Assembly: GCA_043767805.1 (NCBI GenBank)
Contig: JAYUGC010000149.1
Coordinates: 1-24,714, forward strand
Origin: Pseudomonadota bacterium
GTDB lineage: Bacteria > Bdellovibrionota > FAC87 > UBA2466
Direction: 5' to 3'
Length of the DNA: 24,714 nt
A program made the position numbers and the translations under genes. The notes below the pieces were generated by a model. The model was not told where the DNA came from, ran no database searches, and saw only the letters and a program-made list of their open reading frames with translations. Below, one piece after another: positions 1 through 24,714 of this stretch. Numbering within the stretch: position 1 is the first letter of the stretch; each line of letters begins with the position of its first letter.

Positions 1-2
1 TC

Positions 3-245
3 GCGGCTCTACGTCACGGCATCAAGACCATGCTTATCCCGCACAGGAACGCGAAGGATCTCGACGAGATTCCGAAGGAGCTTCGCAAGAAGATCAAGTT
101 CCACCTGACGAAGGATCTGCTCGATACGCTGAAGTTCGCGCTGGTGAACGATCCGGCGGAATGGGCCAAGCAGAAGAAGTCCGGCAAGGGCGGCGTCTCG
201 TCCCCCGGAGCTCGCTTGGCTAAGTCGGTCGAACAAGCAGCCTAG
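3..245 (+). CDS. lon: ATP-dependent Lon protease, C-terminal end (5' truncated by window)
   Basis: Frame is open from base 3: AALRHGIKTMLIPHRNAKDLDEIPKELRKKIKFHLTKDLLDTLKFAL matches the Lon C-terminal consensus (AA.R.GI..vliP..N..DL.eIP..v...l.f..v.....vL..AL). Confidence 0.85.
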   Translation, partial: AALRHGIKTMLIPHRNAKDLDEIPKELRKKIKFHLTKDLLDTLKFALVNDPAEWAKQKKSGKGGVSSPGARLAKSVEQAA

Positions 246-262
246 TTCCAAAATTATTCAAA

Positions 263-302
263 ATAGAAAAGCCCCCGTCCGGCTCTAAGCCAGACGGGGG
301 CT
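263..302 (-). terminator. Rho-independent terminator of the S41 protease gene, possibly bidirectional with lon
   Basis: Stem GCCCCCGTC(271-279)/GACGGGGGC(293-301) with inner GGCT/AGCC. On the minus strand the internal mismatch is a G-U pair and the stem is followed by TTTTCTATTTT. It lies between convergent stops at 245 and 316. Confidence 0.85.
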
Positions 303-315
303 GAAGTGAATCGCT

Positions 316-2163
316 CTAAGGCTTGGCCTTCGAAGCGACGATCTCTCTGAGAACCCGATCAAAGTAGTTCGCGTAGTTATTGCGAACGTCCGTGATGGTG
401 AGCTCGACCGGGAGATCGGGGCGCACGCCCACGTTCTCGACCTTCACATTGTTCATGCGAAGCATCAGGCTCTGGGTCAGCGAGAACTTGAACGAGTTCT
501 TCGTCTGGTGGCTGAACATACCGACGGAGCCACCGGCTCCAGCCGTGTTCACACCGACCAGCGTAACGCGCCCGTAGTCCTTTAAGACCGCGGGAGTCGC
601 ATCCGCCGCCGAGAAGTCGAGCTCGTTGATCATCATGTAAACGGGCTTGGTGAAGACGTACTTATTACCCGGATCGATTCCGAGCAGCGTCTTCGCCGTG
701 AACTTGAGTACGCCCGAGAGCTTCGGGTAATCCTCGGAGAGGAGCTTCACCACCATGCGATCCACGAGCTCGGTCACCAGCTCGCTCATCAGATAGAAAT
801 CGATGGGCGCGCTGAGATTGTCGCTGTGGGCGTAAGCGGTGACGACCTTATCCATCTCGTTTTTCAAGCGAGGGATGTACTTCGCTTTGAAGTCCGCGGG
901 GATTTTAAGTGTATCGTCTTCCGTACCGGCTTCGAGCAGAGCCAAGATTTCCGCGTAAGTGCGGATGAAGTCCTGGGTCGGCTTCACGGTGAACTTCATG
1001 TGCTTGGACATGTCGATACGGCCGGTCAGAGATTCCACGATGGCATCGCTGAACGAGACGTAACCGCCCGGGTTGTTCGTCTGGTCGATGATGAGCCATT
1101 GGGCCTCGTACTCCATCTGCTTGATGACGTAGCGAAGGGCGAACTGAGACAAGATGGGATTGCCCGCGACGTAGTCAGGAATGCGCAGGTAACCGATCGT
1201 CTTGCCTTCGTGCAGGAACGTCCCCGCGTACAGGCCGCTCGACGAAATGAGCGACTGCATCAAAGACGGCGCTTTGAAGAGATGGAAGGTCTTGGGAAGC
1301 ACGAAGAACGGCTTCTTGTGACCGATATCGATCTTCTGTCCTTTGGTGTCCTTGTCTTCCTTCTTGCCGAGGAGATCCGCAAGATCCGCGACCGGAGCTT
1401 GCAAAAGGATCAGCTTGTTTTGAAGGTTGATGAGGTTCGTGATGAAGGTCATCACCGGCTTCTCTTCAGCCGCGTAGTTCCATTCCGCCGGAGGAGGAGA
1501 CGTCGGGGTCAAGTCGACCAAAGGATAACCTTTGATCACCCAGGGAATCTCGCAACGAGCATTGCTACCATCGATGCGGCGGAAATCGAGAACCGCCTTG
1601 GGCTTCGCGCCTTGAGGAAGGTGCAAGCCGAGCTTCTCGGACCGGCTGGTCAAGACGCGGGTCAGGTAACCGCTATTGGAGCGCGTATTACCGAGGCCCC
1701 GCACTTCGGCGAAGCTCTGTCTGAGTGTATCGGGCGACGCGCCGTCCATGGTGAGGAGCTCGTCGCCGATATCGATCTGGCACGTCTTCGCTTTGGCGAG
1801 CGAAGCGGCCATGTAGTTCAGGATGGTCTTTCCTTCTACATAAGAGAACTGCAACGGCAACGACGCTTCGTAGCTGGAAGGCAGCTCGGAGTGCACGTGG
1901 GCATCCTTAAGCTCGCCCAACAGGCGCGCGGCGGTGAAGTAGAACTCCGACGTGTTCTTGGAGGCCAAGAGCTTCGTCGTGTAGGTAGCTTTGATCTTCG
2001 CCCAATCGAGACCGATCTGATTGGATTTATACTGCAGTGGGCCGTAATTCGTTTCAATGGTCTGAAACAAACTCTCGATTTCCACGGTATCGGTGACTGG
2101 TGTCGCTTTGACCACCGTCGATAAACAAACCCCCAAGAGAACGATAAATAAGCGAGCCGCCAT
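316..2163 (-). CDS. Secreted S41-family serine protease, CPAF-like (615 aa)
   Basis: ATG 2163 has an AGGGAGAG RBS and a signal peptide (MAARLFIVLLGVCLSTVVKA). Motifs: YGPLQYK..W, LKDAHV, a PDZ-like IGDELLTMDG, IGYLRIPDY, LIIDQTNNPGG, INELDFSAADATPAVLKD, VGVNTAGAGG and VENVGVRPD. Confidence 0.85.
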   Translation of the reverse strand: MAARLFIVLLGVCLSTVVKATPVTDTVEIESLFQTIETNYGPLQYKSNQIGLDWAKIKATYTTKLLASKNTSEFYFTAARLLGELKDAHVHSELPSSYEASLPLQFSYVEGKTILNYMAASLAKAKTCQIDIGDELLTMDGASPDTLRQSFAEVRGLGNTRSNSGYLTRVLTSRSEKLGLHLPQGAKPKAVLDFRRIDGSNARCEIPWVIKGYPLVDLTPTSPPPAEWNYAAEEKPVMTFITNLINLQNKLILLQAPVADLADLLGKKEDKDTKGQKIDIGHKKPFFVLPKTFHLFKAPSLMQSLISSSGLYAGTFLHEGKTIGYLRIPDYVAGNPILSQFALRYVIKQMEYEAQWLIIDQTNNPGGYVSFSDAIVESLTGRIDMSKHMKFTVKPTQDFIRTYAEILALLEAGTEDDTLKIPADFKAKYIPRLKNEMDKVVTAYAHSDNLSAPIDFYLMSELVTELVDRMVVKLLSEDYPKLSGVLKFTAKTLLGIDPGNKYVFTKPVYMMINELDFSAADATPAVLKDYGRVTLVGVNTAGAGGSVGMFSHQTKNSFKFSLTQSLMLRMNNVKVENVGVRPDLPVELTITDVRNNYANYFDRVLREIVASKAKP

Positions 2164-2208
2164 ACGAATTCTCTCCCTTGATGTGCCTAGATTTAAAACC
2201 TGTGCCTC

Positions 2209-2238
2209 ACTTTTTGCGATTGGCTCGATCATTGTCAA
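2209..2238 (-). promoter_or_regulatory. Candidate sigma70 promoter of the S41 protease
   Basis: Perfect TTGACA (2238-2233), 18-nt spacer, weak -10 AAAAGT (2214-2209). Confidence 0.35.
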
Positions 2239-2366
2239 GGCACTGAGCCCCGCCAATCGTCGACAAGGGCGTCATAAAAACTACACGCCCGGCTGTAATC
2301 TTCGATTGACGGTGCCCCCATCCCTTACGCGATACTTCGCACACAGGGGCAATTGGGGGCACACAC

Positions 2367-3005
2367 ATGAAATCCATTCTTACGTTAGTGGTTTTTGGTC
2401 TTGTGGCGGGAACGGCGCAAGCGGCGACGAGCTACGATTATCGCAACGATGCGAAAAAGATCGAGCGCGCCATCGATCAAGGCGATCTGGCCGGTCAGAC
2501 GGAGATAGCGCTGGATAACCTCATCGCGACCGGCGTCCGCGCCTTGCGCGCCGACGGCAAAAACAAAGAAGCCGATCGCATCGAGCTCGAATGGAAGCTG
2601 CACTTCCAAAATACGTTCGCCGCCACCTGGGATCTCGGCGACCACGCCCCGATCTTTCCCTGGCTGGAGAAGGTTTACAAAGACCTCGAGAAGTTTCTCG
2701 GCGAAGGCATGATGCGAAGCTGGAGCCTCTACGATCTTCACGTTCTCAATCTCGCCCTTCCCGTGGTGTTCAATCCCATGGGCAAGGATTGGGATCGGGC
2801 TGAGTACAGAAAGCACTTCGTTCCCTTGGCCGGCGTCATTACTTTCTGGGGCGTTTACTACGGATGCCGGTACGTCATTCCGTGGCAGATGCTCGCGCGT
2901 ATCTGCAGCCCGGCGGCCGGAGCGGCTCGGTGGTGGATGGAATCGAGCGCGGGCTTCCGCCTCGCCGATCGCGTCTACAGCCAGTTCGTCACGGCGACTC
3001 TCTGA
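2367..3005 (+). CDS. Secreted hypothetical protein (212 aa)
   Basis: Signal peptide MKSILTLVVFGLVAGTAQA, GGGGG RBS-like sequence upstream, host-like codon usage. Mostly helical, with a hydrophobic two-Cys C-terminal segment. Confidence 0.8.
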   Translation: MKSILTLVVFGLVAGTAQAATSYDYRNDAKKIERAIDQGDLAGQTEIALDNLIATGVRALRADGKNKEADRIELEWKLHFQNTFAATWDLGDHAPIFPWLEKVYKDLEKFLGEGMMRSWSLYDLHVLNLALPVVFNPMGKDWDRAEYRKHFVPLAGVITFWGVYYGCRYVIPWQMLARICSPAAGAARWWMESSAGFRLADRVYSQFVTATL

Positions 3006-3007
3006 GA

Positions 3008-3127
3008 CTAGTTAGCAGAGAGCAGATTCAAACGATAGCCAAGGACTAGGCCGACGAAGCTCAAGCCCAACGCCGGTTTGGCTCGCCAAATTTCAGCGAG
3101 GTAATCCGCCGTGACCTTGAGGGCCAT
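3008..3127 (-). CDS. Possible small hydrophobic protein (39 aa from ATG 3127; ORF open to 3307)
   Basis: GGGGAAG upstream of ATG 3127. MALKVTADYLAEIWRAKPALGLSFVGLVLGYRLNLLSAN has one TM-like segment and fills the gap convergent with the 2367-3005 gene. Confidence 0.3.
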   Translation of the reverse strand: MALKVTADYLAEIWRAKPALGLSFVGLVLGYRLNLLSAN

Positions 3128-3337
3128 GTCGGCTTCCCCATAGAAAGCTTCATCCAAAATAAATTGAGCGAACTCGAAGTGTTTTCTGCCCGAAGCTGGC
3201 TCTCGCGCGGCGGGCGGGCCCCCGCAGATACCGCGCCAGCCGCGACGAAAAGTTACTACTATTTGAGCGTCGCATGAGACGGGGGCGATCTTCCTCCGAG
3301 CGCCCAAGACTCCTGATCGATTGTTAAAAGCCCGACT

Positions 3338-4057
3338 TCAAGTCGAGCCACGAAGCGGAGTGCGAAAAAGCGTCCAGCCACGCACCTCTTTGACTCCGGC
3401 TCGCTCGAGCGCTTTGGCGCAGGCAAACAGCGTACTTCCCGTAGTCCAAACGTCATCGATTAGAACCACACGCTCTGGTACGGGCACGCTGTCGCGCCAG
3501 CGAAACGCTTTGGTTAGATTGCGATGCCGCTCCTTTTTGGAAAGCCCCGATTGCGCCTCGGTCTCCCGGATCTTTTCCAGTCCATGACCGAGATAATTCG
3601 CGCCGTGATTTTCGGCAAAGCGCCTTCCCAGAAAGGCCGCCTGGTTGAAACCTCTCTCCCAAAGGCGCCCGGCCGCGAGCGGAACGGGAACTATGGCGTG
3701 GTCGGAAAAGTCGCGCGCCTCGGGCCAGCGGAAATAGCTCTCGAAAACTTCCAGCCAACTAAAGCGACCCGAAAACTTGATCTGGTGCAAGACATCCCGG
3801 GCGGAACCGTGAAACCAAAGCCGCGAGCGCGCTTCTTCCAAGGGGTTACCCGCGCAGTTTCCGCATCGCTCGATGCTTTGAGAAACCGATGCCCCGCATT
3901 TTCCGCACCAGGGCGGGTCGACCGCCCACCACCTCGCGCAGGCGCCGCAAACCGGATCTCGGTCGACCAGCACGCCGCAAACCAGACAATCCGGGGCGAA
4001 CCAAGCCCTTAGCGATTCGTCTAAAACCCAAAGAGCCGCTCGTGAGAGTCGGGACAT
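3338..4057 (-). CDS. comF: ComF family protein (double zinc ribbon + phosphoribosyltransferase)
   Basis: Four CxxC pairs (CLVC, CGAC, CGKC, CGNC), VPVPL..RLWERGFNQA, Q..L...ER..NL..AF, and PRT loop VLIDDVWTTGST. Start ATG 4057 chosen; TTG 4069 is an alternative. Confidence 0.92.
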   Translation of the reverse strand: MSRLSRAALWVLDESLRAWFAPDCLVCGVLVDRDPVCGACARWWAVDPPWCGKCGASVSQSIERCGNCAGNPLEEARSRLWFHGSARDVLHQIKFSGRFSWLEVFESYFRWPEARDFSDHAIVPVPLAAGRLWERGFNQAAFLGRRFAENHGANYLGHGLEKIRETEAQSGLSKKERHRNLTKAFRWRDSVPVPERVVLIDDVWTTGSTLFACAKALERAGVKEVRGWTLFRTPLRGST

Positions 4058-5547
4058 CGCAAACTCCAAGCCTCTCTCAAGTGGTCGAGGCGAATGAGGG
4101 GCGCTTCCTCCAAGTCCGCCAAAGTGCGCGCGACTCGAAGCGTACGAAAGGCCGACCGAAAACTCACACCTTCAGTCGCCAGCAGTCCTTCGAACCAAGC
4201 GCGCTCGTTGCCGGCGAGCTCGAACGCGCCGGTTTTAAGATCTTGAGCCGTGTCGCCGTTGCGAAGGCCAATGCCCTCGTCGGTAAATCTGGCGGCCTGG
4301 ATTTCCGCCGCTCGCTTTACGGTGGCCGCGACCTCTCCATGGGTAAGCCCTTCGGCGACCGTGGCCTTCTCGCCCGCGCCCACCACGATGCAGAGATCGA
4401 ACCTATCTAGAATGGGACCGGACAAACGCCGGCGGTACGTCTGAAGTTTCTCCGTTGAGCAACGGCACCTGCCTCGAGAGCCCAGGGAATGACCGCAAGG
4501 GCAAGGGTTCATGGCGGCGATCAAAGTAAATCGCGCGGGCAGAGTAATGGCGTGGCCTATCCTGTGAAGATGAATCTTTCCGTTCTGTAAAGGCTCTCTC
4601 AACCCTTCGATCGCTTCCTTACGAAACTCGGGAAATTCGTCGAGAAAGAGCACGCCCCCGTGAGCGAGAGTCACCTCTCCGGGAACAACCACGCCGGAAC
4701 CTCCTCCTAATAGAGCGGAAGCGGAAATGGTGTGATGAGGCGAACGAAAGGGCGCCCTGCCCCACGCCGGTTTTTCGGCCGGGGCATGCACGTAACTTTT
4801 AAGGACCTCTAGCCAGGAGGATGAGGAGAGTGGAGGAAGAAGTGAGGGCGCGACTTGGGCGATCAGGGTCTTACCGACGCCGGGCGAGCCCACCATTAGT
4901 AGGTGATGCCTGCCCGCGAGAGCGACCTGCAAAGCCCGTTTCGCCAGGGCATTTCCCAAGACTTTATCGAGATCGCGCGAAAGCAACGATCGGGGTGGCG
5001 CCGGCGGATCCCCATCCCCCGGGGAGAGCGGGTGCGTACCGCGCAAGAAATCGAGAACTTCACCTAAATCGCTCGCGACCCGGATTTTAGCGGAAGCGAG
5101 GAGCCCCACCTCGGCCGCGTTCTCTTTCGGTACGATGACCCAATCGATGTCATCGCGCGCCACCAGGCACTGCGCGAGAGCGAGAATCCCCGAGACGAAA
5201 CGGATACGCCCGTCGAGAGTGAGCTCGCCCAGAAAGCCGTAACGCGAAAGTGAGATACCTCTCAGACAAGATTCCGCGCCAAGGACGCTCATGGCCATGG
5301 CCAAGTCGAAGTGACTTCCTTGTTTGGGGGCGTGAGCCGGTAGGAGATGGAGCAGCGTTCGCCCCGTGGGCACGTCGAAGCCGAGACTGGAAAGAGCAAC
5401 TCGCACCCGTTCCTTACTCTCTCTTACAACGGAACCGGGAAGCCCTGTAACGACGATACAAGGGTTGGCGTTTTGGGTTGCGGCTTCGACTTCAATGACG
5501 ATGCCATCCACCCCGACGTGGGTGGCGGCGAAAGTTTTGGCGACCAT
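4021..5547 (-). CDS. comM: YifB/ComM Mg-chelatase-like AAA+ ATPase
   Basis: Lon-like N-domain GLPGSVVRESKERVR and K.GSHFDLAMA, Walker A GSPGVGKT, PFRSPHHTIS, GEVTLAHGGVLFLDEFPEF, AMNPCPCG, RLSGPILDRFD. Confidence 0.95.
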   Translation of the reverse strand: MVAKTFAATHVGVDGIVIEVEAATQNANPCIVVTGLPGSVVRESKERVRVALSSLGFDVPTGRTLLHLLPAHAPKQGSHFDLAMAMSVLGAESCLRGISLSRYGFLGELTLDGRIRFVSGILALAQCLVARDDIDWVIVPKENAAEVGLLASAKIRVASDLGEVLDFLRGTHPLSPGDGDPPAPPRSLLSRDLDKVLGNALAKRALQVALAGRHHLLMVGSPGVGKTLIAQVAPSLLPPLSSSSWLEVLKSYVHAPAEKPAWGRAPFRSPHHTISASALLGGGSGVVVPGEVTLAHGGVLFLDEFPEFRKEAIEGLREPLQNGKIHLHRIGHAITLPARFTLIAAMNPCPCGHSLGSRGRCRCSTEKLQTYRRRLSGPILDRFDLCIVVGAGEKATVAEGLTHGEVAATVKRAAEIQAARFTDEGIGLRNGDTAQDLKTGAFELAGNERAWFEGLLATEGVSFRSAFRTLRVARTLADLEEAPLIRLDHLREAWSLRCPDSHERLFGF

Positions 5548-5555
5548 GCCTCGTA

Positions 5556-5571
5556 AGCAGAAGGCATGCCA
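5556..5571 (-). promoter_or_regulatory. Sigma54 (-24/-12) promoter of comM-comF
   Basis: Minus strand TGGCATGCCTTCTGCT against consensus TGGCACG-N4-TTGC(A/T), with exact GG-N10-GC spacing. It lies 8 nt upstream of the ATG at 5547. Confidence 0.65.
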
Positions 5572-5624
5572 CTAACACGGGCTTGGACCGGAAAGAGAAA
5601 GACTTGAAACCGGTCTCCCGGGAC

Positions 5625-6395
5625 TCAAAGGAAAACGTGCTGGCGTTTTCTCAGCTCAACGTGCAGCGCGCGCTGAAGCTGATGCCGGATTTGGCGGGCT
5701 GTGCGGTTCACGTACTCGACGTCTTTGGCCTTCTCGGGATCCTTGCCGAGATGGATGGGCTCCAGAAACTTAATCGTCCACTTCGCGGGAAGCGGAATGA
5801 TGTTGAGCGGCACTGGAATGATGATGCCGAGAAGCTCTTTCGCCCAGCGGATCTGAGAGAGGGTGATGTGGGTCTCTTCCGCGCCAATCACGAGCGAAGG
5901 CACGATAGGCGCGCCGGTAAGAAGGGCGAGCCGGACGAAGCCGCGCCGAAAGCGGCGGAGCTTGTAGCTTTGAGAGGACGGTTTGAAGTTACCCTCCTCG
6001 CCTTCCGGGAAAAGAAGCAGAAGCTCGTCTTTGTCCAAGATCTGCTTTCCGTTTTCTAGCGTCGCCGGGATCGCGCCCATTTTGTAGGCGTGGACGGAAA
6101 TCTCAGGGCGTAGGAACCAGAGTTTGTGAGCAATGATTCTCGGTAGGCGCTTTACGTGCAGGCGGATCTGATGACCGAGCATGAGAGCGTCGAAGCCCAT
6201 GTAGCCGCTGTGATTGGCGATGACGATGCAGCGGCCTACGGACGGGATGTGGCGGATGCCTTCGGTCTCGACCCGAAGGTACTTCGTGATGATCTCAAGC
6301 AGGAAGTGAGGCAGGACGCGGTACGCGACTTCCTCTTTGCTCACACCTGAGGCTTTCAACGCTTTGTCGAGCGCGGCCCCGAAGAAGGAAAACAT
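5625..6395 (-). CDS. Lysophospholipid/PlsC-family acyltransferase
   Basis: NHSGYMGFD (HX4D), FPEG, RRGFVRLALLTGAPIVP..GAEE. GAGGT RBS. Confidence 0.9.
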   Translation of the reverse strand: MFSFFGAALDKALKASGVSKEEVAYRVLPHFLLEIITKYLRVETEGIRHIPSVGRCIVIANHSGYMGFDALMLGHQIRLHVKRLPRIIAHKLWFLRPEISVHAYKMGAIPATLENGKQILDKDELLLLFPEGEEGNFKPSSQSYKLRRFRRGFVRLALLTGAPIVPSLVIGAEETHITLSQIRWAKELLGIIIPVPLNIIPLPAKWTIKFLEPIHLGKDPEKAKDVEYVNRTARQIRHQLQRALHVELRKRQHVFL

Positions 6396-6432
6396 GGCGG
6401 ATTAATACCTCAGTGCACAGAGGAAAGGAAGT

Positions 6433-7554
6433 TTAGGCAGCGCTACGGTTTGGGGCGAGCCACACGCGTATCATCTGGTTACGTTTTAATCGGATGAGGG
6501 ATTCGAGAATGGTCACGTCGGGAAGCGGATTATAGTCGAGTACCCGCGCGACGTTGCCGAACTCCACGATGCTTGAAAGCGTCGAGAAATCGTCGGGCGG
6601 TAGCTTTACCCCGCTATGAAGCGCGTTTGGCTCTAGCTCGAGCTTCAGCTCACCGGGCGGCAATTCCCGCCGGATCTGATTGAAGCGCGCTCTCAAGGCC
6701 TGGCCTTCCGAGCGGATGTACTTCATGCCGACGTTCAGGTGCTCTTCGAACTCGAGATCGTCGGGGTTCATTTTCGAAAAGACGAACTTGGGCGTATCCC
6801 AGAGGAACATGCGGTAGATGGCTTTAAGCCCGCGCACCTGCCCGGTCTGAGCGCCGACGATTTTCCCTTGAAGGAACTCGACCCGGCCCTCTTGATTGGG
6901 CAGCGGGCCGCGCACCGAGAGTAAGCCCGTGCGCTCGAGATCGTGCACGGTGACCAAGGCGTCTTCGAACTCCTGCTCTTTGTAGAACGGGATTTTAGAT
7001 TGCGCGCTTCCGCCGAAGGCATCCGGCTTCGCCTGAAACTCGTTGCCCGTCACGCCGTGCTCGATTTTGCTGATGGCGGCCTTCATCTCGTCGATCAGCG
7101 TTTTACTGGGAGCGCCGCTTTCTTCCTGAAGCAAAGTCGTCTTCATGCTTTGGAGAACTTGTTCCGTTTCGTGCTGGAGGTCAGCGGCGGCGGCGATTTT
7201 ACGAACTTCCACTTCGACGGATTTGTCTTCGGCGCGCGCGTTTTCAAAAGTGCGGTAAATCCGATGCTCGAGAGCAAAATGGAGATCTTCCTTCGTGAAA
7301 CCGCGCCCATACCAAACTATAAAGCACCGGCGGTTGGCCTCACGAATGGCGTGAATCCACTTTTTGCTGTCGGGCGTGTTCTCGACGAAGGCGATGGGCA
7401 CGTGGCTACCGGAGCTGGCCGTGCGGCAAAAGGTTTCGACCGAAGGCTCCGCGGTCACTTCGACTAGATTCGCCGCGCGCAGGGCGCTTAAGAATTGCGA
7501 TGCCCAAGCACTCACTTCTCCGACGCTATAAATGCGGCAGCAGGGAACCATCAT
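6433..7554 (-). CDS. DUF4388 (PATAN-like) domain protein with N-terminal receiver-like region
   Basis: FEDALVTVHDLERTGLLSVRG...EGRVEFLQGKIVGAQTGQVRGLKAIYRMFLWDTPKFVF is the DUF4388 pattern. C-terminal wHTH-like ...ILESLIRLKRNQMI. GGAGG RBS at 7566-7562. Confidence 0.75.
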   Translation of the reverse strand: MMVPCCRIYSVGEVSAWASQFLSALRAANLVEVTAEPSVETFCRTASSGSHVPIAFVENTPDSKKWIHAIREANRRCFIVWYGRGFTKEDLHFALEHRIYRTFENARAEDKSVEVEVRKIAAAADLQHETEQVLQSMKTTLLQEESGAPSKTLIDEMKAAISKIEHGVTGNEFQAKPDAFGGSAQSKIPFYKEQEFEDALVTVHDLERTGLLSVRGPLPNQEGRVEFLQGKIVGAQTGQVRGLKAIYRMFLWDTPKFVFSKMNPDDLEFEEHLNVGMKYIRSEGQALRARFNQIRRELPPGELKLELEPNALHSGVKLPPDDFSTLSSIVEFGNVARVLDYNPLPDVTILESLIRLKRNQMIRVWLAPNRSAA

Positions 7555-7594
7555 GGCGGGGCCTCCGGAATTTCCTGGGGGAATGTGGCGCGGC

Positions 7595-8653
7595 TTAGGC
7601 GCCGTATCGACGAGAAAACAGTTCCTTCAACGGACCTGACTGTCGGAGCAGTTGAATGGCGAACTCGGCGTGACCCGGGTAGTAGCCGTTGCCGAATAGC
7701 AACGTCGCCCCACTCGCCACGCCTTCCGCTCCCAAAGCCACCTTCGTAAAGGAAGTCGCCATGCCGAAGAAGAGCACCTTCCCCGTGGAGTGGGCGCTCA
7801 AGATAGCGCTCATCTCCGTGTCAGGGACGGAAACCACGTTTACGACGACGTCTCCCATTTTACCATGGGTGGAGGCATGGATCCCAGCGTGGACGGCGGC
7901 GGAATCGGTGGCGTCGATTTGCAGCACAGCATCACAAACGCCGAGCCGCTTTAAATCTTCCGCGCCCTTGGCTCCCGGCTCGATGCCGATGACTTTTCCC
8001 GTGGGGCCGACCTTGTTTCTTGCCGCAACGCAACTCAAGACGCCCGCTTTTCCGCCCGCGCCCAAAAGCACTACAGTATCGCCCTTTTGGCACAAACCAT
8101 CGACCGTCGCGGGAGCGCCGGCGACATCATATACCGCCATGGCGATGGCCTCGGGGAGATCATCGGGAAGCTTTGCGGCAATGGACGACTCGAAAAGAAC
8201 GGCCGTGCCCTCGACTTCCATCTGGTGGGTGGCCAGGGTTATTTTTTTTATCCGCTCGAGTTTAAGCGGCGTAAGCGTGAGCGAAATGAGGGACGCGACG
8301 CGGTCTCCGACTTTGAGCTTCAGCGGGCCGGCGTATTTCGAGCCGATTTGCGCCACCCGGCCGACCAGCATCCCGCCCGAGCCGGTCACCTTATTTTGCT
8401 GCTTCCCGCGCGCTTTGCAGTTTTCGAGAACGATAGCGGAGATGGCGTCGGCTTTGCCGCCGGTTTCCTTTTCCATCTGGACGAAGCTCGCTGCATCGAT
8501 GTTCAAGAGCTCGACCTGGAGCAAAATCTCGTTTGGATAAATCGGAAGCAAGTTATCGATGCGATCGGCGGCCTGAGGCAAACGCTTTTTCGCGTCGAGA
8601 ACGCGGTGAAGGCCGAGGGGATGCCCGGCTTCCGCTCTTTCAGCGCCCGGCAC
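7595..8653 (-). CDS. kdd: L-erythro-3,5-diaminohexanoate dehydrogenase
   Basis: Kdd-specific motifs G.HRV....LPQ.A.RIDN, LNIDAASF.Q, RGKQQN.VTGSGGML.G, SLISLTLTPL, DVAGAPA, Rossmann GAGGKAG, FFGMATSFTKVALGAEG and GNGY..GHA. GTG start with GAGGA RBS. Confidence 0.92.
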   Translation of the reverse strand: MPGAERAEAGHPLGLHRVLDAKKRLPQAADRIDNLLPIYPNEILLQVELLNIDAASFVQMEKETGGKADAISAIVLENCKARGKQQNKVTGSGGMLVGRVAQIGSKYAGPLKLKVGDRVASLISLTLTPLKLERIKKITLATHQMEVEGTAVLFESSIAAKLPDDLPEAIAMAVYDVAGAPATVDGLCQKGDTVVLLGAGGKAGVLSCVAARNKVGPTGKVIGIEPGAKGAEDLKRLGVCDAVLQIDATDSAAVHAGIHASTHGKMGDVVVNVVSVPDTEMSAILSAHSTGKVLFFGMATSFTKVALGAEGVASGATLLFGNGYYPGHAEFAIQLLRQSGPLKELFSRRYGA

Positions 8654-9686
8654 GGATACGTTCCTCGGCGAGCTTGTCGGCGATGAGAAAGGGAGGCGTA
8701 CCTTCCGCTTTCGCGCGCCGGTAAATCGCCTTCATGGTTTCGTAAATCTCATCTGCTTTGGCGTGTGCGCCATCCTCGTCGTAAGTCCCACTCAGCTCGT
8801 AAAAGATATTGATGATGCCGCCCGCGTTCACCGCGTAGTCGGGAGCATAGAGAATCTTTCTCTTCAAAAGATCGTAACCGCAGCTCTCGTCTTTGAGCTG
8901 ATTGTTCGCGCAGCCCACGATCGCTTTACATTTGAGCCGCGGAATCGTCTCGGGATTTAAGATGGCCCCTCGGGCGCAGGGCGCGAACACGTCGCAGTCG
9001 GCGTCGTAAATAGCGTCGAGAGACACGACTTTGGCGCCGAGCTCGCGGCGCGCGAGATTCAAGGTTTGCTCGTTGGTATCGGTGACAATGAGCTCGCCGC
9101 CTTCTTTCTTGATCCGTTCGGCCAGGCGATAGCCGACGTAACCGATGCCTTGAATGGCGACCTTGATCCCCTTCAGGCTTTTCGTGCCGTGGGTTTCTTC
9201 GAGGGTGGCTTGCAAGGCGCGGAACACGCCCGTCGCGGTCACCGGCGAGGGATCGCCGCTCGAACCGGGAACGCCTTCCATGCCAAGGACGTAGCGCGTG
9301 CTTTCGCGGGCTTCGAGCAAATCGGCGGTGGAGACGTTCATGTCTTTGGCGCCGATGTACTTCCCGCCCAAGGTATCGATGAAGGCGCCCATGGCCTTGA
9401 AGAGGCCGGGTTGCTTCTTGGCCGGGTCGCCGATGATGACGCTTTTGCCGCCGCCAAAGCCGATGCCCGCGAGACTCGATTTGTAGGACATGCCTTTGGA
9501 AAGGCGGAGGACGTCTTCGAGGGCTTCGTTACGCGAGGCGTAGGGAAGCATGCGAATGCCGCCGCAGGACGGCCCGAGAGCCGTGCTGTGTACGGCGATA
9601 ATGGCTTTTAGACCGCTCTCCCGTTCTTCGCCGTAAACGACTTTTTCGTACCCGGGATGGTCTAGCGTTTCGTGTTTCCACTGCAT
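8640..9686 (-). CDS. Glu/Leu/Phe/Val dehydrogenase (leucine-dehydrogenase-like)
   Basis: GLKAIIAVHSTALGPSCGGIR, LRLSKGMSYK, GGGKSVI, SGDPSPVTA.GV, IQGIGYVG, GCANNQL, YAPDYAVNAGGII. ATG 9686 with GGGAGG RBS. Confidence 0.93.
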   Translation of the reverse strand: MQWKHETLDHPGYEKVVYGEERESGLKAIIAVHSTALGPSCGGIRMLPYASRNEALEDVLRLSKGMSYKSSLAGIGFGGGKSVIIGDPAKKQPGLFKAMGAFIDTLGGKYIGAKDMNVSTADLLEARESTRYVLGMEGVPGSSGDPSPVTATGVFRALQATLEETHGTKSLKGIKVAIQGIGYVGYRLAERIKKEGGELIVTDTNEQTLNLARRELGAKVVSLDAIYDADCDVFAPCARGAILNPETIPRLKCKAIVGCANNQLKDESCGYDLLKRKILYAPDYAVNAGGIINIFYELSGTYDEDGAHAKADEIYETMKAIYRRAKAEGTPPFLIADKLAEERIRAGR

Positions 9687-9808
9687 GAGGATGGCCTCCC
9701 TCAAAGACCTTCTGATCTACCGGAAAACGGGGCTATCGGCTAGGGAGTGCAGGGGTTTTTCTTTTGACGGCTCCTGGTCAGGCCGCTAAATAAGATCGAC
9801 ACACGGGT

Positions 9809-10450
9809 ATGGGGACAAAACGCTTCATCGCAATCGCCGGTAATATCGGCTCTGGGAAAACCACGCTGACCCAGATGCTCGCCGAGCGCTATGCTTGGGA
9901 GCCGCACTACGAAGTCGTGGCGGAAAATCCCTACCTGGCCGATTTCTATACGGACATGAACCGCTGGTCTCTCCAGCTGCAGGTATTCTTTCTCTCCAAG
10001 CGTTTCCGGGCTCATCAAGTCATTTTGAAGACCTCCTCATCCGCGATTCAGGACCGGTCGATTTACGAGGATGCCCACATTTTCGCCCGCGCGCTCTATG
10101 AGATGAAGAGCATGGACAAGCGGGACTACGAGAACTATTTCGAGCTGTACTCAATGATGATCGAGCACCTCACGCCGCCCGATCTCGTGGTGTATGTCCG
10201 CCGCAGCGTCGACGTCCTAAAAACCCGCATTGCGATGCGCGGACGCGAGTACGAAAAAAATATTCCGGAAAGCTACCTCCATCTTTTGAACTCCTGCTAC
10301 GACGAGTGGATCGGCACCTACAAAGAAGGCAAAGTGCTGACCGTTTTCGCCGACGACCTGGACTTGCGCGATCGTCCCCAGGATTTCGAGTACGTTTGCC
10401 GCCAGATCGAGTCTTCTCTCGAACAGCCCGAGCTCAAATTCACCTGCTAA
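9809..10450 (+). CDS. Deoxynucleoside kinase (dCK/dGK family)
   Basis: P-loop IAGNIGSGKTT, ENPYLADFY, LQVFFL..RF, QDRSIYED..IF, PDLVVY, RIAMRGREYE. Confidence 0.95.
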   Translation: MGTKRFIAIAGNIGSGKTTLTQMLAERYAWEPHYEVVAENPYLADFYTDMNRWSLQLQVFFLSKRFRAHQVILKTSSSAIQDRSIYEDAHIFARALYEMKSMDKRDYENYFELYSMMIEHLTPPDLVVYVRRSVDVLKTRIAMRGREYEKNIPESYLHLLNSCYDEWIGTYKEGKVLTVFADDLDLRDRPQDFEYVCRQIESSLEQPELKFTC

Positions 10451-10487
10451 GGCGGTATTCTTCCAGTGACCTGATAGTATCGAGGAG

Positions 10488-11261
10488 ATGCCTCTCCTTT
10501 GGCTTTTACTAGCCGTCTTTGGACTCAGGGCTGAAGCCTGCACGGAATATCGCCTTTTAAGAATCGCCACTCAGCCGGAGGCGAAAGTGCGGGTGCTCGC
10601 CGAGTCTTCCGCGCGACTCAAAGACATCGTGGGCGGGAAATACTTTAGCGACAGTCCGAGGCTGTTCGCCCCGGGCAGCACGGGCGGAGTTTTCTACGCC
10701 GTCGTCGTCGGAAAGGATGGTGTTCGTCGCGAGGTTCTTGAGAAAAGAATTTCCATCTCACCCGAAAGCGCCGGTAAATCCGAGGCTGCGACAGCGGCCT
10801 TCGAGTGGGCCGCCGAAGCCGGCATCGGGCCGAAGGTCTTGGGGCACGTGGACCTCGCCGTAAAAAAAGAAGTGCCGGGGACCGCCTACGAAACGACGGA
10901 GCGACTCATTTATCTGGAGAACTTGAGCACGCCCGGGGAAACCGTTTTGTTCGCGGGTCCTTTTACGGGCTTGGGACTGCGGCGGGTTTTCAGCCTGCCC
11001 GAGAGCGCGCAGAAAGAGGTGATGGCTCGTTACGCCCGGCTTCGCGCCGTCCATCCGGACTCCGATACCTTGGATAACTTCCACGTCGCTTACCTGAAAA
11101 ACCCTCCCGACTCCCCTCAGATCGTGAAATACCGCGGCGAAGATGGGCTGAAGTATGGGGTCGATTTGCGCGGCGTGGACTGGGCAGTGAGTAGCAACGC
11201 CGAGCTCGAGCAGATGAAAAAGGACTGGGAAGCTTCAGGCTCTCCTAACAGGGGACCATAA
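10488..11261 (+). CDS. Secreted hypothetical protein with protein-kinase-like motifs (257 aa)
   Basis: Signal peptide ending AEA-C. Ordered kinase-like motifs APGSTGGVF, VLEK, AGIGPKV, IYLENL, HPD..N and VDWA. Confidence 0.7.
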   Translation: MPLLWLLLAVFGLRAEACTEYRLLRIATQPEAKVRVLAESSARLKDIVGGKYFSDSPRLFAPGSTGGVFYAVVVGKDGVRREVLEKRISISPESAGKSEAATAAFEWAAEAGIGPKVLGHVDLAVKKEVPGTAYETTERLIYLENLSTPGETVLFAGPFTGLGLRRVFSLPESAQKEVMARYARLRAVHPDSDTLDNFHVAYLKNPPDSPQIVKYRGEDGLKYGVDLRGVDWAVSSNAELEQMKKDWEASGSPNRGP

Positions 11262-11363
11262 CTTAACCCCGTATGTTTCGAGTGACTCACGCCCCCGCCC
11301 TAAGTCCTGGTAAAATATAGGTCTGCCTTAGCTCAAAGCACAACTCGGCACGCCGAAAGCGCC

Positions 11364-12506
11364 CTAACCCCGGCGCTCGTCGAAGTCGTTCTCTTTGAAG
11401 TTGGGCGGAAGCTGTTTCTTCGTCATGATGTCGGCGATGACCGCGTGCTCGGGGAGCCCGATGGATTTCGTCACTTCCGTCACGTCGATGGGCTTTTTCG
11501 CCTCGGCGTAGAGCTGTTTGCCTTCCTGCACGCGGGCGACCGCTTTTTCGATGAGCGCGAGCGGGATCTCTTTGTTCTCGATGGCCTTGATGATGGCCTC
11601 AAAAGGACCGATCGGAAAGCCCTTCTCGACGCCGCGGTAGATCAAGATATCGCAGCCCGCTTTCACCGCGAGAATCGCCGCTTCTTCCGCCCCGTAGTTC
11701 TCACTCACCGCGTTCATTTCCATGTCGTCGCTGAAAATAATGCGGGTAAAGCGCAAATCGTTTCTAAGGAGATCGAGCGTCGGCTTCGACAGGGTCGCCG
11801 GCCAATCGGGATCGAGCGCGGGATTTAAGATATGCGCCGTCATCACGCCGCCCACGCGGCTACGGATCACGCGCCGAAACGGAATGAGCTCCAATTCGTT
11901 TAGCTGGTCGTAGGTGCGATCCACCTTGGGTAACGTAAGGTGCGAGTCTTCCGTGGTGTCGCCGTGGCCGGGAAAGTGCTTTGCGACCGCCATGACGCCC
12001 ATCTTCTGGATGCCCCGGCACACGGCCGAGCCCATTTTGCCGCACACCTCGGGGTCCGCCGAAAAGGCGCGGTCGCCGATAATGGGGTTCGAGGGATTGG
12101 AGTTCACGTCGACGACGGGAGCGAAATCGATGTTGATGCCCACCGCTTTGAGCTCTTTCGCGAGCACCTGGCCGAACTCAAAACCAATCTTAGGCGAGCC
12201 AAGCTCGCCCAAATGATCGAGGCTCGGAAACTTGGTGAAAGGCGGCTGGAGACGCGCGACCCGGCCACCTTCCTGGTCGACCGAGATGAAAAGCGGCGGC
12301 GCGTTCTTCGGCCGGCAAGAGAACTGAAGCTCGTTCGAAAGCTCGGCGAGCTGAGCCGGCGACTGGACGTTCTGTTTGAAATAGATCGTCGAGCCAAGGC
12401 CGTACTCGATAATGGCCTTCTTGAAGTCCGATGGCACGGAGTACCCATCAAAGCCCACAAGGAACATCTGACCGACGAGACTTTTGATGTCTTTTGAGTT
12501 GGCCAT
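11364..12506 (-). CDS. nagZ: Beta-N-acetylhexosaminidase (GH3)
   Basis: SVDQEGGRVARL, GINIDFAPVVD, IGDRAFS, NagZ signature KHFPGHGDTTEDSH, VMTAHI, nucleophile SDDMEM. No signal peptide. Confidence 0.95.
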   Translation of the reverse strand: MANSKDIKSLVGQMFLVGFDGYSVPSDFKKAIIEYGLGSTIYFKQNVQSPAQLAELSNELQFSCRPKNAPPLFISVDQEGGRVARLQPPFTKFPSLDHLGELGSPKIGFEFGQVLAKELKAVGINIDFAPVVDVNSNPSNPIIGDRAFSADPEVCGKMGSAVCRGIQKMGVMAVAKHFPGHGDTTEDSHLTLPKVDRTYDQLNELELIPFRRVIRSRVGGVMTAHILNPALDPDWPATLSKPTLDLLRNDLRFTRIIFSDDMEMNAVSENYGAEEAAILAVKAGCDILIYRGVEKGFPIGPFEAIIKAIENKEIPLALIEKAVARVQEGKQLYAEAKKPIDVTEVTKSIGLPEHAVIADIMTKKQLPPNFKENDFDERRG

Positions 12507-12535
12507 GGGCTTATGCGGCGAAGAAAGCTAAACCA

Positions 12536-12582
12536 GTTAAGTAACTTAACCAAGTATAGGCGTTCTTACCGGCCCCTGACAA
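12536..12582 (-). promoter_or_regulatory. Sigma70 promoter of nagZ with palindromic operator over the TSS
   Basis: TTGTCA(12582-12577)-N18-TATACT(12558-12553). Perfect inverted repeat GTTAAGT-A-ACTTAAC at 12536-12550. Confidence 0.6.
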
Positions 12583-12597
12583 GACGAGCTAAGCGAC

Positions 12598-14430
12598 TCA
12601 CTCGTCCTCGTCCTGATTGCCGCGCTTCACGGTGCGTTTACCCGAGTCGAGCATGCGTTTGCGTAAACGCAGGAAGTTAGGCGTTACTTCGAGAACCTCG
12701 TCATCGGCCAGCCAAGCGATACCCCATTCGATGGTGATCGGAAGCACCGGCGTTAAAACGACCGCTTCGTCCTTACCGGCGGCGCGGATGTTGGTGAGCT
12801 TCTTCTCGCGGCAGACGTTAATGTTCAGATCGTTGATGCGATTGTTCTCGCCGACGACCATGCCTTCGTACACGTCCACGCCTTCCTTCACGAAAAGCTT
12901 GCCGCGTTCTTCCAGGTGGAAGAGCGCGTAGGGAATCGTCGTTCCCATGCGATCGGAAATGAGCGCGCCGTTGACGCGATCCAAGATGTGACCCTTCCAC
13001 GGAACATAATCCCGGAAGTAAGAACTGAGGAGACCTTGCCCGCGAGTCACGTTCAAGAACTCGGAACGGAACCCGATGAGGCCGCGGGAAGGAATGTCGA
13101 ACTCCGCGCGTGCCCGGCCCGAGGCCATCTTTTGAAGGTTCGCCATTTCGCCCTTGCGGGTGGCGAGACGCTCCGTCAAGCGGCCCAAACAATCTTCCGG
13201 AATATCCATCACCACGCGCTCGAGGGGCTCGAGGACCGTTTCGCCCTCTTTCTTGGTGATGACCTTCGGACGTCCGAGACCGAACTCGTACCCTTCGCGG
13301 CGCATCTGCTCGGCCAAGATCGCGAACTGCAATTCGCCGCGGCCTTTCAGCATGAACACATCGGGAAGCGCGGTACGTTCCACGGTCATGGAAACGTTCG
13401 TGCGCATTTCTTTCTCTACACGATCCCAAATCACGCGCGACGTAATCTTTTTTCCATCGCGTCCGCTGAGAGGCGAGTTATTAACGAGCATCTCGATAGA
13501 GATGGTCGGCTTCTCGATCTCGATACGAGGGAGCGGATTGAGGTTATTCGGCGAGCAAACGGTGTCACCGATTTTCAAATCTTCGATGCCCGCGACGATG
13601 ACGACGTCGCCCGCTTCCGCCTTACCCGTCGGAACGACTTTGAGTCCCTGATAGTTGTAGAGCGCCGTAATTTTGGTGGTGGTCTGCACGTTGTCTTCGT
13701 GAAACACGGTGACCGTGTCGCCCACGGTGATGGAGCCCGAAACCACTTTGCCAGTGCCGAGACGACCGACGTACTCGCTATAGCTCGTGTTGCTGACCAA
13801 CATGCGCGTGCCGCCTTCTTCGATTTCCGGCGCGGGCAAGTAGCTCAAAATCAAATCCAGAAGCGGCGAAAGGTTCCCGGCCTTACCCAAGTCTTCCGGC
13901 TGCAAATAGGCTTTGCGATCGCGCGCGACGGCGTAGATCACCGGGAAATCGAACTGCTCGTCGGTGGCGTTCAATTCCATGAAGAGCGCGTAAATCTCTT
14001 CGAGCACTTCTTTCGGGCGGGCGTCTCCTCGGTCGATCTTGTTGATGACCACCGCGACCCGAACTCCGCGGGCCAAAGCATGCTTCAGCACGAAACGGGT
14101 CTGAGGGAGCGGCCCTTCGGCGGCGTCCACCAGAACGAGAGCTCCGTCGACCATCTGCAACCCGCGCTCCACCTCGCCGCCGAAATCGGCGTGGCCAGGG
14201 GTGTCCACGATGTTGATCTTGTGGTCTTTATAGAAAATTGAAGCGTTCTTCGCCGTGAGGGTGATCCCCTTTTCACGCTCGAGGTCGCCGCTATCCATCA
14301 CGCGATCGGCGATGGTTTGGTTGTCGCGGAAGGTCCCCGACTCCCAAAGTAAGCCGTCCACGAGGGTGGTCTTCCCGTGATCTACGTGGGCGATGATGGC
14401 GATATTACGGATCTTTTCGTTTCTTTGCAT
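12598..14430 (-). CDS. typA: Translational GTPase TypA/BipA
   Basis: [90 protein letters not shown]. Confidence 0.98.
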
Positions 14431-14482
14431 AGAGGTACTATTGAATTAAAAAACGTAAGCTGTTAAGGATTCGCGCGAGATT

Positions 14483-15232
14483 ATGAAAGCGGAAACCAAA
14501 CAGGGCGGCCAAGACTCTACCAAATGCGCAGTGTGCTGGAAAGGCCCAGAGCTGTGTTTATGCAATGAGATCCAACCTTCTTCGACGAAGACGAAGGTTT
14601 TGATTCTCCAGCATCCCCAGGAAGCGAGAAATCCCTGGGGGACGGCCCGCCTGACGAGCCTGTCACTTTCCAAATCCGTCCATAAGGTCGGGTTATCGTG
14701 GCGATCTCTCAGTCATGCCCTCGGCGAGCCCGCCGAGCCCAGCAAATGGGGCGTGCTTTATCTCGGCGCCATGAAAGACGCCAAAACCCGTCCCTCTAAC
14801 CTGCCTTTTCAGGTTTTATCGTCCGAAGGCCGCTCGGTGAGCCCTCAAAAGCTCGAAGGTATTATTCTTTTGGACGGAAACTGGAAGCAGTCGAAGACGC
14901 TTTGGTGGCGTAATCCCTGGCTCGCCCGGATGAACCGCATCACGCTGAACCCGGGCACTACCTCCGTGTTTAACCGCGTGTCCAAGCAGCCGCGCAAAGA
15001 TTGCCTCTGCACCCTCGAATCGGCCCGCCACAGCTTGGCCGCGCTCGAAAAAAACGTGAAAGACACGCTGACCCGGATGGACGAGCTTTTGAAAAAGCAC
15101 GTCGAACTGGTCGAGCTTCACCGCCCGGCCAAGGCCGCGCGCCCGGCGAAGCCCTTTCACCGGCGTGGCAATCCCCCGAAGCCCTCGCGGCCGAAACCGG
15201 TCGTGGCGGCGGCGCCCGTAGCTCGAGCCTAA
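14483..15232 (+). CDS. DTW-domain protein (tRNA-uridine aminocarboxypropyltransferase family)
   Basis: N-terminal C..C.K...LCLC zinc motif, VLILQHPQE, GTARL, LLDGNWKQSKTLWWRNPWL, CLCTLES. Confidence 0.85.
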   Translation: MKAETKQGGQDSTKCAVCWKGPELCLCNEIQPSSTKTKVLILQHPQEARNPWGTARLTSLSLSKSVHKVGLSWRSLSHALGEPAEPSKWGVLYLGAMKDAKTRPSNLPFQVLSSEGRSVSPQKLEGIILLDGNWKQSKTLWWRNPWLARMNRITLNPGTTSVFNRVSKQPRKDCLCTLESARHSLAALEKNVKDTLTRMDELLKKHVELVELHRPAKAARPAKPFHRRGNPPKPSRPKPVVAAAPVARA

Positions 15233-16194
15233 GGCTGGATGAGTAGTTCCGCGGCGGCGCGGACCTGACGGATAGTTTCGTCGAGCGAAAGGCTGACTCT
15301 CGCTCCCGCGGCATGGCGATGGCCACCGCCGCCGAATTGCTTGGCAAGTCCGACGACCGCGACCTCTCCCGAGCCACGGAGACTTATCTTCACCCGGCCA
15401 TCGTCTTCCTCGCGAAAGAGCATTCCCACTTCGACGTCTTGAATGAAGCCGAGCGAGCTGACGAAAGACTCCGTGTCTTCCACCGTCGCACCGTACTTCA
15501 AGCGCGTGGCTTTCGGGATGGTGAGCCAGGCGATGCGGCCATTGTGCGAGGTTTGAAGGCCGTCCAGCACGTGACCGAAGAGGCGCACTTTTTCGAGAGA
15601 ATCTCGCGAATAAACGTCGCGGAAAACCTTCTCCGGGCGCACTCCCTTTTGGAGAAGCTCCGCTGCCACCTGGTGCGTGCGCGGCGAAGTACGCTTGTAA
15701 CGAAAGCTCCCCGTATCGGTAACGATGGCGACGTAGAGCGCGCGGGCCATTTCCTCGTCGATATCGGCGCGAAGCTCTCTGAGCAAGCCGTAGACCAGCT
15801 CACCGGTTGCCGCATACTGCTCGTCGATCAGATGATCGTCCAGATTTCCCATCTCGGGAATGTGGTGATCGATGAAGATGATGGGCACGTTCAAGGCTTT
15901 CAGCGCGGGCAACATGTCGCCCATCATGCGCTCGTCGTTCGTATCGAAAATGAAAACGAGATCCACTTCGGGAAGCGGCGTGCCCTTTTGATAGACCTGG
16001 ATCTCATGGCGCGGGTCGACGGAAAGAAATTTCGCGGGCGTGGGCCCGGGATTGAAAACGTGAGAAAGCTTGCCCACCTTCTTCAGATAGAAGTGCATCG
16101 CCATTTGCGAGCCCAAGCCATCGCCATCGGGATTGGCGTGGGTCGTCAGCAAAAAGCGCCGGGTGGCTAGAATGCGTTGAGTGAATTTTTCCAC
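15229..16194 (-). CDS. nrnA: DHH/DHHA1 bifunctional oligoribonuclease/pAp phosphatase
   Basis: THANPDGDGLGS, FD, IDHH, AATGEL, VTDTGSFRY, KISLRG, FGGGGHRHAAGA. GTG start. Confidence 0.92.
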   Translation of the reverse strand: MEKFTQRILATRRFLLTTHANPDGDGLGSQMAMHFYLKKVGKLSHVFNPGPTPAKFLSVDPRHEIQVYQKGTPLPEVDLVFIFDTNDERMMGDMLPALKALNVPIIFIDHHIPEMGNLDDHLIDEQYAATGELVYGLLRELRADIDEEMARALYVAIVTDTGSFRYKRTSPRTHQVAAELLQKGVRPEKVFRDVYSRDSLEKVRLFGHVLDGLQTSHNGRIAWLTIPKATRLKYGATVEDTESFVSSLGFIQDVEVGMLFREEDDGRVKISLRGSGEVAVVGLAKQFGGGGHRHAAGARVSLSLDETIRQVRAAAELLIQP

Positions 16195-16260
16195 AAAGCT
16201 GATGAAGGGGCGGGACGAACGGGTTTCCCTTTAAGACAGGCTCCTATTATAACCTAGCTA

Positions 16261-17085
16261 ATGGAAAAGCTCATCCTCACCGCCGCCATCACGGGCGCCG
16301 AGTTAGACAAATCGAGGTGTCCCGCGTTACCGATCACGCCCGCCGAACAAGCGGCCGCGTCGAAAGCGTGTGTCGCAGCGGGCGCATCCGTCATCCACCT
16401 GCACGTGCGAGACGCCAAGGGCCAGCCTAGCCAGAGCCTGGAAGATTTTCGTAACTCGGTGGAGGCCATTCGCGCGGCTTGTCCTGTGAAGCCCATCATT
16501 CAATTCTCGACCGGGGGCGCCGTGGGCGAAGCGATGGAAAAGCGCCTTGCTCCGCTGACTCTGACACCCACGATGGCGTCTTTCAATTTGGGCACCATCA
16601 ACTTTGGCGAAGAAGTCTTCGTGAACACGTTCGCCGAAATGCGCGCGCTCGCCAAAGCGCTCGATCAAAACGGCGTCACACCGGAGTTTGAGATCTACGA
16701 TTTGGGCCATCTCGATAATTTGAAAAAACTGATCAAGGAAGGCGTCGTGCGCGCGCCTTATCATTGTCAGTTCGTACTCGGCGTTCCCGGCGCTCTCTCG
16801 GGAGACATCAATGCACTCACTGCTTTGGTTGATAGACTTCCACCGGATTCCCTTTGGGGCGTCGCCGGCATCGGTCGTTTTGAATTGCCTCTCGCCGTGC
16901 ACGCCATCGTCATGGGCGGGCATGTCCGCGTGGGCCTCGAAGATAACGTGAGCTACTCGAAGGGTGTGCCCGCGACGAGCAACGCGCAGCTGGTGGAGCG
17001 CATCGTACGCATCGCAAAGGAAGTCGGCCGCGAGGTCGCCTCACCCGATGAGGCGCGAAAAATTCTCGGCACCAAGAATCCCTAG
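16261..17085 (+). CDS. kce: 3-keto-5-aminohexanoate cleavage enzyme (BKACE/DUF849)
   Basis: KLILTAAITGAE, P.LPITP.E, metal-binding HLHVR, QFSTGG, GTINFG, PEFEIYD.GH, GGHVRVGLEDN, SNAQLVER. Confidence 0.92.
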   Translation: MEKLILTAAITGAELDKSRCPALPITPAEQAAASKACVAAGASVIHLHVRDAKGQPSQSLEDFRNSVEAIRAACPVKPIIQFSTGGAVGEAMEKRLAPLTLTPTMASFNLGTINFGEEVFVNTFAEMRALAKALDQNGVTPEFEIYDLGHLDNLKKLIKEGVVRAPYHCQFVLGVPGALSGDINALTALVDRLPPDSLWGVAGIGRFELPLAVHAIVMGGHVRVGLEDNVSYSKGVPATSNAQLVERIVRIAKEVGREVASPDEARKILGTKNP

Positions 17086-17088
17086 CTC

Positions 17089-17763
17089 CTACTGCTTTTG
17101 GGCCGCGGGTGAGGACGAGCGAAGGAAGCCCGGTTGGTTATAGACGAGCCCTACCACTACCGAGGTCACGTTCGAGACGTACCGCGTGCTCGCCCCCGAG
17201 ACTTGAAAGCGGGCGATGTTGGTTAGTCCGCGAGACGTTCGGCCCATGAGGAAAAGCTCCCACTGGTTGTCCAAGTGGTATCCAAGTCCGGCCCCTGCTT
17301 GAAAAGAAACATCCACCTTAGCGATCGAGGCTGAGTCGATGACACGAATGCTGCCGTCGGCGGTAACCGTATCCCCCGACGTCAAATACCCCACGCCCAA
17401 TCCAACGGGAAAAAACAACTGAAAGGCTTCGCCCGAAAACCTCCCCTCGAGAAGCAGCGGGAGCTCGAAGTAATTGAGCCGAGTCACGGTGCCCGCCGCA
17501 TTCCGGCTTCCCTTTTGGACGAAAGCGATTTCCGGACGGAAGTAGAGCCAGTCACTCAAGGTAATCTGCGAAAAGATTCCCGCCTGGATCGCCGTTTTTG
17601 CGCGCCGAGCTTCGGCGGTGCCCGCGACAGAGTAAGCCGCACTGGACAGCGTAGGCCCGAAATAAAAGCCGAGCGGAATGGGAATATCCAAAGAGTCGTC
17701 GCCGAACGCGGGCCGCGCGAGACCGAGCAGCAATAGAAAGAAGATCGATTTTCTCAAACTCAC
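17089..17763 (-). CDS. Outer-membrane beta-barrel (PorT/OMP_b-brl_2-like porin family)
   Basis: Signal peptide, YFRPEIAFVQKG, RLNYFELPLLL, G.G.GYL, DVSFQAGAGLGY and RGLTNI alternating strands. Confidence 0.75.
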   Translation of the reverse strand: MSLRKSIFFLLLLGLARPAFGDDSLDIPIPLGFYFGPTLSSAAYSVAGTAEARRAKTAIQAGIFSQITLSDWLYFRPEIAFVQKGSRNAAGTVTRLNYFELPLLLEGRFSGEAFQLFFPVGLGVGYLTSGDTVTADGSIRVIDSASIAKVDVSFQAGAGLGYHLDNQWELFLMGRTSRGLTNIARFQVSGASTRYVSNVTSVVVGLVYNQPGFLRSSSPAAQKQ

Positions 17764-17777
17764 TATAATTTAACTTA
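17764..17777. promoter_or_regulatory. Bidirectional overlapping -10 elements
   Basis: Plus strand TATAAT(17764-17769)-N7-ATG 17777. Minus strand TAAGTT(17777-17772)-N8-GTG 17763. The gap is only 13 bp and has no RBS. Confidence 0.55.
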
Positions 17778-18199
17778 TGAAACGGCTCGTGGCTCTACTA
17801 TTGGTGCTCTCCTTCACCGCCGGCTGCAGCAGGACCCGGGAGGTGGCAGAAATACTTAACTCGGGCGCGCACTATCTCGTTCTGGGCGAGATGGCCCTCA
17901 AAATACCCAACGATCTGCAAAGCGGGGCCTGCCACAATAAGATCGGCGAAAGTACGCTGAGCTATACGGGCTCCACGGGAGTGATGAACGCCGCGGTCGA
18001 TCTCGAGGACGGCAGCAAGCTCACCTGCACGTTAAAAGTCGCTTATACGATTAGCTCGGAGGGCACTTCACTTCTCGGAGCGGGCAATATTTTCAGCTGC
18101 GACGCTTTCAACTGCTCCCTCGGCGCTCAAATCATCGACTGCGAGGAGCTAAAGAAAGCCATGCACGATTACACCTGCTCGACAACTGCCGAGTTCTAA
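17777..18199 (+). CDS. Hypothetical Cys-rich lipoprotein (140 aa)
   Basis: MKRLVALLLVLSFTAG-C lipobox, plus six further Cys. Confidence 0.8.
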   Translation: MKRLVALLLVLSFTAGCSRTREVAEILNSGAHYLVLGEMALKIPNDLQSGACHNKIGESTLSYTGSTGVMNAAVDLEDGSKLTCTLKVAYTISSEGTSLLGAGNIFSCDAFNCSLGAQIIDCEELKKAMHDYTCSTTAEF

Positions 18200-18573
18200 G
18201 TGCGAGCGGCTTCGACGAAGCGCAGCCGCAGTTCCGCGAGAAGATTGTCCAAGAGCTGGGCTTCTTCCGTCGACAGATTGCCCTTCGTCTTTTTCTGCAG
18301 CATCTCGAGGATGTCGATGTTCTGCTTGGCGAGCGGCAGATTGCGCTCGGTCTTCTGAGTGACCGGATCGGCGGCAAGACCTAAGTGAATGAAAGCGCCG
18401 GTCGCTAGCGAAAAAGCCAAAGTCGAGAAATCGATTTCGTCAGGACTGGGCTCAGTCTCCTTGGAATCCTTCATGGAGAAGCCAGCGCCTTCTTTCGGCT
18501 TAGGCTCGTCTTTCGCGCCCGAGGAGCTGCGGCGATCGATTACTTTAAATCCATCCTTCTCTTCAGGGCTCAT
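18196..18573 (-). CDS. DUF1844 domain protein
   Basis: GFKVIDRR N-terminus; IDFSTLAFSLAT.AFIHLG..DP.T.....NLPLAKQNIDILEMLQKKTKGNLS.EE..LL..LLAELRLRFV. AGGAGG RBS. Confidence 0.92.
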   Translation of the reverse strand: MSPEEKDGFKVIDRRSSSGAKDEPKPKEGAGFSMKDSKETEPSPDEIDFSTLAFSLATGAFIHLGLAADPVTQKTERNLPLAKQNIDILEMLQKKTKGNLSTEEAQLLDNLLAELRLRFVEAART

Positions 18574-18585
18574 ACGATCCTCCTA

Positions 18586-19233
18586 TTAGGCCGGGGTAGG
18601 CGCCGGAGCGGGAGCGGGAGCCGCCACTGGCGCGACTTTTTTCGCGGCCTTTGCGTTAGCCGCGGCTTCTAGAGTCTTCAACTTCTTACGCCGCTCGACA
18701 AGCTCCGAAAAATCGAGGCTCATGACGGGCGCGGCATCGGGACTCGAAATCACTTCCTGCACGGGCGGAATCTTCGACGTATCGTGCTTCGGCGCCTTGT
18801 AAAGCTTGCGGAACGATTTCAGGGTCAAATCTTTCGAAAGCGAGAACTCTTCCGTGGAGCGGGCCTCGACCATGACGATGGCTTTCGCCTTGGGGTCGGC
18901 AATGAGCTTCAAGAAATTATCGGGAAGCTGGAAGACCTGGCTGAAAGAGCCCTGCTGAGGGTTCTCGTGGGAATAGGTGAAGGTCATTTCCTTCTCGCTC
19001 CACTCCGGAGACACGACCCAGAAACGGAACCGGTACATTTTTACGTCGAAAGTAGCCGGGTCCCACGTCACGAAAGCGCCGATCGTTGCGTTTCCTCCAG
19101 TAGAGAACAAACCGAACTTGGGCTGACCTTTGGTGGCTTTTCCTTGGATGAAGAGCACGACCAAACCGAAAATGGCGCCCAGAAAGGCCACCGTTGCGAG
19201 CACGCCACCAAATAATGTCAACCAGACCGGCAT
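18586..19233 (-). CDS. Hypothetical membrane-anchored protein (215 aa)
   Basis: N-terminal TM helix, beta-rich middle, Pro/Ala-rich tail (APAPAPAPTPA). AAAGGT RBS. Strong codon bias; 12 bp upstream of DUF1844. Confidence 0.8.
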   Translation of the reverse strand: MPVWLTLFGGVLATVAFLGAIFGLVVLFIQGKATKGQPKFGLFSTGGNATIGAFVTWDPATFDVKMYRFRFWVVSPEWSEKEMTFTYSHENPQQGSFSQVFQLPDNFLKLIADPKAKAIVMVEARSTEEFSLSKDLTLKSFRKLYKAPKHDTSKIPPVQEVISSPDAAPVMSLDFSELVERRKKLKTLEAAANAKAAKKVAPVAAPAPAPAPTPA

Positions 19234-19414
19234 CTTAACCTTTCTCTACTCGCCGCCTTCCCCGCGCCCAGGGGCTGAAGGAAGGGCTTGAATATGCTGC
19301 AAAATCCCCAGATTTTTACCGTAGGCTCACCCCTTTGTCGAGATCTGGGATCGCGCCCTTGATTGGGCTCTGCCTTTCTTGATACAAAGCGCCATTCTGA
19401 ACCGGAGAAAACCC

Positions 19415-20065
19415 ATGAATTGGATGAAAGTTTCGGCCCTCGTCCTTTTGGCGACTGCGACCCTGGCTCAAGGCGCTACTGAAGCGCCCCTCGATCCGAT
19501 CGCCGAGACGGTTACGGTCAGCCACCCCCCGGTGTCGCCGCTCTCCTTCGGGCTCGATTTGAAATATCGCCCCGTTCAGTTCCCGGGCCTTTCCGCGGCT
19601 CACGGCCACGGCGGCCAGCTCGCCCTCGAGTACCTGCCGGCCGCTCCTTACAAAAGGTACGTGGGCAAACCCGCAATCGGCCTCAGCGTTGGCTTCGGCA
19701 AGATTCCCAACATCGGCTCGGCCGTTTCGTTCACGACGATGCCCGTGTCGGCTTACCTGGCCTACCGGCTAGACATTCTGGACAACCAGATTCTCGTTCC
19801 GTTCGGAAAGATTGCCCGCTCCGTCACCCTCGAGCACCGGAGCAACGGAAACAACTCCCGCTATCAGAGCTGGGACTACTCCCTGGGTGGCGAGCTTTGT
19901 CTGAACTCTCTCGATAAACGCTCGGCCAAGTACCTCGACATGGACGTGGGCATCAACAACACCTACCTCATCGTCGAATGGGTGAAATCGACGCCGGTAG
20001 ACGGCTACGTCCAAGACAATCTCGCCCACGAAGAATGGCAAATCGGCCTTCGCTTCGAAATGTGA
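19415..20065 (+). CDS. Outer-membrane beta-barrel, MXAN_2562-family-like
   Basis: GGAG RBS and signal peptide (..ATLAQG/A). YRLD......LVPFGK and L.L..LD..SA..LD.D.GINNTYL..EW, with C-terminal beta-signal WQIGLRFEM. Confidence 0.7.
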   Translation: MNWMKVSALVLLATATLAQGATEAPLDPIAETVTVSHPPVSPLSFGLDLKYRPVQFPGLSAAHGHGGQLALEYLPAAPYKRYVGKPAIGLSVGFGKIPNIGSAVSFTTMPVSAYLAYRLDILDNQILVPFGKIARSVTLEHRSNGNNSRYQSWDYSLGGELCLNSLDKRSAKYLDMDVGINNTYLIVEWVKSTPVDGYVQDNLAHEEWQIGLRFEM

Positions 20066-20075
20066 GCTTAGAGGG

Positions 20076-20324
20076 CTAGAGGCCGGAGAGCGGATTGCCG
20101 CGCAAGTTGTTCAAGATGAACAAGATACCGGCAATGAAGAACAGGACGGCGATGACGAAGTTCAAGCCGTTGCTGACGCCGTGAAGCTTTGCCTTGGGAT
20201 CGGCTTTGCGGCGGGCAATGACCCCCATCACCGTCTTATAGACGATGAGTGGGCCCGAAATCACGAGGGCCACGCCGACTAAAATCAAAACGATGTTGCC
20301 GGTCTCGATGGGATACTTGGTCAT
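20076..20324 (-). CDS. Small two-TM membrane protein (82 aa)
   Basis: Two hydrophobic helices (IVLILVGVALVISGPLIVY; FVIAVLFFIAGILFIL) flanking a basic loop. ATG 20324 sits directly behind a promoter. Confidence 0.75.
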   Translation of the reverse strand: MTKYPIETGNIVLILVGVALVISGPLIVYKTVMGVIARRKADPKAKLHGVSNGLNFVIAVLFFIAGILFILNNLRGNPLSGL

Positions 20325-20332
20325 CGCCGGTA

Positions 20333-20383
20333 ATCCTACAAAGGCCCCCTTCTTTTGTCGAGCCAGTCCTAGCAAGGTACAAT
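20333..20383. promoter_or_regulatory. Back-to-back sigma70 promoters sharing the -35 region
   Basis: Plus: TTGTCG(20355-20360)-N17-TACAAT(20378-20383)-N8-ATG 20392. Minus: TCGACA(20361-20356)-N17-TAGGAT(20338-20333)-N8-ATG 20324. Confidence 0.7.
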
Positions 20384-20391
20384 CCACCCCA

Positions 20392-21579
20392 ATGACCCAA
20401 GGACGGCTCCTCATTTTCGATACCCACCCCATCGCGTACCGATCCCCGGTATTTCGGGCTCTTCACGAGTCCCACGGCAATATGAAGGTCTACTTTCTGA
20501 GCTCTGGCTTCGACGGCGGACGCTGGTGGTTTCACGAGACGGGAAAGACCGCCCCTCAGACCCAGAACCCGAAGCTGACCGAAGGTTTTCCCAACGAGAC
20601 GCTCGGAACGGAGAAGCTCGGCGTGGGGGGGACGCTCAAAGCGCTCCACCTTATTTTAAAGAACGAGCGGCCGGCGGCGGTTCTGATTTACGGGTACTAC
20701 CTGCCCGATCATTGGACCTTGAGGTGGCTCACCGCCCGAATGGGGATTCCGCTCCTTTTCGTTGGAGAGACCTTTGCGGCCACCAATGGGCGAGCCAGGA
20801 AACTGCTTCGCGCGCCGCTCAGAAAATACTTTTTCCGAGGTGTGTCTCGCTTCGTGGCGATTGGGGACCGAACGGCCGCCTTGTACGACTCCTTGGGAGT
20901 TCCCGCGGAACGAGTCGATCGGGCGAAGTATTGCGCGGACGTTTCCTTTTTTGAGAGATCGGAAGCTGAGGCGCGCGAACGGCGCGCGAAGTGGCGGCGA
21001 TCCTGGTCCTTGGGCGAGGAGGCCTTCGTCCTTCTCTTCGTCGGCCGCCTCTTCGAGCGTAAGCGTCCTCTGGACGCCGTCGCGCTTCACAAACTTCTCT
21101 TAACGATGAAAAGCGTACATACCTTTATCGTCGGTAGCGGCAATCTGGAAACGGCGGTACGGAAAGCCGCGGACGGAGTCTCACGGCTAGAGGTGCTGGG
21201 CTTCAAGAATCGTGACGAGCTACTCGATCTGTATCACGGCGCCGACCTACTGATAGTTCCTTCGGAATTTGAAACCTGGGGACTCGTCGTCAACGAAGCT
21301 TTTGCCGCGGGAACTCCCGCTCTCGTCACGAGCCAATGCGGGGTCGCGGGAGATCTGGTGATTCCCGGCAAAACGGGATTCATTTTTCCGGTGGGCGCGC
21401 TCGCCGAAGCGGCACGGCTCGTGCGCGCGGCGCTCAAAGATCGCAAGCGATTTGAAAAGGTCGCCGCGGCGGCCCGCCAAAAAGCGGGAACCGAGTACAG
21501 AGCCGACCAGTTCGCGGAAGTCTTGAAGCAATCCTCCCAGCGGGCCGCGGAGTCAGGCGGCGGGCAGCTTCAAAGCTAA
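20392..21579 (+). CDS. Glycosyltransferase family 4 (GT-B)
   Basis: THPIAYRSPVFR, LFVGRLFERKRP, LGFKN..EL..LYHGADLLIVPSEFETWGLVVNEA (EX7E), DLV.PG.TG. Confidence 0.92.
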   Translation: MTQGRLLIFDTHPIAYRSPVFRALHESHGNMKVYFLSSGFDGGRWWFHETGKTAPQTQNPKLTEGFPNETLGTEKLGVGGTLKALHLILKNERPAAVLIYGYYLPDHWTLRWLTARMGIPLLFVGETFAATNGRARKLLRAPLRKYFFRGVSRFVAIGDRTAALYDSLGVPAERVDRAKYCADVSFFERSEAEARERRAKWRRSWSLGEEAFVLLFVGRLFERKRPLDAVALHKLLLTMKSVHTFIVGSGNLETAVRKAADGVSRLEVLGFKNRDELLDLYHGADLLIVPSEFETWGLVVNEAFAAGTPALVTSQCGVAGDLVIPGKTGFIFPVGALAEAARLVRAALKDRKRFEKVAAAARQKAGTEYRADQFAEVLKQSSQRAAESGGGQLQS

Positions 21580-22665
21580 GCGCGCTTTTCCGGCGGGGGC
21601 GTCTTCCCGCACGACGGTGCCGCCGTGAAGCTCGACGACGGTGCGGCAGATGGCCAGCGCCAAACCGAGGTTTTTCTCGTGGCGCATGGGCTCGGAGCCG
21701 GTCTCCAAAGCATCCATGGCTTCCGGAGAAATCGGATCTCCCTCGCGGGTGAGGCGGAACATCACCCACTCGCCCTGTTTCACGACTTCGAGCTGAATCT
21801 CTTTGCCCTTCGGAGATCGGGCGATGGCGTCCTTTAAAAAATATTTCAGGCCGTCTTGAAGTTTCTGGGCGTCGGCGTTCACGGTGAGGCCCCGGCCGAC
21901 GGTCCCCTTGAAGCTCACCTGACGGGCGGTCCGCTCGGCTTCGAGTTCTTTTAAGATCTGCATCGTCGCCTTCTCCAGCTCGACCGGGCTCAACGTGAGA
22001 CGAGTATCGGACTCCATGCGCACGAAGGTCAGCACTTCGGAGACTATTTCCCCAAAACGATCGGCGGCGCGAGAGACGGAAGTTACCGCCGTTTGTAAGT
22101 CGGGCGTGAGCGTGCTTTTCGAGTCCACGATCATGGACACGAAAGAAGTGAGCACGGTGAGAGGCGTGTTCAGCTCGTGAGAGACTAAAGACAAAAACCG
22201 AGCCTTCGCGCGATCGAGCACCGTGAGCTCGCGCAACGCGCGTTTCAGCTCTTCGTTACCTTTCGCGAGCGCCACGTTTTTGAGCTCGATCTCGTGCTTT
22301 AAAAGAAAGGCCTCGTTCGCCTGCCGGAGGGTGAGCTTTAAATCCTCGGGGTCCCAGGGTTTCGCGACATAGCGATAAATATTGCCGCGGTTGATGGCAC
22401 CGATGACCGACTCGATGTCCGTATAGCCGGTTAAGAGAATCCGGGTAGTCAGCGGGCAAACGTCCTTGGCCTTTTCGAGAAACTCGACCCCGGTCATCTC
22501 GGGCATGCGCTGATCGGACACGATCACGTGAAACGGCGTACGGGTGATGAGCTTCAGGGCCTCGAGGGGTGACTCGCAAGTGGTGATCTGATAATCGCTG
22601 CGTAGAAGGCGCTTAAGCGCCTCCAGATTGTCTTTTTCGTCATCGACAATGAGGACGGGATCCAT
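21553..22665 (-). CDS. Hybrid response regulator-histidine kinase (REC-coiled coil-HisKA-degenerate HATPase), 370 aa
   Basis: REC: VLIVDDE, VIVSDQRMPEMTG, LLTG, AKPW. H-box FLSLVSHELNTPLT. HATPase fold remnants LGLALAIC..VVELHGG. Confidence 0.9.
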   Translation of the reverse strand: MDPVLIVDDEKDNLEALKRLLRSDYQITTCESPLEALKLITRTPFHVIVSDQRMPEMTGVEFLEKAKDVCPLTTRILLTGYTDIESVIGAINRGNIYRYVAKPWDPEDLKLTLRQANEAFLLKHEIELKNVALAKGNEELKRALRELTVLDRAKARFLSLVSHELNTPLTVLTSFVSMIVDSKSTLTPDLQTAVTSVSRAADRFGEIVSEVLTFVRMESDTRLTLSPVELEKATMQILKELEAERTARQVSFKGTVGRGLTVNADAQKLQDGLKYFLKDAIARSPKGKEIQLEVVKQGEWVMFRLTREGDPISPEAMDALETGSEPMRHEKNLGLALAICRTVVELHGGTVVREDAPAGKARLALKLPAA

Positions 22666-22747
22666 AGTTAAGAGGGGGTTGCGGGCTATTGGCTGACCGA
22701 CTGTCCCAATGATATGTGTTCCCCTTCCCGTATTCAAGGAGCGCCCC

Positions 22748-24679
22748 ATGGACCAATCGATTGAAACCGTGCTCAAGGAGACCCGTACCTTCCCGCCTCC
22801 CGCGGACTTCTCCCGATTGGCCAACCAAAATGACGCTAAAGCCTTCGAGGCCATGTGGGCCGAGTCGCAGAAAAACCCGGTCGCCTTCTGGGAAAAAGCC
22901 GCGGACTGCCTCACCTGGGAAAAGAAATGGGACAAAGCGCTCGAGTGGAACGAGCCCTTCGCGAAATGGTTCGTCGGCGGAAGGATCAATGCCTCGGTCA
23001 ACTGCCTCGACCGGCATTTGAAAACGCGCGGGCACGCTGCCGCCCTCATCTGGGAAGGCGAAGACGGCCAGGTCATCCGCTTGACCTACGACGAGCTCTA
23101 TCGCCGGGTTTGCCGCCTTACCAACGCTCTGGAAAAAAAGCTGGGGCTCAAAGCCGGCGACACCGCCGCCCTCTACATGCCGCTCGTTCCCGAAGCGGTG
23201 ATCATCATGCTCGCTTGCGCCCGGCTCGGCGTCACCCATAGCATCATCTTCGCGGGTTTCGCCGCGCATTCCGTCCGCGATCGCGTCAACGATGCCGAGT
23301 GCAAAGTCATCTTCACGGCCGACTTCGGATACCGCCGGGGCGCGAAGCTCGAACTGAAAAAAATCATCGACGCAGCTGTCATGGAAACCCCGTCCGTAAA
23401 GCACGTCGTCGTCTTGCAAAGAGAGGGCGATCAAACCCTGCTCTCGAAAGACGTCGACTACAGCGAGCTCTGCTCGGGGATGAGCGACGACCACATAGCT
23501 CAAGCTTTTGATTCCGAGCACCCGCTCTTTTTTCTCTACACCAGCGGAACCACGGGAAAACCGAAAGGCATCGTCCATTCGACGGGCGGCTATCTCCTGG
23601 GCGTGGCTCTCACCACGAATTGGGTTCTCGATCTGAAACCCTCCGACATTTACTGGTGTACTGCCGACATCGGCTGGGTCACCGGCCACAGTTACGTCGT
23701 CTACGGGCCGCTGGCGAACGGCGGAACAACTTTGATTTATGAGGGCGGCCCCATGCACCCGACGCCGTCCCGCATCTGGGAAATCGTCGAGAAGCATAAG
23801 GTCAGCATTCTCTATACGGCGCCCACCGCCATCCGCTCCTTCATGCGCGCGGGCGACGAGCATCCGGCAAAGTACCCGATGAAGTCCTTGCGTCTTCTCG
23901 GCTCGGTGGGCGAGCCCATCAACCCCGAAGCGTGGATGTGGTACTTTGATAAGATAGGCCACGGCCGCTGTCCTATCGTCGATACTTGGTGGCAAACCGA
24001 GACGGGCGCCATGATGATTAGCCCGGTACCGGGAGTCACCACTACGAAGCCCGGTTCCGCCACGCGCTCGCTTCCCGGTATCGTCGCCGATATCGTCGAC
24101 GAAGCAGGAAAGACTTGCCCACCGAACGTGGGCGGCTATCTCGTCATTCGTCACCCTTGGCCTTCGATGCTCAGAACGATTCACAAAGATCCCGAACGGT
24201 ACAAAAACACTTACTGGTCGAAGTTTCCCGGCCTTTATTTCGCTGGAGACGGCGCGAGCCGCGATGCCGATGGTTGCTTCTGGATCAAGGGACGCGTCGA
24301 CGACGTCATCAACGTTTCCGGACATCGGTTAGGCACCATGGAGATCGAGAGCGCGTTGGTCAGCCATCCCAAAGTCGCCGAAGCCGCGGTGGTCGGCATT
24401 CCCCACGAAATGAAGGGCCAAGCGATCTACGCGTACGTCACGCCGGTAGGCAATGCGAAGTTCGTGACGAAGGACCTCATCGCGGAGCTGAAAGAGCATG
24501 TCGTAAAGGAAATCGGCTCGCTCGCCCGGCCCGAGGAAATCCGTCTAACAAAAACGCTCCCAAAAACTCGCAGCGGAAAAATCATGCGCCGGCTTCTAAA
24601 GGATCTCGCCTCAGGCAAACCAATGACGGGCGACACAACAACGCTAGAGAACCCCGATCTCGTCGAGTTCATCGACTAA
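22748..24679 (+). CDS. acs: Acetate-CoA ligase (acetyl-CoA synthetase)
   Basis: AAGGAG RBS. YTSGTTGKPKG, WCTADIGWVTGHSY, GSVGEPINPEAW, DTWWQTETG, GRVDDVINVSGHRLG, and acetylation motif PKTRSGKIMRR. Confidence 0.98.
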   Translation: MDQSIETVLKETRTFPPPADFSRLANQNDAKAFEAMWAESQKNPVAFWEKAADCLTWEKKWDKALEWNEPFAKWFVGGRINASVNCLDRHLKTRGHAAALIWEGEDGQVIRLTYDELYRRVCRLTNALEKKLGLKAGDTAALYMPLVPEAVIIMLACARLGVTHSIIFAGFAAHSVRDRVNDAECKVIFTADFGYRRGAKLELKKIIDAAVMETPSVKHVVVLQREGDQTLLSKDVDYSELCSGMSDDHIAQAFDSEHPLFFLYTSGTTGKPKGIVHSTGGYLLGVALTTNWVLDLKPSDIYWCTADIGWVTGHSYVVYGPLANGGTTLIYEGGPMHPTPSRIWEIVEKHKVSILYTAPTAIRSFMRAGDEHPAKYPMKSLRLLGSVGEPINPEAWMWYFDKIGHGRCPIVDTWWQTETGAMMISPVPGVTTTKPGSATRSLPGIVADIVDEAGKTCPPNVGGYLVIRHPWPSMLRTIHKDPERYKNTYWSKFPGLYFAGDGASRDADGCFWIKGRVDDVINVSGHRLGTMEIESALVSHPKVAEAAVVGIPHEMKGQAIYAYVTPVGNAKFVTKDLIAELKEHVVKEIGSLARPEEIRLTKTLPKTRSGKIMRRLLKDLASGKPMTGDTTTLENPDLVEFID

Positions 24680-24714
24680 AAAGGGGTCAGCCTCCATTTG
24701 GTACCAAAAGGTAG
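24680..24714. repeat. Probable palindromic element (terminator or REP-like), truncated by window end
   Basis: AAAGGGGTCAGCCTCC followed by the perfect palindrome TTTGGTACCAAA (24697-24708) and GGTAG, which begins the return arm. Confidence 0.4.

Follow-up and report, generated by a model that had tools for sequence, protein, structure and literature searches.

A rare kinase-like protein with a putative export signal in a Bdellovibrionota genome

The DNA analyzed here, referred to as the window, is a stretch of 24,714 nucleotides from a genome of the phylum Bdellovibrionota. On its forward strand it carries an open reading frame that starts with ATG, ends with TAA and encodes a protein of 257 amino acids, P0001 (Table 1). 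The neighbors of this gene are housekeeping genes and no partner genes were seen among them: a deoxynucleoside kinase (dNK) gene lies 37 nt upstream on the same strand, and a Leu/Glu dehydrogenase-like gene, a GH3 NagZ-like gene and BipA lie nearby on the opposite strand. Around the P0001 gene we found no Rfam RNA family and no inverted repeats, direct repeats were short and of chance size, and the number of terminator-like sites (4, compared to 2.4 +/- 1.9 expected) was not significant. The original prediction had described P0001 as a kinase-like protein on the basis of peptides picked from this one sequence, and the reading frame lies exactly at the positions given there, with a translation that contains all of these peptides in the claimed order, namely FAPGSTGGVFYA, VLEKRI, AGIGPKVLG, LIYLENL, VHPDSDTLDNFHV and LRGVDWA.

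Table 1. Genes and features in and around the P0001 locus; positions are those of the window and residue numbers those of P0001.
Feature	Positions	Strand	Basis or remark
Leu/Glu dehydrogenase-like gene	8640-9704	-	
Deoxynucleoside kinase (dNK) gene	9809-10450	+	
TGaTAGTAT, possible extended -10	10472-10480	+	match by sequence alone; last base 7 nt before ATG
P0001 gene, kinase-like protein, 257 aa	10488-11261	+	stop included; codon score, two full-length homologues
Putative Sec signal peptide, residues 1-17	10488-10538	+	core L3-L13, A15-E16-A17 before C18
Internal GGAGG-N5-GTG, codon 34, candidate signal-less start	10577-10589	+	sequence only; GGAGG 10577-10581, GTG 10587
Gly-rich loop GSTGGV, residues 63-68	10674-10691	+	G63, G66, G67 and V68 invariant in 3/3; just before predicted strand 68-74
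E85-K86, K86 the beta3 Lys candidate	10740-10745	+	invariant; in predicted strand 80-90
alphaC-equivalent helix 92-110 with E106, then G112-x-G114-P115-K116	10761-10835	+	pLDDT 77-88; residues invariant
Hinge-like Y142-L143-E144, end of N-lobe	10911-10919	+	Y142 and E144 invariant; end of predicted strand 132-144
Catalytic-loop equivalent H189-P190-D191...N197-F198	11052-11081	+	H189, P190, D191, L195, N197 and F198 invariant; straight after predicted helix 172-188
DFG equivalent G229-V230-D231-W232, candidate metal-binding Asp	11172-11183	+	invariant; end of predicted strand 222-229
Helix 237-250, sole helix past VDW	11196-11237	+	predicted, pLDDT about 85
GH3 NagZ-like gene	11364-12506	-	
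BipA gene	12598-14430	-	

The coding signal of the P0001 frame is the strongest of the six frames (codon log-odds of 0.215, with the other five between -0.49 and 0.10), and its GC content at codon positions 1, 2 and 3 is 0.63, 0.46 and 0.68 in a genome of 58% GC. When compared to 1092 long ORFs from the same genome, its codon score falls at the 13th-15th percentile. The stretch is present, with no sequence variants, in contigs of four DNA runs (three of them further runs) from one sediment-metagenome study, and one contig from a further run spans the dNK gene into the P0001 ORF (9835-10823). The identical DNA and this bridging contig demonstrate that the junction between dNK and the ORF is no assembly artefact; the runs come from a single study, give no independent support beyond the junction and have no bearing on expression or selection. 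Taken together, the codon score, the end-to-end homologues and the invariant motif columns described below establish the gene as real, above chance.

Comparison with related genomes showed that the P0001 gene occupies a variable slot. In two genomes of the same family that belong to other genera (G005 and G006), dNK and nagZ converge directly on each other. The congener G001 has conserved flanks, with a dNK that is 90% identical, and between them lies an orphan of 746 amino acids that starts with a hydrophobic segment and matches no Pfam family; we considered this protein as a possible homologue of P0001 and found it to be unrelated. Since dNK and nagZ abut in G005 and G006 and an unrelated protein fills the slot in G001, the insertion of the P0001 gene between these two genes is specific to the species.

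An exhaustive HMMER pass over 1.84 billion representative proteins returned four proteins at E <= 0.001, namely the query, P0002, P0003 and P0004. The true relatives are P0003 (280 aa; 27% identity to P0001 over the whole length, pairwise E 2e-14) and P0004 (273 aa; 29% identity over the whole length, pairwise E 2e-16). Both are metagenomic singleton clusters with one sighting each, on contigs of 2053 and 1460 bases, respectively. P0002, a protein of 4736 amino acids that matched in 45 stretches (E 1.6e-42) and carries 53 FN3 repeats, was rejected as a relative because its score adds up weak repeats.

Other searches added no member to this set. In 5.8 billion clusters, a word-indexed search recovered the query alone, and the three-sequence profile and a "longer" search of the protein collection returned the three family members or nothing. 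Within its own genome P0001 has no paralogue at E <= 10; in 60 related genomes, the congener included, the best match had an E of 0.007 (16 bits), and when the profile was run against 401 genomes of the phylum, its own genome gave a match and the 400 others gave none. Collections of genome, metagenome (searched twice) and viral contigs yielded pattern matches and no confirmed relative. No family in Pfam matched P0001, P0003 or P0004 at E <= 10, and P0001 had no match in NCBIfam, none in PADLOC at E <= 1, and in PHROGs at E <= 1 a single row (E 0.1) and nothing more. Sequence and profile searches of the PDB returned no kinase and only designer PPR proteins, which were rejected as summed weak matches with an E above 100 for each single stretch. 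A lipoprotein, L005, has IVGGKY in common with P0001 (pairwise E 6e-6 over 60 residues) and no other motif, a similarity that is probably due to chance. Across the collections searched, the family comprises three proteins. The orphan status and the absence of a named family, as originally proposed, were borne out by the Pfam, NCBIfam, word-indexed, HMMER, profile and phylum searches alike. With no profile library matching it, P0001 appears to represent a new PKL family, one that is extremely rare and carries a putative export signal.

The three proteins share 27-33% overall identity, and their alignment contains 45 invariant columns. These include G63, G66, G67, V68, E85, K86, E106, G112, G114, P115, K116, Y142, E144, H189, P190, D191, L195, N197, F198, G229, V230, D231 and W232. 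The core residues of every motif that had been named from P0001 are therefore invariant in 3/3 proteins; as the motifs had been picked from a single sequence, their invariance at less than 33% identity amounts to a passed prediction. The original remark that the alphaC Glu lies off its usual position does not hold: E106 is invariant, falls in predicted helix 92-110 and lies 20 residues past K86.

To place these motifs we used as a spacing reference 27 ePK domains from genomes of the same phylum, with the values for P0004 taken from the invariant positions. In the order ePK median, P0001 and P0004, the spacing is 20, 20 and 19 residues from Gly to Lys, 19, 20 and 18 from Lys to Glu, 30, 38 and 31 from Glu to the hinge Glu, 45, 47 and 58 from the hinge Glu to the catalytic Asp, 5 (in 27/27 ePKs), 6 and 6 from Asp to Asn, and 13, 34 and 21 from Asn to the metal Asp. 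The first two spacings of P0001 are within one residue of the ePK medians, and the N-lobe is canonical. Compared to ePKs, the catalytic loop has one extra residue, with an Asp to Asn spacing of 6 in all three family members, and the x of HxD is Pro. Furthermore, a beta-hairpin is inserted ahead of the metal Asp, and the insertion between Asn and this Asp amounts to 8-21 residues compared to ePKs.

We examined the predicted fold with AlphaFold2, using an alignment of the three sequences. The best model of P0001 had a mean pLDDT of 65.7 (48-55 for the other four models) and a pTM of 0.66; residues 12-57 were below a pLDDT of 50, and 10-residue blocks from about 81 to 250 were at 64-91. The predicted N-lobe consists of strands 68-74 and 80-90, helix 92-110, and strands 117-129 and 132-144. 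The predicted C-lobe follows with helices 162-167 and 172-188, the HPD at 189-191, strands 198-204, 212-216 and 222-229, the VDW at 230-232 and helix 237-250. In the model the order of elements is that of a kinase domain, and each motif sits on the expected element. The model thus shows the bilobal fold that marks PKL proteins, a five-stranded N-lobe with alphaC and a helical C-lobe, and the Gly-rich loop, beta3 Lys and alphaC Glu that go with it are provided by G63, G66, G67, K86 and E106, all invariant in 3/3. A predicted structure other than a bilobal kinase fold, or motif residues that vary among homologs, had been named beforehand as refuting the kinase reading; the predicted structure is bilobal and kinase-like and the motif residues are conserved in the only two homologues, and neither test refuted it.

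A Foldseek search of the PDB with this model gave no match at E <= 0.001 (best E 6.6e-3), and 47 of the 48 matches listed were kinases, pseudokinases or PIP kinases. The best structural matches were MK2 (3kc3_C) and PknE (2h34_B), and the matches include the pseudokinases JAK2 JH2, RNase L and ULK4. In BFVD the named rows were mostly protein kinases of giant viruses; the best E was 3.3e-4 (an unnamed protein), with 8.4e-4 for the best named kinase. The structural alignments to CDK6, FAK and PknE stop at residues 231-233 of the P0001 model and, in these chains, at CDK6 165, FAK 565 and PknE 158, which we take to be at or beside the respective DFG motifs. A fold search with the model of P0004 gave named kinases in 42 of the 50 matches listed, from a model with a pLDDT of 48 that is too poor to serve as an independent structure. 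The uniformity of the structural matches, together with the mapping of the motifs, supports the PKL fold well, and we conclude that P0001 very probably has it.

P0001 ends 26 residues past D231, and P0003 and P0004 end 55-62 residues past theirs. In the model its C-lobe is reduced to the catalytic core plus a single helix, in agreement with the minimal C-lobe that had been described for it.

These results also bear on a more skeptical reading, in which P0001 is an ORF that was acquired recently, is decaying or has no function, and the kinase-like model over-interprets a shallow alignment. Neither the congener nor any of the 400 other genomes searched in the phylum carries the gene, its only two relatives are singletons from short contigs, its codon adaptation is low-normal, and no RNA run is among the listed runs that hold the stretch. 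However, the frame is intact and has a proper codon-position signature, conservation over three distant sequences is concentrated at the motifs, and the fold searches gave uniform results; we therefore regard a functionless ORF as very unlikely.

With a PKL fold as the preferred reading, we compared P0001 to the known kinases that it resembles. It would work like the minimal kinases RIO, Bud32, YrbL and OspG, and in its location it would be like the secretory-pathway kinases. Every sequence-based test of membership in RIO, YrbL, OspG or the secretory-pathway kinases was negative. In a language-model search the named clusters nearest to P0001 were RIO1, APH, YrbL and ABC1, and those nearest to P0004 were OspG, YrbL, APH and ABC1/RIO1; the scores, 0.89-0.92 across P0001 and P0004, are leads and not alignments. 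When the three-sequence profile was aligned with hhalign, the probability was 0.07 against ePK (28 sequences) and 0.6 against APH (27 sequences, over 26 columns), with the alignment out of register, which lends no support to either; this test is low in power, because the query profile has an Neff of 1.8 and carries no secondary structure. No sequence method (Pfam, NCBIfam, PDB searches or hhalign) ties P0001 to any kinase family.

For the RIO/Bud32 type, represented by Archaeoglobus fulgidus Rio1 (PDB 1zp9), PF01163 was absent in protein scans and in a six-frame scan of the genome. P0001 differs from RIO in having HPD where RIO kinases have HGD, in an Asp to Asn spacing that is one residue longer, in its putative N-terminal export signal and in being known from three sequences only. 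Searches for reference alignments found a Kdo kinase in 1 of 151 genomes and RIO1 in 0 of 1. With ePKs (PF00069) P0001 has neither HMM nor profile-profile similarity, whereas the ePKs of its own genome are readily recognized (three matches, with E down to 3e-49). It also lacks the activation segment, the APE and the later C-lobe helices of ePKs, since the chain ends so soon after the metal Asp, and nothing in it corresponds to the conserved SPE/APE column of the 27 ePKs.

YrbL (PF10707) and OspG (PF22303) are likewise small stand-alone PKL domains of about 200-240 amino acids and are the nearest by language model, at 0.89 for P0001 to YrbL, and for P0004 at 0.92 to OspG with 13 matches of YrbL type. 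Neither family gave a Pfam match at E <= 10. Among 301 genomes of the phylum none carried PF10707, and in the genome of P0001 it matched only at an unrelated place (E 0.22). OspG is a type III secreted effector that is not known to carry a Sec signal. The likeness to the secretory-pathway kinases (Fam20) would lie in a kinase fold behind a signal peptide and in action outside the cytosol; PF06702 and PF00454 gave no signal in the genome, the frames of the window included, and P0001 is of another sequence family. The APH proteins (PF01636) are small-molecule kinases of the same superfamily, and a cluster containing them is among the language-model neighbors of P0001. Their "H.D....N" and "IDW/IDF" motifs resemble the HPD...N and VDW of P0001. 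However, P0001 has no Pfam match to APH, and the APH proteins of the phylum are 320-400 amino acids long with a large helical C-lobe.

The N-terminus of P0001 reads MPLLWLLLAVFGLRAEA-C and consists of a hydrophobic core of 11 residues, an A-x-A and a Cys. Its peak hydropathy over 10 residues is 2.65, compared to 3.0-3.1 for the OMP and lipoprotein leaders of the window and 1.5-1.9 for the cytoplasmic dNK and NagZ. A short hydrophobic N-terminal segment of 9-11 residues is present in 3/3 family proteins. The leader of P0003, MRFILSFVFALSLTSQLSA-AS, is classical, with an n-region that starts MR and an SAA cleavage-type site, and P0004 begins with MPILLLTIFLF, so that P0001 and P0004 are alike in an MP(L/I)LLL start. 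The N-terminus of P0001 is not a lipobox because of the Glu at -2: the pattern we take to define one before the mature Cys, [LVI][ASTVI][GAS]C, is absent from both P0001 (A-E-A-C18) and P0004 (F-S-N-C14).

Not every feature of the N-terminus speaks for a cleaved signal peptide. A Sec (SPase I) signal peptide has a basic n-region, a hydrophobic core of 7-15 residues and small residues at -3 and -1, and of these P0001 shows the core and the small residues. Translation might start at the GTG at codon 34, or the N-terminus might be an uncleaved anchor with the domain inside, and P0001 would then be a small intracellular PKL kinase. The GTG has a textbook start with GGAGG at a spacing of five, compared to the ATG at 10488, where a GGAG abuts the start codon at zero spacing; P0001 and P0004 have no K or R ahead of the hydrophobic core (P0003 has one), and R14, R22 and R25 of P0001 come after it; and ATP is present in the cytoplasm. 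On the other side, the hydrophobic segments of all three proteins are too short to span a membrane as a helix, the n-region and SAA site of P0003 are classical, and P0001 and P0004 start alike. The zero spacing at the ATG could also be explained, as the possible extended -10 ends so close to the ATG that the transcript would be leaderless or nearly so and would need no SD. The TGaTAGTAT string claimed as P0001's own extended -10 is indeed present; a two-hexamer promoter scan found no site. A leaderless mRNA is nevertheless a coherent and possible reading. Considering these points, we regard a cytoplasmic location as rather unlikely and export of P0001 as likely. The original kinase-like reading as a whole stood in its fold, its conserved motifs and its orphan status, failed in the misplaced alphaC Glu, and for the extended -10 came to a match of sequence.

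If the PKL fold is accepted, it remains to ask which chemistry it would support. A kinase fold may act with no phosphotransfer to a substrate, as a pseudokinase, a nucleotide-binding scaffold or an ATPase, or in AMPylation or glutamylation, the other chemistries for which SelO and SidJ use it. The atypical HPD loop, with its Asp to Asn spacing of 6 compared to 5 in 27/27 ePKs, the extra residues that separate Asn from the metal Asp, the extremely short C-lobe and the presence of JAK2 JH2, RNase L and ULK4 among the structural matches would all fit such a protein. However, Lys, Glu, Asp, Asn and Asp are all invariant at 27-33% identity, which is not typical of pseudokinases and is what would be expected of an active phosphotransferase. 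We consider the first possibility quite unlikely and favor, with moderate confidence, an active phosphotransferase over a pseudokinase.

In the mechanism that we propose, P0001 would be exported by Sec and cut after AEA17. The Gly loop and K86 would hold ATP, with K86 paired to E106, N197 and D231 would bind Mg2+, and D191 would serve as the catalytic base. The overall architecture, a minimal kinase domain of ~200 residues behind a Sec-type signal peptide and a low-confidence linker of ~40 residues, has in our judgment a slightly better than even chance of being correct in all of its parts. The periplasm of the producing cell is generally held to be without an ATP supply. Because of this, and because the host belongs to the predatory phylum Bdellovibrionota, P0001 would most likely act in places with available ATP: on a prey cell, within it, or in lysate. 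Judging from the sequence and the model, phosphate transfer by P0001 probably takes place outside the cytoplasm of the producing cell. A role as an effector in prey or host is possible. A small molecule, a lipid or a glycan would be a candidate substrate, or else a protein substrate or partner might complete the site; such classes would fit since the activation segment and the substrate-docking helices are missing. In minimal kinases of the Bud32, RIO and OspG type, a protein substrate or partner completes the site.

Kinases with a Sec signal are unusual in bacteria, as the periplasm is held to have no ATP supply, and finding an exported one in a predator's lineage suggests that its target lies on or within a different cell. 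No paper that deals with kinases exported by predatory bacteria was listed in full-text searches of the literature. New PKL families continue to emerge from structure-based pipelines (10.64898/2026.09.18.752743), and the available passages of that preprint do not mention the P0001 family.

P0001 would add an unrecognized sequence family, of which about 15 billion proteins include three members. It would also indicate that a C-lobe made of the catalytic core and a single helix is enough to carry the full catalytic set. Because P0001 is so rare, has no partner genes and comes from an uncultured host, its value is limited, and it is at present a candidate for biochemistry and not yet a system. 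The most specific proposal, that P0001 is a Sec-exported, active kinase of a new PKL family, delivered by a predatory member of the Bdellovibrionota and using prey ATP to phosphorylate a protein, a lipid or an envelope component of the prey, is unlikely to hold in full. If it were true, P0001 would be one of several unrelated families of exported kinases in the phylum, and the phosphorylation of prey may be a general strategy of predation.

Several further open reading frames (ORFs) of the window are listed together with two other features (table). The hybrid response-regulator/histidine-kinase and acetyl-CoA-synthetase ORFs, as listed, overlap on opposite strands by approximately 370 bases, and the start of one of the two has probably been annotated too far upstream. 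The sole match of the 373-aa protein was to DUF4388, below threshold (E = 3.3e-5; score 24.4 bits, cut-off 25). Four further small ORFs belong to no Pfam family, and at least two of them carry clear leaders.

Features of the window and of a compared locus
Feature	Location	Strand	Remarks
Small ORF, no Pfam family	2367-3005	+	Clear leader, N-terminus MKSILTLVVFGLVAGTAQA
373-aa protein	6433-7554	-	DUF4388 match below threshold
Small hairpin GAGGAGA-TGCC-TCTCCTT	10482-10499		7 pairs, followed by T-rich run; spans start codon of kinase-like gene
Small ORF, no Pfam family	17777-18199	+	Clear leader, lipoprotein-like N-terminus MKRLVALLLVLSFTAGC
Small ORF, no Pfam family	18586-19233	-	
Small ORF, no Pfam family	19379-20065	+	
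Hybrid response-regulator/histidine-kinase ORF	21553-23076	-	
Acetyl-CoA-synthetase ORF	22709-24679	+	
Lipoprotein-like orphan, 240 aa	L005 1114-1836	-	Genome G019

The hairpin could serve as a weak terminator for the deoxynucleoside kinase gene or occlude the start of the kinase-like gene. Sites of this kind were no more numerous than expected from shuffling.

The lipoprotein-like orphan has IVGGKY.S..P in common with the 257-aa kinase-like protein and is identical at 22 of 60 positions to its residues 47-105 (pairwise E = 6e-6). The orphan has no Pfam family and none of the kinase motifs. The likeness is probably due to chance.

Comparison of the gap between the deoxynucleoside kinase and NagZ-like genes (10451-11363) with loci L014, L011 and L013 (genomes G001, G005 and G006, respectively) showed it to be empty in both sister genera (G005 and G006). 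In the window it is occupied by the kinase-like gene, and in the congener G001 by a gene for an orphan protein of 746 aa that is unrelated to the kinase-like protein, begins with a hydrophobic segment and has no Pfam family. The gap is a variable slot.
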